Origin: Bacillota bacterium
Lineage (GTDB): Bacteria; Bacillota; Limnochordia; DTU087
Direction of reading: 5' to 3'
Assembly (NCBI GenBank): GCA_012518315.1
Contig: JAAYSL010000084.1
Location: forward strand, 20,336 to 84,335
Length of the DNA stretch: 64,000 bases
This document shows positions 1 to 64,000 of the stretch, one piece after another; position 1 is the first letter of the stretch; every line of letters begins with the position of its first letter. The position numbers and the translations under genes are program-made. The notes beneath the pieces are model-generated. The model saw nothing but the letters and a program-made list of their open reading frames with translations. It searched no databases and was not told the origin of the DNA.

Positions 1-148
1 AAAGGCGGGTGAACATCCGCACTATGAAGGTAGATACAACCTCTGGTGGGGAATGCTATGTAGAAATGAGGGTAGAGACTCCCTACGGCATACGGCTGGA
101 AGACCTGATGGAGGAGCTATCAAGCCTGCCCGACGTCAAAGAGATCAA

Positions 149-931
149 ATGGCAGTAGGAGGCCAGTATGTGGACATTCTTGTGACCAATGATGATGGAA
201 TCAGATCCAAAGGGCTGATAGACCTAGTCAAGGCCCTTAGCATTGTCGGCAATGTGTACGTTGTAGCTCCGGATCGTGAACGCAGTGGAACAGGGCATGC
301 GGTGACTATGTACCGACCTCTGCGTGTAGCTGAGCAAAGTATACCGGGCGCAGTCGCCGGTTTTCAAGTAGATGGTACCCCCGCAGACTGCGTGAAGCTG
401 GGCCTGGGGGCTTTGCTGGATCACAGGCCGGATTTAGTGGTTTCTGGGGTCAATGCTGGCCCTAACCTGGGAACTGATGTGCTTTATTCAGGCACCGTTT
501 CAGCAGCGGTGGAAGCACTTATTATGGGGATCCCGGCTTTGGCCGTATCCATAGCTGATTATTCCGCCGAGTGGCTAGGACTTGATGCTGCAGTGGCTTT
601 GGCAGGACGCACCGCCCAGGACGTCCAAGAGAGAGGATTGCCGGAGGATACGCTCTTAAACATCAATCTGCCTCGCCTGCCAGCAGCCCAGATCAAAGGG
701 ATTAGAATCACAAGAGTAGGCATACGTAGATACCGAGACTTTGTGGAGAAAAGAACAGACCCATGGGGCAGAACATATTACTGGTTAACGGGTGAAGCTA
801 TTGATCTAGAAGATGGGGCAGATTCTGACACAAGTGCCGTCAGAGAAGGCTTTATCTCTGTTACGCCGGTTCGCTTTCAGCTCACCCACGAAACCTTTAG
901 AGATGAACTAGCCGAGTGGTATTGGAAGTAA
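149..931 (+). CDS. surE: 5'/3'-nucleotidase SurE (stationary-phase survival protein)
   Basis: ORF 53-931 carries SurE hallmarks (DILVTNDDGIRSKG, VYVVAPDRERSGTGHA). The likely true start is ATG 149 or GTG 170, just after an AGGAGG. Confidence 0.85.
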   Translation: MAVGGQYVDILVTNDDGIRSKGLIDLVKALSIVGNVYVVAPDRERSGTGHAVTMYRPLRVAEQSIPGAVAGFQVDGTPADCVKLGLGALLDHRPDLVVSGVNAGPNLGTDVLYSGTVSAAVEALIMGIPALAVSIADYSAEWLGLDAAVALAGRTAQDVQERGLPEDTLLNINLPRLPAAQIKGIRITRVGIRRYRDFVEKRTDPWGRTYYWLTGEAIDLEDGADSDTSAVREGFISVTPVRFQLTHETFRDELAEWYWK

Positions 932-990
932 CCAAAACCAGTAGCTCCCTCTTTGGTCATCGCATATGTTACCATAGGGGGATCTCTATC

Positions 991-1308
991 ATGGGCTTGA
1001 GTTCAGTCATGCTGCATGTGGCGTTAGTCAGTGGAACTGTAGCTTTTTGCGGCCTAATTATTTGTCTTTGTAGCTGGTCCTGCTTATCATCACAGGGCCC
1101 GGAGACAAGGATGCCTTGCGAAGACCCGCGAGAGATAGGCCCTGGCCCAAATAGCAGCAACCTACAGCCATTTAAAGCTGGTGTAAGAGAAGGCCGATGG
1201 TCAGAGTCACTGATGGCGATAGTTGTGGCAGCTCTTTGGGTATTTTACTGCTCAGTGATGTTACTGGTGGCTACTTGGATAGCACACATTGTGTTTCCTA
1301 GGGTCTAG
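991..1308 (+). CDS. hypothetical small membrane protein
   Basis: Part of ORF 916-1308; internal ATG 991 is preceded by AGGGGGA. Two hydrophobic segments and no recognisable domain. Weak call. Confidence 0.3.
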   Translation: MGLSSVMLHVALVSGTVAFCGLIICLCSWSCLSSQGPETRMPCEDPREIGPGPNSSNLQPFKAGVREGRWSESLMAIVVAALWVFYCSVMLLVATWIAHIVFPRV

Positions 1309-1318
1309 GAGGATAGGT

Positions 1319-1990
1319 ATGGGTGGACTAGGTCAGATAGTGGTGTGGGAAAAAGTAACCCTAGTGTTCTTGATGCTGACCCTGCTATTTGGCTCGGCTA
1401 GTGTCGTTTGGCCTAACAACAGCTACGCCCAAGATCAACCTCCATCCAGGATGGTCAATATCAATTGGCGAAAAGTAATTGAAGAAAACACTCGGTTAGA
1501 TACTTTGGAAAGCCGATTGCTGCGAGGCATTGCTTCGGCTAACTTAGGGCAGCTACCAATCGCCCTAAAAGAGTTGGAGATCGCTGGAGAAGCAACCTAC
1601 AGTGATCAGGTTGCCGAATTTGTTCTGGACAAGCTGCGCCGGTTGCGGCGATCTCCGAATGACCTTTTACTGCTTAATTGTGCTGCTTTCGGTTCCTATG
1701 CTTTTGGTGATCTAGAACAATCTACCATGTATTTCGAAGATATTATTCGGCTGGATCCCAATAGTGTCTGGGCTCGCAACTTCTGTGCCATCGTTTACGG
1801 CCAGACTGGTGAGCTAGATCGAGCTTTATACCACCTGGAGCATTCTCTCAAACTAGACACGGAGAATCAATACACACATCTGCTCCTGAGTGCAGTCTAT
1901 AAGGAAAAGCAGAAGTTTCTACTGGCTATTTACCATTATATGCAAGCCCCACAGGCTGTTAGTGAACTAAAGCGATACGGTATCTTTTGA
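1319..1990 (+). CDS. secreted TPR-repeat protein
   Basis: ATG 1319 follows AGGAGGATAGG. N-terminal signal peptide ending ...SYAQD, and TPR-like helical repeats (ALYHLEHSLKLD etc). Confidence 0.6.
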   Translation: MGGLGQIVVWEKVTLVFLMLTLLFGSASVVWPNNSYAQDQPPSRMVNINWRKVIEENTRLDTLESRLLRGIASANLGQLPIALKELEIAGEATYSDQVAEFVLDKLRRLRRSPNDLLLLNCAAFGSYAFGDLEQSTMYFEDIIRLDPNSVWARNFCAIVYGQTGELDRALYHLEHSLKLDTENQYTHLLLSAVYKEKQKFLLAIYHYMQAPQAVSELKRYGIF

Positions 1991-2058
1991 CCTTAGGGGT
2001 TATCTCATCTAAATGATCACCCGAGGCGATGCTTACGAAAAACCCAAAGGAGTAAGGC

Positions 2059-2253
2059 ATGAAGGACAATTGGGCAGATACCCTTGTTGTGTTGGGGCGG
2101 ACCGAGCTTGAACTAGAGGGAGAATATCCCCGTCTGGTGACTTTCCTGAATAAGACACTTAAGGACAAGGATCTTATCTTTGGCATCAGCCGTGGCGCCA
2201 ATGGTCGTCTCTGTTTGACTATCTATGAAGTGCGGCCCAGGCTAAGTGGGTAG
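2059..2253 (+). CDS. hypothetical small protein (64 aa)
   Basis: Strong RBS AAAGGAG 8 nt upstream of ATG. No recognisable domain. Confidence 0.5.
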   Translation: MKDNWADTLVVLGRTELELEGEYPRLVTFLNKTLKDKDLIFGISRGANGRLCLTIYEVRPRLSG

Positions 2254-2515
2254 CTAGAATGTGACTGTCACACAGCATTGGGCCTTTAGCTGTGTTCAAA
2301 TGCCTGGAGTACATATTCAAGATGCTAGTGACTAATCCTATGATTGGTTACTTTTTGTTGCTCTGGAGGCATAGGCTATAGTAGGTTGACTGTGGCTAGA
2401 GCACCATTGCTTGGTTTTCTTGAGGCCGTGGAGGATTTGCTAAACCTGTGAAGAGGATTTGAGCTAGAGAGGTAGAAGTAGTTAACAAGTGATGGTTATT
2501 AGGGGGGGATGCGCT

Positions 2516-2929
2516 ATGATACAGGTGGCCAAAGATGATGTCCTCAAGGGGTTGAAGAAGTTCAGGCGCCTCGCCAAACAGGATCTTCTGGCAAGCAGCT
2601 TGACCTCCAACCCCGACTTTTGGAGAGTACAGGCGGAGACCCGGCGACAAAAGTATAGTGACCTGATGGAGCTTGTGGATGAAAGAGGGGTAGATTTGGC
2701 ATATGAACTCGCTGTGGCGGAGTATGCTAAACTACCTCTTTTTGATTCTGGCGAGGCCATTGCCCCTGAGGCGAAGGGACTAGAACAGGCTTTGGAGATG
2801 TTCTTTACATTACTGGGTGTCGGCCCAGCGGAGATGCTTGACTTCCGCTCGTCAGGTGACCAAAGACCCCAGAATGGATTAAGCAATGCTCCTAATCATT
2901 GGGAGACAGGTCAGACTATGGAGGTCTAG
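2516..2929 (+). CDS. hypothetical protein
   Basis: ORF 2489-2929; ATG 2516 is preceded by AGGGGGGG. No recognisable domain. Confidence 0.5.
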   Translation: MIQVAKDDVLKGLKKFRRLAKQDLLASSLTSNPDFWRVQAETRRQKYSDLMELVDERGVDLAYELAVAEYAKLPLFDSGEAIAPEAKGLEQALEMFFTLLGVGPAEMLDFRSSGDQRPQNGLSNAPNHWETGQTMEV

Positions 2930-3270
2930 GATTGGGTTTTCTGGCGAGGTTATTCAATAAGCTTAAGGGTCCTAGCTCTTCTCCCGCGGAACAGAGTATT
3001 CACGTCACTAAAGATGCAGTCTGGGTCTATCTGAAGTGTGATCGGTGTGGGGAAAAGCTGGCACTACGTCTACGGAAATCATCGGAGATACAACGAGAAG
3101 AAGCGGGTAAGCAAGACTACCAGATGTTCATTAACAAGACCGTAATTGGGAATGAGTGTTTCAACCGCATGCAGCTGCGTCTGGAGTTTGATGGGATGTA
3201 CCGAGTAGTGAACAAGTGGCTGCAAAATGGTGCCTTCATTAGCAAGAATGAGTACGAGAGCGGCGCCTAG
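2899..3270 (+). CDS. hypothetical Cys-containing protein (CxxC)
   Basis: ORF overlapping the end of the previous one, with a TTG start at 2899 or 2932 after GGAGG. Contains CDRCGEK and a later Cys. Possibly translationally coupled to the preceding ORF. Confidence 0.45.
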   Translation: MGDRSDYGGLGLGFLARLFNKLKGPSSSPAEQSIHVTKDAVWVYLKCDRCGEKLALRLRKSSEIQREEAGKQDYQMFINKTVIGNECFNRMQLRLEFDGMYRVVNKWLQNGAFISKNEYESGA

Positions 3271-3399
3271 CAGATTGCCAACCGATAATGCAATCGATAG
3301 TAGATTGCTATCCATATGGGAGGGAGTAGGGGGCCGGTAGCCATCAGGCAGTGTGACTCCGGTCTACCCCCTTGCTTCCATACCCAAGGGTATCGCCTC

Positions 3400-4017
3400 T
3401 TAATGCAGTCTTCGCAAAACCCCGATGACCTTCCCTAAGATCTGTGCATTAGTAGTGATAATCGGCTCATATAGGGGGTTCTCCGGCTGTAGCCGGATAT
3501 GCTCCGGCTCTCTAAAAAACCGCTTAACAGTGGCTTCATCCTCTAGAAGCACTACAACTATGTCCCCGTTAATGGCATCTGGTTGCTGGCGGACCACGAC
3601 GTAATCACCATCAAGAATTCCTGCCTCAATCATGCTATCCCCCTGGATGCGCAACATGAAAGTGGCCTCGTCAGAAGCAAAATCCCGGGGTAGAGGAAAA
3701 TAGTCCTCAACATTTTCTACCGCTAGGATAGGCTGTCCCGCTGTAACATTACCCACCACTGGTACAGCAATGAGGTCTTTCATGATCTGGCTTTCGGCCA
3801 ACTCATCGTCAAGAACCTCGATAGCTCTGGGCTTAGTGGGATCCCGTCGGATATATCCCTTGCTCTCCAAACGTCTCAAATGCCCATGTACGGTTGAGCT
3901 ACTACGCAACCCAACAGCATCACCAATCTCCCGGACAGAGGGTGGGTACCCCTTCTCCCTAACTTGTTGTTTAATGAACCCCAGTATTTGACTTTGTCGT
4001 TCCGTGAGCTCTTGCAT
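3400..4017 (-). CDS. lexA: LexA repressor (SOS regulator, S24 peptidase)
   Basis: N-terminal wHTH ([29 protein letters not shown]) and C-terminal S24 autopeptidase (GDSMIEAGI..., VKRF). Cheo-type boxes lie upstream. Confidence 0.92.
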
Positions 4018-4101
4018 AGGTGGCTCCCTCCCGAAGCTCTAACTTAGCATACACGTTTCAAACATACCGCTTCTATTATAGCACGGCAACAGCCTTATTG
4101 C

Positions 4102-4114
4102 AAACGTTCGTTCG
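4102..4114. promoter_or_regulatory. LexA (Cheo-type) box candidate, lexA-proximal
   Basis: AAACGTTCGTTCG; the reverse complement CGAACGAACGTTT fits CGAAC-N4-GTTCG with one mismatch. Confidence 0.5.
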
Positions 4115-4275
4115 CAGTGATATATAGTCTTTGTCGAGCTTGCCATCGGTGTTGGAGACTGAGGATTGTCGGGAGGAGGCATCGCGTCAGTCTCGCTTCG
4201 AGGTATGACAACGTATACGAAAGCATTTTCATGACACACAAACGACGACATTCACGGATTCGCAGCTTGTAGCAC

Positions 4276-4289
4276 CGAACGCATATTCC
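4276..4289. promoter_or_regulatory. LexA (Cheo-type) box candidate
   Basis: CGAACGCATATTCC versus consensus CGAACNNNNGTTCG, one mismatch. Confidence 0.55.
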
Positions 4290-4308
4290 AAAATTCCATA
4301 GATCACCC

Positions 4309-4337
4309 TTGACGGAAACAACTGTTCGTGGTAAAAT
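4309..4337 (+). promoter_or_regulatory. sigma-A-like promoter of the yneA-like gene (TTGACG-17-TAAAAT) with a LexA box in the spacer
   Basis: -35 TTGACG at 4309-4314 and -10 TAAAAT at 4332-4337 with a 17-nt spacer. The spacer contains GAAACAACTGTTCG (Cheo-like, 4314-4327). Confidence 0.55.
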
Positions 4338-4364
4338 CAAACCAGGCATACATCTGTTCGCAGC

Positions 4365-4376
4365 GGACAACTGTTC
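4365..4376. promoter_or_regulatory. LexA (Cheo-type) box candidate
   Basis: GGACAACTGTTC versus GAAC-N4-GTTC, one mismatch. Lies between the promoter and the RBS of the yneA-like gene. Confidence 0.45.
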
Positions 4377-4392
4377 TTGGGAGGGCTAAGAC

Positions 4393-4767
4393 ATGATGGA
4401 AAGGAATCGTGCTCAGACACGCTGTAGGAAGACAATCACGCTGTCACAGGAAAACCCGTCTCATTGCGGCACTGTACGTCAAAGCCGACAAACCCGCGGC
4501 ATTGGCTACATTCGCCTTAAGCAATTGCTGGTCCTAGTGATTATATTACTCGTAGCGACACCGATCTTTGCAGCCATGATATCCAATAATGTGCCGGAGC
4601 CAAATTACGAGACCGTGGTTGTAAGTCAAGGAGATACGCTATGGACCATTGCCAAGAGAGTCAAACCAAGAACCGATCCCAGGAAAACCATCTACGAGAT
4701 TAGGCAGCATAATGAGCTGAAATCGGTAGATCTAAGGCCTGGCCAGACTTTGTTCATACCGATCTAG
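4393..4767 (+). CDS. yneA: SOS-induced cell-division inhibitor, YneA-like (TM plus C-terminal LysM)
   Basis: Divergent from lexA and preceded by LexA boxes. Single TM (LLVLVIILLVATPIFAAMI) and LysM motif (VVVSQGDTLWTIAKRV...PGQTLFIP). RBS GGGAGGG. Confidence 0.7.
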   Translation: MMERNRAQTRCRKTITLSQENPSHCGTVRQSRQTRGIGYIRLKQLLVLVIILLVATPIFAAMISNNVPEPNYETVVVSQGDTLWTIAKRVKPRTDPRKTIYEIRQHNELKSVDLRPGQTLFIPI

Positions 4768-4803
4768 TCTAGGACTTGGGTATAGGCTATAAGGTGATGC
4801 AAC

Positions 4804-4926
4804 CAGATGATTTCTAAGTGAGCTGGAAGCAGTGCTGGAGGCTAGTGGCCAATGATTAGAGGCTATCGGCCGTTTCCAATTGCCTTTTAGATGGTTTTAC
4901 AGTCCATCTGGAGGCTATCAGACCCG
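4804..4926 (+). repeat. Degenerate direct copy A of an about 110-bp segment of the xer N-terminal coding region
   Basis: Roughly 88% identical to 5405-5514, with a 6-bp indel and several substitutions. An in-frame stop shows it is non-coding. Confidence 0.8.
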
Positions 4927-5003
4927 GGACGATAGATAGAAAGTCATTCATGCATTGTCATGGCGGCCAGGTGTGGCGAAAATGGTCGGATGACGAGCAC
5001 GCC

Positions 5004-5031
5004 ACTTCGCATAATATATCTTCTGCGAAGT
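5004..5031. other. dif-like tyrosine-recombinase core site (11-bp inverted arms around a 6-bp AT-rich centre)
   Basis: ACTTCGCATAA-TATATC-TTCTGCGAAGT sits inside an 11-bp perfect-stem palindrome (5001-5034). It matches 19/28 positions of the Bacillus dif site as I recall it (ACTTCCTAGAATATATATTATGTAAACT). It lies 200 bp upstream of the xer gene. Confidence 0.5.
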
Positions 5032-5228
5032 GGCCTTGGAGTCACAGAGGTGAAGACTTTAAAAAGCCAAGGTTCGCCTATAGATAATAAATGTGAATGA
5101 ATCAGTCGGCTGCTCCAGAGATACTCCCCCTGCTGCCTCCTTCCTTGCTCTTCCCCCAGGTTTACAGGAAATGCTTATTGGCTGCTGGAATAGATACATA
5201 GAACCATACGTTATCGGAGGTATCACTT

Positions 5229-6269
5229 GTGCTGGACTTTGACTTACAGGTAGAAAGATTCATTGCCGCTCTAGGCATTAATAAGAGCTTGAATACCGCA
5301 AAAGCCTATAGATCTGACCTAAGACTTCTTAAGTTACATCTAGTCTTAGCCCGGTGTCCTTGTGTTATCCCGCCCCGAAGCAAAAGCGCTTACAGTGAGC
5401 TGGAAGCAGCGCTGGAGGCTAATGATCAGAAGCTATCGGCCGTCTCTAATCGCCTTTTAGATGGTTTTACAGTCAATCTGGAGGCCATCAGACCCGATGA
5501 TTTGGTGGGATATTTTCTCTTCCTGAAAGAGACCCAAGGCTATGCCCAGACCACGATCAACCGCAAGATCGTGGCTGTGAGACGTTTTTTCAAGTATCTT
5601 TTCCAACACGAACTGCTACCGGATCCTTCTCTGATCTATGATCTGGAAACCAAGACTATCCATCGTAATGAAGCACCTTTACATCTAACTGCCGAGGAGG
5701 CTTTTCACTTTCTCGATACCGTGCGGCGTCATGGATCTGAACGAGACTATGCCATGTTTCTCATCATGCTTAGTATGGGGCTCCGAATTGGCGAGGTTGT
5801 ACAGATGAATGTCGACGATATTGGGCGAGACACTCGGTTCTACCGAGTCACCGGCGGCAAAGGCGGTAAGAATCGGCCTGTACCGGTTCCCGGGGCTGTA
5901 CGAGAAGCCGTAGCAAGTTATAAGCGAGTTCGGCCTAGAGATAAAGCTAAGGGTCAGCACCGCCTGGCTTTGTTTCTCGGCAACAGATATACCAGGATTA
6001 CACCTAGGGCTGTTCAACAGAAACTAAAGGAATATGTGGAGCTAACTCAGCTACCGGAAAGCAAAAAGCTGATGCTCACGCCCCATAAGCTACGACACAC
6101 CTTCGCCACGGCTCTTTATCTAAACGGTGAGGATTTGCGAACCCTGATGCGGCTTTTGGGCCATGAGAACATCGCCACGACCACGATTTATACACATGTA
6201 GATGCTGAGAAATTGATCGCTTCTCTGGACAAAAATCCTTTTGCGAAGGTAGGACAAGAAGAGCACTGA
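5229..6269 (+). CDS. tyrosine site-specific recombinase, XerC/XerD family
   Basis: C-terminal catalytic signature HKLRHTFATALYLNGEDLRTLMRLLGHENIATTTIYTHV and an N-terminal SAM-like domain (NTAKAYRSDL). GTG start after GGAGG. Carries an about 50-aa insertion in the N-terminal domain. Confidence 0.85.
   Translation: MLDFDLQVERFIAALGINKSLNTAKAYRSDLRLLKLHLVLARCPCVIPPRSKSAYSELEAALEANDQKLSAVSNRLLDGFTVNLEAIRPDDLVGYFLFLKETQGYAQTTINRKIVAVRRFFKYLFQHELLPDPSLIYDLETKTIHRNEAPLHLTAEEAFHFLDTVRRHGSERDYAMFLIMLSMGLRIGEVVQMNVDDIGRDTRFYRVTGGKGGKNRPVPVPGAVREAVASYKRVRPRDKAKGQHRLALFLGNRYTRITPRAVQQKLKEYVELTQLPESKKLMLTPHKLRHTFATALYLNGEDLRTLMRLLGHENIATTTIYTHVDAEKLIASLDKNPFAKVGQEEH
5405..5514 (+). repeat. Copy B (in-gene original) of the 110-bp segment duplicated at 4804-4926
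   Basis: Seen by direct sequence comparison. Encodes ...SELEAALEANDQKLSAVSNRLLDGFTVNLEAIRPDD within Xer. Confidence 0.8.
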
Positions 6270-6515
6270 GAGAAGCGCAAAAATCTGCCAAAAACAAGAC
6301 AACCTAGCGTCACTCCCTGTGACCATTCCCCTGCAAGTTACACATTCTTACGGGTTAGGGCCTACTAGGAAGTGACGCTACGTGGATGAGAAGTGATTAC
6401 CTATTTGGCTACCTAATGAGGTATAAGGTCTGGGACATGTGAGGAGTACTTAGTCTTGAGCCCCTAGTCCTCATAGTTCATCTCTATGTTCATCCCTATA
6501 GTTGAGATAGTTTGC

Positions 6516-9500
6516 TCATACCTGCTTTCCAGATAAAACCTCTATTCTAGCCGACGCCAAGCCGGAAGGAAGCGTTTTCCCTTCTAGCGTATTTGCGGAG
6601 GTGTTGGTAACTGCCAGAGTAACTGTATTACTGCTATCATGACATAGGTCCGAAACGTCAAACACATATGGCGCCCACAGGCGACAACCTGCTTCTTCCC
6701 CATTGACCCAAGCTTCCACCACTCCATCGTGGCCATCAGCTGTCAGCATGAGCCGTTTACCTTTCCAACTCCCGGGCAGATCAAAGGTCGTGCTATAGGT
6801 GCCCGTGCCAGAGTAAAAGGGGTAGCCGGAATCTGTCCAAGAACCCACGCCTAGCTTGGTTCTAGGAGCACCTAAACTGTAAGTGGCAGTCCCCGATTCC
6901 GTATTCGGTGAGGAGTCAGCCATACAGACACTAAAATCCCCCACCACCTTTAGCTTATCGACAATACCTCCCCATTCAGAGTCAACCTCTATTTTGACCG
7001 CCAGTTGATTCACTCCCTGGCGGACATATGCCTCCAATGGTACGGCAAGGATGTCACAATCCAAAGACGAAGCCTTGAGATTATCGCTGCTTACTAGGCT
7101 GCCATTGACATAGAGCTGGTATTTGCCCAGAAAACCATCGATAAGCATCTGGAGTCTATTGGGCAGATGCTGTAAATCTATCTTAGTGCGGTACCACAGA
7201 GTAGTTGGTGTAGGTACATCGCCTACATAGCTCCGGACGACTCTCATCCAGGGACCGTTGGTGGCCCAAACCCACTCCGTATCATCGAACTCCGGCAGAT
7301 GATATCCCTTGGATAAACCTTCTCCCTTAGGATCAATTCCTAGCCGCCAACTATCGATGAGCAACACATTATCTCCGCTCAGGGTGAAGTCCCATTCGCC
7401 CTTCAGATCGATGGGTGTCAAAACGTCGTTTGGCTTCGAGAATTCTGAGGACTCAATCTCCAGCTCCGGTTGTCCTGGTCTCACCATAAGAAAGATTGCC
7501 TGATGGGGCCACATATCTAGTTTAACCGTCATTTCGCTGGTGTCCAGGGCACTAACCACCCCATTCGCCGTCTCACCGGTTTCGGGGTTCCAGAGCTCCG
7601 GATGTCCAATCTTGCTTAGGGTGACCTGGATTGTTTTGTTATTGGCAGTAGTATTGACCAAAAAGTACAGGTCTAGATCGTCAGCTTGCCTGTGCAGGCA
7701 GAAAATATCCTGATCATCAATGTGCACTCTCCGATCGACTGCTGCGTCGAGCCCTTGAGCAAGCAGCTCTTCGGGATGGCTTTTACTAAGCCCGCCTGGG
7801 CTCTGCAAGAAACCCACATAGCCGCCTCCGGGGTGCGTTCCGGCATGCAATATAGCTCGATTGGCGCAGTCTTTTGAATCCCCCACTACTCCCGCCCCTT
7901 GGCTAATGACGGCAGCTGGACTTGCCTGTCCTAAATCAACGTTAAAGGTTTCTCGGACAAAATCCAGTACCTTAGGGTCACTAGCTACCACATCCGAATC
8001 CTCTGGTAGCATTGTGCAGGCTAGAAGACTGCCTCCCTCATCGAGAAACTCCTGCAGCTTATTTACTGTGTCCCTCTTTAGCATGCTCGTAGCAGGTAGG
8101 ATCAGAAGCGAATAACGATTTTGTCCTATAGACATAGCTCCATTTTCTACTATTGTCTCACTGATGGTGTCTTCGTCTATGTAATCAAAACCATAGTGGA
8201 GACGTAGTAGGGCATCAGTGAGATACGCTAGGTCAGATTCAATGATATCTGCCAAGGGGGTGCGTACCTGGGAAGTGTAGTTTTGCCAGTAGCTTCTTAC
8301 GGGATATAAAATCGCCATATCGGCCACAGGTCTACCGGTACTAAGAAGATAGCTTAAGCGGGAAATGTATTCGCTAAACTGCCCATAGTACTTCCACCAG
8401 GACTGCTGGTAGAACTGACAAGGTGGCCAATCTCGCTTCCTGTCCCCTTCAATACTATAATGTCCACCATGGGGGTTAAAGAGATTTACACCAAGGACGT
8501 ATTCCCAATCAGCCATGGTTTTCATATCCAGCATGGTGGTTGCCCACCCAAAACCACCGATGGATTCACACAGTACTCGTTTACTACCCACCTGGTGAGC
8601 AACAGAACTGGCTGCTTTGAGGGCTACATGCAGATCGGGCCTTTCCCTTGATCCCTTGGGGGAGAAAATATGGTCTACACCGACGATATCAAAGTGTTTG
8701 AGGTGGGTCATGACATTGCCTTCAGTGCGGGTTGCCAAATGGAACCATTCTTCAAACAGAAGATGACCTGTGAAAAGCAGATCATGATCATGACACCATT
8801 GCCTAACCCTCTCATAGAACACTGTGGACAGACGCTCTGTGAGCGTATTCCAGAAATCATATCTTACTATTCTTGAGTTGGTATCGACATCGTAGAACAG
8901 TGAGGCTAACCGTGACAAGAGATCATAGCCATTCTCAGTCTGAAAGAGCTCTCTCATCCCTTCTGTCCAGGGAATAAAGCCATTTTCCGGGTTAATCTGG
9001 TAATAGTGCATGGCTGGCTCGTCAGTATAGAACCCAGGGATGACATCACCAAAGTACTCCCCTACCCGCTTCGCATAGTGCTCATGGGTATATTCTATGA
9101 ACTTATCGACAGCCTTGGGGTTTAAAGCATCTATATACCATGGAGTCTGCTTCTCGATGAAGTGTAGTACTGCCCATTCACCCTCGGGAACCTCCCAAGC
9201 CATGATCATCGAGTCAAAGGAAATATATTGATTGAGATTAATCGCTCGGCTCCAGTTTTTCCTCCCGCTTTCAAGTGGTACTGCCCAGGCAGCAATAATC
9301 CTCCCACCATCAGTATCTAGATACCGAGCATCAGTTGTCTTGAGAAAGCTATAACGGGAGCCTATCTGATGGGTCTCGACTAGCTGTAAAAGTCGCTGGG
9401 TAAGCTCAGGGTGATCCTCACATACCTTAAGCCCAGCGGTCCCGCTAGGCCAATTATACTCATCGTAGATCCATAGCCTCATTCCGATTTTCTTAGCTTC

Positions 9501-9719
9501 CTTGCAGACTATCTCTATACAGTCAAACCATTCATCTGACAAATATGGCGTAATCAAACCATAGCGGCCATGGATATATATATCCGATATCTGCTTATCC
9601 CGAAACTCGTGTAACTGTCGAACCAATTCCTCTGGTCTGAGCCTAGAGTTCCACATCCAAAAGGGCTGAATGGAGTAATCCAGTGATGGTTGCTTGAATT
9701 CTGTCCCATGGAAAATCAC
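6516..9719 (-). CDS. large cytoplasmic glycoside-hydrolase-like protein (1067 aa; candidate GH106 alpha-L-rhamnosidase type, family assignment tentative)
   Basis: Uninterrupted 3.2-kb ORF. N-terminal PFWMWN...WIYDEYNWPSG motif block typical of a large glycosidase family, and a C-terminal galactose-binding-like beta-sandwich region. No signal peptide. Confidence 0.75.
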   Translation of the reverse strand: MIFHGTEFKQPSLDYSIQPFWMWNSRLRPEELVRQLHEFRDKQISDIYIHGRYGLITPYLSDEWFDCIEIVCKEAKKIGMRLWIYDEYNWPSGTAGLKVCEDHPELTQRLLQLVETHQIGSRYSFLKTTDARYLDTDGGRIIAAWAVPLESGRKNWSRAINLNQYISFDSMIMAWEVPEGEWAVLHFIEKQTPWYIDALNPKAVDKFIEYTHEHYAKRVGEYFGDVIPGFYTDEPAMHYYQINPENGFIPWTEGMRELFQTENGYDLLSRLASLFYDVDTNSRIVRYDFWNTLTERLSTVFYERVRQWCHDHDLLFTGHLLFEEWFHLATRTEGNVMTHLKHFDIVGVDHIFSPKGSRERPDLHVALKAASSVAHQVGSKRVLCESIGGFGWATTMLDMKTMADWEYVLGVNLFNPHGGHYSIEGDRKRDWPPCQFYQQSWWKYYGQFSEYISRLSYLLSTGRPVADMAILYPVRSYWQNYTSQVRTPLADIIESDLAYLTDALLRLHYGFDYIDEDTISETIVENGAMSIGQNRYSLLILPATSMLKRDTVNKLQEFLDEGGSLLACTMLPEDSDVVASDPKVLDFVRETFNVDLGQASPAAVISQGAGVVGDSKDCANRAILHAGTHPGGGYVGFLQSPGGLSKSHPEELLAQGLDAAVDRRVHIDDQDIFCLHRQADDLDLYFLVNTTANNKTIQVTLSKIGHPELWNPETGETANGVVSALDTSEMTVKLDMWPHQAIFLMVRPGQPELEIESSEFSKPNDVLTPIDLKGEWDFTLSGDNVLLIDSWRLGIDPKGEGLSKGYHLPEFDDTEWVWATNGPWMRVVRSYVGDVPTPTTLWYRTKIDLQHLPNRLQMLIDGFLGKYQLYVNGSLVSSDNLKASSLDCDILAVPLEAYVRQGVNQLAVKIEVDSEWGGIVDKLKVVGDFSVCMADSSPNTESGTATYSLGAPRTKLGVGSWTDSGYPFYSGTGTYSTTFDLPGSWKGKRLMLTADGHDGVVEAWVNGEEAGCRLWAPYVFDVSDLCHDSSNTVTLAVTNTSANTLEGKTLPSGLASARIEVLSGKQV

Positions 9720-10348
9720 CTAACAAGCCTCCCTTAGTGTATTACATCAAATTGACACTTACACAGCACGATTAACCGGGTTTCATTCCGAAATTACTGA
9801 TTCCGTCCCCAGAAGGTTACCAGACCGGCGTCACTGTAGCCTCATCTTCACCGCCTATGGAAACGTTTCCTGTCGCGGGACATATTTAGATTAAGTTAGA
9901 TGCACCCCTCCATCCAATTATGCCATCTATAACACGTAAAGCAGTAGCAGTTGATGGCTTGTATCATCGATGATCGCCTCAAATATACCTTCGCATGGAA
10001 GCTTTGTCAATCATAGTATGCTAATGGGACATGTTCCGGAAACTACCAAGAACCCTGCAAGAGATTAGGTTAGTGTAAAATTCCTGTAGGGTGGCCGGTA
10101 GGAATATCTAACCAGTGAATAGAAAAGAGATCTCACTGCCATCGCAAACGGCAGAGCTCAAGGCTCAAGCACTGAGATCTCTTAATGGAAATGACTCAGC
10201 ATATGGTGAATATGTTCCTGCAAGTGGGTGAGAAGGCTTTGGGCAAACTTGACAGGAAGATGCACACTACCTATACTGAAGGTGCTGGAAAGATACTGGT
10301 ATGAGCTTAACCGCCGCCTTGGCCTGTCGAGAATAGGAGGCGGTTTTT

Positions 10349-11446
10349 GTGTTGTTATGTTCCTATTCCCCACCTGTATCATTTCGTAGCAATCTTAGGC
10401 ATAGAGTCGGCCTTTTTCTGATGCTCATCGGACTTAGTCTACTTATCAGCGGGTGTTTTGGAGGCCTTGGCCAAACCGTATCATATCCCCCACCAGCACC
10501 TAAGGGTCCCACCGGTGGCGTGGCTGTAAAGGCTTTACTCATCTCCGATAGCGGAGATGGGCATACCATCGGCCGAGTGATAGCCACCCTAACGCGAGGT
10601 AGCCAAAGAATAGAGCACAACCTGGTGGTAGATCTAGATAGAATGGTAGCTTCAGGCAACTTATCCAAGGTTCTTATCGGCACCTGGAATCTGCGTGTCG
10701 ACGTCTATAGCAAACGAGACGAACTACTCTACACAGGATCAACTAGTGTGTTGATTGAGGAAGGCAAAACTATTAGCATAGAGCTTCAGCTTGGAGCCGC
10801 TCCCGGCACACTGATCATGGTGCTAGATATCAGTGATTTTGACAGCTATGAGCTCATCAAGGGTAAAATCATCATCGGCACCGGTGAGCAACCTGAGCTG
10901 GTCAAGGAGTTTACAAGAGGAGAAGACTCCCTGCTCACAGTCACTATTGATGAGCTAGACCCCCGGAGTCACGATCTGCGAGTGGAACTGTATAAGAACA
11001 CTTTCCACTCCTACAATCGCATCTATCAAGGGCCGTGGGAGGTTATTGCTATTCAGCCGGGCAAGATCCTGGAGATGAGTTGGCATCCGGCTTGGGGGTG
11101 TATTGAGGTCATCGGTGTGATTGACGCCCCTCCCCCCTCCCCTAGCGATGTAAGTGCAACTTTGCAGGATGACAGCATATTCATAGCTTGGACTGCTGTA
11201 AGACCTGTAGAGGATGATCTGGAAGCATATCTAGTATATGCGCAGCTTCATGCTTTTACTGGGTTTCAACTTATCGATACGGTACCCAAATCTGCGACCT
11301 CGTATTCGTATCGACCAGATACTTCATCTTATCCTGCCGGGGTGAGCATCCCCATCCAAATTGCCGTATCGAGCCTAGATGCCGGAGGAAACGAGAGCAG
11401 TCGTAGTAGCCCTGTGATAGTACCATGGCCCTCTGCCGGGAGTTAG
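10349..11446 (+). CDS. lipoprotein with C-terminal Fn3/Ig-like domain
   Basis: GTG start after AGGAGG. Lipobox LLISGC. Beta-rich C-terminal region (SIFIAWTAV...YLVYAQ) resembling an Fn3 domain. Confidence 0.6.
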   Translation: MLLCSYSPPVSFRSNLRHRVGLFLMLIGLSLLISGCFGGLGQTVSYPPPAPKGPTGGVAVKALLISDSGDGHTIGRVIATLTRGSQRIEHNLVVDLDRMVASGNLSKVLIGTWNLRVDVYSKRDELLYTGSTSVLIEEGKTISIELQLGAAPGTLIMVLDISDFDSYELIKGKIIIGTGEQPELVKEFTRGEDSLLTVTIDELDPRSHDLRVELYKNTFHSYNRIYQGPWEVIAIQPGKILEMSWHPAWGCIEVIGVIDAPPPSPSDVSATLQDDSIFIAWTAVRPVEDDLEAYLVYAQLHAFTGFQLIDTVPKSATSYSYRPDTSSYPAGVSIPIQIAVSSLDAGGNESSRSSPVIVPWPSAGS

Positions 11447-11580
11447 TGTCTTTAAGCGATTCGTCACAGTTTACCTAACAAAGCCAATTTCCTAATCGCC
11501 TAGAGAAAAGCGGTTCTTAGGGCAGGCGTTTTTACCTTTTGTCTCGAAGTAATTATGTCGGAGTGTGGGGAGGTAAAGCG

Positions 11581-12642
11581 ATGACAGCACGTGTAGGAGT
11601 TCCGAGATCCCTAGCATACTATGCATTTTACCCACAATGGAAGACGTATCTTGAGGAGCTTGGAACGGAAGTTGTACTAAGTCCCCCTACCACAAAAGAT
11701 ATCATAGATCAGGGCATCAAATATACGGTGACTGATGCCTGCATCCCCATAAAGGTGTTCCATGGGCATGTTGCTGCCTTGATCGGACAGGTGGACTATA
11801 TTCTGATTCCCCGATTGGTCAGCATCGATGGCGATGCTACCCTTTGTCCCAAATTCCTTGGGCTCTCCGATATGATCAAAGCCTCAATACAGGGTATCCC
11901 TCCTCTTTTGACACCCAGGCTGGATATTCGGGACGGACGGTTTGCCCCCATGAAGGCCTGGCTACGGGTTGCCAAAAAACTGGGAGCGGGCCGCCAGAAG
12001 GCCTGGCTTGCGTATCGGAAAGCAGTGCAAGTAGGACAATACTATGAGGCACTATTGGCCAACCATATGCTTCCTAGCGAAGCCATGTTAGCTGCAGATA
12101 AATGGCGGGCATCCTGGCCAAAGAAGCGGCCATTGAGTTTGGCTGAGGCCAGAAGCGGTATTGCCTCCGCCAAGGCATCGAAGACGCCAATGGAAGCCAC
12201 TGCAACCAGTAGGCAGGTCCAACTGGCCGTTGTTGGCTATCCATACATGCTGTACGATGACTATGTCACCTGTGGGTTGCTCACGAATCTGAAGAGCTTG
12301 GGTGCCAATATCTTAACACCTGAAATGGTTCCGGCCAAATGTCGGAAAGCACAGGCCAAGAAGCAACCCAAATACTTGTTCTGGCACTATAGTAATCAGG
12401 TGATACGGGCCACATATCATTTCTTCGAAGAAAAAATGATCGATGGCTTGATTCATGTGACGGCTTTTGGCTGTGGACCTGATGCCATGGTGGATAAGCT
12501 GCTTGAACTAGATTGCCGCAAACAGAATCGGTTACCCTACCTTTCATTATGTTTAGATGAGCATACAGGTGTAGCTGGAGTAATGACCCGTCTCGAGGCC
12601 TTTGTAGATATGTTAGTGCGTAGGAAGGGTGATTTGCGGTGA
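11581..12642 (+). CDS. DUF2229 'CoA-substrate-specific enzyme activase'-associated protein, paralog 1
   Basis: ATG 11581 after GGGGAGG. C-terminal block VTAFGCGPDAMV...LCLDEHTGVAGVMTRLEAFVDML is typical of DUF2229. Confidence 0.7.
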   Translation: MTARVGVPRSLAYYAFYPQWKTYLEELGTEVVLSPPTTKDIIDQGIKYTVTDACIPIKVFHGHVAALIGQVDYILIPRLVSIDGDATLCPKFLGLSDMIKASIQGIPPLLTPRLDIRDGRFAPMKAWLRVAKKLGAGRQKAWLAYRKAVQVGQYYEALLANHMLPSEAMLAADKWRASWPKKRPLSLAEARSGIASAKASKTPMEATATSRQVQLAVVGYPYMLYDDYVTCGLLTNLKSLGANILTPEMVPAKCRKAQAKKQPKYLFWHYSNQVIRATYHFFEEKMIDGLIHVTAFGCGPDAMVDKLLELDCRKQNRLPYLSLCLDEHTGVAGVMTRLEAFVDMLVRRKGDLR

Positions 12643-13736
12643 AGATAACTTTCCCACACATGGGAACTTCATGGATAGGCTTCAAGACTCTGATCGAAGG
12701 AATAGGCCATGAGGTAGTGCTTCCCCCTCCCCCCACCAAACGCACATTGGATCTTGGCACCAAATACGCACCGGAGTTTGCGTGCCTCCCCTTTAAGGTA
12801 CTCTTGGGCACATATTTAGAAGCCATTGAGTTGGGCGCTGATACGATTATCTCTTCCGGTGGGGTTGGCCCTTGTCGAGCTGGGTACTATACGCAACTGC
12901 AAAAGCGCATCCTGCAGGAACAGCTCGGCCACGATGTTAGGGTAATCACCTTTGAACCACTTAACCGCAACTGGGTAGGAACCTATAGGATTTTTCGGGA
13001 TTTGATTAGGGTTAACCTGCGAGAATTCATAGGGTTACTCTGGCTTACCTGGCAAAAGCTGCTGGCCCTAGATGCCATCGAACGGGAAAGTCACCGGGTA
13101 CGACCATTGGAGGTTAATACCGGATCCACAAGCCGCGTAGTATCTAAGGCGTTTGCCGATATCGACAAAGCTGATTCAGTCAAGAAAGTCAAGGATGTGA
13201 CTAGAGATAATCTAGAGAAGATGAACAGCCTTCCCCAGGATGCCCACCGACATCCTCTCAAAGTTGGTGTGATTGGGGAGATCTATGTGGTGCTAGAACC
13301 TTTTGTTAATCTCGATGTTGTCGAGACATTGGGTCATATGGGTGTGTACGTGCACCGTTCCATATTTCTTACTGATTGGACCATAGAAAACACGGTTCTA
13401 GATGCGTTTAGGGTGGAGGGTGAGATGAATATCAAAAAGGCCGCCCGACCCTATTTGCCGGAGATGATTGGTGGTCACGGTCAGAATAGCATTGGTGAAA
13501 CCATTCTTTATGCCAAGAAGGGCTATGATGGTGTAGTTCAGTTGGCCCCCTTTACTTGCATACCGGAGATAGTTGCCAAGAGCATTATTCCTAAAGTCAG
13601 TAGGGACTATAACTTACCGGTTCTAACCTTGATGCTAGATGAGCAGACGGGCAAAGCCGGTATCAGTACTCGTTTAGAGGCTTTTGTGGATCTATTGGCT
13701 ATGCGGCGGGTACGACTCGGAGGTGAGATTGCTTGA
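12639..13736 (+). CDS. DUF2229 protein, paralog 2
   Basis: GTGA start/stop overlap with the upstream gene. Paralogous C-terminal block LAPFTCIPEIVA...LMLDEQTGKAGISTRLEAFVDLL. Confidence 0.7.
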   Translation: MKITFPHMGTSWIGFKTLIEGIGHEVVLPPPPTKRTLDLGTKYAPEFACLPFKVLLGTYLEAIELGADTIISSGGVGPCRAGYYTQLQKRILQEQLGHDVRVITFEPLNRNWVGTYRIFRDLIRVNLREFIGLLWLTWQKLLALDAIERESHRVRPLEVNTGSTSRVVSKAFADIDKADSVKKVKDVTRDNLEKMNSLPQDAHRHPLKVGVIGEIYVVLEPFVNLDVVETLGHMGVYVHRSIFLTDWTIENTVLDAFRVEGEMNIKKAARPYLPEMIGGHGQNSIGETILYAKKGYDGVVQLAPFTCIPEIVAKSIIPKVSRDYNLPVLTLMLDEQTGKAGISTRLEAFVDLLAMRRVRLGGEIA

Positions 13737-14707
13737 ACGCATATCTAGGTGTAGATGTCGGTTCTGTGAGTACTAACTTTGTACTAATGGATGAGCAGGG
13801 GAAACTACTCGATAGTCTATATATCCGTACCAAGGGCCAGCCTATCCAAGCGATTCAGGCGGGCCTAAAAGCCTTGGAGAAGCAAGTACCCCCCTCCCTC
13901 AATGTGTTAGGAGCGGGAGCTACTGGGTCAGCCCGCCAATTGACTGGTGTAATTATTGGAGCCGATATTGTCAAAAACGAGATCACCGCCCACGCTGTGG
14001 CCGCTATGCATTGTGTTCCGGATGTACAGACAGTGCTTGAAATCGGGGGTCAGGACTCCAAACTGATCATTATCCGAGATGGTGTCGTAGTCGACTTTGC
14101 CATGAATACCGTCTGTTCCGCTGGTACCGGTTCTTTTCTGGATCATCAGGCGGCACGGTTAGGTATTCCCATTGAAGAGTTCGGAAAATTGGCGTTACAA
14201 AGTAAGCAACCCGTGCGGATTGCTGGCCGTTGCTCTGTTTTCGCCGAATCAGATATGGTACACAAACAGCAAATGGGCCATAAGACACCGGACATTATTG
14301 CTGGTCTGTGTGATGCCTTGGTGCGAAACTACCTAAACAACGTAGGTAAGGGCAAATCCATAGCAGCCCCTCTAGTCTTCCAAGGCGGAGTAGCGGCCAA
14401 CCAAGGTATTAGACATGCCTTTGAGAAAGAACTTGGTGTTCCGGTAATCATCCCGGAGGATTTCGGAGTAATGGGAGCACTAGGAATGGCAATCCTAGCG
14501 AAAGAGAATAGAGCCCAAGGCAAAAAAACCAGTTTCCGTGGCTTTGGTGCCAGTGAATTGAGATTTGCGACCCGGAGTTTTGAGTGTAATGGGTGTCCTA
14601 ACCAATGCGAGATTGTGGAGATTAGGCAAGATGAAACAGTCTTGGCTCGCTGGGGTGATCGGTGTCACAAGTGGCAAAACACTACTCGGGGCGAAGCTGC
14701 TAGTTAA
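13733..14707 (+). CDS. BadF/BadG/BcrA/BcrD-type ATPase (HgdC-like activase) with Cys-rich C-terminus
   Basis: N-terminal LGVDVGSVSTNFVLMD and ASKHA motifs (LEIGGQDSK, NTVCSAGTGSFLD), plus C-terminal CNGCPNQC...C...H. TTGA overlap with the upstream gene. Confidence 0.75.
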   Translation: MNAYLGVDVGSVSTNFVLMDEQGKLLDSLYIRTKGQPIQAIQAGLKALEKQVPPSLNVLGAGATGSARQLTGVIIGADIVKNEITAHAVAAMHCVPDVQTVLEIGGQDSKLIIIRDGVVVDFAMNTVCSAGTGSFLDHQAARLGIPIEEFGKLALQSKQPVRIAGRCSVFAESDMVHKQQMGHKTPDIIAGLCDALVRNYLNNVGKGKSIAAPLVFQGGVAANQGIRHAFEKELGVPVIIPEDFGVMGALGMAILAKENRAQGKKTSFRGFGASELRFATRSFECNGCPNQCEIVEIRQDETVLARWGDRCHKWQNTTRGEAAS

Positions 14708-14722
14708 ATCTACAGGCGGCCA

Positions 14723-15355
14723 TCATCTGGGGGTCTGGTAGGTACCACTTCCTGCCGGGCCCTTTTCATAATCGAGGATGTAAAAGCCATAGGCGTTTAT
14801 GACATACGTATCCCCCACCTTTGTCACCCGTTCTTGGTTACGGCCGTAATTCAGGTGAGTATGGCCATGAAAGAAATACTTGGGACTATGCTTCTCGATG
14901 ATCTGGTTAAAGACGGTGAACCCAGCATGGGTCACGTTCTCCATATCATGGATGCCCTTGGGTGGTGCATGGGTGATGACGATATCCACCCCCTTGTGGC
15001 GCCAGAGCCTGGGTCTCATCCACTGATAGGCCCAGTACATCTCCCGCTCGGTATATTGCACTGCCTCACGGGTATATACCTGACTACCCTCAAGGCCCAT
15101 AATCCGAATGCCTCTATAGGAAATGAGGCGGCCGTGAATATCCTCTCCCCCATCAGGTGGATCTTGGTCGAAAGACCGATCGTGGTTACCCCTGACATAG
15201 TAAAGGGGAGCATTAAAGGTAGACATCAAGTAAGACATATACCATTGCTTAAGATCACCACAGGCCAAAATCAGATCAATGGCGGGAAACCGCTCCGGCC
15301 GATAATAATCATAAAGCAAGGGATCGATATGATCGGCTACTACCAGCAAATGCAA
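14723..15355 (-). CDS. metallophosphoesterase (calcineurin-like)
   Basis: Motifs ACGDL, RGNHD, ITHAPP and GHTH. Confidence 0.8.
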   Translation of the reverse strand: MHLLVVADHIDPLLYDYYRPERFPAIDLILACGDLKQWYMSYLMSTFNAPLYYVRGNHDRSFDQDPPDGGEDIHGRLISYRGIRIMGLEGSQVYTREAVQYTEREMYWAYQWMRPRLWRHKGVDIVITHAPPKGIHDMENVTHAGFTVFNQIIEKHSPKYFFHGHTHLNYGRNQERVTKVGDTYVINAYGFYILDYEKGPAGSGTYQTPR

Positions 15356-15616
15356 GGCATACTCCCCTCCCTACCTTCTACCCTAGCACACCGGGCTACC
15401 CTGATCCTAGCTTAGGGATTAACCAAGTCAGGGATTGGAATTATGAGAACCAATTGCTCTGGGACTATGTCTCCCCTAGTATATCACACATGATCCCACT
15501 CACTCCACTCTAAGTGATGCCCTTCCTTGCTATACCTGCTATAGGTCGATGATGTCGTCAACGTTTATGGGTTCTTCGTTGCGGGACTACCACCAGATAA
15601 GAAAACTCAGGAAACC

Positions 15617-15634
15617 TTGACCTTCCCTGACCTT
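15617..15634 (-). promoter_or_regulatory. CtsR-like tandem heptad operator (over the -35)
   Basis: Reverse complement is AAGGTCAGGGAAGGTCAA, i.e. GGTCAGG-GAA-GGTCAAG versus consensus RGTCAAA-NAN-RGTCAAA. Confidence 0.4.
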
Positions 15635-15645
15635 GATGGTATAAT
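15617..15645 (+). promoter_or_regulatory. sigma-A-type promoter of hsp20 (TTGACC-17-TATAAT)
   Basis: Perfect -10 and near-perfect -35 with a 17-nt spacer, about 45 nt upstream of the hsp20 start. Confidence 0.6.
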
Positions 15646-15654
15646 CTAGTTGAA

Positions 15655-15671
15655 GGTCAATAAAGGTCAGA
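15655..15671 (+). promoter_or_regulatory. CtsR-like tandem heptad operator (downstream of -10)
   Basis: GGTCAAT-AAA-GGTCAGA matches 15/17 positions of the CtsR consensus GGTCAAANANGGTCAAA. Confidence 0.5.
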
Positions 15672-15691
15672 CTCTAAAGGGGGTTTTCTAG

Positions 15692-16132
15692 ATGGCTAAC
15701 CTAATACCATTTCGCCATCGTCGCATGCTGAGAAGTGATTGGAATCCATGGGATGATTTCATGCAGCTGGCCAACATGTTTGGGGACAGGGGTATGATGC
15801 CATCATTTAGCATGGCATATCCGGCTGTTGATGTAGAGGACACCCCTGAGGCTTATCTGGTGAAGGCCAATGTGCCTGGGTATGCCAAGGACGATTTGGA
15901 AATCGAGCTAGAAGGCAATATGGTTACAATTAAAGGTAACACCGTTGCCGAAGAGCAAACACAGTCCCAGGATCTCATCCATCAGGAGCGTTGCACGGGA
16001 GAATTCCGCAGAACCTTCGCTCTACCGACAGATATCGATGCTGAAAACGCGGAAGCGACCTTTGATCATGGTGTCCTAGAAATCCGCCTACCCAAAGCAC
16101 GTGGCAAGGGACGAAGATTGACGATCAACTAG
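15692..16132 (+). CDS. small heat-shock protein, Hsp20/alpha-crystallin family
   Basis: Alpha-crystallin domain (VDVEDTPEAYLVKANVPGYAKDDLEIELEGNMVTIKG...FDHGVLEIRLPK). RBS AAAGGGGG. Confidence 0.9.
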   Translation: MANLIPFRHRRMLRSDWNPWDDFMQLANMFGDRGMMPSFSMAYPAVDVEDTPEAYLVKANVPGYAKDDLEIELEGNMVTIKGNTVAEEQTQSQDLIHQERCTGEFRRTFALPTDIDAENAEATFDHGVLEIRLPKARGKGRRLTIN

Positions 16133-16177
16133 GTTGACTGATCTCTACGGAAGACAACTCCTGCCATTACAAGTAAT

Positions 16178-16228
16178 CGAGTAGGGTGGCGCAAGGGTTA
16201 TCACCTAGCGCCACCCTACTCGATTTTG
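16178..16228. terminator. bidirectional intrinsic terminator (15-bp perfect stem) between hsp20 and purD
   Basis: CGAGTAGGGTGGCGC-(15-nt loop)-GCGCCACCCTACTCG, followed by ATTTTGG. Confidence 0.7.
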
Positions 16229-16283
16229 GTCTACATATAGAATAGCTTTCTGAACCTCTTTAGTGCTCGCCAAGCGATATCTG

Positions 16284-17564
16284 TCAACTCTTCTCTAGCG
16301 CTCGCCAAGCGATATCTCGCCGATAATACATCCCCTGAAAACGAAGCCGCTCCATAGCTTGATACACTTTGTCTCTAGCCTCTTGTATGTCATCTCCCAA
16401 GGCAGATATGCCTACAACACGGCCACCAGCTGTGACGATTCGTCCATCACGCAAAGCCGTTCCTGCGTGAAAGGCATAGATGTCGGGCAAAGCGCCTACT
16501 GCCGCCTCCAGGCCATCAATGGGAAAACCCGTGGTGTAAGCCCCTGGATAGCCCCCAGATGCCGCTATGACGCAAACCGAGGCTCGGGGATCCCAGTCAA
16601 GTGAGCCAAAAGAGCTTAGCCGACCCTGGTTTGCGGCAACTAGTAGCTCCACTAGGTCAGTTCTCAGCCTTGGCAAGACCACTTGGGTTTCAGGATCACC
16701 AAAACGACAATTATACTCAATCACCTTTGGGCCGTCCTTTGTCAACATTAGTCCAGCATAGAGCACTCCAGTATATTGAATTCCTTCTTGGCGCAGGGCG
16801 TTTAGCGTCGGAATCAGGATTGAATCATGAATCTTCCGCTCTACAGCCTGGTTTATCACAGGTACTGGGCTATAGGCTCCCATCCCACCAGTATTGAGCC
16901 CTTTATCACCTTCACCAATTGCTTTATGATCCTGGCTAGGAGCTAACGGTATGCAGCTTACTCCATCACAGACTGCTAAGATAGAGACCTCTTGACCAGA
17001 CAAATACTCTTCCACAACAATCCGCCGTCCTGCCTCACCCACCTCGTCTCCGGAAAGGGTGGCTTCGGCAGCCGTAAGGGCAGTATCAATATCTTGTGCC
17101 ACGACTACTCCCTTACCTGCTGCCAATCCGTCGGCCTTGATGACAATGGGAGCTCCCACGTGCTGGATATAGGCTTTGGCACTGGGAAAATCGGTGAAGA
17201 CCTCATAAGCCGCAGTCGGTATAGCGTATTTCTTCATTAGTTCTTTAGCAAAAACTTTGCTGCTTTCGATTTGGGCAGCTTTTTGTGTAGGACCGAAAAT
17301 CGCAAGGCCACGGGCACGAAAAACGTCGACTATACCGGCTGCTAAGTAGTCTTCTGGCCCTACAACAGTCAGGTTAATCCCCTTAGCTGAAGCAAACTCT
17401 GCTAATGTGTTAGGCTCGGCGGAGGCAAGATTGGGTATGCTAGCTTTCTGGGCAATCCCGGCATTCCCTGGAAAGCACCAGATGGCATCTACTTTGGGGC
17501 TTTCAGATAGCTTCTGCACCAAAGCGTGTTCCCTGCCGCCACCACCGATAACTAGTACTCGCAT
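16284..17564 (-). CDS. purD: phosphoribosylamine--glycine ligase
   Basis: MRVLVIGGGGREHAL start preceded by GGGGG, with ATP-grasp motifs. The longer ORF extends to 17591. Confidence 0.9.
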   Translation of the reverse strand: MRVLVIGGGGREHALVQKLSESPKVDAIWCFPGNAGIAQKASIPNLASAEPNTLAEFASAKGINLTVVGPEDYLAAGIVDVFRARGLAIFGPTQKAAQIESSKVFAKELMKKYAIPTAAYEVFTDFPSAKAYIQHVGAPIVIKADGLAAGKGVVVAQDIDTALTAAEATLSGDEVGEAGRRIVVEEYLSGQEVSILAVCDGVSCIPLAPSQDHKAIGEGDKGLNTGGMGAYSPVPVINQAVERKIHDSILIPTLNALRQEGIQYTGVLYAGLMLTKDGPKVIEYNCRFGDPETQVVLPRLRTDLVELLVAANQGRLSSFGSLDWDPRASVCVIAASGGYPGAYTTGFPIDGLEAAVGALPDIYAFHAGTALRDGRIVTAGGRVVGISALGDDIQEARDKVYQAMERLRFQGMYYRRDIAWRALEKS

Positions 17565-18157
17565 ATCACTTTTCGCCCCCGTATCTGCCACTCCCTGCTC
17601 AAAACCAGTGCAACTGCTTCTGGTAGAGTCTCATGCTCTTGAGCTAGAATCCGGTCTGACAGTGTTTCTTCAGTATCACTATCACAAACCGGTACAGCCC
17701 TTTGCACTATGATTGGACCTGTATCAAGCCCCTCATCGACAAAATGCACGGTACACCCCGAAACCTTCACTCCATATTCTAAAGCTTGGCGCTGTGCCCC
17801 GAGTCCCGGAAAAGCCGGCAATAGTGAAGGATGGATATTGATGATTTGATGGGGAAATGCCTTGATTAGATTGGCGGAAAGCAAGCGCATGAACCCCGCG
17901 AGGATTACCAAATCCACCTGGGCTTCATGAAGAATGCCAACCATTTTTTCGAAATATGCGGTACGCCCATCCTCGCCTTCCCAAGGGATCACTTTTGTCG
18001 GGATCCCGGCTTTTTCAGCTCTAGACAATCCCCAAGCCCCTGGCCGGTCACTAATGACCAAAACTATCTTTGCGTCGAGCTTCCCTATTTCTATGGCATC
18101 GATTAGGGCCTGCAAGTTAGAGCCCCGGCCCGAAATCAAGACTGCCAACCGTCCCAC
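17552..18157 (-). CDS. purN: phosphoribosylglycinamide formyltransferase
   Basis: LAVLISGRGSNLQALID, and NIHPSLLPAF formyl-transferase motif. Confidence 0.9.
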   Translation of the reverse strand: MGRLAVLISGRGSNLQALIDAIEIGKLDAKIVLVISDRPGAWGLSRAEKAGIPTKVIPWEGEDGRTAYFEKMVGILHEAQVDLVILAGFMRLLSANLIKAFPHQIINIHPSLLPAFPGLGAQRQALEYGVKVSGCTVHFVDEGLDTGPIIVQRAVPVCDSDTEETLSDRILAQEHETLPEAVALVLSREWQIRGRKVICEY

Positions 18158-18184
18158 TTTGCTTCCTCCTTAAGGCTTAGCTAT

Positions 18185-19216
18185 TTAGCTAAAGACCACT
18201 TTCCCCTCACCGGGAACCAACTCTCCGATGGTATAGGCCTTAAACCCAAGCTGGGACAGTGTTTGGACAGTTTCATCTGCCAGCCCAGGCTTTACCGTTA
18301 CCACCATGCCAATCCCCATATTAAACGTGTCATACATTTCTTCCTCATCGACCTGACCAGCTTTTCGCAGGATGTCGAAGATGGGATGCACAGGCCAAGA
18401 GCCTTTATGGATAACTGCATTGAGGTTAGCAGGCATGGAACGGGGTACATTTTCCGGTATGCCCCCTCCACTAATATTGGCAATGCCCAGAATATCAAGG
18501 TGATTAATCAGATGAAGAATTGGTCTCACATAGACGAGGGTGGGTTCTAGCAGCTCCTCCCCCAGGCTACGCCCTAAGTCATCAAAGTGATCAGAGACCT
18601 TATAGTCATGATCATGGAAGAAGATTTTGCGTACCAAGGAAAAACCACTACTTTGCAGACCACTAGAGGCCAGCCCCACCAGGACATCTCCTGCCTCAGC
18701 CCCTTGACCGGTTATGCAGCGGGATTTTTCTACAACCCCCACCGCAAATCCGGCCAAGTCATATTCGTCCTCTGGGTAGAAGCCTGGCATTTCTGCGGTT
18801 TCGCCCCCTACCAGAGCACAACCGGCCTGGCGACACCCTTCCGCCACTCCTGCCACAATCCTTTCGACTTTCTCGGGATGGGTCTTTCCCACAGCCAAGT
18901 AGTCTAGGAAAAACAAAGGTTCTGCACCCTGGCAAATGATATCATTTACACAATACGCGACAACATCAATCCCAATGGTATCGTGTTTGTCCATCATGAA
19001 AGCAACCTTCAGCTTAGTCCCAACACCATCAGTTCCGGCCACCAACACCGGTTCTCGGTACTTGCTATTGTCTAGAGCAAAAAATGAGCCAAAACTACCG
19101 ATATCTGCTAATACTTCCGGGCGATGGGTGGATTCTGTGTGTTTTCGAATCCGACGAACCACCTCATAGCCTGCCTGAATATCTACACCTGATGCCTTGT
19201 AAGTGCTTTTATCCAA
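18185..19216 (-). CDS. purM: phosphoribosylformylglycinamidine cyclo-ligase (AIR synthetase)
   Basis: KASGVDIQAGYE and AIRS N/C domains. Likely TTG start at 19216 after GGAGGG; the longer ORF extends to 19285. Confidence 0.9.
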   Translation of the reverse strand: MDKSTYKASGVDIQAGYEVVRRIRKHTESTHRPEVLADIGSFGSFFALDNSKYREPVLVAGTDGVGTKLKVAFMMDKHDTIGIDVVAYCVNDIICQGAEPLFFLDYLAVGKTHPEKVERIVAGVAEGCRQAGCALVGGETAEMPGFYPEDEYDLAGFAVGVVEKSRCITGQGAEAGDVLVGLASSGLQSSGFSLVRKIFFHDHDYKVSDHFDDLGRSLGEELLEPTLVYVRPILHLINHLDILGIANISGGGIPENVPRSMPANLNAVIHKGSWPVHPIFDILRKAGQVDEEEMYDTFNMGIGMVVTVKPGLADETVQTLSQLGFKAYTIGELVPGEGKVVFS

Positions 19217-19310
19217 TACTCTTCCCTCCGTTGATTGGATAGGATTGTCTCCAAACCAAATCCTCAACTTGCTCAATCCTTGCATTCTAGCCTCTGTGGC
19301 ACCTCATAGC

Positions 19311-20714
19311 TTAGTTCGCACCGATTGGATACTCACCGGTGAAACAAGCAAGACACAGCTCATCTTTGGGTATTCCGAGAGCTCGAACTAACCCCTCGAC
19401 TGAAATATAGTGCAGAGAATCGGCCTCAATAAGCCTTCTTAGTTCTTCAAGGGTGCGACCTCGGGCAACTAGCTCACTCTTTGATGAAGGTTCAATTCCG
19501 TAGAGACAAGGATACCGATAAGGGGGTGACGCAACGTACATATGAACTTCCCGGGCACCGGCCTCCCTTAGCAAAGCTATAAGTTTGCCAGAAGTTGTCC
19601 CTCGGACGATGGAATCATCCACCACTGCTACCCGTTTTCCCTGGAGCACATCTACCACGGGGTTCAGCTTAATGCGAACAGCCAGCTGACGCCCGGCTTG
19701 AGTAGGCTGCAAGAAAGTCCGCCCCACATAGCGGTTCTTAATCACACCAATTTCAAAAGGCAAGCCCGTGGCTTCGGCAAAACCCAAAGCAGGCGACACG
19801 CCCGAGTCAGGGGCACCAATCACAACATCAGCCCGAGCCATAGTCTCTCTAGCCAGCTCCTGACCAATTGCTTTACGGACAAGGTAGGCATTTTTCCCAC
19901 CTATACAGCTATCCGGACGGGCGAAGTAAATATGCTCGAAGGCACAAAGTGCTTGCTTCTCACTGGGCTTTAGGCTATAAGTATGATAACCTGCTACATC
20001 CAAGGCCACCAGTTCTCCTGGCTTCACCTCCCGGAGAAACTCACCACCCAAATTGGCGATCGCGCAAGACTCTGAGGCTACCATGTAGCCTTCACCCAGC
20101 TTGCCAAGACACAATGGACGATTACCCCAAGGATCCTTGGCAGCCAAGAGCATATCCTCACTTAGAATCACCAAGGCATAGGCTCCCCGGATGAGTTCCA
20201 AGGTTTTGGCTACTGCTGCCGGTAAGTCATTCTCGCCACTTTGGGCAATCAAGTTAAGGATAACTTCCGAGTCTGTATTGGTCTGAAGCACAGTACCCCT
20301 CTCCAGAAGCTGTTGCCTGAGTTCTCTGCCGTTAACGAGACTCCCATTCTGGGCAATCGCTAAGCTGCCAAATGACGAGCGCACCCAAAGTGGTTGGGTA
20401 TTAATCACGTGTCTATCCGCCTCGGTGGATAGACGTACATGGCCAATCCCAGCAAAACCCGGCAGCTCATTCAAAGAATCCTGATCAAACACTTCAGGCA
20501 CTAAGCCTGGACCTTTACCAAGCCACATCTTGTTCCCATCAAAAGTAACTATCCCGGCACTCTCTTGCCCTCGATGCTGTAGGGCATAAAGCCCAAGATA
20601 ACACAGGGACGCAGCCGGTACGCTGGTATCTTTACCCCAAATCCCCACAACACCACAGGCTTCCTGTGGCTTGCCGAGACTATGATTAGTCGCCCTCACG
20701 GCTCCATCTGGCAT
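19311..20714 (-). CDS. purF: amidophosphoribosyltransferase
   Basis: CGVVGIWG Ntn start, PRTase motif and C-terminal Cys ligands. ATG 20714 lies just after the purL stop; the longer ORF (to 21011) overlaps purL. Confidence 0.9.
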   Translation of the reverse strand: MPDGAVRATNHSLGKPQEACGVVGIWGKDTSVPAASLCYLGLYALQHRGQESAGIVTFDGNKMWLGKGPGLVPEVFDQDSLNELPGFAGIGHVRLSTEADRHVINTQPLWVRSSFGSLAIAQNGSLVNGRELRQQLLERGTVLQTNTDSEVILNLIAQSGENDLPAAVAKTLELIRGAYALVILSEDMLLAAKDPWGNRPLCLGKLGEGYMVASESCAIANLGGEFLREVKPGELVALDVAGYHTYSLKPSEKQALCAFEHIYFARPDSCIGGKNAYLVRKAIGQELARETMARADVVIGAPDSGVSPALGFAEATGLPFEIGVIKNRYVGRTFLQPTQAGRQLAVRIKLNPVVDVLQGKRVAVVDDSIVRGTTSGKLIALLREAGAREVHMYVASPPYRYPCLYGIEPSSKSELVARGRTLEELRRLIEADSLHYISVEGLVRALGIPKDELCLACFTGEYPIGAN

Positions 20715-22939
20715 TTGATTGCCCCCCGCCAGGTGCTCTTTAGCTCTTGTACTGACAGATTTACGCAGATCTCTTCTGTATTGTTCTTGCCATCTACCAA
20801 CTGGGTAATTCGCAGGCTTCCAGCCTCCACTTGGCCAATCACACTTAGAGGAACACCTTGCTCTTTTGCCAACTGCTGCAATCGCTGTAGCTTTTCCGAG
20901 GGAAGTGAAACAACTATCCGGCTGTGACTCTCCCCATAGAGTAATGCCGCCTTCGATATGACACTCTCTTTTAGGGTAACCTTGGCTCCCAGCTCCCCTA
21001 AGATACAGCACTCTGCCAAAGCTACGGCCAAGCCGCCTTCACTGCAATCATGAGCCGAGCTAACTAATCCTTCTTTGATGGCCGCAAGGCATAGATCCTG
21101 TACCTTTTTCTCCAAGGCCAGATCAAGTTTTGGTGGGCAGCCAGTTACAAGACCGTGCACTACCTGCAAATATTCACTACCTCCCAATTCCCCTAGGTTT
21201 TCTCCCAAAAGGACGATGGTATCCCCCACTTGTTTGAAGCCTTGAGTGCAGATATGGGCTCGATCTTCGATTAGGCCCACCATACCAATAACAGGAGTAG
21301 GATAGATAGCCTTGCCATTGCTTTCGTTGTAGAAGGATACATTGCCGCCGATGACAGGTGTGTCAAGCATGTGACAGGCCTCAGCAATTCCATCAATAGT
21401 CTGGGAGAATTGCCAGTAGATCTCGGGTTTTTCTGGATTACCGAAATTGAGTCCATCGGTTACCGCAAGAGGTTTCGCCCCACTACAAACAAGATTCCTC
21501 GCAGCTTCAGCCACAGCTGCCGCGGCACCCGAGGCAGGATCAAGATAGCAAAGCCGGGCATTACAGTCTACACTTAAGCCAATAGCTTTATTGGTGCCCG
21601 TAATCCCAATGATCCCAGCTCCTGTAAGGCCTGGTGGTACCAAGGCGTTGCCACCGGCAGAATAGTCATATTGCTGAAAAACCCATTCCTTGCTGGCGAT
21701 ATTTGGAGAAGCGAGAAGTTGGAGTAGAGTTTGATTATGGTCCTCTGGTTCTGGCAGACTAGCAGGTTCAAACTGGGAGATTTCGTCTAGATAGTCTGGG
21801 CGCCGTGAGTTGGGATGGTAAATTGGGGCACTCGCTAGGGCTTGGGCAGGCACTTCAGCCAGCACCTTGCCACTAGATGTGAGGCGCAAAAGGCCGTCAT
21901 CAGTAACTCTGCCAACTGTAGCGATAGGTACATCCCAGCGATTAAAGATAGCTTCAATGGCAGCTTCACATCCTGCCTTGACAACAAAGAGCATGCGTTC
22001 TTGGGTTTCCGAAAGCATGATCTCATAGGGAGTCATGTCCGGCTCACCCACCGGGATTAGATCCATATCTAGCTCGATACCGTGTTGTCCTCTAGCCGCC
22101 ATCTCCGCGGCAGAACTAGTTAGACCCGCAGCACCCATATCCTGAATACCCACTAGATGGCCTGACTTGATAGCTTCTAGACAAGCTTCGATTAGTCGCT
22201 TGCCCATCTCGGGATAGCCTTTCGGTATAGCAGAGCGCCGCTCTTGGGACTCTTCCGTCAGTTCACCTGAGGCAAAGGCGGCACCTTCGATACCATCCCT
22301 GCCAGTAGGGGTGCCGGCCGCCATGACCGGGTTACCTGCCCCAGTGGCTATACCTTTGGCGATGGGATCATCCTTGTCAAGCAGTCCTACTGCCATAGCA
22401 TTTACTAGGCAATTACCGCTGTAGGAATCATCAAAGTAGATCTCTCCGGCGATCATAGGGACTTCCACTGTATTGCCATATCCCGCCATACCAGCCACCG
22501 CACCTTCTAGGAGCCATCGTTGATGCGGATCAGCTAGATTGCCAAACCTCAGTGAGTTCAGACCGGCCACTGGCCTGGCGCCCATGGTGAAGATATCTCT
22601 TAAGATCCCGCCCACTCCTGTGGCGGCTCCTGCATAGGGCTCAATCGCAGATGGGTGATTGTGGCTCTCGATTTTGAAAACTACCGCTTGTCCATCATGA
22701 ATATCGACAATACCCGCATTTTCACCAGGCCCTTGCAGTACATGACTACCTTCGGTTGGCAGCCGCCCGAGTAAAGCCCGGGAATACTTGTACCCACAGT
22801 GTTCTGACCACATCACGGAGAATAGAGCTAATTCCAGTTCATTTGGTGTACGATCCATGTGTTTTTCGATCTGCTGATACTCCTCGGCTGTAAGCCCCAT
22901 CTCTTCCCAGATGTTGCGCTTTTGCTTTTCCGATACCAC
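20696..22939 (-). CDS. purL: phosphoribosylformylglycinamidine synthase subunit PurL (small type, 747 aa)
   Basis: Two AIRS-like repeats (MWSEHCGYK..., GIQDMGAAGL...). Confidence 0.9.
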   Translation of the reverse strand: MVSEKQKRNIWEEMGLTAEEYQQIEKHMDRTPNELELALFSVMWSEHCGYKYSRALLGRLPTEGSHVLQGPGENAGIVDIHDGQAVVFKIESHNHPSAIEPYAGAATGVGGILRDIFTMGARPVAGLNSLRFGNLADPHQRWLLEGAVAGMAGYGNTVEVPMIAGEIYFDDSYSGNCLVNAMAVGLLDKDDPIAKGIATGAGNPVMAAGTPTGRDGIEGAAFASGELTEESQERRSAIPKGYPEMGKRLIEACLEAIKSGHLVGIQDMGAAGLTSSAAEMAARGQHGIELDMDLIPVGEPDMTPYEIMLSETQERMLFVVKAGCEAAIEAIFNRWDVPIATVGRVTDDGLLRLTSSGKVLAEVPAQALASAPIYHPNSRRPDYLDEISQFEPASLPEPEDHNQTLLQLLASPNIASKEWVFQQYDYSAGGNALVPPGLTGAGIIGITGTNKAIGLSVDCNARLCYLDPASGAAAAVAEAARNLVCSGAKPLAVTDGLNFGNPEKPEIYWQFSQTIDGIAEACHMLDTPVIGGNVSFYNESNGKAIYPTPVIGMVGLIEDRAHICTQGFKQVGDTIVLLGENLGELGGSEYLQVVHGLVTGCPPKLDLALEKKVQDLCLAAIKEGLVSSAHDCSEGGLAVALAECCILGELGAKVTLKESVISKAALLYGESHSRIVVSLPSEKLQRLQQLAKEQGVPLSVIGQVEAGSLRITQLVDGKNNTEEICVNLSVQELKSTWRGAIKCQMEP

Positions 22940-23043
22940 CGTTTATTGCCTCCTTGTCTTAGGGCTCTTTTTGCCCTACCTATCATCCCGGCTCTTTACA
23001 CAATTAGTTTATCCCTAAATTTATCCTTAGAAAGCAAAGGGCA

Positions 23044-23076
23044 GGTAGGTTACACTTATGCTATGTGAAACCTACC
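23044..23076. other. 12-bp stem hairpin in the purE-purL gap (possible internal terminator or attenuator)
   Basis: GGTAGGTTACAC-(9 nt)-GTGAAACCTACC, with one mismatch. T-rich flank on the minus strand (CUUUGCUUUC). Confidence 0.3.
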
Positions 23077-23264
23077 CGCCCAGGCTTTTATCCTTCTAGG
23101 GTGTAGCACTGTTACATGAACAGTGCCTGCACCACTTGGTCCAGACCCGCCTATAGGCGACGGAACCCTAGGTGCACTTTCAGCTAAGAAATCTTATTTA
23201 CTTGTCTGTCGGTTATCTATGTCAATTATAGCAGGGGTATGGTATGAGTGCAACTTCTAAACCC

Positions 23265-23819
23265 TTACTTGCCAGCCTCTTTCGCCCTAGCTAAGTAGCC
23301 ATGGTATCCTAATTTCTGAAGCTTAGTGTTTTTATCTAGTACTCCCTTTGCTTGCTCCTTACGATACGCTTCTAGTTTATGGTACCAAACAGGATCGGCC
23401 AAACCTAAGAGCTCCACCGCCAACAAGGCTGCGTTTTTACCGGCACCAATTCCGACTGTTGCCACAGGTATGCCTGGCGGCATTTGCACCATGGCATAAA
23501 GGGCATCTATGCCCCGTAGTTCACCACTAGCAATAGGTACCCCAATCACCGGCAAGGTGGTATACGCTGCCAAAACCCCAGGTAAGTGGGCGGCCATTCC
23601 GGCAGCCGCGATAATCACCTTCAGGCCTCGCTCCCTGGCGGTGGCGGCGTAGTTGGCTGCCTCAGTTGGAGTTCGATGGGCCGACAGAATCTGAACCTCG
23701 AACGGCACATCCCACTTCTCCAGTATCTCTAGACCAGGTGTGAGCACAGGTAGATCGCTATCACTACCCAGCACTACCCCGACTACGGGGGATTTTCCAG
23801 GCACTGCCTGCATATCCAT
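23265..23819 (-). CDS. purE: N5-carboxyaminoimidazole ribonucleotide mutase
   Basis: VVGVVLGSDSDLPV...IIAAAGMAAHLPGV, the PurE fold signature. Confidence 0.9.
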   Translation of the reverse strand: MDMQAVPGKSPVVGVVLGSDSDLPVLTPGLEILEKWDVPFEVQILSAHRTPTEAANYAATARERGLKVIIAAAGMAAHLPGVLAAYTTLPVIGVPIASGELRGIDALYAMVQMPPGIPVATVGIGAGKNAALLAVELLGLADPVWYHKLEAYRKEQAKGVLDKNTKLQKLGYHGYLARAKEAGK

Positions 23820-23822
23820 GGA

Positions 23823-24647
23823 TTATCCTTCCATCCCTTTCCATAGAATTGACTGTAGCTTTGGCAACGCCGATTCCATTGCCTCCCTGCCAAGTCTGAT
23901 GAATTCATCTACAGCCCGAAAGTCGGTCAACCCCAACCCTGCTAGATTAGGGGTGATGGCAAGATCAGCCCTGCCTAGCTGCTCTTCTACGTGGGCTCGC
24001 TGTAAAATGCTGATGGCTTGCTGAATTGCCTCCGCGGGGCGCTCAGGCTTCCCGCTATCCAAAAAAGAGCCATTAAGACTAACCGCCAACACCACATCCA
24101 CATCCATTTCCCGGGCTGTAGTCACCGGAACATTCTGCGTGAGTCCACCATCTACTAGTAGCCGCCCTTGGTATTCCACCGGCGCGTAGATCCCCGGTAC
24201 CGTAGCACTCACCCGGGCAGCCCATGCTACATCCCCACTGGCGAAGACTACTGACTCACCACTAACCAAGTCAGAGGTAACCACTGCGAGTGGTACCCGC
24301 AGCTCGTTGAAGCTCTTGTTTTTGGTGTGGCGTCTTAGCCATTTTTCTATGCCAACAGAGCGAAGCAAGCCTGATCTTAAAGAGACATCCTTGGCTAGAA
24401 ACCACCAGTTGCTCCGTCTGGCAACCTCTGCTAATTCATCTGGTGTAAACCCAGATGCGATCATTGCACCTACCATGGCTCCAGCGCTTGTGCCGGCAAT
24501 AGCCCTTACTGGGATATGGTTCTCCCATAAGACTTGCAGAACCCCCACATGGGCGATTCCCCGGGCGGCGCCACCACCAAGAGCGAGTCCCAAACGCAAG
24601 GGCTCATTTGTATTCTCTGTCAAGTCCAACATCATCCTAGCATGCAT
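23823..24647 (-). CDS. patatin-like phospholipase (RssA family)
   Basis: GGGAARGIAHVGVL and GTSAGA nucleophile elbow, plus DGG. Confidence 0.8.
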   Translation of the reverse strand: MHARMMLDLTENTNEPLRLGLALGGGAARGIAHVGVLQVLWENHIPVRAIAGTSAGAMVGAMIASGFTPDELAEVARRSNWWFLAKDVSLRSGLLRSVGIEKWLRRHTKNKSFNELRVPLAVVTSDLVSGESVVFASGDVAWAARVSATVPGIYAPVEYQGRLLVDGGLTQNVPVTTAREMDVDVVLAVSLNGSFLDSGKPERPAEAIQQAISILQRAHVEEQLGRADLAITPNLAGLGLTDFRAVDEFIRLGREAMESALPKLQSILWKGMEG

Positions 24648-24677
24648 TGTTGCAGCCCTAATCCCTGCTTACTCTAC

Positions 24678-25472
24678 CTAAGAAGAAATCGCTGTCCTTA
24701 GATCAGCGAGGGTTCTGCGTTCTAGCCGGGACACGTGCATCTGAGAGATGCCCAGCATCTCCCCCACCATACTCTGGGAAAGACCTTCTACATAGCGAAG
24801 GTAAAGGATTTGACGCTGCCTAGGTTCAAGGCCAGCCATCATATCTTTGAGTAGCAAGCGGTTCTCCACCGTGTCATAGTCACCATCGGTATCACCCAGG
24901 AAGTCTTCCAGCACCATCTCATCCCCATTGGTTTCCTGATGAAAGGATGCAGATATCCGATTTGGCCCAGCCTCTGAAGCCTCAATTAGCTTTTCTTCTT
25001 CCACATTTAGCCACTGACTAATATCCTTCAAAGTGGGGTTTCTTCCCAATTTATTGGATAAGTAAGCCCGGGCTTCCTCCATCTGGTAGTACAACTGCTT
25101 GGCTTCCCGACCGATTTTCACACTCCAGGTACTGTCTCTAAGATAACGTTTGATCTCGCCAACAATAGTTGGTGTCGCATAGGTGACGAATTGAACATTA
25201 TGGCTACTGTCAAATCGCTTGAGAGCTTTCGTAAGACCAATGCCTCCGACCTGGATGAGATCTTCCCGCAACTCCGGATCTTTCGTGAACTTGTTTGCCA
25301 GATACTCCACCAGTTCCCAATGGGCTTGTACCAAGACTTCCAGCAATTCCGGTGATTGGTGTTTCTCATAGGACATGAGATACTCCGTCACCAGTTGTTT
25401 GTCCCTTCTGTACGAGAGATTCCTGTGGGAGACCATTTCCAATGCCAACATTCTATCCCTCCTCGGTGCCAA
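24678..25472 (-). CDS. RNA polymerase sigma factor, group 3 (SigB/SigF/SigG-like)
   Basis: Region 2 (DLIQVGGIGLTKALKRFD...PTIVGEIKRYLRDSTWSVKI) and region 4 (GISQMHVSRLERR), closely resembling SigB-type sigma factors. Confidence 0.8.
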   Translation of the reverse strand: MAPRRDRMLALEMVSHRNLSYRRDKQLVTEYLMSYEKHQSPELLEVLVQAHWELVEYLANKFTKDPELREDLIQVGGIGLTKALKRFDSSHNVQFVTYATPTIVGEIKRYLRDSTWSVKIGREAKQLYYQMEEARAYLSNKLGRNPTLKDISQWLNVEEEKLIEASEAGPNRISASFHQETNGDEMVLEDFLGDTDGDYDTVENRLLLKDMMAGLEPRQRQILYLRYVEGLSQSMVGEMLGISQMHVSRLERRTLADLRTAISS

Positions 25473-25639
25473 GTCTTACCTGCTCTTTGGTTGCACCTAA
25501 TGCTGAGCTACTAGTTTGCGATCATCCATCTCACGTGAACCCAATTCGGTGTGCCTCTGCTAACAAATTGTTAGTAATGACTCCGCTTAACTAGTATATT
25601 CCAGCTTGCCAAGGAGAGTCCTGCCGACGAATGTAACAG

Positions 25640-27376
25640 TTATATTAAATTGTTATCATTCCTAATAACGCCATCGGGGGCTGAGGAATTATTCTCCAAC
25701 GGAACTGTCTCATGAAAACAGCTGCCCCCGATAAACTCCCGCAAAATGGAGGTGGCCGGTATATCCCCTTCATTAAGGGGTAAGAAGTAACTCAAGAATT
25801 TCAATAGCCGCTTAGCTTCGGTGTACCCAGGTTCACTCTGGCCGATTGCTTTCAGCAAGGGCTCTGCCTGTGTCTTAAGAACCGCCAACTCATAGACAAG
25901 GGCCGAATTGAACATGATATCGGCTTGCTCCTGGAAGGGAAAGATATTTCTTCTTTCTCCTTGCCGAACTGAACTCCAAAGCCGCAGAGTATTCTCGGCA
26001 GAATGAGAACGGAATTGATAATCCCTTACCATCCGCCGCAAGAGGCGAACATCAGTCGTAGGGATCCGATTGTGATCATCAATATTGAGCTGTGTCAAGG
26101 CACTGATATAGATTTTGAATTTGTTGCCACTGGGAATGGACTGAGTTAGCCGGTCGTTGAGGCCATGAATCCCCTCGATGATGATTGGCTCACCTGGGGC
26201 CACCCGTAGTGTCTTTCCGGTATACTCCCTTTTCCCGGTGATAAAGTTAAACGAGGGGATCTCCACCTCCTCACCCTGGATTAACTCCGAAAGGTGAGTA
26301 TTGAACAGTTCAAGGTCAATGGCTTCAATGGACTCGAAGTCATATTCATCATGTTCATCCCGGGGAGTGTTTTCCCGATCGAGAAAATAATCATCTAGAT
26401 GAATCGCGACTGGATGAAGTCCATTAACCCGTAGCTGGATAGATAGCCTTTGGGCAAAGGTGGTCTTTCCTGATGAGGATGGCCCAGCAATGAGAATGAT
26501 TCTTAAGGTTGCATGTCGCTTGAGAATCATGTCTGCCATCTGGGCGATTTTCTTCTCATGCAAGGCTTCAGCGATACGGATTAGATCCCCACTGCCCCCT
26601 CCGGCAATGATGTCATTGAGGGCGGATACTGTACCCACATTGAGGATATTGCCCCAATGCTCTGCCTCCCGGTGTACACTCGCCAGTTGAGGCTGCTCCC
26701 GGTAAGGTGGAATCACATCGGGGTTTTGGGGATCGGGAATCTGCAAAATAAACCCAGGCAAGTAGAAACGTAATCGGAACTTAGATAAATACCCGGTACT
26801 AGGCACCATGTAGCCATAGAAGTAGTCGTAAAGCCAGCCACTGCGATAGACATTGATGGTATCTGCTTCTCGGAACTTGAGTAGATTGACCTTGTCTAGT
26901 TGATTATCCTTCAAGAAAAGCTCCCGAGCCGCCCCTTTGGGCATAACGAATTTCTCAAGGGCTTCGTCTCGGGCAATGATCTCCTGCATTCTCCGTTCAA
27001 TATCTCTTAGATCCTTCTCCATCAATGCTCTTTCGAAATGAATCTCACCATAGAGCCCATTACTTAAGGAATGCTCAATAGTGACCCTACACTCAGGGAG
27101 GGTCTCCCTCGCCGCACGGATCAGAATAAAGGTGACGCTACGCTGGTAAATACGGTATCCATCTCTGTTTTCCAGTCCAAAGAACGAGATCGCACAGTCT
27201 TGGGTAATAATCTGGGTTAGCTCCCGTAGGTCATTGTCAACATAGGCGGCGAGAACGTTACGCCAAGTATCGGGCCAACAGTCTTTTGCCAACTCCTCTA
27301 GGGTAGTCCCTACCGCAATTCGACGCTTGCCTACTCCCTCAATTTCTACCTCGATATAGGAGCTATTAACCTCCAT
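25640..27376 (-). CDS. uridine/nucleoside kinase fused to N-terminal TGS / ThrRS-like domains
   Basis: C-terminal P-loop kinase (IAGPSSSGKTTFAQRL, ...IIEGIHGL). The N-terminal 290 aa resemble a TGS plus second-additional-domain arrangement. Confidence 0.65.
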   Translation of the reverse strand: MEVNSSYIEVEIEGVGKRRIAVGTTLEELAKDCWPDTWRNVLAAYVDNDLRELTQIITQDCAISFFGLENRDGYRIYQRSVTFILIRAARETLPECRVTIEHSLSNGLYGEIHFERALMEKDLRDIERRMQEIIARDEALEKFVMPKGAARELFLKDNQLDKVNLLKFREADTINVYRSGWLYDYFYGYMVPSTGYLSKFRLRFYLPGFILQIPDPQNPDVIPPYREQPQLASVHREAEHWGNILNVGTVSALNDIIAGGGSGDLIRIAEALHEKKIAQMADMILKRHATLRIILIAGPSSSGKTTFAQRLSIQLRVNGLHPVAIHLDDYFLDRENTPRDEHDEYDFESIEAIDLELFNTHLSELIQGEEVEIPSFNFITGKREYTGKTLRVAPGEPIIIEGIHGLNDRLTQSIPSGNKFKIYISALTQLNIDDHNRIPTTDVRLLRRMVRDYQFRSHSAENTLRLWSSVRQGERRNIFPFQEQADIMFNSALVYELAVLKTQAEPLLKAIGQSEPGYTEAKRLLKFLSYFLPLNEGDIPATSILREFIGGSCFHETVPLENNSSAPDGVIRNDNNLI

Positions 27377-27400
27377 GTAGACACCCCCACAAACAGTGTA

Positions 27401-29482
27401 TTACTCTCTAGTCTTTGGTCGTCCGGTGGCCCGAGCAATAATCCTCCTCTGCAGGAAGATGGTTTGACAGTCTTCATCACCGAGCTCAGAGACGGTCTCT
27501 TCCTGGGAAACATCCACACTAATTGCTTCCGCGCCCGCCTCTATCGCCCGTTGTTTCGCTTTGTCAGTGGCATAGGCCACCGCGGCGGCAGTGGCTTCTT
27601 CCAGCTCCTCGAAGCTATTGTTATCCGGGACTCCTTGGATGATGTACCGTTCATCTCCGGTGACAGAGACAATCACTTCCACGGTAAGTGCTATGTTGCC
27701 AGTGATGGCCCCGATGGCATTGGCCACATCCGCATGATTAGGGATATGAAGCTCTGTCTGGAGGGCCTTGGCTAATGCCGGAAAATACGCCTCTACTGGT
27801 GCTCCGACAGCCACAATTGGCAAATTGATTTTCAGATTGCACTCCAAGGCCCGCCTATCAACCCCATTTAGCGATGTATGCAAGAGATACTGGCAGATGG
27901 GACATTCCTTCAGTGAGGGAGTCTCCACGGAGCGGGTCCAAAGTGCACCAACCGGCACTTTTTGATCTTTGGCCTGATTGCCCGTAGGCATCAGCTCTGC
28001 CAATAGAGCATCAAGGGCTTGCTCCGCTAAGCGTTGCTCCATGCCACTAAGAACCGCTTGACAGGTAGCTTCTACAGTGTGTTGCCATCGCTGGGCAAAA
28101 GCCTGGGCTCCCTGCCCCGCAGCCTTGGCATCCCAAAGCTCTAGTCTACCCAAAACATGGAGAATATCTGTGGGTGTCAAACCCACGCGATAAACCAGGC
28201 CCTGCGCTTCCAGGTGATCCATGCGCAAAAGGGAGGGGTAACTGTAGTCAATAGCTTTAGCTAATTGAAAGCGGGAAGCACCCCCGAGATCTTGCAGGGC
28301 CTGCAATGCTGCTTCCTCCCGGGTACCGATCTCTACATCGCTTTTGGATCTAGCAGATTTCCTCTGCTCTATGCTCTTTCTGGTGGGAATGAAAAACTCA
28401 ACCGGAGGCAAAAGCGCAGCATCAACATGCTGGGTTTGCACATCCTGCCAAATTTCTAACTCCTTAGCAATAGCCGGAGATAGCCTGGCAGCATAGCTAA
28501 CGGGTATCACTCTCCGTGGACCTATAGCCAGACACCCTTCCGGGGTAAGTGAAACCTCGCTATCACCCCCAAGGCCAGTAGTATGGAGATCCAAGGTTTT
28601 TACAGTTGTTCGGTAGACTCCAATCCGGGCACCACTAGCTCGTAAGCGGGGCTGACCATTACGCACCAACCCGATGTCAGTGGTGGTGCCTCCCATGTCG
28701 ATAACCAACGCGTCCTTACAACCGGTCAGGTGTAAAGCCCCATAAACACTGGCCACTGGGCCAGACATAAGGGTTTCAATGGGCCGCCGCCGAGCGAGTT
28801 TCTCACCCATCAAAGTCCCATCACTGCGCTCCAGCATGATGGGGGCCGCTACTCCTCGTTCTTTGAGCACAACCTCCACTGCCTGAATTAGCTCCAGGAT
28901 GATGGGGATCAAACGGGCGTTCCAGAACACTGTTGTCGCTCTTTTCATAGAGTCCATTTCATTGCTAATCTCGTGGCCGCTAATGGCTGGAATCCCATAT
29001 TCCTTTTCAATGAGGGCTTGCACCCGATGCTCGTGCTCAGGGTTTACTGCGCCACCCATTTCCGAGATAGCTATGACCTCTACATCCTCAGCCATCGCCC
29101 GAACTACTCGGCGCACTTCTTCTTCGTCTAGCAAAGCCCTTTCCTTGCCCCGCATATCATGGCCACCAGCTACGATCCAATAAGGATTAACCCGAAGAAA
29201 TCGCTGTACGAGCTCAAGGTCATACCCGATCAAAAGTAGCCCTGCCCGGGCCCCCTTACCCTCCACTAAGGCATTGGTGGCTAGTGTAGTGGAAAGCCCT
29301 ACCAGCTCAATCGCCTCGGGCTTGTCAATTTCTATCTGTGCCAATGAAGCCGCAATGCCCTTGGTATAATCATCTTTTGTGGTTAGGGCTTTACCTTTAC
29401 CTAGTACAGACTCTTGCTCAAAATCGTATAATACAGTATCTGTATAAGTGCCTCCAGCATCTATGCCCAATCCAAGCCGCAT
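27401..29482 (-). CDS. hydantoinase/oxoprolinase family protein (HyuA-like)
   Basis: N-terminal GIDAGGTYTDTVL and hydantoinase_A motif DMGGTTTDIG. 693 aa. Confidence 0.65.
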   Translation of the reverse strand: MRLGLGIDAGGTYTDTVLYDFEQESVLGKGKALTTKDDYTKGIAASLAQIEIDKPEAIELVGLSTTLATNALVEGKGARAGLLLIGYDLELVQRFLRVNPYWIVAGGHDMRGKERALLDEEEVRRVVRAMAEDVEVIAISEMGGAVNPEHEHRVQALIEKEYGIPAISGHEISNEMDSMKRATTVFWNARLIPIILELIQAVEVVLKERGVAAPIMLERSDGTLMGEKLARRRPIETLMSGPVASVYGALHLTGCKDALVIDMGGTTTDIGLVRNGQPRLRASGARIGVYRTTVKTLDLHTTGLGGDSEVSLTPEGCLAIGPRRVIPVSYAARLSPAIAKELEIWQDVQTQHVDAALLPPVEFFIPTRKSIEQRKSARSKSDVEIGTREEAALQALQDLGGASRFQLAKAIDYSYPSLLRMDHLEAQGLVYRVGLTPTDILHVLGRLELWDAKAAGQGAQAFAQRWQHTVEATCQAVLSGMEQRLAEQALDALLAELMPTGNQAKDQKVPVGALWTRSVETPSLKECPICQYLLHTSLNGVDRRALECNLKINLPIVAVGAPVEAYFPALAKALQTELHIPNHADVANAIGAITGNIALTVEVIVSVTGDERYIIQGVPDNNSFEELEEATAAAVAYATDKAKQRAIEAGAEAISVDVSQEETVSELGDEDCQTIFLQRRIIARATGRPKTRE

Positions 29483-29496
29483 CTAGTGTCTCCTCT

Positions 29497-32400
29497 CTAG
29501 CTTCGGGATCGATTGATGCGACCTTTTCCCACAAGGTGTTCGGCCTGTACGCAAAAATCCCGAAGCCTAGCCCCGTCTATCCAATACTCTTTCGTCAGCC
29601 ACAAGCAAGTTTTACTTGGACTGGCGAAATACAGAGCAACTGGCGTATTTCCGGAAAACTCCTGCAGAAGCTCCCGCAGCTGCAGCAGCACTTCCTCCTC
29701 TAGGCCATCGGCCCCAATGACCATCGGGCCTTTTGGTCGGGGTGAATTCTCTTGCTTCGATTCTCTAGGATTCTTCTCTTTATCCATCTTCTCCTGCCAC
29801 TCATCGATGGTGGACAAAGCAGAGGCGATTACTTTGGCCTGAAATTCCCGATCCACCCCCTCATCCTCGCCGACAGCCACCAATTCATCACTGGCTAAAT
29901 CATCCACTTCCTCTACAGAAGAATCGTTCCTGCCTTCGATAATCAAGATGGCCTCTCCGGACAGAAGCTGTCGATACTTCTCATAGACTTGTGGGAATAT
30001 GATAATCTCTATCGGTCCTGCTTGGTCTTCTATGGTAACAAAGGCCATCTCATCATTTCGCCGGGTCAATACACGCCGAAGATCAACCACTACCCCAGCA
30101 ACAACCACATTTTCGCTTGGTGATCGCCTCTCTAGCTCCCGGCTAGTAGTCACGCCCCAATCTCCCAGCCGATGAGCGTATTGATCAAGGGGGTGGCCTG
30201 AGAGATAGACACCGATTAGTTCCCTCTCATACTGAAGCTTCTTGTGTTCATCATATTCGGCGATCTCCGGGCCTGTTTCCCAGGTAAAGACCTGCTCATC
30301 AATGGTAGCCATATCAAATAGACTACCCTGCCCACGGTGCTGACTGCGGTTATGGCTTGCCGCCACCTGTAGAACTTGCTCCAGGATCGCTTCTAGTTTG
30401 GCCCGGGGTTCACCCAGGCCATCAAGGGCCCCAACTCGCAAGAGACTAAGCAATGCATCTTTGCTCGGGCGAGCCCGAATAGCAAGGTCCAACAGTGACT
30501 GATAAGGCCCAGCATCTCTGTTTTCCACTACTGCCAAAGCCGCACTTTCTCCCACATTCTTAATGGCAGAAAGCCCAAAACTGATGGTCTTATCTGTGTG
30601 GGGAACAAAGGTAACCTCACTGGTATTGATATCCGGTAACCCCACGGTAATGCCCATATCCTGACATTCCGCCAGGTATTCACCTAGCTTGACATTCTTG
30701 CCCTTACCCATAACACTAGTAAGCAATGCCGCCATGAACTCTGTTGGGTGGTGATTCTTAAGATAAGCAGTCTGATAGGCAATCAGAGCATAAGCGGAGG
30801 CATGGCTCTTATTGAACCCGTAACCCGCGAATTTTTCAATATCATCGTAGATTTGCCTGGCCAAGACTTCAGAGTATCCCCGGGATACAGCTCCCTGGAT
30901 AAATTTCTGTCTTTCTGCATCGATGATAGACTGCTTTTTCTTCCCCATCGCCCTGCGCAAGAGATCTGCTTCACCCAGAGAAAAACCAGCAAAATGATGG
31001 GCAACTGCCATTACTTGCTCCTGATAGGCCATTATTCCATAAGTTTCTTTCAAGAGTTCCTCGAGATGGGGATGGGGCCAAGTCACCGCCTCTTGTCCTT
31101 TCCTTCTTCGAATCACTGTGGGAATATATTGCATGGGACCAGGTCGGTACATGGCATTAAGTAATGTCAAATGCTCCAGGCTCTCTGGTTGGAAGTCTTG
31201 AAGTAATCTTCTCATTCCCTCTGATTCGAACTGAAAGATACCACCGGTTAGACCGGCATGGAAAATGTTCCTATAGGTGTCTTCATCATCGAGGGGGATT
31301 GTCTCCATGTCCAGCTCGATCCCGTGGAGTCTCTCCACCCAATCAACAGTTGCCTGGATTACTGAAAGATTGCGCAAAGCCAGGAAATCTACCTTGAGGA
31401 ACTTCATTTCTTCTAGGATGCCCATTGGGTACTGAGTGACGAAAGGTGTCACTACCTTATCGCTTTCCGGCCGCCCCAATGGCATGTCTAGTTCCAGGGG
31501 TCTGGGAGCGATAACTACTCCTGCGGCATGGGTAGATGCATGGCGAGGAAAGCCTTCCAGAAAGCGGGCAGTGTCCAAAACCTTCTTTGACTCCTCATCC
31601 TGTGTGTAGGCATTTTGAAGTTCAGAAGCTGTGGCCAAAGCATTAGCCAAAGACTCCCCAAATGGTATAGCCTTAGCAATGGCGTCTGCCTTCCGCAGTG
31701 GCACCCCAAGAACACGGGCCACATCCCGCACTGCGGCCCTAGCCTTTAGAGTACCAAAGGTAATAATCTGAGCAGTTCGATCTGCGCCGTACTTTTGAAC
31801 GACATATTCTATCACTTCATTGCGGCGATGATAGCAAAAATCCATATCTACATCGGGCAACGTGATCCTGGCAGGATTGAGAAACCGCTCAAAAAGCAGT
31901 CCATATCGCAAAGGATCGATATTGGTGATCTGTAGGCAATATGCAACCAATGACCCTGCGGCACTCCCTCGCCCAGGTCCTACCGGTATGCCCTTTTCTC
32001 GGGCAAAACGGACAAAGTCCCAGACAATCAAAAAGTAATCCGAATACCCCATTTGTCCGATGACTTCCAGTTCGTATTCTAGTCGCTTGCGAACCGTTTG
32101 GCTGATCTCACCATATCGGCGGCTAGCACCTTCCTCCGCCAAAGTCCTAAGGTAGCGATCAGCACTATCATAGCCTTCGGGAAGCTCAAAATGTGGCAAA
32201 TGGACTGTATCAAAATCTAGCTCTACCTGACAGCGCTCCATAATATGTAGTGTATTAAAAAACGCCTCTTTATGATCAGGAAATAGCTCTAGCATCTCCG
32301 CTGGGCTCTTTAGGTATGCTTGATTACTGGAAAACTGCAGGCGATTATCATCGGAAAGCTGTTTGCCAGTTTGAATGCAAACGACGACATCATGTAAGAA

Positions 32401-33081
32401 AGCATGCTCTGGTTCCACATAATGATAATCATTTGCAACAATCAGGGGCAGCTCTGTTTCTCGATGGAGCCTTAGGAGCCCCCGGTTGACTAGCCTCTGC
32501 TCTTCTAGGCCATGATCTTGAAGCTCCAGAAAGAAGTTGCCCTTGCCCAAGATTTCTCCATACTGCAAAGCTGCACCCCGTGCTCCTTGGTAGTTGTCCT
32601 CCAAGAGCAACCGACTAGTCTCTGAAGCAAGACAAGCGGAGCTACCGGCTATGTGTCCCTGTCCACACTCCTTTACCAACTCAGCCAGTAATGCTTTATC
32701 AATACGGGGCTTATAGTACACCTCTGAGCGAGAGACTAACCGGTAAAGCATGGAAAGCCCGACATTATCCAAGGCCCAGAGCACCAGATGCCAGTTGGCA
32801 TCATCACCTCGGCTTTTCTCCTTGTCAAAGCGACTGCGGGGTGCCACGTAAGCCTCAACACCTGGAATGAAACGAAACGGTTTACCGGTTTCCTCTGTCA
32901 TTCTTTTGGCGATCAGGTAGCATTCTGCTGTCCCATACATTGCTCCATGGTCGGTCACGGCAATGCCTGGCATCCCCAAGGAAGCAGCTCGTCGAAAGAG
33001 CTCCTCTGGCGGTGCGGCCCCATCTAGTAGCGACCAGTAAGTATGACCATGCAGATGCACAAACATGAGACTATCACCCAT
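29497..33081 (-). CDS. dnaE: DNA polymerase III alpha subunit (DnaE type)
   Basis: PHP domain start MFVHLHGHTYWSLLDGA, plus polymerase core and OB-fold regions. 1194 aa. Start is ATG 33081 or 33063. Confidence 0.9.
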   Translation of the reverse strand: MGDSLMFVHLHGHTYWSLLDGAAPPEELFRRAASLGMPGIAVTDHGAMYGTAECYLIAKRMTEETGKPFRFIPGVEAYVAPRSRFDKEKSRGDDANWHLVLWALDNVGLSMLYRLVSRSEVYYKPRIDKALLAELVKECGQGHIAGSSACLASETSRLLLEDNYQGARGAALQYGEILGKGNFFLELQDHGLEEQRLVNRGLLRLHRETELPLIVANDYHYVEPEHAFLHDVVVCIQTGKQLSDDNRLQFSSNQAYLKSPAEMLELFPDHKEAFFNTLHIMERCQVELDFDTVHLPHFELPEGYDSADRYLRTLAEEGASRRYGEISQTVRKRLEYELEVIGQMGYSDYFLIVWDFVRFAREKGIPVGPGRGSAAGSLVAYCLQITNIDPLRYGLLFERFLNPARITLPDVDMDFCYHRRNEVIEYVVQKYGADRTAQIITFGTLKARAAVRDVARVLGVPLRKADAIAKAIPFGESLANALATASELQNAYTQDEESKKVLDTARFLEGFPRHASTHAAGVVIAPRPLELDMPLGRPESDKVVTPFVTQYPMGILEEMKFLKVDFLALRNLSVIQATVDWVERLHGIELDMETIPLDDEDTYRNIFHAGLTGGIFQFESEGMRRLLQDFQPESLEHLTLLNAMYRPGPMQYIPTVIRRRKGQEAVTWPHPHLEELLKETYGIMAYQEQVMAVAHHFAGFSLGEADLLRRAMGKKKQSIIDAERQKFIQGAVSRGYSEVLARQIYDDIEKFAGYGFNKSHASAYALIAYQTAYLKNHHPTEFMAALLTSVMGKGKNVKLGEYLAECQDMGITVGLPDINTSEVTFVPHTDKTISFGLSAIKNVGESAALAVVENRDAGPYQSLLDLAIRARPSKDALLSLLRVGALDGLGEPRAKLEAILEQVLQVAASHNRSQHRGQGSLFDMATIDEQVFTWETGPEIAEYDEHKKLQYERELIGVYLSGHPLDQYAHRLGDWGVTTSRELERRSPSENVVVAGVVVDLRRVLTRRNDEMAFVTIEDQAGPIEIIIFPQVYEKYRQLLSGEAILIIEGRNDSSVEEVDDLASDELVAVGEDEGVDREFQAKVIASALSTIDEWQEKMDKEKNPRESKQENSPRPKGPMVIGADGLEEEVLLQLRELLQEFSGNTPVALYFASPSKTCLWLTKEYWIDGARLRDFCVQAEHLVGKGRINRSRS

Positions 33082-34957
33082 CCTCCGATATCACTAAGGT
33101 ATATGTGGCCTCCAGAGTCCAGGGATCAGGCCTGTAGTGATCAAAGATGAACCAGCCGTGATCCGTCAATTCTTCGGAGATACCACCCATGTGCCAGGGA
33201 GCATTGTCAGGCAAATCCCTTTGTTTGGTACTTTGGCTTAGGAGTGTGCTTAAGAGTTTAACGAAATCCGACGAGAATCTGCCAATACGCACCTGCTGCA
33301 TCAATTCTCTAGGAGAAAGCGACGATGTAGCAGGATGCAATCTCTTCATAACCACGGGGTTGCGCAACAATTTGTTTCGTAGATGATTGTAATCCTTACC
33401 CAGCTTGTCCGGCATCCAGGAACGTAAAGGACGGTGGCGTTCAGTGCGGAGAAAGTCAAACTTAAGTGTTTCTACAGCGATAGGCAAGATCTCCGGATGC
33501 TCCTGACGCAGGTATCTGTATAAGATATCATAGAGGGCAAGCTGGCTATGGCTTACACGGTGCAGCCCTCGTTTTTCGAAGTACGCGGCAAAATCCTCAA
33601 AGAACTGGAAAGGAGATGTGTATAGCCTATTACAGAGCAGCCACAAAGTTAGGCCAAAGCGATGAGTATTATGGTATTGCTCCAAGAGGCTTTCGATTCT
33701 CTTAAGGCGGGTTAGATCTTGGGCACTCATGGTGGGTGTTCGAATGATCTCATAGGGGGCATATGGGTCAAAGACAAGCCCTAGTTTCTCACTATTTACC
33801 CTAAGCCCCGAGCCTTTGAGCAATTTCAAAAAACCTAGTTGAATGCGGTGGCCGCCTAACCCGTATACATCATCAAAGGACTTTTGAAAACTCTCATATG
33901 TCTCATAGGGTAATCCGGCAATTAGATCAAGATGGAGGTGGATATTGCCAGGTTCGGCCAATCGCTTGATGATCCTGGCTAGTTCTTCCCATTCACTTTT
34001 GCGGCTCACAGCATCCAAAACCTCAGGAGTAGTAGACTGGATCCCAATCTCGAACTGAAATAGTCCCGATGGTACGGTACTAAGGTACGTTAGCAGCTCT
34101 TCAGTGAGGATGTCAGCGCTAATCTCAAAGTGGAAAATCGTGGGCGGCTTAGCCTCCAAAAAAGCGCCCCGCCTGGTGCTTTCCTCAAGCAAGAACTCGA
34201 AGATCTTAAGGGCCCAAGCAGGTTTAGCATTGAAGGTACGATCAATCAGCTTGACCTGGGGAACACCCGCGTCTAGAAGCTTGATAAACTCAGCCTTTAC
34301 CCTCTCCCAGGGGAAATAACGAACCCCGCGGGTATTGGCAGATAAACAATACTGACAATTAAACGGACACCCCCGGGAGGTCTCCAGGTAGACAAGCTTG
34401 TTGCGATATCGTTCTTCCAGATTGGCAGGATAGGGAGATGGGAGCTCATCCAGGTGAACAGGCTCTCCCTGAATGATTCGCTTGGACATTTCACTGAGAG
34501 CATACTGAGTAGCATCCTTAGGATCCTCTAATAGGAGCCGGGAGAGCAACATAGCAAAGGCTATTTCCCCTTCCCCGGTGATACAGAAATCAATCTCGGG
34601 ATATTGCCCCATTAGGGCCTTGGTATCATAGGAAACCTCCGGTCCACCTACAATCACAGTCAAATCAGGTTTAGCGAGTTTCAATCGGGTAATCACGTGC
34701 AATGTCTCGGATATGTTCCAGATATAGCAAGAGAAACCAATGATATCTACGCCTAGGGAGAGGATCTCACCTACGATATAGTCAACTGGTTGGTTAATGT
34801 GGAATTCTAGGATCTCAAATGACACAGGTAACTGCTGTATCTCCGAGTAAGCCCGCAGGTAATCAATAGCCAAGTTGGAATGGATAAACTTGGCGTTCAG
34901 GCTAACTAGTGCCACTGGAGTTTGATTTGCTTGTTCACCTTTACTCACGCTATTCAT
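33074..34957 (-). CDS. B12-binding domain radical SAM protein (DUF4080 type)
   Basis: B12-binding N-terminal domain; CxxxCxxC (SRGCPFNCQYC); C-terminal DUF4080-like region. Overlaps the dnaE start by 8 nt. Confidence 0.8.
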   Translation of the reverse strand: MNSVSKGEQANQTPVALVSLNAKFIHSNLAIDYLRAYSEIQQLPVSFEILEFHINQPVDYIVGEILSLGVDIIGFSCYIWNISETLHVITRLKLAKPDLTVIVGGPEVSYDTKALMGQYPEIDFCITGEGEIAFAMLLSRLLLEDPKDATQYALSEMSKRIIQGEPVHLDELPSPYPANLEERYRNKLVYLETSRGCPFNCQYCLSANTRGVRYFPWERVKAEFIKLLDAGVPQVKLIDRTFNAKPAWALKIFEFLLEESTRRGAFLEAKPPTIFHFEISADILTEELLTYLSTVPSGLFQFEIGIQSTTPEVLDAVSRKSEWEELARIIKRLAEPGNIHLHLDLIAGLPYETYESFQKSFDDVYGLGGHRIQLGFLKLLKGSGLRVNSEKLGLVFDPYAPYEIIRTPTMSAQDLTRLKRIESLLEQYHNTHRFGLTLWLLCNRLYTSPFQFFEDFAAYFEKRGLHRVSHSQLALYDILYRYLRQEHPEILPIAVETLKFDFLRTERHRPLRSWMPDKLGKDYNHLRNKLLRNPVVMKRLHPATSSLSPRELMQQVRIGRFSSDFVKLLSTLLSQSTKQRDLPDNAPWHMGGISEELTDHGWFIFDHYRPDPWTLEATYTLVISEDG

Positions 34958-35077
34958 CCTTATCTATCCCTCTGAACCTCTCACCACGTCTAAAGCCGGG
35001 GGTCTCTATGGTTTCACAAAAGACATTATCGAGCTATCGCTGGATGGCTCTTATGTTCCACCGATGAATCCGGGGTT

Positions 35078-36019
35078 TTACGAGCCATTTCGGTAATGGT
35101 GGACACGGGTTTCAATTTGGGGCTGGTTAATTACCTTGCTAAAAGGTGGTATACTTTCGGTTAACCAGACATTACCTCCAATCACTGAACCTTGCCCAAC
35201 TACAGTATCTCCCCCCAAGATAGTGGCCCCGGCGTAGACCGTCACATTATCCTCGATGGTGGGATGGCGACGTGTGCCTCGGATTAGTTTGCCTTTCTCA
35301 TCCTTGGGAAAGCTAAGCGCCCCTAAAGTGACACCTTGGTAGAGTTTCACATGATTACCTATCACACAGGTTTCACCAATCACAACACCGGTTCCGTGAT
35401 CGACAAAAAAGCTCTCCCCAATTTGGGCCCCAGGGTGGATATCAATACCTGTACAACTGTGGGCATGTTCACTCATGATGCGAGCAATCAAAACAAGCCC
35501 CATCTGATAAAACTCATGGGCTAGCCGATGAACTGTGATGGCATAGATGCCTGGATAGGATAAAACGATCTCTTCCAGGCAGGTGGCCGCAGGGTCACCA
35601 TCATAGGCGGCTTGTACATCCTTCTCTAGCTTAGCTTGGATGCTAGGTAAACGATGAAGGTACTCCATGGACAACTGGCAGCTTTTCTCCATCACTGGAC
35701 AGGCAATGGCAGTAGTATCACAAGTGTGTGAGCAAGTATTGTGCAAGGCGTTATGGATCTGTCCTGCCAAACGCCAGTAGACCACCCCTAAATGCTCCAG
35801 CATGCAAACGACATCATGCCCATTGCGGGATGGTTTGAAATACCCTGGAAAAAGGATGCTCCGCAGATCTTGCAGCAAATCGACGACATTCTCTGGCCTT
35901 GGAACAGTCTTGTCTCCGTTCTCCATAGTATATCCCAATGCACCGGCTATTGTGGCTAACTGTTTGACTATGTGAGTCTGATCCTTCTGAGCAAATTCAT
36001 TGAGCGCCAAATTTCCCAC
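35078..36019 (-). CDS. cysE: serine O-acetyltransferase (long form)
   Basis: SATase N-terminal helical domain plus left-handed beta-helix hexapeptide repeats (GIDIHPGAQIGESFFVDHGTGVVIGE). GTG start. Confidence 0.85.
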   Translation of the reverse strand: MGNLALNEFAQKDQTHIVKQLATIAGALGYTMENGDKTVPRPENVVDLLQDLRSILFPGYFKPSRNGHDVVCMLEHLGVVYWRLAGQIHNALHNTCSHTCDTTAIACPVMEKSCQLSMEYLHRLPSIQAKLEKDVQAAYDGDPAATCLEEIVLSYPGIYAITVHRLAHEFYQMGLVLIARIMSEHAHSCTGIDIHPGAQIGESFFVDHGTGVVIGETCVIGNHVKLYQGVTLGALSFPKDEKGKLIRGTRRHPTIEDNVTVYAGATILGGDTVVGQGSVIGGNVWLTESIPPFSKVINQPQIETRVHHYRNGS

Positions 36020-36271
36020 TCCCCTGTAGAGCTTATCCTGACATTCCTCACCATATATAATACTTCAGAGCACGCCAAAGGGCCATACCCTGAATATCCT
36101 GTAGTCTATTCTTATCTCCGAGAAGTGGGACTGAAACCTGGACTGCCTAGCCTAGTGGTAAGATACCAGGCCAAAGAAAGTGTGTTAGAGGAGGGTATGG
36201 AAGCAGGAGGCAGTATGTGTATACCACCTCCCGCTCAATCTAGACCAATCTAAGGTTAGCCCTATGACGGG

Positions 36272-37027
36272 TTACTCCAAAGCGAAAACCATTTCTACGA
36301 TTGCCTTAATCTCCAATTTACCCGGTTGGATATAGGTTGGCATGCCTCGATCGGAAGAGGCTACCATCTTGACCATCATCTCATTGCCGGCATAGTAAGG
36401 CTCGAACTGAGTGTTGGGATCACGAATCACCATGATAGGACCAAGCTTCTCCCCCGCGGCTGTGGCCATGACACCCGCTTTGCGGCGGCCGTTCTCTACT
36501 GCTAAAGTCAATGCCTTATCTCGCCAGGGTTCTTCATCGGCTAGAGTAAAGCGAACCGAATTGACATTGGTGGCTCCTGTCTTAATAGCAGCATCGATCA
36601 CTTCTCCCACTTTAGAGAGATCTCTTAACATGACTGAGATGGTGTTACTCACTCTATAGCCGGTGATCTGGTCACCCTTTTCCTCACTATAGCGATAAAC
36701 TGGATAGACATTGAAGTAACTGGTTTCTATATCTTCACCCTTAATACCTAGCTCTCCCAGAGCGGCCAAGATATTGCGCATGTTAATCGCGTTCTTGGTC
36801 TGCGCTTCGTCAGCTTCAGGAGCCTGGGTTACCACACCCAAATTGACATAAGCCAAATCAGGATCCACCCGGATACTACCCTGGCCCTGAACATAGACTT
36901 GGCGGATCTCCTGAGCAAAACCCACCCCGGGAAAAGCTATCCATACTAAAGCAATGGTAATAATCACCACTCTGAAGCCAAGCCCTAGATGCTGCATGCA
37001 AACTACCCCCTCAATAATGGGTTGCAC
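36272..37027 (-). CDS. SIMPL-domain (DUF541) protein, secreted
   Basis: Signal/TM segment, then YVQGQGSIRVDPDLAYVNLGV... typical of the SIMPL family. Confidence 0.75.
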   Translation of the reverse strand: MQPIIEGVVCMQHLGLGFRVVIITIALVWIAFPGVGFAQEIRQVYVQGQGSIRVDPDLAYVNLGVVTQAPEADEAQTKNAINMRNILAALGELGIKGEDIETSYFNVYPVYRYSEEKGDQITGYRVSNTISVMLRDLSKVGEVIDAAIKTGATNVNSVRFTLADEEPWRDKALTLAVENGRRKAGVMATAAGEKLGPIMVIRDPNTQFEPYYAGNEMMVKMVASSDRGMPTYIQPGKLEIKAIVEMVFALE

Positions 37028-37126
37028 TTAATACCTATCTTCTAGGTATGGATTCCACAAAAGGGGCCCATGTCCTGCTTGAATTGTCATACCAGGAAAA
37101 CCCAGGATATACTTTCCCTAGCAAGC

Positions 37127-38137
37127 CTAGATCAATGGCGCCTCTAAGACAGCAACCAAGAGCTTTACACAGTCATCTACATCTCCCAAATCCACCATCT
37201 CTGATGGGCTATGGATATAACGGGCAGGGATAGACACTGCACCCGTGGGTACTCCACTGCGGCTTAGATGAATCGAACCTGCATCAGTGCCACCTCGCTC
37301 CAAGACTTCCATCTGATAAGCTATCCCCTGGGCCTTGGCTGTATTAACCAATAGGTCTTTCACGGCAGGGTGGGTGATCACCGAACTATCCTTGACCTTG
37401 ATAGCCGCCCCTTTACCTAAAGATACGGCCATCCGATGAGCCTCGGGGGTATCTCCGGTATCTGTCACATCTACTGCGATCCCATAGTCTGGATCTACGG
37501 AATAAGCAGCGGTGCGAGCCCCTCTCAGGCCTACCTCTTCTTGAGTAGTAAACACGAAATAGACCTCATGGGGTGACTCCTTTAGTCTGCGCGCCGTCTC
37601 TATCAATACAGCGCAGCCGATACGGTCATCTAGTGATTTAGCAATCACCCGCTGCCCTTGGAGTGTATACTCCCGGTGGTAGACTGCCACATCACCGATA
37701 TTTATCCTTGCCTCTGCTTCCTCCCTGGAAGTAGCCCCAATATCGATAAACATTTTGCTATACTTCAGATCTTTGATCTCATCGAGTTTCTCCTGTCCGA
37801 ACACTCCAATGGTTCCATCGGCAAACCTAACTCTTTGGCCGATAAGTGTAAAGGCTGAAACGCCGCCAACATTGGAGAAGCGCAAGAACCCATGCTCATC
37901 GATATCGGTGATGATTACCCCAATTTCATCCATATGGGCAGCCAACATGATCTTCTTGGCATCGGCGGGACCCCGCTTGATGGCGATAAGATTACCCATT
38001 GTATCTGCGTAAACCTGGTCAACTAAAGGTCGCATGACCTCAGTAATATACTCAGCCACCTCGTCTTCCCTACCGGTGGGCCCGTAGAGCTCTACCAACT
38101 GCTTGATTACATCTTGCATGATCAGCACTCCCTCCAC
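37127..38137 (-). CDS. M42 family aminopeptidase (TET/FrvX-like), paralog 1
   Basis: MLAAHMDEIGVIITDIDEHGFLRFSNVGG, and M42 metal ligands. Confidence 0.85.
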   Translation of the reverse strand: MEGVLIMQDVIKQLVELYGPTGREDEVAEYITEVMRPLVDQVYADTMGNLIAIKRGPADAKKIMLAAHMDEIGVIITDIDEHGFLRFSNVGGVSAFTLIGQRVRFADGTIGVFGQEKLDEIKDLKYSKMFIDIGATSREEAEARINIGDVAVYHREYTLQGQRVIAKSLDDRIGCAVLIETARRLKESPHEVYFVFTTQEEVGLRGARTAAYSVDPDYGIAVDVTDTGDTPEAHRMAVSLGKGAAIKVKDSSVITHPAVKDLLVNTAKAQGIAYQMEVLERGGTDAGSIHLSRSGVPTGAVSIPARYIHSPSEMVDLGDVDDCVKLLVAVLEAPLI

Positions 38138-39180
38138 TATAGTGTCCGCAAGAATGCCTTTACCAGGCTGATGGTTGCTTGTATATCAGATAGACTCGCC
38201 ACAGAGGCAGGCGAATGGATGTAGCGGCACGGCACAGAGATACCGGCCACCGGTATACCACCTTTGGTTAGCTGAATCTTGCCAGCATCAGTGCCACCGG
38301 TGGTTGCCCGGCGAAACTGGATAGGTATATTCTCTTTTTCTGCCACCTCTTGGAGCTTCTCCACTAAAGGTCTGGCCGGAATTGAGGTTCTGTCCATGAT
38401 GGTCAGGGCCGGGCCCTTGCCGACTGAAGTTGCATACCCATGCTCAGGCACATCAGGCACATCCGAAGCAGTAGTGCCTTCAATGTTTAGGGCCAAATCT
38501 GGAGTTACTGCATAGGCGGCCACTCCCGCGCCCCTTAGTCCCACCTCTTCTTGCACAGTAAAGGCACAGACCAAATCACAGTCATAATCATTTGCCAAAA
38601 GCTCCAAAAGCACGTAGCATCCTACCCGATCATCAAGGGCTTTACCTATGGTGATCTCATCGGACAACTTTTGCAAAGTGGTGGCAAAGATGGTGGTTGT
38701 CCCCAAGGGGACTAGTTTTTCTGCCTCTTTCTTATCCTTGGCACCAATATCGATATAAAGCTCTTGCCACTGAAATGGTGTGTTCCGCTCATCCCGTTTC
38801 TGTAGATGGATAGGCTTTGAACCGATTACGCCGGGGATCTTGTCTGGCCCAACCAGCACCTGTTTCGCTACCAATACACGGCGATCAATGCCTCCCACGG
38901 GTTTGAACCGAAGAAGGCCGGAGTCTTCTACACCTACTACCATTAATCCTACTTCATCCATGTGAGCTGTGAGCATGACTTTCGGACCATGGCCCTTGCC
39001 CTGTTTGTATGCCAGCACATTACCCAAAGCATCAGTTTTGAGCTCCACACCGGGCCTACTTGCTGCCTCTTTCTTGATGAGATCTCTAATCTCGGTTTCC
39101 TGACCTGAGACACCCGCCGCCTCACTTAACCTTGCTAGAAGCATTGTAATCCCTCCACAAACTCGGAATCGATGGAACAT
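38137..39180 (-). CDS. M42 family aminopeptidase, paralog 2
   Basis: MLTAHMDEVGLMVVGVEDSGLLRFKPVGG. The start may be the internal ATG at 39144. Confidence 0.85.
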   Translation of the reverse strand: MFHRFRVCGGITMLLARLSEAAGVSGQETEIRDLIKKEAASRPGVELKTDALGNVLAYKQGKGHGPKVMLTAHMDEVGLMVVGVEDSGLLRFKPVGGIDRRVLVAKQVLVGPDKIPGVIGSKPIHLQKRDERNTPFQWQELYIDIGAKDKKEAEKLVPLGTTTIFATTLQKLSDEITIGKALDDRVGCYVLLELLANDYDCDLVCAFTVQEEVGLRGAGVAAYAVTPDLALNIEGTTASDVPDVPEHGYATSVGKGPALTIMDRTSIPARPLVEKLQEVAEKENIPIQFRRATTGGTDAGKIQLTKGGIPVAGISVPCRYIHSPASVASLSDIQATISLVKAFLRTL

Positions 39181-40190
39181 ATAAACATGGCCAGCAACCT
39201 GGCAGCTGCCTCAAGATCCGACCATTCCAGCGTCTCTACCGGTGTATGCATATAGCGTAGTGGTAGGGAGATGAGCGCTGTAGGGATTCCGTGTTGAGTT
39301 ATCTGTATAGCATAGGCATCAGTACCCCCTGGACGAGTAGCCGGTTCAATACCATAGGGTATCCCCCACTTTTTCGCTAGCTCCAGCAGGCGGTCATAGA
39401 TCTTGGGGTGCACCTGAGGCCCAATACATATACCAGGGCCCTTCCCTAGAGGCAAAGTGTCATAGGCCGGTACTCCCGGTATATCGCCATGGCCTACATC
39501 TAGGGCAATCCCAATATCCGGCACGATTCCGTAAGTACTAACGGTGGCACCCCTAACTCCTACTTCCTCTTGAACTGTGGCCACCGCGTAGACATCAGCG
39601 GTGTGGGATAGTTTCGCCAAAATCTCCAGGCAAAGGTACATGACCACTACCCCGGCTCGATCATCAAGGGCCTTGCCAGCATACCGGTCATTGAGCAGGC
39701 CGATGGGTGCCTGGGCTAAAGTAGCCATATCACCGATAGCGACTAGCTCTTTCAATGTTTCATCATCTAGTCCCACATCGATGAATAAGTCTTTGATCTT
39801 AACTGACTTGTCTTGCTCCCCTGGCTCCTGGATGTGGGGAGGCTTGGCACCAATTACCCCTACTAGATCCTTCTTGCCGTGAACCACCACCGTTTGAGCC
39901 AGGAGCACCCGCTCATCTATGCCTCCAATATTAGAAAACCGCAGAAACCCTCCCGGCTCATAGCCTGTAACTACCAACCCAATCTCATCCATATGGGCAG
40001 CTAACATGATTCTTTTGCGGGGTTCAGAGCCACTCCCCCGCCTTAACATGACAAGATTGCCCAACTTGTCCTCTTTTACCTGGTCAACCAATGGCTCAAA
40101 GGCCTTGGTTAGTAAGGGCACCAAATCTGACTCATAGCCAGATACGCCCCTCCCCCCAGAAAGCGCTTGTAAGAGGTCCTTACCTGTCAT
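39135..40190 (-). CDS. M42 family aminopeptidase, paralog 3
   Basis: MLAAHMDEIGLVVTGYEPGGFLRFSNIGG. Confidence 0.85.
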   Translation of the reverse strand: MTGKDLLQALSGGRGVSGYESDLVPLLTKAFEPLVDQVKEDKLGNLVMLRRGSGSEPRKRIMLAAHMDEIGLVVTGYEPGGFLRFSNIGGIDERVLLAQTVVVHGKKDLVGVIGAKPPHIQEPGEQDKSVKIKDLFIDVGLDDETLKELVAIGDMATLAQAPIGLLNDRYAGKALDDRAGVVVMYLCLEILAKLSHTADVYAVATVQEEVGVRGATVSTYGIVPDIGIALDVGHGDIPGVPAYDTLPLGKGPGICIGPQVHPKIYDRLLELAKKWGIPYGIEPATRPGGTDAYAIQITQHGIPTALISLPLRYMHTPVETLEWSDLEAAARLLAMFICSIDSEFVEGLQCF

Positions 40191-40442
40191 CCATATTTCC
40201 TCCTATCGCACCATAACACACAGGTAGCCATACCTTGTTAGTATAACGTTTAACCTATTAACAGTTGTACATCGGAGGTAGCTATTCCTTTCCATTGCCA
40301 CTGATAATTGCCGATAATCACCACCGGTTGAATGTGATGATATGGAGAAACCTCGCAAAGACAAGTTCAAAGAACCAGATACCATACTAACCACCCAGAC
40401 AGATGCATAGGAATAATAAGCGGCAAGACAGGCGTTCTGGAG

Positions 40443-40889
40443 GTGAGGATATTGCGCCGAAGGACTCATCCGGTTTTAGCCTTCATAGGGTTTGTGCTGG
40501 GGGCAATGGTCGCGCTGGTTAGTCAGGAGGAATTACTAGACATCCCGCAAGTCACAAGATTTTCCTGGCGTTCACCATCGATTGCCCAGCCTGCAGAAGT
40601 AGAGGCTGAGCCACCGCGTATCGGATTTGTGTCTGATTCTGTCGCCATAGAAGAGTGGCAAAGCCAGCACCAAGACTACCATCTCAACCAAGTCCTGCAA
40701 CTTCGCTCTCGGGGCTTAGAGGTGCAATTATTGCAACAGCGCCTCCGTGAGCTCGGATTCTTTCCCGGTGAAGTCAGTGGCCTCTTTGATGAATCTACTC
40801 AGAACGCTGTAAAGGCTTTTCAGAAAGAACGGGGGCTCGTAACTGACGGAAAAGTAGGGCCTGAGACTTATTCAGCTTTAGGGTTTTGA
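40443..40889 (+). CDS. membrane-anchored peptidoglycan-binding domain protein
   Basis: N-terminal TM and C-terminal PG_binding_1 motif (LQQRLRELGFFPGEVSGLFDESTQNAVKAFQKERGLVTDGKVGPETYSAL). Confidence 0.7.
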   Translation: MRILRRRTHPVLAFIGFVLGAMVALVSQEELLDIPQVTRFSWRSPSIAQPAEVEAEPPRIGFVSDSVAIEEWQSQHQDYHLNQVLQLRSRGLEVQLLQQRLRELGFFPGEVSGLFDESTQNAVKAFQKERGLVTDGKVGPETYSALGF

Positions 40890-41000
40890 ACGGGCAGAAT
40901 CGAATTCCTTTATACTTGCACGGCTAGCCTTCGCCAGAACACAGCTTTCAGCCATGTCTCCCAGCTAGCTCTCAGCCAGGGCATAACTCTCAAGGAACAT

Positions 41001-41855
41001 TCACCCCTTGACTGCCCCAAATGTTAGCCCTCTCACCACGTATCTTTGAATGGTCATGGCGAGGATTGTTGGTGGGAGGATGGCCATCAGCATCCGAGTC
41101 GAGACGTACCAGAACTGAATTCCTTGTGTGTCTGAAGTCCCGGCGATCACCACAGTCATCGGTGTGGCCTTTGAGTACGTTAGGATAAATGCAAATAGAA
41201 ATTCGTTCCAAGCAAAGGCAAAACTAATAATTCCGGCACTTACCAAAGCAGGTGCGACCAAGGGCAAATCAATCCGGAGCAATGCCTGAAGTCGAGAGCA
41301 TCCGTCTACCAAGGCTGACTCCTCTAGCTCAACCGGCAGCTCTCGAAAGGCATCACGCAAAATCATTACTGTAAAGGGGATTGTAAAGGTGACATTAACC
41401 AGTATAAGCCCAAGCCTGGTATCAACGAGCCCAAAACGCCGCATCATCAGGAAAAAGGGTATGACAGTAGCTGCTGGTGGCAAAAACCTTTGGGAGAGAA
41501 TCCACATAGCGATATCTTTGTTTTTCCAGCGCTGGTAACGAAATCTCGCCAAGCCGTAACCGGCAAGTGTTCCTATTGTTAATGCCAATAATGCCGTAGA
41601 GACCGCTACTATCAGGCTGGTACTCAAACCCCCGAATACCTCACGACCTCGCTGGGTGATCTCGGTGCTCCAGTTTTGCAGTGTAGGCTCAAATTGTACA
41701 AATGGAATGAAGGATAGCCGAAAGACGTCGGCAGGAACCTTTAGAGAGGTGATCACCGCCCAATAGAAGGGGAAGACGAGCCATATTGTAGCTGCACCTA
41801 TGGCCAACCCTATCAAGATTCTTTTCCATCGAGGAACCCGTCTATACACATGCAA
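41001..41855 (-). CDS. carbohydrate ABC transporter permease (CUT1, MalG-like)
   Basis: EAA-loop region (ESALVDGCSRLQALLRIDLPLVAPAL) and 6 TM. Confidence 0.85.
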   Translation of the reverse strand: MHVYRRVPRWKRILIGLAIGAATIWLVFPFYWAVITSLKVPADVFRLSFIPFVQFEPTLQNWSTEITQRGREVFGGLSTSLIVAVSTALLALTIGTLAGYGLARFRYQRWKNKDIAMWILSQRFLPPAATVIPFFLMMRRFGLVDTRLGLILVNVTFTIPFTVMILRDAFRELPVELEESALVDGCSRLQALLRIDLPLVAPALVSAGIISFAFAWNEFLFAFILTYSKATPMTVVIAGTSDTQGIQFWYVSTRMLMAILPPTILAMTIQRYVVRGLTFGAVKG

Positions 41856-41872
41856 CCCTCCTTTGATGCTAG

Positions 41873-42787
41873 CTATTCATCGTACTGGCTGCGATAGCCC
41901 CGGAAGAAAACGAAGGTAACCGCAAGCATAACGACAAGTAGGATAAAGGCAATGGCGGTAGCCTCTCCAAGGTTCTGATCCCTCAGCCCAGCTGTGTAGA
42001 CATTAAATGTCAATGTGCGAGTTGCGAGACCTGGCCCACCATTGGTTAGTGAAAATGGTATATCAAAGATCTTAAAGGCCTCCACTGTCCTAAGCAGAAT
42101 GACTGTAGTAAGGGCAGGGCGAATCATCGGCAGAGTAATGTAAACGAATTCTTGCCAGCTGCTGGTCGCATCTAGCGCTGCCGCCTCATATAGCTCATTT
42201 GGGACTGCTTGTAGTGCCGCCAAGAGAACCAGAAATGCAAATGGTGTCCACTGCCATGTATCTGCGAATACTACTGCCACCTTGGCCCACACAGGCTCAG
42301 AAAGCCAATTTACCTTATCTAGCCCAATAGCCAACAGGAAATTGTTGATGGGACCCCCTTCTTCATAAAAGATGATCATGCAAAGATAGCCGATGGCCAC
42401 AGGGGCGGTAAAGAGTGGTACCGTAGCCAGTGTCCTAAAAACCTTAATGCCCCGCATAGGGTGGTTAAATAGCAGCGCCAGCAGTAGTCCTAGGATGACG
42501 GTAAGAGCTACTCCTGCCAACACAAACAGGAGTGTCACGCGAAAGCCTTGCCAGAAGCGATAGTCTGTTAACACCAGATGATAGTTCTTCAGGCCGACAA
42601 ACCCCGTTACGCGCAAGAACCTTGAACTATGTAAGCTTAGGTACAGTGAGTACAAGAGGGGAAATATGGTGAAAACCAATAGCCAGAGAACTGCGGGTCC
42701 AATGAAGAAAAACCGACTATGTTCTTGGGATGATCGAGTTTTAGACAACTTAGACATCACCTCACACTGTAACTCGGGTGGAGGCAT
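41873..42787 (-). CDS. carbohydrate ABC transporter permease (CUT1, MalF-like)
   Basis: EAA motif (EAAALDATSSWQEFVYITLPMIRPAL). Confidence 0.85.
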   Translation of the reverse strand: MPPPELQCEVMSKLSKTRSSQEHSRFFFIGPAVLWLLVFTIFPLLYSLYLSLHSSRFLRVTGFVGLKNYHLVLTDYRFWQGFRVTLLFVLAGVALTVILGLLLALLFNHPMRGIKVFRTLATVPLFTAPVAIGYLCMIIFYEEGGPINNFLLAIGLDKVNWLSEPVWAKVAVVFADTWQWTPFAFLVLLAALQAVPNELYEAAALDATSSWQEFVYITLPMIRPALTTVILLRTVEAFKIFDIPFSLTNGGPGLATRTLTFNVYTAGLRDQNLGEATAIAFILLVVMLAVTFVFFRGYRSQYDE

Positions 42788-42863
42788 GGCTGCTCCCCCA
42801 CCCGACTCATCATGGGTTTACAAACTAAACCAACTTATCCCCTACTACAGGATGGGGCAGCTG

Positions 42864-44531
42864 CTAGTTTGCTGTATAGCCAATAGCCTCCTGATAGAGC
42901 TTAAGCTGCTCTTTCCTTCCAAGCCTATCTGTAATGCGATCCCAATCACGGGCTGTACGATTTAAGGCTTCCTCAACTGAGACCTGATCCGATAGTGCCT
43001 CAGAAATGTGAATATCTAGGCTCTCGATATAATCGGCGGTTCCAGGAATTCGAAGATAAGGAATGTTAAGTGGGTATTCAAACCAAAGCTCGTAATAAGC
43101 ACTCAGAAATTCTGTCATGTCTTCGGCATCATATCCCGTCTGAACATAGTCTTCGACTGATGCTTTGCCGAAGGGAGGCAGGAAGTCATAGCGAGTTCCA
43201 GGGTCGACACCTGTCCAACCGACAAGCACATTCCAGTGGTTGATCCCTGGTGTTGCCAGCAGCGAGCAGAAGTAAGCGACCAAGTCTGGGTTTTTGGAGA
43301 ACTTAGAGATTACAGGACTCCATGATGCACCTGATTCATTTGCCACCTTATTGGGTGGTTCCATTTTGCTCCATTGCTTTGCTTCCAGGTCATAGACTTC
43401 ACTACTGCCTGGAATCGCCACCACCCCTTGTTTCCCTCGAATGGATGAACTGCGGGTATCTTGGGAAAGGGTTCCAACGTCCCCAAAGGTAAACACCATG
43501 GCACAATCTCCCCGCAGGAAAACATCCCAAGCCTCTGCCAAGCCCCATCCAAGCATAGCCCTTGGACCTGCATCGACCAGCTGTTTCAAGATCTCCAACG
43601 CCCTTACATGGCCGGGAGTGTTAATCAAGGGATCCATTGTCTCTGGATCAAACCAGAAGACGTTATTGTAACGGGTTACTGTTGTGGGGTCATCGCCAGA
43701 AGCGGGGTTCACAACAAAGGCACCAGCCAGGGCAATATAGTTGAAGAAGCCCTGCTCACCTACCTTCAGGTGCATGCTGATACCATAGTCCGTCTTCCCA
43801 TCGCCATTCCAATCCTTACCGTTAAAGAAATTGGCTACATCTAATACCTGCTGCCAGGTTCGTGGTGGCACTGGCAGGTCGTAACCATGCTCCTCCTTGA
43901 AGGCGCTCTGCCATGTCGGATCAGTAAGAAGATCACGACGATAGTAGATCACCATCCCATCATGGTCATTGTTGAAGGCATACCAGTGATCACCAAAATG
44001 AAGTAGCTTGTGAATAGGTGGTGCTATAGAGTCCCTATCCCACTTGGGCATCCGAGGGTCATCGAAATACTTGTCAATTGGGATAATCCAATCGTTAGAT
44101 ATGTAGTCGCCCATGAAGAATAGCGGCCCTACTATGGCATCATAAACACCCTGGCCGGTGGCCAAATCGGTAAAGATCTTGGCCTGTAGATCCCCAAACG
44201 GAATCTCTACTATGTCATAGGTAGCTCCGGTCAGTTTCTCAAAATAGGGGCGCCAGTAGTAGTACGGCCCACTGATAGAACCCCGGGGTCCGGAGGCTAA
44301 AGTGGCAACGGTAAATCGCTTCCCTGCCCAAGCTGGATCGGGATTGCCTTTGTCCGCCGCCTCGAAAGCCTCATCGGCCAACTTTTGCTCTATCACTGCA
44401 ATATCTTCTGCTGAAACGACAAATGTACCCAACACTAGGATAAGCACTAAAGAGAGAAAAACACACACCGATGTCGTTTTGGAAAACCTCACTTTAATAC
44501 CCCCCTCATCATAGTTCGCAATATGCTCCAT
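42864..44531 (-). CDS. extracellular solute-binding protein (large LplA/YtcQ-type sugar SBP)
   Basis: N-terminal signal anchor and SBP family-1 fold. First gene of the SBP-permease-permease operon. Confidence 0.8.
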   Translation of the reverse strand: MEHIANYDEGGIKVRFSKTTSVCVFLSLVLILVLGTFVVSAEDIAVIEQKLADEAFEAADKGNPDPAWAGKRFTVATLASGPRGSISGPYYYWRPYFEKLTGATYDIVEIPFGDLQAKIFTDLATGQGVYDAIVGPLFFMGDYISNDWIIPIDKYFDDPRMPKWDRDSIAPPIHKLLHFGDHWYAFNNDHDGMVIYYRRDLLTDPTWQSAFKEEHGYDLPVPPRTWQQVLDVANFFNGKDWNGDGKTDYGISMHLKVGEQGFFNYIALAGAFVVNPASGDDPTTVTRYNNVFWFDPETMDPLINTPGHVRALEILKQLVDAGPRAMLGWGLAEAWDVFLRGDCAMVFTFGDVGTLSQDTRSSSIRGKQGVVAIPGSSEVYDLEAKQWSKMEPPNKVANESGASWSPVISKFSKNPDLVAYFCSLLATPGINHWNVLVGWTGVDPGTRYDFLPPFGKASVEDYVQTGYDAEDMTEFLSAYYELWFEYPLNIPYLRIPGTADYIESLDIHISEALSDQVSVEEALNRTARDWDRITDRLGRKEQLKLYQEAIGYTAN

Positions 44532-44797
44532 CGTTCCGGCAACAACCCTAGTTCTGTCTGGTGAGTACCCCCTTCCCGAAAACCTGCACTACGGAGACGC
44601 TTATATCTGACTATACTGTCATTTCGCCATTGTCGCATTTTCCCCTTCTTCTTCCTGCTATATCTCGCTACTTTGTCAACGGTACGCTACTGTTAATCGA
44701 TACGCCAATTGACCAAGGCCAAACCGTATAGTAGGATAAAAGAGGATCGCGTCCGGCCCTGACCGAAACTAAGCAAAGCAGATGAAAGAGTGATAGT

Positions 44798-45496
44798 ATG
44801 GTGAAGCCCATGTCGCCTAATGGATCAGATATCTGGGTGCTTTGCGATTTTGATGGCACCACATCTGTCCATGATGTGCAGAATATGCTCCTTGATCATT
44901 TCATTGGAGAAAACTGGAGAGTGGAAGTCAAAGCGGCACTAGCCCAGGGAAAAAAGAGCTCCGAGTACATGCCCCGGATCTACAAAGATTGGCCAGCGAC
45001 TAAGGAAGAAATGATTAGGGTGATTGATGAAAAGGCCGATATCGCCCCATATTTTCCCGAATTTGTAGAGTACTGCTATGACAAAGGTTATCATCTAGAG
45101 ATTGTCAGTGACGGTTTGGATATTTATATAAATCACTTGTTGGCCAAGTACAAGCTGGACTTCATCCCCTTCACATCCAACCGCTTGATATTCACCGACG
45201 GCAATGCTGAGATAGAATCACCATTCCGTAGTGATTTCTGTGGCCTATGTGGCAACTGCAAGAAACAAAGGGTAATGGCGGCAAGAAAAGCCAATGCCAA
45301 GTGTGTTGTGTACCTTGGTGATGGTATCTCCGATGAATGCCCGGCTGCCATCAGTGACATTGTCTTTGCCAAAGGTGGGCTCCTGGCCTATTGCCAAAGA
45401 CATGAGCTACCGGCCATACCGTTCGTAGACTTTTCCGATGTGCTAGAGGCCCTTCCCCAGGCCTTGGAGGAACACTTGCTCTCGGTGAAGCGATGA
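44798..45496 (+). CDS. HAD-IB phosphatase, MtnX-like (2-hydroxy-3-keto-5-methylthiopentenyl-1-phosphate phosphatase family)
   Basis: HAD motif I (LCDFDGT), motif II (VSDG), a Cys cluster (CGLCGNC) and motif III (LGDGISD), the same pattern as Bacillus MtnX. Confidence 0.55.
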   Translation: MVKPMSPNGSDIWVLCDFDGTTSVHDVQNMLLDHFIGENWRVEVKAALAQGKKSSEYMPRIYKDWPATKEEMIRVIDEKADIAPYFPEFVEYCYDKGYHLEIVSDGLDIYINHLLAKYKLDFIPFTSNRLIFTDGNAEIESPFRSDFCGLCGNCKKQRVMAARKANAKCVVYLGDGISDECPAAISDIVFAKGGLLAYCQRHELPAIPFVDFSDVLEALPQALEEHLLSVKR

Positions 45497-45507
45497 GCTC
45501 ATGGAGA

Positions 45508-45555
45508 AGCCCGCCACGTAACCCTTTTCGGTAACACGGCGGGCTCTTCTTTCGG
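45508..45555. terminator. hairpin between convergent genes (candidate bidirectional terminator)
   Basis: AGCCCGCC-(22 nt)-GGCGGGCT followed by CTTCTTTC. The loop is long, so the call is weak. Confidence 0.35.
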
Positions 45556-45567
45556 CAGGTTCTTATT

Positions 45568-46761
45568 CTACCCGCGTTCTCTGGCAATCTTCTCCTGATA
45601 GCCACTCTGGCGGTAAGCCTCTAGGGGAGCTATCGGAACTTGTAGTTCCTCTCTGACATTCACCAAAAGTGGTGTGACATCCCGATCATATGCGGCTCTT
45701 AGGATAGTTTCCGCCCCAATGATATCTCCTTCCCTTTGGGCTTCTCGCAGGGCTTGGCGGTCAACCAATAGAGCCTTGGCATATGCTGCTTGGATGCTCT
45801 CTACTGACTGGATCATGGCCGCTACCTTGGGCTTTACATTGTGACTTTGATCGATCATATAGGCGACATTTAGGTCTTCCTGCAGATCCTCTGCCCCTGC
45901 TACTAGTTCGTTATAGATCAAAAACAACTCATAGGGGTTAGTAGAGCCAGTGGTCAGATCATCATCAGCGTACTTCTTCGAGTTAAAATGAAAACCACCT
46001 AACTTGCCTTCATCGATGAGATAGGCAACGATTTGTTCAATGTTGGTACCTAGGGGATGGTGGCCTAGATCCACAAGTGTCTGGGCTTTAGGGCCAAGCT
46101 TCGTGGCCAAAAGTGTCGCCATGCCCCAGTCGGCCAGATCAGTATGATAAAAAGCTGGCTCAAAGAATTTGTACTCGATTAAGAGGCGCTGATCATCGGC
46201 CAAAGCGTCACAGACTATCCGAAGCGTGTCCTCCAAACGCTTTTTTCTAGCCCTGAAATCATCTTGACCAGGATAGTTGGTGCCATCGGCTAGCCAAAGG
46301 CTTAGTACCTTGGAGCCAGTGATGTTCATGATCTCTATACATTCCAAAATGTGGTCCAATGCTTTGCGCCGTACTACTTTATCTGGATGACAAAGGCTGC
46401 CTAGTTTATACTCTGGTTCCTGAAAAAGGTTGGGATTAATCGCCCCGATGGTCAAGTCTAGTTCGGCAGCGTAGTCTACAACTCTCTCGTAATCATCTAC
46501 CTCATCCCAAGGGATATGCAAAGCTACACTAGGAGTAATGCCTGTCATTTGATGAACCATGGCAGCATCATCGAGCTTCTCGAATACAGTCCGGGCGGCT
46601 CCTGGTTGATGAAATACCTGAAAGCGGGTGCCACTGTCAGCATATCCCCAGGAAGGGGTCTCGATCTTTTGATTAAGTAGCGATTCCTTGGCTTTCGCTA
46701 TGTCTACCCCACCCGGAAGACTCTTCTCAAAATGTGCATAGGCTTGATCCATTGTGCCCAC
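45568..46761 (-). CDS. TIM-barrel sugar isomerase (xylose-isomerase-like fold; L-rhamnose-isomerase-like)
   Basis: 397-aa ORF with conserved block [14 protein letters not shown]...HIPWDE typical of xylose-isomerase-fold sugar isomerases. The exact substrate is not assignable from sequence. Confidence 0.55.
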
Positions 46762-46842
46762 CTCTCCTTTCGCTGGCTGTCCGTCCGCATTACATGCTAC
46801 TTACCATTATTTCCCGAGGGGATAGACATTTCCTGCAATTTT

Positions 46843-47886
46843 TCAGACTACATTTCTCTCCCACCACTCGTCTGTACTACTTAGAGTCAATGCTCCTGCT
46901 ACCCGCTGGACTGCCTTAATCATCTGACCGAATTGCCGGGGAGTCAGGGATTGCGCACCATCAGACAAGGCAGTATCTGGATTTGGGTGTACTTCCACCA
47001 TGAGGCCTTGGGCCCCAGCGGCGACAGCTGCACACCCAGCTGGGGTCACCAATTCACTTCTCCCGGTGGCATGGCTGGGATCAGCAATCACCGGTAAGTG
47101 GCTCAGTCGTCTCGCCAAGGCGATAGCCCCCACATCTAGAGTATTGCGGGTAGCTGTCTCAAAGGTACGAATACCTCTTTCACAAAGAATGACCTGGTAG
47201 TTGCCTTCGGATAAGATGTATTCGGCTGCCATCAGCCATTCTTCAATGGTAGCCGAAAGCCCTCGCTTGAGTAGCACCGGTTTGCGAGAATGCCCCACTT
47301 GCCTGAGTAAGGAGAAGTTTTGCATATTGCGAGCCCCAATCTGTAGAATATCTACGTACCGGGCGACCAATTCTACATCAGAAGGGTTGATTACCTCAGA
47401 AACAGTGGGCATACCAAAGGTCTCCCCTGCTTCTTGGAGATATTCTAGACCCCTTTCACCTAGCCCCTGGAAGCTATATGGTGATGTACGGGGTTTGAAG
47501 GCACCACCCCGCAAAATCGAGGCACCGGCGATTTTTACTTGTTCGGCTGTTTCTAGAATCTGCTCTCTACTCTCAATGGCACAAGGGCCTGCCATATAGA
47601 CCATCTTGCCATCACCAATGGTCACGTTTTTGATCTGGATAATGCTATCTTCGGCCTTGGCATCACGACTAGTAAGTTTGTACGGGGCCATGATGGGAAC
47701 AGCTTTTTCCACTCCGGGCAATCCCTCAAAAAAGCTAGGTTCCAGTCCATTCTTGTCTCCGACAAGTCCGATGACTGTTCTGGCCACCCCAACAATTACG
47801 TGGGGTTCTAGCCCATAGTGCTTGATCCGGGCGACAATATCCTGTAGTTCGGTCTCACTTGCCTCTTTTTGTAGGACAATAATCAT
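46843..47886 (-). CDS. aroG: 3-deoxy-7-phosphoheptulonate (DAHP) synthase, type I-beta with N-terminal regulatory domain
   Basis: N-terminal ferredoxin-like/ACT-like domain, then the KDO8PS/DAHPS barrel (GPCAIESREQ..., KPRTSPYSFQGLG, ADPSHATG). RBS TAGGAGG. Confidence 0.9.
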   Translation of the reverse strand: MIIVLQKEASETELQDIVARIKHYGLEPHVIVGVARTVIGLVGDKNGLEPSFFEGLPGVEKAVPIMAPYKLTSRDAKAEDSIIQIKNVTIGDGKMVYMAGPCAIESREQILETAEQVKIAGASILRGGAFKPRTSPYSFQGLGERGLEYLQEAGETFGMPTVSEVINPSDVELVARYVDILQIGARNMQNFSLLRQVGHSRKPVLLKRGLSATIEEWLMAAEYILSEGNYQVILCERGIRTFETATRNTLDVGAIALARRLSHLPVIADPSHATGRSELVTPAGCAAVAAGAQGLMVEVHPNPDTALSDGAQSLTPRQFGQMIKAVQRVAGALTLSSTDEWWERNVV

Positions 47887-47911
47887 GTCTTTTGCCTCCT
47901 AACTTGGGAAT

Positions 47912-48220
47912 AACAAAACCCCTCATCCGATAAGGGACGAGGGGTTACTCGCGGTACCACCCTATTTGTGTGACGCAAAATCACACCACTTTAATCAGAC
48001 ACCTTTATCTATGAGCATAAAGCTACAGACAGTCGAGGCCTGCTTCCTTATAACGGTGGAAGTCTCCGTTGTTGCCTACTTCAAGTTCAGCAACACGGCT
48101 CCGGGGAGAACTTCACCTCTACCTTACGTACCGGCTTACACCTAACCCGGCTCTCTAGAACGTTTCAGCAGAACTACTTTTCCCCTTCATTGCCTTTTTA
48201 CAGACTGCTTGCATATGTTA
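47912..48220 (-). ncRNA. T-box riboswitch leader upstream of aroG
   Basis: Minus-strand leader contains the T-box core AAUAGGGUGGUACCGCGAG (plus coordinates 47948-47967), immediately followed by a terminator hairpin AACCCCUCGUCCC-UUAUC-GGAUGAGGGGUUUUGUUAUU (47912-47946). Stem I shows a K-turn/GA motif with AGUA box (GGCAAUGAAGGGGAAAAGUAG), an AG bulge (CUAGAGAGCC) and a distal loop (GGUGUAAGCC). Length about 310 nt. Confidence 0.85.
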
Positions 48221-48226
48221 GTTCCT

Positions 48227-48255
48227 ATTGTACAGTGGCGAGGTACCGCTGTCAA
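48227..48255 (-). promoter_or_regulatory. sigma-A-type promoter (TTGACA-17-TACAAT) driving the T-box leader and aroG
   Basis: On the minus strand, -35 TTGACA overlaps the GerMN stop codon. Perfect 17-nt spacing to TACAAT. Confidence 0.6.
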
Positions 48256-48917
48256 TAGTCTGGATCACGGTTGATCAAGTCCTCTCTTCGGGAGATAGGT
48301 TCGGTTGTATCTGTATGACCCAAGATGGCCTCTTCGACTTCCCCTTCCACCAAGAACTGGACCGCATTGATCCCCGGTAGTTCTGTCAGTGAGTTGACTA
48401 CTGAAAACAATGTGAAAGTATCACCGGTGGAGCCACCCCAATGCTCTGTTTGGAATTCTCGAGAGAAATCCACATAGGCTACTCCCCCATCCACCCATAC
48501 CTGGCGTAGGCGAGCGTTCGGTGGCACCGTCTTGACTAGATTCTCAGTTTGAGGGCCTCGGATAAGCTCACCGATGACCATCTCGACTCTATCTACCTTA
48601 GAGTCATCTGCTATCCGTTGTTCCGGCCTTAAGTACATAGCCTCACCGTCGCTGAAGTAAACCGTGACGGTGTTTGTGTCTATCGTGCCACTAGGAGGCG
48701 GAGCTGACTTGGGAGATGTTTCTGTTGGGCTTGGCTCATGCACTTGTTCCGAAGGTGGAACTACAGTTCTCTCGGATAGCCACTCTCTTGCAGCCCCCAA
48801 ACACACCCCCACCATAAACAAAACCAGAAAAGTTACTGCCACTTTTTTTCGCATATTTATCGGCCCCATCCCCGCCCAAAGGGCCATTCTCCCCTTCCTA
48901 GAATTCCCGCAATTCAT
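48252..48917 (-). CDS. GerMN-domain (spore germination protein GerM-like) secreted protein
   Basis: TM/signal segment, Pro/Ser-rich linker, then GerMN-type domain (TVYFSDGEAMYLRPE...VWVDGGVAYVDFSREF). The true start is probably ATG 48854 (MRKKVAV...). Confidence 0.7.
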   Translation of the reverse strand: MNCGNSRKGRMALWAGMGPINMRKKVAVTFLVLFMVGVCLGAAREWLSERTVVPPSEQVHEPSPTETSPKSAPPPSGTIDTNTVTVYFSDGEAMYLRPEQRIADDSKVDRVEMVIGELIRGPQTENLVKTVPPNARLRQVWVDGGVAYVDFSREFQTEHWGGSTGDTFTLFSVVNSLTELPGINAVQFLVEGEVEEAILGHTDTTEPISRREDLINRDPDY

Positions 48918-48946
48918 CTATAACCTTCCCCTTACTATATTACCGC

Positions 48947-49519
48947 CTAGATGTTGCGAGAACCTCTCTGGGTGACGGGAATTCCTTGTTTACAAAAGGG
49001 ACAATTGGTCGGTTCATAGCTTTGAATATTCAGGGTTACCAGTGCTTCCAGGCGATAGCCAAAATCAATGGCCCCTCCACTTCTATCCATGAGAATCCCT
49101 ACGCCCTGGATATGGCCTCCTGTTTTTTCTACTAGCTCCAATACTTCCCGAACAGACCCTCCCGTAGTAACCACATCTTCCACCACCAAGACGTTTTCTG
49201 AAGGCTTGATGGCAAAACCACGACGAAGTCGCATCTTCCCATCTTCTCGTTCGGCGAAGATTGCCCTGGCCCCTAGCTGACGAGCCACCTCATAGGCGAG
49301 AATGATCCCACCTATTGCCGGACCCATGACTACATCGATGGGCACATCTTGAAAGCGCGTGGCTAACTCCCTACACAATCGCTCCCCGTGCTGGGGATGC
49401 TCTAAAACTCGGAATTTCTCAAAATACCGATCACTGTGGCGACCTGATGTCAAAAGAAAGTGACCTTCTATGTAGGCACCAGTCTGTTCCAGGATAGCCA
49501 TGATCTCTTTATCTGTCAC
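48947..49519 (-). CDS. pyrE: orotate phosphoribosyltransferase
   Basis: PRTase motif VLVVEDVVTTGGS, 190 aa. Confidence 0.9.
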   Translation of the reverse strand: MTDKEIMAILEQTGAYIEGHFLLTSGRHSDRYFEKFRVLEHPQHGERLCRELATRFQDVPIDVVMGPAIGGIILAYEVARQLGARAIFAEREDGKMRLRRGFAIKPSENVLVVEDVVTTGGSVREVLELVEKTGGHIQGVGILMDRSGGAIDFGYRLEALVTLNIQSYEPTNCPFCKQGIPVTQRGSRNI

Positions 49520-49526
49520 TTGCCCT

Positions 49527-50282
49527 TCACCTCTCTGTATGACCTGAAAGCTCCTCTAAGATCCTTGTTGCCGCGCCCAAAGGATCACTCGCCGCGGTAA
49601 TGGGTCTGCCAATGACCAAGTAGCTGGCCCCCAAGGCTAATGCTTCTTGAGGAGATGCGACCCTCCTTTGATCACCCCGGGTTCCCCAAGAAGGACGAAT
49701 TCCGGGGGTAACTATCAGCGCTTCTTTGCCTAGGGCCTGGCGAAGCCCTTTAACCTCCCTAGGTGAAGCTACAATACCCTGTAGCCCACTTTCTATTGCC
49801 ATTTTGCCTAAGTAGACCACGTAGTCTTCTAGCCCTTCCTTAATCCGAAGCTCGTTCTGTAGTGTGTCTCCATCGATGCTAGTTAGCACTGTCACTCCCA
49901 GCAAGATCATGGGATTGGGAGCCAAGGCAGCTGCGTGGGCCGCCGCCTCCAACATGGCAGTGCCACCACTTATATGGATAGTCAACATGTCTACACCCAA
50001 TCTGGCTGCGGCAGCAATGGCACCTTTTAGAGTGTTGGGTATATCATGGTACTTAAGATCTAGAAAAACCTTGCCACCTATAGCTTTGATAGCCTCAATA
50101 GTTCTTGGCCCCTCGGCAGTGAAAAGCTCCATTCCGATCTTGAAGAAACTAACTACCGGGTATAGTTCATCCACCAGTTCCCGGGCAGCGGGCCAATCAG
50201 GTACATCCAGGGCCACTATTATCGGGTTTTCCTCAGGCATCTTCGGCTGTCTTTGATTCTCCATAGCGCTTCCTCCTAGCAA
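49527..50282 (-). CDS. pyrF: orotidine 5'-phosphate decarboxylase
   Basis: IIVALDVPD...FFKIGMELF and DLKYHDIPNT motifs. Confidence 0.9.
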   Translation of the reverse strand: MLGGSAMENQRQPKMPEENPIIVALDVPDWPAARELVDELYPVVSFFKIGMELFTAEGPRTIEAIKAIGGKVFLDLKYHDIPNTLKGAIAAAARLGVDMLTIHISGGTAMLEAAAHAAALAPNPMILLGVTVLTSIDGDTLQNELRIKEGLEDYVVYLGKMAIESGLQGIVASPREVKGLRQALGKEALIVTPGIRPSWGTRGDQRRVASPQEALALGASYLVIGRPITAASDPLGAATRILEELSGHTER

Positions 50283-50292
50283 AGTATGGGTC

Positions 50293-51213
50293 TCACTTCC
50301 AGGCAGCCCCTACCAGCTGACTTATGGAATCTATACCTTCTTTTTGCATGTAGTCAAGTAGACCTTGGTTGATATCCCGAGCAATACCTGGGTTTACGAA
50401 AAAGGCAGTACCTATTCCGACGGCATCTGCCCCAGCCAGGATAAACTCTAGGGCGCTTTGCCAAGAGTCAATACCACCCATGCCGATTACCGGAACCCTC
50501 ACCGCCTGTGCTACCTGCCAAACCATCCGGACAGCTAAGGGGCGAATACAAGGCCCTGATAAACCACCGATTTTATTGCCTAGGACAGGGCGCCGCTTGT
50601 GAATATCTATAGCCATGCCGACAAAGGTATTGACCAGGGAGATAGCATCGGCACCCGCGGCCTCCACTGCCTGGGCAATGGCAGTTATATCTGTGACATT
50701 AGGCGAGAGTTTGACAATCACTGGCCTAGATGCTATCGCCTTAGCCGCTCGGGTTACTGAGGCGGCCGTCTCTGGGTCTGTACCAAAGGCCATGCCACCT
50801 TGCCGCACATTAGGGCATGAGATATTCAGCTCATAGGCGGCGATACCTTGGGCTTTTTCTAGGTGCTCGATCACTTGGGGGTATTCATCCACCGTCCTTC
50901 CCGCAATATTCACTACAATCGGCAAATCATAGGGAGTGAGTTTTGGAAGTTTGTCGTGAATAAAAGCTTCTACACCGCAGTTTTCCAGGCCAATAGCATT
51001 TAGCATGCCAGATGGGGTTTCCAAGATCCTGGGAGGTCTATTACCTAGCCATGGCTCCAGAGTGGTACCCTTGACTACCACCGCACCCAGGTCGGCGAAG
51101 TCCACCAAAGGATGATACTCCAATCCATAGCCAAAGGTGCCTGATGCCGTCATGATGGGAGTTCGCAGGCTAAGCCCACAAAGGGCCACCTTGAGACTAG
51201 GGTTTTTCATCAA
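50293..51213 (-). CDS. pyrD: dihydroorotate dehydrogenase 1B catalytic subunit
   Basis: NPIMTASGTFGYG, ...NISCPN, ...VIGMGGI. Confidence 0.9.
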   Translation of the reverse strand: MMKNPSLKVALCGLSLRTPIMTASGTFGYGLEYHPLVDFADLGAVVVKGTTLEPWLGNRPPRILETPSGMLNAIGLENCGVEAFIHDKLPKLTPYDLPIVVNIAGRTVDEYPQVIEHLEKAQGIAAYELNISCPNVRQGGMAFGTDPETAASVTRAAKAIASRPVIVKLSPNVTDITAIAQAVEAAGADAISLVNTFVGMAIDIHKRRPVLGNKIGGLSGPCIRPLAVRMVWQVAQAVRVPVIGMGGIDSWQSALEFILAGADAVGIGTAFFVNPGIARDINQGLLDYMQKEGIDSISQLVGAAWK

Positions 51214-51994
51214 GAATCACCTCCCTGCCATCAAAAACCGGTCCCTCGGTACACACTCTAGAATAATTGTGGCTTCTAGTCGTACGACAGGTACAACCCA
51301 AACAGGCTCCTACCCCACAAGCCATGGTGCTTTCCAAGGAAACCTGGCAAGGGATCCCAACCTTCGCACAAAGGGATACCGCCGCCGCCATGACAGGCTC
51401 TGGCCCACAGATATATGCCGCGGTGCACGTAGCTAGGTGATTTGTCTCTTTGTGCAACAGTTCAATGATATTGCCGCAAAACCCCTCTGTCCCATCATCA
51501 GTAGCAGCAAAGAACCTGGTAGAAGCTCTCACCAGATCCGGATCCGCAAGGAGGCTTTCGGTAGAGCGTGCCCCTAGAAAAGTATAGACCGTGTTGCCTT
51601 TGTCGTGGGCCATGCAGGCCAGGTATACCAGTGGTGCCACTCCTACACCACCCGCGATGATGGCGATGGGGCCTTTAGTGGGTTCTAATTGAAATCCCTT
51701 GCCCAACGGACCCATGGTATCCACAGTATCACCTGGCACAAACCGGGTGAGCTCCTTGGTGCCCTTACCTTTGACTTGATAAAGAAAAGAAATCTCACCT
51801 TGCTCCTTAGTCACATTATGAAAGCTTAGGGGACGGCGCAGCAAAGGATCGGTCAAATCCTTCGTACTACAGCGCAAAAGGGCAAATTGGCCGGGAAGTG
51901 CCTTCCGGGCTATCTCGGGAGAGACGAGGCGCAGAAGGTAATAACCTGGCTTTACTTCTCTATTTAAAATGACTTTCGCCTGACAGGTGATCAT
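51197..51994 (-). CDS. pyrK: dihydroorotate dehydrogenase electron-transfer subunit (FAD/2Fe-2S)
   Basis: FNR-like fold and C-terminal Cys cluster CGVGACLGC. Confidence 0.9.
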   Translation of the reverse strand: MITCQAKVILNREVKPGYYLLRLVSPEIARKALPGQFALLRCSTKDLTDPLLRRPLSFHNVTKEQGEISFLYQVKGKGTKELTRFVPGDTVDTMGPLGKGFQLEPTKGPIAIIAGGVGVAPLVYLACMAHDKGNTVYTFLGARSTESLLADPDLVRASTRFFAATDDGTEGFCGNIIELLHKETNHLATCTAAYICGPEPVMAAAVSLCAKVGIPCQVSLESTMACGVGACLGCTCRTTRSHNYSRVCTEGPVFDGREVILDEKP

Positions 51995-54900
51995 TTAGTT
52001 TCATCCTTTACGAATGTAGGATATTCTTGGCCGAGGGCATAATAATCCGTCAGAGACAAAAGGCTGGGCTCTCCCTTCTTCCGGCGAAACCTGACTGCTC
52101 TAGCGAAGGCAGCTAGCGTATCTAGGGAGGTAAAACAGGGAATGCCTAGCTCAACCGCGGTACGACGGATGCGAAAACCATCTCTTTGGGGCTGTTTGCC
52201 AGCTGTCATGGTGTTGATCACGAGTCTAATCTGGCCTTTTCGCAAAACATCAATAACTGTAGGAGGTGCTTCGTGAAGCTTACCTACTCTATCTGCTTTG
52301 ATACCGTTTTTTGCCAGGAACTCTGCTGTTCCGGGAGTTGCTGAGATGGAAAAACCAAGGCGAGAGAGCTCACTAAGCACCCAAAGACTCTCCTCTTTGT
52401 CCCGATCGGCGATGGTAGCAAGAATCATTCCACTTTCGGGCAGGGACACACCACCGGCAAGGAATGCCTTGTATAAAGCGGCACCCCAGTCGGTATCTGC
52501 TGCCATACACTCTCCTGTAGATTTCATCTCGGGACTTAGATACACATCGACACCTTTTAGCTTAGCGAAACTAAAGACTGGCATTTTTACCCCAATCACC
52601 GGTGATTTGGGATAGAGACCAATGCCATAGCCTAGATCGACAAGTCTTTGTCCAAGTGTCACCCGGCAAGCCAAGGCAACTAGAGGAACTCCCGTCAGTT
52701 TGCTCAAGAAAGGCACAGTACGACTCGCCCTGGGGTTAACCTCCAGCACGTAAACTTGATCTTGGTGCACCACGTACTGGATATTTAGTAGTCCTCTAAT
52801 CGGCAGGGCTTGGGCTAAGCGGCGGGTGATATCTACAATCTCTTTTTCCAGCTCTGGTCTCAAGTTAGCCGGGCAAAAAGCTATACTATCACCGGAATGA
52901 ACCCCCGCCCGCTCTACATGCTGCATAATTGAGGGGATCAGGATATCTCGGCCATCACTTACCGCATCCACCTCAAGCTCTATACCTGGCAGGTATTTAT
53001 CGATGAGAACCGGCTTATCCTCCCTGACCCGGACAGCACCCTCGATATACTCCCAAAGCTCACCGGGGTTATGAATGATGGCCATAGCCCGGCCACCGAG
53101 GACATAAGATGGCCTCACCAGAACAGGATAGCCAATGGCCTCGGCGGCCTCAAGGGCGGCTGCATGCGTATAAACAGTCTTCCCTTGAGGGCGACGGATA
53201 TTAAGCCTTTCGAGAAGTGCCTCAAACTTCTCCCGGTCTTCTGCCTGGTCGATGGCATCCAGGGAAGTGCCCCAAATCGGTACCTTGGCCTTAGCTAAAG
53301 TCTCCGCCAGGTTGAGGGCAGTTTGGCCACCAAACTGAACAATGGCCCCATCGGGTTTCTCCCGCTCCACAATATTGAGCACATCTTCACTAGTTAATGG
53401 TTCAAAATATAACCGGTGAGCGATATCGAAATCGGTGCTAACTGTCTCAGGGTTATTGTTGATGATAATCGTTTTGATGCCATGACGCTTCAGCTCCAGC
53501 GCGGCGTGGACATTGCAGTAATCAAACTCAATTCCCTGTCCGATGCGGATAGGGCCAGAACCGATGATGAGCACCTTTTCTCCGGCCTCAGAAAACGGCC
53601 CTGCCTTTGTCCCATAGCTAGAATAGTAGTAGGCAGGGGCAGCTTCTCGGCGGCTGGCATTGACACTGACCTCTTGGTATGCTGGCAAGAGCCCGGTCTT
53701 AAGTCTCTTCTCCCGAATCTCATCTTCGGTGGTGTTCCAGATCCGGGCAAGGGTGGCATCGGCAAAGCCAATCTCTTTGGCTTTTTCCAGGTAGGGCCAA
53801 TCTCGTGAAGCATCTAGATCCTGCCCTGTCTGTAAGTGCTTCTCCATGTCTACTAGGCCTTGGATCTGATTAAGAAACCAAGGATCAATACCGGTAAGGA
53901 TATGAAGTGTCTTGGTGTCTTCTCCTCTATACATGGCTTCCGCCAAAAGAAAAAGCCTTTGATCATCAGCTTCCTCAAGCCGCCGCATCAGTTCACTATC
54001 TGGCAGCTGCCTAAGATAAGGAAGAGCAAGTCCCATGGCCTCGGTTTCCAAAGATCTTATGGCTTTTAGTAAAGCTGCCGGGAAATTGACATCGATGGCC
54101 ATGGTCTCACCGGTAGCTTTCATCTGGGTACCCAGGGCCCGATTTGCCTCGTGGAATTTGTCAAAGGGCCAGCGTGGTATTTTTACAACTACATAGTCAA
54201 GGACAAGTTCCTGGTTGGCATAGGTAAGGCCGGTACTGGGACTTATGATCTCATCTAGAGTAAGGCCCACCGCCACCTTGGCAGCAACCCTTGCGATGGG
54301 ATAACCGGTGGCCTTTGATGCTAGAGCACTGGAACGACTCACCCGCGGGTTGACTTCAATGACATAGTAGCTTCCGTCCGTAGGGTGTAAGGCAAATTGG
54401 ACATTACAGCCCCCTGCTATGCCAAGGTTTCTTACTATCCGTAGGGCGGCGCTCCGTAGGGTATGATTCTCTTTGACACTGATGGTTTGGCTCGGTGCGA
54501 CAACTATACTATCCCCGGTATGAATACCCACAGGATCGAGGTTCTCCATGGTGCAAACTACGACACAGTTGTCTTTGCCATCCCGGATAACCTCATATTC
54601 AACTTCTTTCCATCCTGCTACACTTCTTTCGATGAGCACCTGACCGATGGGGCTGCTTGCCAGGCCCCGCTCCACGGTATCAATTAACTCATCCTTATTG
54701 GTGACTATCCCACCTCCAGCTCCTCCTAGGGTATAGGCGGGTCGAATGATTAAAGGGTAGCCAATTGTCTGGGCAAAGTGAAGAGCCCCGGCGCAAGATG
54801 TGACTATGGCACTTTCCGGCACAGGTTCACCTAGCTTTTCCATAGCTAACTTAAACTCTTCCCGATCTTCGGCCCCCTTTATTGCATGTAAAGGTGTGCC

Positions 54901-55248
54901 CAAAAGCCGGACATTGTGCCTTACCAAAATGCCTTGTTGGTCTGCTTCAACAGCGAGGTTAAGACCAATCTGTCCACCCATGGTGGGCAACAGTCCATCT
55001 GGTTTTTCCCGAGCGATTATCCTTTCTACTGTTTCCCAAGTTAGGGGTTCAATATAGACTACATCAGCGATATCAGCATCAGTCATGATGGTAGCTGGAT
55101 TGCTATTTAGAAGTACTACTTCTAGCCCTTCTTCTCTTAGGGCCCTACAAGCCTGGGTGCCAGCATAGTCAAACTCTGCTGCCTGACCGATGACAATTGG
55201 ACCTGAACCGATTACCATTACTTTTTTCAGAGTTTTATCGATGGGCAT
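51991..55248 (-). CDS. carB: carbamoyl-phosphate synthase large subunit
   Basis: Duplicated ATP-grasp halves (VMVIGSGPIVIGQAAEFDYAGTQA... and VLIIGSGPIRIGQGIEFDYC...), MGS-like C-terminus, 1085 aa. Confidence 0.92.
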   Translation of the reverse strand: MPIDKTLKKVMVIGSGPIVIGQAAEFDYAGTQACRALREEGLEVVLLNSNPATIMTDADIADVVYIEPLTWETVERIIAREKPDGLLPTMGGQIGLNLAVEADQQGILVRHNVRLLGTPLHAIKGAEDREEFKLAMEKLGEPVPESAIVTSCAGALHFAQTIGYPLIIRPAYTLGGAGGGIVTNKDELIDTVERGLASSPIGQVLIERSVAGWKEVEYEVIRDGKDNCVVVCTMENLDPVGIHTGDSIVVAPSQTISVKENHTLRSAALRIVRNLGIAGGCNVQFALHPTDGSYYVIEVNPRVSRSSALASKATGYPIARVAAKVAVGLTLDEIISPSTGLTYANQELVLDYVVVKIPRWPFDKFHEANRALGTQMKATGETMAIDVNFPAALLKAIRSLETEAMGLALPYLRQLPDSELMRRLEEADDQRLFLLAEAMYRGEDTKTLHILTGIDPWFLNQIQGLVDMEKHLQTGQDLDASRDWPYLEKAKEIGFADATLARIWNTTEDEIREKRLKTGLLPAYQEVSVNASRREAAPAYYYSSYGTKAGPFSEAGEKVLIIGSGPIRIGQGIEFDYCNVHAALELKRHGIKTIIINNNPETVSTDFDIAHRLYFEPLTSEDVLNIVEREKPDGAIVQFGGQTALNLAETLAKAKVPIWGTSLDAIDQAEDREKFEALLERLNIRRPQGKTVYTHAAALEAAEAIGYPVLVRPSYVLGGRAMAIIHNPGELWEYIEGAVRVREDKPVLIDKYLPGIELEVDAVSDGRDILIPSIMQHVERAGVHSGDSIAFCPANLRPELEKEIVDITRRLAQALPIRGLLNIQYVVHQDQVYVLEVNPRASRTVPFLSKLTGVPLVALACRVTLGQRLVDLGYGIGLYPKSPVIGVKMPVFSFAKLKGVDVYLSPEMKSTGECMAADTDWGAALYKAFLAGGVSLPESGMILATIADRDKEESLWVLSELSRLGFSISATPGTAEFLAKNGIKADRVGKLHEAPPTVIDVLRKGQIRLVINTMTAGKQPQRDGFRIRRTAVELGIPCFTSLDTLAAFARAVRFRRKKGEPSLLSLTDYYALGQEYPTFVKDETK

Positions 55249-56535
55249 CTATTTCGCCTCCCCAAAGGCTATGTTGCCACCAACGATGGTGACGACCGGC
55301 CATCCAAACAACTGCTCACCAGCGAAAGGCGTGTTGCTCGAGCGGCTAAAGAATGTTTTGGGGTCAACTGTTTTCGCCAATGCCTCATCCATAATGACAA
55401 TATCCGCTCGATTGCCTACAGCTAGACCATGATCAGTGAGTCCCAAAAGCTTTGCCGGTTGATACGACATTCTCTCCCACAGGGTAGCAAGTTCGAGAAG
55501 ACCTGGCTTTACTAAATGAGTATACAAGAGGGGCAAGGCGGTCTCTAGGCCAATGAGGCCAAACTCGGCTTGCATGTAGTCACAATCTTTTTCCTCCCAC
55601 GTGTGGGGCGCATGGTCAGTAGCGATGCAGTCGATCACCCCGGAAGTTAAGGCTTTCCGCAGTGCCTCCACATGTTCCTTGCTCCTTAGGGGAGGATTGA
55701 CCTTGGTATTTGTATCGAAGCTTTGCACTGCCTCATCAGTGAGAACCAGATGGTGAGGAGTCACTTCACAGCTTACCTTGATGCCCCTAGCCTTGGCAGC
55801 TGTGATTAGCTCGATACTCTCCTTGGTGGATACATGGGCAATATGCACCCACGAATTCGTAGCTTTGGCTAGCAATAAATCCCTTGCCACCATCACCGAT
55901 TCGGCCTCTGCTGGAATACCTGGCAGACCTAGAATGGTGGAGATAAATCCTTCATGCATCACACCTTTTCCCATGAGCCTAGGGTCTTCGGCGTGGCTGA
56001 TTACCGGTATACCAAAGGGGCGGCTGTACTCAAGGGCACGGCGCATGATTTCACCATCGACTATAGGGTCGCCATCGTCACTTATACCCCAAACACCAGC
56101 CTCGACCAATTCTCCGATCTCGGCTAGCTCCTGGCCCTTCCGCCCTTTGGTCACACAACCTACGGGAATCACCCTGACACTAGCTTCCTTAGCTTTTAGT
56201 AGAATAGCACTAATAGTAGCACCAGAGTCTATGGGTGGGGTAGTATTGGGCATGCAAACAATGGTGGTAAATCCCCCAGCTGCAGCTGCTTTCGCACCGG
56301 TAGCAATTGTCTCTTTATCTTCTCTTCCTGGCTCCCGAAGGTGTACATGGGTATCGATTAGTCCGGGGCCCACGATCTTGTCGGTGGCATCAATTATTAT
56401 GTCCCCTGCTTGTGGCTGAATGTCTCTGCCTATAGAGACAATACGGGAACCTTCAATCCTAAGACTGCCTGCTGTCAGGTGATGGCCATCAGTATCCTTG
56501 AGCAGCAGCTTGCCTTGTTTAATCAAGATCGACAC
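55249..56535 (-). CDS. pyrC: dihydroorotase
   Basis: Amidohydrolase motifs (DTHVHLREPG, ...ATDHAPH). Confidence 0.9.
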   Translation of the reverse strand: MSILIKQGKLLLKDTDGHHLTAGSLRIEGSRIVSIGRDIQPQAGDIIIDATDKIVGPGLIDTHVHLREPGREDKETIATGAKAAAAGGFTTIVCMPNTTPPIDSGATISAILLKAKEASVRVIPVGCVTKGRKGQELAEIGELVEAGVWGISDDGDPIVDGEIMRRALEYSRPFGIPVISHAEDPRLMGKGVMHEGFISTILGLPGIPAEAESVMVARDLLLAKATNSWVHIAHVSTKESIELITAAKARGIKVSCEVTPHHLVLTDEAVQSFDTNTKVNPPLRSKEHVEALRKALTSGVIDCIATDHAPHTWEEKDCDYMQAEFGLIGLETALPLLYTHLVKPGLLELATLWERMSYQPAKLLGLTDHGLAVGNRADIVIMDEALAKTVDPKTFFSRSSNTPFAGEQLFGWPVVTIVGGNIAFGEAK

Positions 56536-57463
56536 TTTGACGCCCTCCCCCTATCAGGTGGTAAAGTACTGCCATACGTACTGCTACACCATTAGTCACC
56601 TGTTCCTGGATGGAGGATGCTTTGCTATAGGCAACTTCTGTGGTTATCTCTACCCCAAGATTCGCAGGTCCCGGATGCATCACCACTACCTCCGGTTTCG
56701 TGCGCTCCATTCGGGCGGCATTCAAGCCGAAAAGGCGACTATATTCCCTTAGTGAAGGGAAAAGCCCCTCCTCTTGCCTTTCTCGTTGGATGCGCAGTAC
56801 ATAGATCAGGTCCGCTGTCTCAAGCTTAGCATCATCTAGGCTTTCTGCTACTTCTACACCTAGCTTCTCCAAACCCGGTGGGATTAGGGTGGCGGGCCCA
56901 CACACCGTCACTTTGGCTCCCAACCGCCGAAGGCCATAGATATTAGATTTGGCAACTCGACTATGGCGGATGTCCCCGATGATCAAAGCGTCTTTATCTT
57001 GGAAGGAATCCCAGCGCTCCTTTAGTGTGAGGAGATCAAGTAGTGCCTGAGTGGGATGCTCATGGGCTCCATCACCGGCATTGATTACTGCAGGCCGCAA
57101 GCAGCGGGCCAGATATTGGGGAGTGCCTGCGACGGAATGCCGCAAGACAATGGCATCGACACCCATGGCTTCCAGGGTTTTGGCCGTATCCTTTAGGCTC
57201 TCACCTTTAACCACACTACTATTGGATACTGAAACATTAATCACATCGGCACTGAGCCATTTGCCTGCAATCTCAAAAGAGCTACGGGTGCGGGTACTAG
57301 GCTCATAGAACAAGTTGACTACCGTCTTGCCCCTTAAAGTAGGGAATTTCTTCACACTTCGCTGAAAAACGCCCTTAAAGGACAAGGCAGAACGCAGCAG
57401 GGTTTCGGTTTCTTCTGCTGAGAGATCTGCAAGACCAAGCAGGTCTTTCCGTTGCCATGCCAT
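56519..57463 (-). CDS. pyrB: aspartate carbamoyltransferase catalytic subunit
   Basis: STRTR carbamoyl-phosphate binding motif and HPGP motif (VVMHPGP). Confidence 0.9.
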   Translation of the reverse strand: MAWQRKDLLGLADLSAEETETLLRSALSFKGVFQRSVKKFPTLRGKTVVNLFYEPSTRTRSSFEIAGKWLSADVINVSVSNSSVVKGESLKDTAKTLEAMGVDAIVLRHSVAGTPQYLARCLRPAVINAGDGAHEHPTQALLDLLTLKERWDSFQDKDALIIGDIRHSRVAKSNIYGLRRLGAKVTVCGPATLIPPGLEKLGVEVAESLDDAKLETADLIYVLRIQRERQEEGLFPSLREYSRLFGLNAARMERTKPEVVVMHPGPANLGVEITTEVAYSKASSIQEQVTNGVAVRMAVLYHLIGGGRQSVDLD

Positions 57464-57520
57464 GACTTCACCTCCGCGTTAATGAACCTCGCCCCCTTGC
57501 CCGTTTACCGATACTACCCA

Positions 57521-57552
57521 TAAAAAAAACCCTGCCATCCGGCAGGGCATGC
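57521..57552 (-). terminator. intrinsic terminator of the pyr leader attenuator (also terminates the upstream oxidoreductase gene)
   Basis: Minus strand: GCAUGCCCUGCC-GGAU-GGCAGGGU followed by UUUUUUUU, about 60 nt upstream of the pyrB ATG. Confidence 0.75.
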
Positions 57553-57613
57553 ATCTTCAATATAGCTTACAACAAGCTCCGGTGAATTGGCTACACCGGT
57601 AGTTGTCCCCTTG

Positions 57614-57631
57614 CTGACCTCGCCGGATCAT
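57614..57631 (-). promoter_or_regulatory. PyrR-binding loop candidate (anti-antiterminator) in pyrB leader
   Basis: Minus-strand RNA GAUCCGGCGAGGUC fits ARUCCNGNGAGGYU at 12/14 positions. It sits in the loop of a UUCCCUU/AAGGGGA stem upstream of the terminator. Confidence 0.5.
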
Positions 57632-57740
57632 CTTAAAGGGAAGCGAGTTTCTTTCGCTTATCGTACCAGTCGCTAGCTAGGTTGTCAATAGGTCAGCACG
57701 TCATTTCACCTAGCCAACGTCATTTTCTCTGGCCACCGTT

Positions 57741-58802
57741 CTAGCGACCACAACAGCCTCCTCTGTGTTTCTTACAGGAGGGTGCTCCGGGCACATAGGG
57801 AAAATAAACGGGAGTCTGTCGCCTAGAGGATTCATACATAGCTAGGACCATGTCTACCGCGGTCTTGCCAGCCTTGCCATCAATGAAAGGCTTTTTACCA
57901 GCCTGCACCGCCCGGTAGTGATCCCGGATCTGCCGTTTGTGACTAAAGCCCCAATACCGTAGCCCTGTTGTCTCATCTGGCTGCTGTTCTACGGTCATAG
58001 TCTTGTTGCCAATAGTAATAATGGCCCGATCCCCGATGATATGGGCAATACCCTTTTCTCCATGGATCTCAAGGAAGATCGGTGCATCATATGAGTAATT
58101 GCAGCTAGCGTAAAGGCAACCGATGGCTCCGTTCTTGAAAACGATGTGAGCTTCAGCCACATCATCTACATCAATCTGGTCATGGGCTCTTGTATCATAG
58201 CGAGCTTCCAGATAGTCTACCTCACCCACCAACCATTGCATCAAGTCAATCGTATGGATAGCTTGATCGATGAGGACACCGCCACCCTCTTTATCCCAAG
58301 TACCCTTCCAATCGCTTTCAGAGTAGTATTCATCGGTGCGACGCCACGTGATAATTGCACGGGTACCGTTAATTGCACCTAGCTTACCTTCTTCAATTAC
58401 CTGCTTTACCGCCTGGGAGGCATCATTATAGCGATTTTGAAAGATCACACCAAGGGTGCGCTTGGTGTCCTTGGCGGTTTGGATCATTGCCTCCATGTCA
58501 GGGACACTGATTGCCATTGGTTTCTCCGTCAAAACATCTTTACCGGCCTTCAAGGCTGCTATAGCTATTTCAGCATGATTATAGTGAGGAGTCGCGATCT
58601 GTACCGCATCGACATTGGGTAGTTCTAGCACGTCTCGGTAATCTGTATACGCCTTTACCCCATAGTGTTGGCTAAATGCCTCAGCCCGATCAGGTTTGAT
58701 ATCAACCACTGCTACTAGTTCCGTTTCATCCAACGCAACTAATGCGTCTGCATGCACTCTAGCTACTCTGCCACATCCAATAAGGGCTACCCGCGTTTTT
58801 TT
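57741..58802 (-). CDS. Gfo/Idh/MocA family NAD(P)-dependent oxidoreductase
   Basis: Rossmann N-terminus MKKTRVALIGCGRVARVHADAL with EKP motif. ATG 58802 follows GGAGG; the longer ORF extends to 58850. Confidence 0.8.
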   Translation of the reverse strand, partial: KKTRVALIGCGRVARVHADALVALDETELVAVVDIKPDRAEAFSQHYGVKAYTDYRDVLELPNVDAVQIATPHYNHAEIAIAALKAGKDVLTEKPMAISVPDMEAMIQTAKDTKRTLGVIFQNRYNDASQAVKQVIEEGKLGAINGTRAIITWRRTDEYYSESDWKGTWDKEGGGVLIDQAIHTIDLMQWLVGEVDYLEARYDTRAHDQIDVDDVAEAHIVFKNGAIGCLYASCNYSYDAPIFLEIHGEKGIAHIIGDRAIITIGNKTMTVEQQPDETTGLRYWGFSHKRQIRDHYRAVQAGKKPFIDGKAGKTAVDMVLAMYESSRRQTPVYFPYVPGAPSCKKHRGGCCGR

Positions 58803-59003
58803 CATTGCGATTCCTCCAGCGTTGTTTTTCCAGTACCCCTGCCAAGACATCTGAGGTCATCGGGGTTCCTAGAGATTGTCCGCCCTCTAGCACTATTAGA
58901 CACTAGCCTTAATCTTCCTGCCCTTCGTCAAATCAGAAGCAAGGTTGTGCCAAATTCGAGACTTTCCCACCTTCCCTAAGCAAATCCTAGACAACAGGCC
59001 CCA

Positions 59004-59219
59004 TCAATGACAAGTACTGCAATGGCCACCACTGCAACTAGTACAGCCTCCCGCTAGGCTAGACCTCCCCGAACTCTTGAAGCCAAAAGAGGAAATCAGA
59101 CTCTCTACCTCTTCACTCTGGCACTGGGGGCATGTCACTTTGGTACCGTTACGTACGAGTTCTTCGAATTTCTCCCCACACTGCTTGCATCGGAATTCCC
59201 GCAAGGGCATACCATTCAT
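59004..59219 (-). CDS. FmdB-family zinc-ribbon protein
   Basis: FRCKQCGEKFE...CPQCQS double CxxC, with a Ser/Gly/Cys-rich tail. Confidence 0.7.
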   Translation of the reverse strand: MNGMPLREFRCKQCGEKFEELVRNGTKVTCPQCQSEEVESLISSFGFKSSGRSSLAGGCTSCSGGHCSTCH

Positions 59220-59385
59220 TCCTCCCGCTTTTCATCTTTGTTTTCATTGTACCACAGCACATGCTTAATTGACACCTTGGGCCATTTCCGGTGGGCCATG
59301 ATGTACCTGTAGCATACTGAAAGCCACGTGCAACAAGAACCAATACTTGCTTTCTTTCGCTAATGAAATCAGCTCAAATTTGCAT

Positions 59386-59416
59386 AAGAAAAGCCCCCAG
59401 GATTTCTCTGAGGGCT
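59386..59416 (-). terminator. intrinsic terminator downstream of pduL
   Basis: Minus strand: AGCCCUCAG-AGAAAUC-CUGGGGGCU followed by UUUUCUUAU. Confidence 0.5.
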
Positions 59417-59476
59417 ATTGGGTCATGTGCCAGTAGGCGACAGTGCATTTATTGAACTTCACACCCGTCCCCTAAA

Positions 59477-60064
59477 CTATTTTAGTACCTCTACTTCATC
59501 ACCATTGTTTAACATCGCCGCATTGGCTTCATCAGTGTCCAAATGACAGTCCAGCGCAAAGCTCTCGCCTACCCGCACCAATACCTGGTCAAATATAAGA
59601 CCACGGTCTCCCCCACAGCGGATTTTGACAATATCTTTATCCTTAACCCCAAATCGCGTAGCATCAGCAGGGGTCATGTGTACATGGCGCTTAGCCAAGA
59701 TCACGCCTTTGGAAAGAGTGATGGCACCTTGGGGACCAACAACCGTTACCTGCCCAGCACTACCCTCATGCTGACCTGAATCTCGCACCGGTGGCTTGAC
59801 ACCTAGAGCAAAAGCATCGGTTCTAGATATCTCTACCTGGGTGTTAGCGCGGGTTGGTCCAAGTACACGCACCCTTTGCAGTACTCCCTTTGGCCCAACT
59901 AAAGTCACTGTCTCATCTGCGGCAAATTGCCCTGGTTGAGAGAGATCTTTGATATTAGTCAGCTGGTAGCCCTCACCGAAGAGCTTCTCCAGATCCCCCT
60001 TTGAAAGGTGCACATGACGATTGGATATGCCGACTTTGACTTTACCTAGTATTCTTTCTGCCAT
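59477..60064 (-). CDS. pduL: phosphate propanoyl/acetyl-transferase PduL
   Basis: Two PduL repeats (VGISNRHVHLS... and ILAKRHVHMTP...), 195 aa. Confidence 0.8.
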   Translation of the reverse strand: MAERILGKVKVGISNRHVHLSKGDLEKLFGEGYQLTNIKDLSQPGQFAADETVTLVGPKGVLQRVRVLGPTRANTQVEISRTDAFALGVKPPVRDSGQHEGSAGQVTVVGPQGAITLSKGVILAKRHVHMTPADATRFGVKDKDIVKIRCGGDRGLIFDQVLVRVGESFALDCHLDTDEANAAMLNNGDEVEVLK

Positions 60065-60282
60065 TATTCTTTATGCCCCCCAGAAGTAAATTAAAAGCTA
60101 TTATCGGATCCTCACGGCCCTTATTGTACCATATCCAGAAAAACTGGGCAAAAACCACATCGAACTAAGAAGTTGATCACTAAGACACCCCGGCTCCGGT
60201 AGATATCATAGTCGCAGATTCCCCTTTCGAATCATAGATTGTCGGTAGTGACTGAAGGTACTAATGCAAAGGTGGGATCAGA

Positions 60283-61080
60283 ATGACATACTGGAGTAAT
60301 GAGTGGAATTGCCACCCACGAGACGAACAGCTGCTTGATGATGCCAGGTTCTGGGTAAGAATTCTCAAGGAGCACGCCATGTTCATTCAGTTAGGACTGC
60401 CGGCGGACGAACCTGAGCTTATCCAAGAAGCGCAATCTTTTGTAGATAGGTTTCAGATGCTCCAAAACGCTCTAGATACCGTTGATGTCATCGAGCCAGA
60501 GTTATTGCAGGAGCTGCAACAGGCAGTCATGGAGATTATCGATTTCAAGCGGCGCATCTTACGGAGGTTGGTGCAGTGCCAGCTAGGCGGAAACCTATTT
60601 CCCCTCTTGATTGATCACATTACCAGGGAAGCTGTACGTTTCCTGAACCTGCTAATGGCAAATGGGCAGCACCCAATGGCCAGTTTTCAGCTACTTGCCG
60701 AGGAAGAGTCTTTTTGGTTACGTATCATGAAAGAACACTTGGAGTTTGTGAGCCACCTATTAGATCCTTCGGAGAGAACGCTGATCAAGGAGGCTGAGGA
60801 TCTGGAGACAGAGGTGGCACAGCTTCAGGAGACTGCCAGGGATCTTGCCTCCATGAGCCAATCAGGACCTGAGACGTTTCCTTCCCTCACTCGTTTTACC
60901 GAAGAAGTGCTCTTGACAGTGATGAAGGTGCGAGACTTTAAAGCAGATGCCTATGAGATGCTGCTTCTTTGCCAGATACTAAGCATAATCCCTTCACCCC
61001 TCTTGCTTGATCACGTGCGCCGGGAGGCAGACAAGGCCTTAGAGGAAATCGGCAGACTGCTTGACCATGTTTCGATGTAA
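60283..61080 (+). CDS. hypothetical protein with internally duplicated helical domain (DUF2935-like)
   Basis: Two repeats of a motif (FWVRILKEHAMFIQLGL / FWLRIMKEHLEFVSHLL; DHITREAVRF / DHVRREADKA). The family name is tentative. Confidence 0.5.
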   Translation: MTYWSNEWNCHPRDEQLLDDARFWVRILKEHAMFIQLGLPADEPELIQEAQSFVDRFQMLQNALDTVDVIEPELLQELQQAVMEIIDFKRRILRRLVQCQLGGNLFPLLIDHITREAVRFLNLLMANGQHPMASFQLLAEEESFWLRIMKEHLEFVSHLLDPSERTLIKEAEDLETEVAQLQETARDLASMSQSGPETFPSLTRFTEEVLLTVMKVRDFKADAYEMLLLCQILSIIPSPLLLDHVRREADKALEEIGRLLDHVSM

Positions 61081-61110
61081 AACGATCTTTCCATCTTTCC
61101 CCTTCTGTAC

Positions 61111-61140
61111 TTGACCTACCTGTGAGACTCATGCTAAAAT
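61111..61140 (+). promoter_or_regulatory. candidate promoter of tRNA-Trp (TTGACC-18-TAAAAT)
   Basis: -35 and -10 hexamers about 10 nt upstream of the tRNA 5' end. Confidence 0.4.
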
Positions 61141-61149
61141 AAGGCCAGT

Positions 61150-61225
61150 AGGGGAGTAGCTCAATTGGCAGAGCACCGGTCTCCAAAACCGGGGGCTGCG
61201 GGTTCGATTCCTGTCTCCCCTGCCA
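61150..61225 (+). tRNA. trnW: tRNA-Trp (anticodon CCA)
   Basis: Manual cloverleaf: acceptor AGGGGAG/CUCCCCU, D-stem GCUC/GAGC, anticodon stem CCGGU/ACCGG with loop CUCCAAA, T-loop UUCGAUU, discriminator G, encoded CCA. 76 nt. Confidence 0.9.
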
Positions 61226-61228
61226 CTT

Positions 61229-61256
61229 AAGGCCCTTTAGTGGGCCTTTTCTCTTT
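61229..61256 (+). terminator. intrinsic terminator after tRNA-Trp
   Basis: AAGGCCC-UUUAGU-GGGCCUU followed by UUCUCUUUU. Confidence 0.7.
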
Positions 61257-61348
61257 TGGCTAATTCTATCCCTGTTGCCTACTCACTGCCAAGTACCTCT
61301 CAGCACCCAGGCTGGAGCAGACTTGCAATCACTTGCTTGGCCGACCAA

Positions 61349-61771
61349 TTAGAAATTTACCCCAAGCACCCCACCGATGGCCCCAGTGACAAAACCCATA
61401 CCCATGCGGAAGACAGTGTCATGGCCGAGGTCAGATAGCACAATACTTCCGGTTGTTGCTAGGTTTACTGCTAAGATAAACAGGATCCCCACTAGGCCAC
61501 CGACTAACCACCCATTTCGCTGAGATAACCTAGCTGCCATAAAGCCCCCTGTACCCATGCTAAGGTAAGAGAACACTTGGAATATACCGGCAACTTCTAT
61601 ATTCCAACCCCCAATTAGTTGAACTAGGGACACTAGGACGGCTCCACAGATGGCAACTGCTGCACTGCAGGAGATGCCCCTCACTATGCTCCAAAGAAAT
61701 GTCCCTAGAGTCGCCTGAGGAGCCCGCTCATTCTCATTACCTATACGCCTGGCCATCCCTCTCCCTCCCAA
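61349..61771 (-). CDS. small integral membrane protein (4 predicted TM)
   Basis: 140-aa ORF with four hydrophobic helices. No recognisable domain. Confidence 0.5.
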   Translation of the reverse strand: MGGRGMARRIGNENERAPQATLGTFLWSIVRGISCSAAVAICGAVLVSLVQLIGGWNIEVAGIFQVFSYLSMGTGGFMAARLSQRNGWLVGGLVGILFILAVNLATTGSIVLSDLGHDTVFRMGMGFVTGAIGGVLGVNF

Positions 61772-61930
61772 TTGATACTAAACCGCATATCTCGGTCTAT
61801 GACATGTCTATGCCCAGGGAGAAGTGGGTATGTCTTTCCTATTTCCACTGACAGTAAAACACCCCCTCCAATTAGCCGCAAGGAAGGGGTGCAATGCCAG
61901 GCGAATATCTGCGATTAATATGCAGCTTTA

Positions 61931-64000
61931 TCAGGCTGTTTCTTCTTTGGATTCAGCAATTATCTGTTCTGCTATACTAGCTGGAACCTCTTCGTAGTGG
62001 TCAAAGGTCATCGTAAATGAACCCCGACCTTGGGTAATGGAGCGTAAGTCGGTAGCGTATCTAAATAGCTCCGCCTGAGGCACCTGTGCACGGATAATCT
62101 GCACACCGTCCTTGGGATCCATGCCGAGAATCCGGCCACGCTTTTTGTTGAGATCCCCGATAATGTCCCCCATGTATGCGTCTGGAACTGTTACATCCAC
62201 ATTCATGATAGGCTCCAACAGAACAGGCTGTGCTTCCATGAAGCCTTTCTTAAACGCCATGGAGCCGGCGATCTTAAAGGCCATTTCTGAGGAGTCTACA
62301 CTATGGTACGAACCATCATAGAGAGTTACCCTAACATCCACCACAGGATAGCCAGCCAGTACACCCTCACTAAGAGTCTCAACGATTCCCTTCTCTACTG
62401 CAGGAATATACTGACGCGGGACGGAACCGCCAAAAATATCATCGACAAACTCAAAGCCACCACCTGCAGGCAAAGGCTCTACCCGAATAAACACATGTCC
62501 ATATTGGCCCCGACCACCACTTTGTTTCTTATGCTTGCCTTCCACCTCGGTCTTGCCTTTGATGGTCTCTTTGTATGGCACTCTAGGCACATTTAGCTCT
62601 ACCTCAACTCCAAACTTGCTCGCTAGGCGGCTGGCCACTATCTCTAAGTGCATATCGCCCATACCAGACACCACGGTCTGGCCAGTCTCTGTCACCCTTG
62701 TTACGTTGAATGTCGGATCTTCCTCTTGCAGTCGAGCTAGGCCGCTGGCAATCTTCTCTTCATCACCCTTGGTCTTGGGTGAGATAGCCATGATCAGGCT
62801 AGGCTTGGGGAACTCTACCGGTGGAAGCTTGATGGGGCTATTCTTGGAGCAGAGGGTATCTCCGGTCGTTGTCTCTTGCAGCTTGGCAACTGCTGCCAAG
62901 TCACCGGCTACCACTGAATCAACTGGAATCTGTTCCTTGCCTTTGATTAGAAAAACTTGACCGATTCTTTCATCTATTTCCCTAGTCGAGTTGTAGACCT
63001 GCGAATCTGATTTTAAGACACCCGAATAGACGCGGAACAAAGTAAGGCGACCTACGTACGGGTCAGCCATGGTCTTGTAAACTAGCGCTGATAGGCTCTC
63101 ATCGGCAGACTGCTTGCGAGTAATCTCCGAGTTGGTCGCCGGATCCAATCCCTTGACCTGACCATGTGCATCTGGTGCCGGGAGACACTGGATGGAGTAA
63201 TCCATAAGAGCATCGATACCTGCCCCCACCAGAGCAGAGCCACATAGTACCGGGATGATCTGGCGAGTCTTAGTACCTTCACCTAGGGCTTTCTCCAGTT
63301 CTTCCTGAGTAAGGGCTTCACCCTCTAGATACTTCATAGCCAGCTCATCATCGGTAACAGCCACTGCCTCTACGAGAGCTTCACGATGGGTCTCTGCATC
63401 TGACTGCATCTCTGCGGGGATATCAACTTCCTCCGCTTTGCCACTAGCATAGACAAATGCCTTCATCTTGACCAAATCGATAATCCCTTTGAAATTCTCG
63501 GATTGTCCGATGGGGAGCTGGATGGGTATGACTTGGGAGCCATACATCTCCTGTAACTGGCCTAGAACCTTGAAGAAATCAGCGTTTTCTCGCTCCAGCT
63601 TATTAACGAACACCAGGCGAGGCAACTCATGCTGATCGGCATAGTCCCAGACTTTTTCCGTGCCTACTTCCACCCCATTGGTTGCACAAACCACAACCAC
63701 TGCTCCATCAGCTATCCGCAGTGAACCGATTACTTCCCCAGCGAAATCAAAATAGCCAGGGGTATCTAAGATATTGATCTTATGGTTTTTCCATTCAACC
63801 GGTGCAACAGAGGCGGCAATCGTGATCTTGCGTTTTACCTCCTCTGGGTCATAATCAAGAATGCTAGTGCCCTCATCGACATTACCTAGCCGCTTTGTTG
63901 CACCCGCTCGAAAGAGTAGGGCTTCAGCCAGGCTAGTCTTACCTGCACCACCATGGGCAACAAGCGCGAGATTACGCAGCTTATCAGTGGCATACTGCTT
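61931..64000 (-). CDS. elongation factor G paralog (EF-G2 / EF-G-like GTPase), N-terminus beyond window
   Basis: The reading frame continues to the window edge (the listed M at 63700 is internal). G domain LVAHGGAGKTSLAEALL...DTPGYFDF, then EF-G domains II-V (GGRGQYGHV..., ...VLLEPIM). Confidence 0.85.
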   Translation of the reverse strand, partial: KQYATDKLRNLALVAHGGAGKTSLAEALLFRAGATKRLGNVDEGTSILDYDPEEVKRKITIAASVAPVEWKNHKINILDTPGYFDFAGEVIGSLRIADGAVVVVCATNGVEVGTEKVWDYADQHELPRLVFVNKLERENADFFKVLGQLQEMYGSQVIPIQLPIGQSENFKGIIDLVKMKAFVYASGKAEEVDIPAEMQSDAETHREALVEAVAVTDDELAMKYLEGEALTQEELEKALGEGTKTRQIIPVLCGSALVGAGIDALMDYSIQCLPAPDAHGQVKGLDPATNSEITRKQSADESLSALVYKTMADPYVGRLTLFRVYSGVLKSDSQVYNSTREIDERIGQVFLIKGKEQIPVDSVVAGDLAAVAKLQETTTGDTLCSKNSPIKLPPVEFPKPSLIMAISPKTKGDEEKIASGLARLQEEDPTFNVTRVTETGQTVVSGMGDMHLEIVASRLASKFGVEVELNVPRVPYKETIKGKTEVEGKHKKQSGGRGQYGHVFIRVEPLPAGGGFEFVDDIFGGSVPRQYIPAVEKGIVETLSEGVLAGYPVVDVRVTLYDGSYHSVDSSEMAFKIAGSMAFKKGFMEAQPVLLEPIMNVDVTVPDAYMGDIIGDLNKKRGRILGMDPKDGVQIIRAQVPQAELFRYATDLRSITQGRGSFTMTFDHYEEVPASIAEQIIAESKEETA

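Follow-up and report, generated by a model that had tools for sequence, protein, structure and literature searches.

A T-box leader with a very probable phenylalanine specifier upstream of a DAHP synthase gene in an uncultured Bacillota bacterium

Results

The DAHP synthase gene and its surroundings

We analyzed a 64,000-nt stretch of DNA, referred to below as the window, from a Bacillota bacterium (Limnochordia; DTU087; assembly GCA_012518315.1, contig JAAYSL010000084.1, positions 20,336-84,335), an uncultured organism of a biogas reactor. The window contains a 347-aa open reading frame (Table 1) whose product scores 503.7 bits against NF006421 (cut-off 335) and 411 bits against TIGR01361, with the DAHP_synth_1 barrel (PF00793) recognized at 281 bits and the DAHP_snth_FXD domain (PF18152) at 74.8 bits. 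The best solved structure is that of the T. maritima enzyme (1RZM/3PG9), which matches residues 1-334 with an E-value of 8e-111. On the strength of these matches, the enzyme is a DAHP synthase of the Thermotoga/Bacillus (I-beta) type, whose N-terminal regulatory domain is ferredoxin-like (ACT-like). We also considered an E. coli-type AroG (I-alpha) identity and rejected it since the best matches are all to I-beta families and structures; the name aroG, which a preliminary description of this DNA had given to the gene, is thus a loose functional label only.

Directly upstream of the DAHP synthase gene are a pyr operon (pyrB...pyrD-pyrF-pyrE) and a Germane-domain gene. The pyr operon is headed by a PyrR binding-site attenuator that scores marginally (54.5 bits against a cut-off of 54), which is itself preceded by a promoter-like TTGACA-17-TACGAT site. 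On the other side, an L-rhamnose isomerase family gene of the Gram-positive type (TIGR02635, 612 bits) begins 82 nt past the DAHP synthase stop codon, and neither a terminator nor a promoter was detected in the gap between the two genes. The rhamnose-isomerase-family gene could consequently be co-transcribed under the T-box described below, odd as this would be. The order of these two genes is kept in the nearest species representative (locus L001), where the DAHP synthase protein is 73% identical, and the same DAHP synthase protein is present on contigs of four metagenome assemblies.

Elsewhere in the window, a Guanidine-I (ykkC, RF00442) match of 72 bits (cut-off 63) sits in a purine operon between purE and purL, and no other Rfam family matched this region in the Rfam scan. 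In this context, a PRPP-sensing variant of subtype 2 seems more fitting than a sensor of guanidine.

Table 1. Positions of the leader elements, the DAHP synthase gene and neighboring features, numbered from the first nucleotide of the window.
Feature	Position	Strand	Sequence or pairing	Basis
Promoter-like site before PyrR attenuator	57660-57688	-	TTGACA-17-TACGAT	
PyrR binding-site attenuator	57520-57643	-	upstream of pyrB	54.5 bits
pyr operon	pyrB 57463-56519 to pyrE 49519-48947	-		
Sigma-70-type promoter	48255-48227	-	TTGACA (48255-48250), 17-nt spacer, TACAAT (48232-48227)	11/12 to consensus
T-box leader (RF00230), full-length	47930..48199	-		covariance model
Stem I	48098..48193	-		covariance model; P1 and P2 pairing across 21 leaders
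Stem I P1	48193-48192 with 48099-48098	-	GC with GC	covariance model
K-turn (GA motif)	48191-48186 / 48102-48100	-	AAUGAA, opposite GGA	motif located and covariance model
Stem I P2	48185-48182 with 48106-48103	-	GGGG with CCCC	covariance model
Specifier loop, 5' strand	48181-48175	-	AAAAGUA	motif located
AG bulge	48156-48152	-	AGAGA	aligned to conserved model columns
Distal loop	within 48147-48133	-	GGUGUAA	aligned to conserved model columns
Rejected specifier candidate	48128..48130	-	UAC	base-paired in distal Stem I (covariance-model alignment)
Specifier loop, 3' strand	48107..48114	-	GAAGUUCU; S-turn GAA, spacer G, UUC, trailing U	opposite AAAAGUA
Very probable specifier codon (Phe)	48108..48110	-	UUC	codon columns of covariance model
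Stem II with S-turn	48070..48096	-	UGUUGCU/GGCAACA; GAA...AGUA	covariance model
Stem IIA/B with F-box	48069-48051, element 48043..48069	-	F-box CCGUUA	covariance model and motif search
Variable linker with weak hairpin	47988..48042	-	~55 nt	model insertion; partly conserved in L001
Stem III	47968..47987	-	GGUGUGA/UCACAC; 5' flank AAGUG, 3' flank AA	covariance model and motif search
T-box core	47967-47948	-	AAAUAGGGUGGUACCGCGAG	motif located
T-box core and antiterminator	47933..47967	-		covariance model
Antiterminator helix A1	47963-47960 with 47936-47933	-	AGGG with CCCU	covariance model
Antiterminator bulge	47959-47953	-	UGGUACC	covariance model
Antiterminator helix A2	47952-47948 with 47941-47937	-	GCGAG with CUCGU	covariance model
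Intrinsic terminator, 12-bp stem	47946-47935 with 47928-47917	-	AACCCCUCGUCC/GGAUGAGGGGUU; loop CUUAUC	
Terminator element including U-tract tail	47909..47946	-	tail UUGUUAUU	pattern scan
RBS	47900-47895	-	AGGAGG	outside terminator, not sequestered
DAHP synthase ORF, 347 aa	46843..47886 (ATG at 47886)	-		domain and structure matches
L-rhamnose isomerase family gene	45568-46761	-		TIGR02635
purE	23265-23819			
Guanidine-I (ykkC) match	23075-23182	-		RF00442
purL	20696-22939			
tRNA-Trp gene	61150-61225	+	anticodon CCA	

A complete T-box leader precedes the gene

We scanned the entire 64 kb against Rfam. This returned a highly significant match to RF00230, the model that the preliminary description had proposed for a check of the leader region (48199-47930, minus strand), of 150.9 bits and an E-value of 6e-34, relative to a gathering score of 93 bits, in which model positions 1-219 are all aligned. 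This match is the only T-box found by the scan and supports the proposal that a T-box riboswitch lies ahead of the DAHP synthase gene. The minus-strand promoter that had been proposed was also found; its exact TTGACA-17-TACAAT pattern occurs once in the window, where 0.26 chance matches are expected with one mismatch allowed, and it is kept in the closest relative L001 as TTGACA-17-TAGAAT. Transcription would be expected to start near 48220.

The K-turn, AGUA box, AG bulge, distal loop and T-box core listed in the preliminary description were all located on the minus strand. Specifically, Stem I contains a K-turn (AAUGAA/GGA) and a specifier loop with an AGUA/GAA S-turn (AAAAGUA/GAA), together with the AG bulge and distal loop that are the elements of the tRNA-elbow platform. 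These are followed by Stem II with its S-turn, which exhibits compensatory changes relative to L001, by a Stem IIA/B that carries an F-box and a pseudoknot between the loop sequence CUUCC and GGAAG (48047-48043), a possible pairing that we read directly off the sequence, and by a Stem III whose flanks fit the RRRxG...AA motif as defined in PMC7583486. The hairpin in the linker that separates Stem IIA/B from Stem III does not fold better than shuffled sequence (z-score -0.55, not significant). Four independent metagenome assemblies, from biogas and other sources, carry an identical leader. The sole leader polymorphism among these assemblies is a G to C change at 48132 (in L084), a paired position in distal Stem I.

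At its 3' end the leader contains a core, GGGUGGUACCGCG, whose UGGN bulge is part of an antiterminator in competition with a terminator. Both structures could be drawn, and their mutual exclusivity, on which the preliminary description had staked the T-box reading, follows from the 7 nt (CUCGUCC, 47941-47935) that the terminator (-21.7 kcal/mol) and the antiterminator (-8.6 kcal/mol) have in common. The strong terminator that had been placed before the RBS is also present, as a 12-bp stem, but the distance from the end of this stem to the AGGAGG is 16 nt and not 20 nt. Given that the RBS lies outside both structures, control is transcriptional. By analogy with the standard T-box arrangement, termination would be the default state, with the antiterminator requiring a bound uncharged tRNA. 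Taken together, the element is, as judged from its sequence, a complete class I transcriptional T-box leader.

The specifier codon is very probably UUC

In the covariance-model alignment, the reading frame at the specifier is GAA-G-UUC-U-CCCC, with the CCCC pairing with GGGG. The model has eight unpaired columns at this location with the consensus GAA-a-uuc-a, which comprise the S-turn, a spacer, three codon columns and a purine. UUC is also the ‘+0’ frame that is preferred by TBDB, defined as the second to fourth nucleotides when the specifier bulge is counted from its 3' end (PMC7778990). This codon is complementary to the tRNA-Phe anticodon GAA, and phenylalanine is a product of the regulated pathway so that codon and gene are functionally related. 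The alignment, the ‘+0’ frame rule and the 20 orthologous leaders described below thus indicate that the specifier is, with high probability, UUC (Phe), which was one of the candidates in the preliminary description.

A minimum-energy fold of Stem I (ViennaRNA) was considered and rejected, as its pairing of GGGGAA with UUCUCC disregards the K-turn and S-turn and is at odds with the covariation. UUC is hidden in a false helix in this fold, which accounts for the failure of the earlier hand fold to fix the specifier.

The nucleotide 3' of the codon is a U in the window leader, a position where a conserved purine is usual (PMC7583486), although this is a frequent rather than a defining feature. 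According to the same review, the purine stacks under the codon-anticodon helix, a requirement that is partly relieved by Stem II: an A19U change in the Stem II-containing ileS T-box has a 2.4-fold effect, and the equivalent change kills the Stem II-less glyQS T-box (PMC7583486). Since the window leader has a full Stem II S-turn, it should be able to tolerate a pyrimidine after the codon. An A-U or G-C pair formed across the loop may additionally provide a stacking platform that replaces the purine.

The discriminator nucleotide A73 is common to bacterial Phe, Tyr and Val tRNAs. The UGGU of the antiterminator bulge is compatible with A73 and can also form a wobble pair with G73 of the tRNA-Trp that is encoded in the window, and in TBDB a U is opposite G in 46% of Trp T-boxes (PMC7778990). 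As a consequence, the discriminator base does not discriminate among these tRNAs. A tRNA-Phe gene was found neither in the 64-kb window nor in the 24 fetched loci. The window encodes no tRNA other than this tRNA-Trp, whose gene has a G at the discriminator position and includes the CCA end.

Orthologous leaders fix the specifier register

We compared the window leader with the 80 best DAHP synthase orthologue loci, taken from contigs with one genome per species. Motif searches and Rfam scans revealed a T-box immediately upstream of the gene in 20 of the 80 loci, of which 15 reach the gathering score and five fall below it with all motifs present by eye; the Rfam scan of the other 60 loci detected no further T-box at the gathering score. 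All 20 T-box-bearing loci are from Bacillota, with Limnochordia, Syntrophomonadaceae, Desulfotomaculum relatives and Clostridia among their labels. The specifier loop reads GAA-G-UUC-N in 19 of these leaders as well as in the window leader, so that UUC is present in 20 of 21, and the UGGU of the bulge is present in all 21. The one exception is L008 (2036-2310, Bacillota MAG CSSed162cmA_272R1), where a canonical 7-nt GAA-UAC-A loop presents a UAC (Tyr) specifier. L008 exemplifies a switch in specificity, here to Tyr, inside one T-box lineage.

The GAAGUUC block is invariant in the UUC leaders and, as such, conservation alone cannot separate a UUC register from a GUU register. The register is instead given by covariation. 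Specifically, the 4-bp P2 helix below the loop occurs among the leaders in eight complementary forms (GGGG/CCCC, AAGG/CCUU, CGGG/CCCG, AGGG/CCCU, GGAG/CUCC, AGAG/CUCU, GAAG/CUUC and CAAG/CUUG). In a MAFFT alignment of the 21 leaders (alignment A1), P2 is 98.8% paired with compensatory changes at three of its four pairs, and P1 is 100% paired, also with compensatory changes. None of 500 shuffles matched the observed pairing or covariation score, and sliding the partner strand by 1-3 columns reduced pairing to 54% or less. The covariation of P2 thus fixes the boundary of the loop, which places UUC one nucleotide above the helix. The register of the family is further anchored by L003 and L043, which exhibit a canonical UUC-A-helix arrangement, and by L008 with UAC-A-helix.

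The nucleotide that trails the codon is U in 10, C in eight and A in three of the 21 leaders, and thus a pyrimidine in 18. In 13 leaders (62%) this nucleotide can pair with the first nucleotide of the 5' loop strand, and all six cases with a G there are matched to a C. These observations leave some room for a non-canonical presentation of the codon in the DAHP synthase T-boxes, with a closing pair taking the place of the purine stack or with the GUU and UUC frames both being read, which we regard as improbable.

A second reading of the same T-box, which we likewise consider improbable, starts one nucleotide upstream so that GUU (Val) directly follows the S-turn GAA, the C becomes the nucleotide after the codon, and the last U of the loop is paired with its first A. 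The specifier loops of the glyQS type are 7 nt long with the codon directly after the S-turn GAA, and a spacerless GAA-NNN-R arrangement does exist in L008 (GAA-UAC-A). The spacer G is also as invariant as UUC itself, and should the cross-loop pair form, for which the matched G-C cases speak, then a 3'-anchored rule would yield GUU. However, the pair forms in only 62% of the leaders. It is impossible in L003, L043, L063, L046 and others, where two unpaired nucleotides would be left after GUU. Furthermore, the covariance model and MAFFT both align the UAC of L008 with UUC and not with GUU, and a change from GUU to UAC would take three substitutions as compared to one from UUC. Valine is also without a link to the DAHP synthase pathway, and a matching tRNA is rare for specifiers with a final U (8.6% in TBDB; PMC7778990). 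The GUU register that had been raised in the preliminary description is consequently disfavored relative to UUC.

The other early candidate, with the UAC at 48130-48128 as the specifier of a Tyr-specific T-box, has some appeal given that Tyr-specific T-boxes do control DAHP synthase genes elsewhere and that the specifier of L008 is UAC. In the window leader, however, this triplet is base-paired in the helices of distal Stem I, some 20 nt from the specifier loop, and it is not conserved beyond the closest relative L001, which makes a Tyr reading very unlikely. Equally hard to sustain is the view that the T-box is a decayed relic and that the gene is constitutive or read through from the upstream pyr and Germane-domain genes. 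A pattern scan did not reveal a terminator between the Germane-domain gene and the leader, which speaks for this view, but transcripts from upstream would still reach the terminator of the leader. A relic is also at odds with conserved elements that are all intact, a score far above the cut-off, a near-consensus promoter of its own, compensatory changes in L001 and identity in four assemblies. Finally, a Ser reading in the +1 frame (UCU here; UCU, UCC or UCA across the leaders) can be dismissed, as any UCN codes for Ser whatever the variable nucleotide and is hence uninformative, different leaders would require different isoacceptors, the next nucleotide is already within helix P2, serine is functionally unlinked to the gene, and TBDB ranks the +1 frame last (PMC7778990).

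Discussion

Predicted control of DAHP synthase by tRNA-Phe

This analysis establishes the membership of the leader in the T-box family, its two alternative structures, and where UUC lies and how far it is conserved; that the leader binds a tRNA and responds to its charging, and that allostery adds a further layer, we infer from established knowledge of T-boxes. On this combined basis, the leader most likely gates transcription of the DAHP synthase gene, turning it on when tRNA-Phe is uncharged. In such a mechanism, a transcript that starts near 48220 would display UUC in the specifier loop of Stem I, where it would bind tRNA-Phe(GAA). If this tRNA is uncharged, then its 3' ACCA would pair with the UGGU (47959-47956) of the T-box bulge and steady the weak antiterminator so that RNA polymerase reads through into the gene. 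With a charged tRNA, the amino acid would block this contact, the far more stable terminator would form and the transcript would end after ~310 nt. Phenylalanine starvation would thereby lead to more DAHP synthase, to which the ferredoxin-like domain of the enzyme probably adds feedback inhibition by an end product.

Relation to known systems

The archetype of the class I T-box is that of Bacillus subtilis tyrS. The window leader has the same Stem I, II, IIA/B and III elements, UGGN bulge and competing terminator and antiterminator as the RF00230 class I T-boxes, and differs from them by the U in place of a purine 3' of the codon and by the ~55 nt that are inserted after Stem IIA/B and before Stem III. 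In T-boxes of pheST, UUC is the usual Phe specifier. These share with the window leader the predicted ligand, tRNA-Phe(GAA), and the logic of the UGGU bulge, but they regulate an aminoacyl-tRNA synthetase whereas the window leader precedes a biosynthetic enzyme. E. coli AroG is a Phe-specific DAHP synthase isoenzyme that is subject to TyrR repression and allosteric Phe inhibition. It resembles the window gene by analogy only, as a DAHP synthase tied to phenylalanine supply, and differs in its protein-repressor mechanism and I-alpha subtype from the T-box leader and I-beta enzyme of the window. A closer counterpart of the enzyme is the T. maritima DAH7P synthase (1RZM, 3PG9), which it matches over the full length including the ferredoxin-like domain. 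The AroA of the B. cereus group has a chorismate-mutase domain and not the ferredoxin-like domain of the window enzyme.

DAHP synthase genes under T-box control have been catalogued before. Specifically, a RegPrecise-based table assigns Tyr T-boxes to aroA (DAHP synthase) of Bacillus cereus ATCC 14579 and of Clostridium cellulolyticum H10 (PMC3766115, Additional file 2), and for the B. cereus group, Wels et al. describe tyrosine and shikimate genes that are controlled by T-boxes (PMC2494555). The window leader would likewise gate the enzyme of the first committed step in the shikimate pathway; the difference is in the specifier, which is Tyr in the B. cereus and C. cellulolyticum aroA T-boxes and very probably Phe (UUC) here. 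Across 93 genomes, the only entries in the Phe column of the same compilation are pheST and, for a single species, brnQ1 (PMC3766115, Additional file 2). Among the papers that we searched, none combines a T-box, DAHP synthase and a specifier; a Phe-specific case may already be listed, for instance in TBDB.

For the single locus, the outcome is little beyond annotation, in that a probable Phe specificity is assigned to the T-box of an uncultured biogas-reactor Bacillota. More broadly, the orthologous leaders suggest that a tRNA-Phe-gated DAHP synthase is common in several lineages of anaerobic Bacillota, among them Limnochordia-, Syntrophomonas- and Desulfotomaculum-like MAGs. There is also a practical aspect, as minimum-energy folding, and possibly pipelines that refine helices, can bury the specifier or shift it by one nucleotide so that Val is called instead of Phe, a register that covariation among orthologous leaders fixes.

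Only two features are mildly out of the ordinary, namely the pyrimidine that follows the codon and, outside the window, the partial tandem arrangement of the leaders in some relatives. Partially tandem T-boxes are known to exist, with a mode of action that is unknown (PMC7583486). Seven of the DAHP synthase leaders, from Desulfotomaculum- and Syntrophomonas-like loci, are of this type (L011, 2578-3001; L046, 2563-2992; L040, 1180-1420; and L013, L019, L031 and L043). In these related loci, a complete Phe T-box with its terminator is followed after ~70 nt by a second Stem III, T-box core and terminator; this second unit is without a second Stem I or II and has its RRRxG...AA flanks intact. L011 has no second terminator, and the 3' strand UCCCU can pair there with the RBS GGAGGGA.
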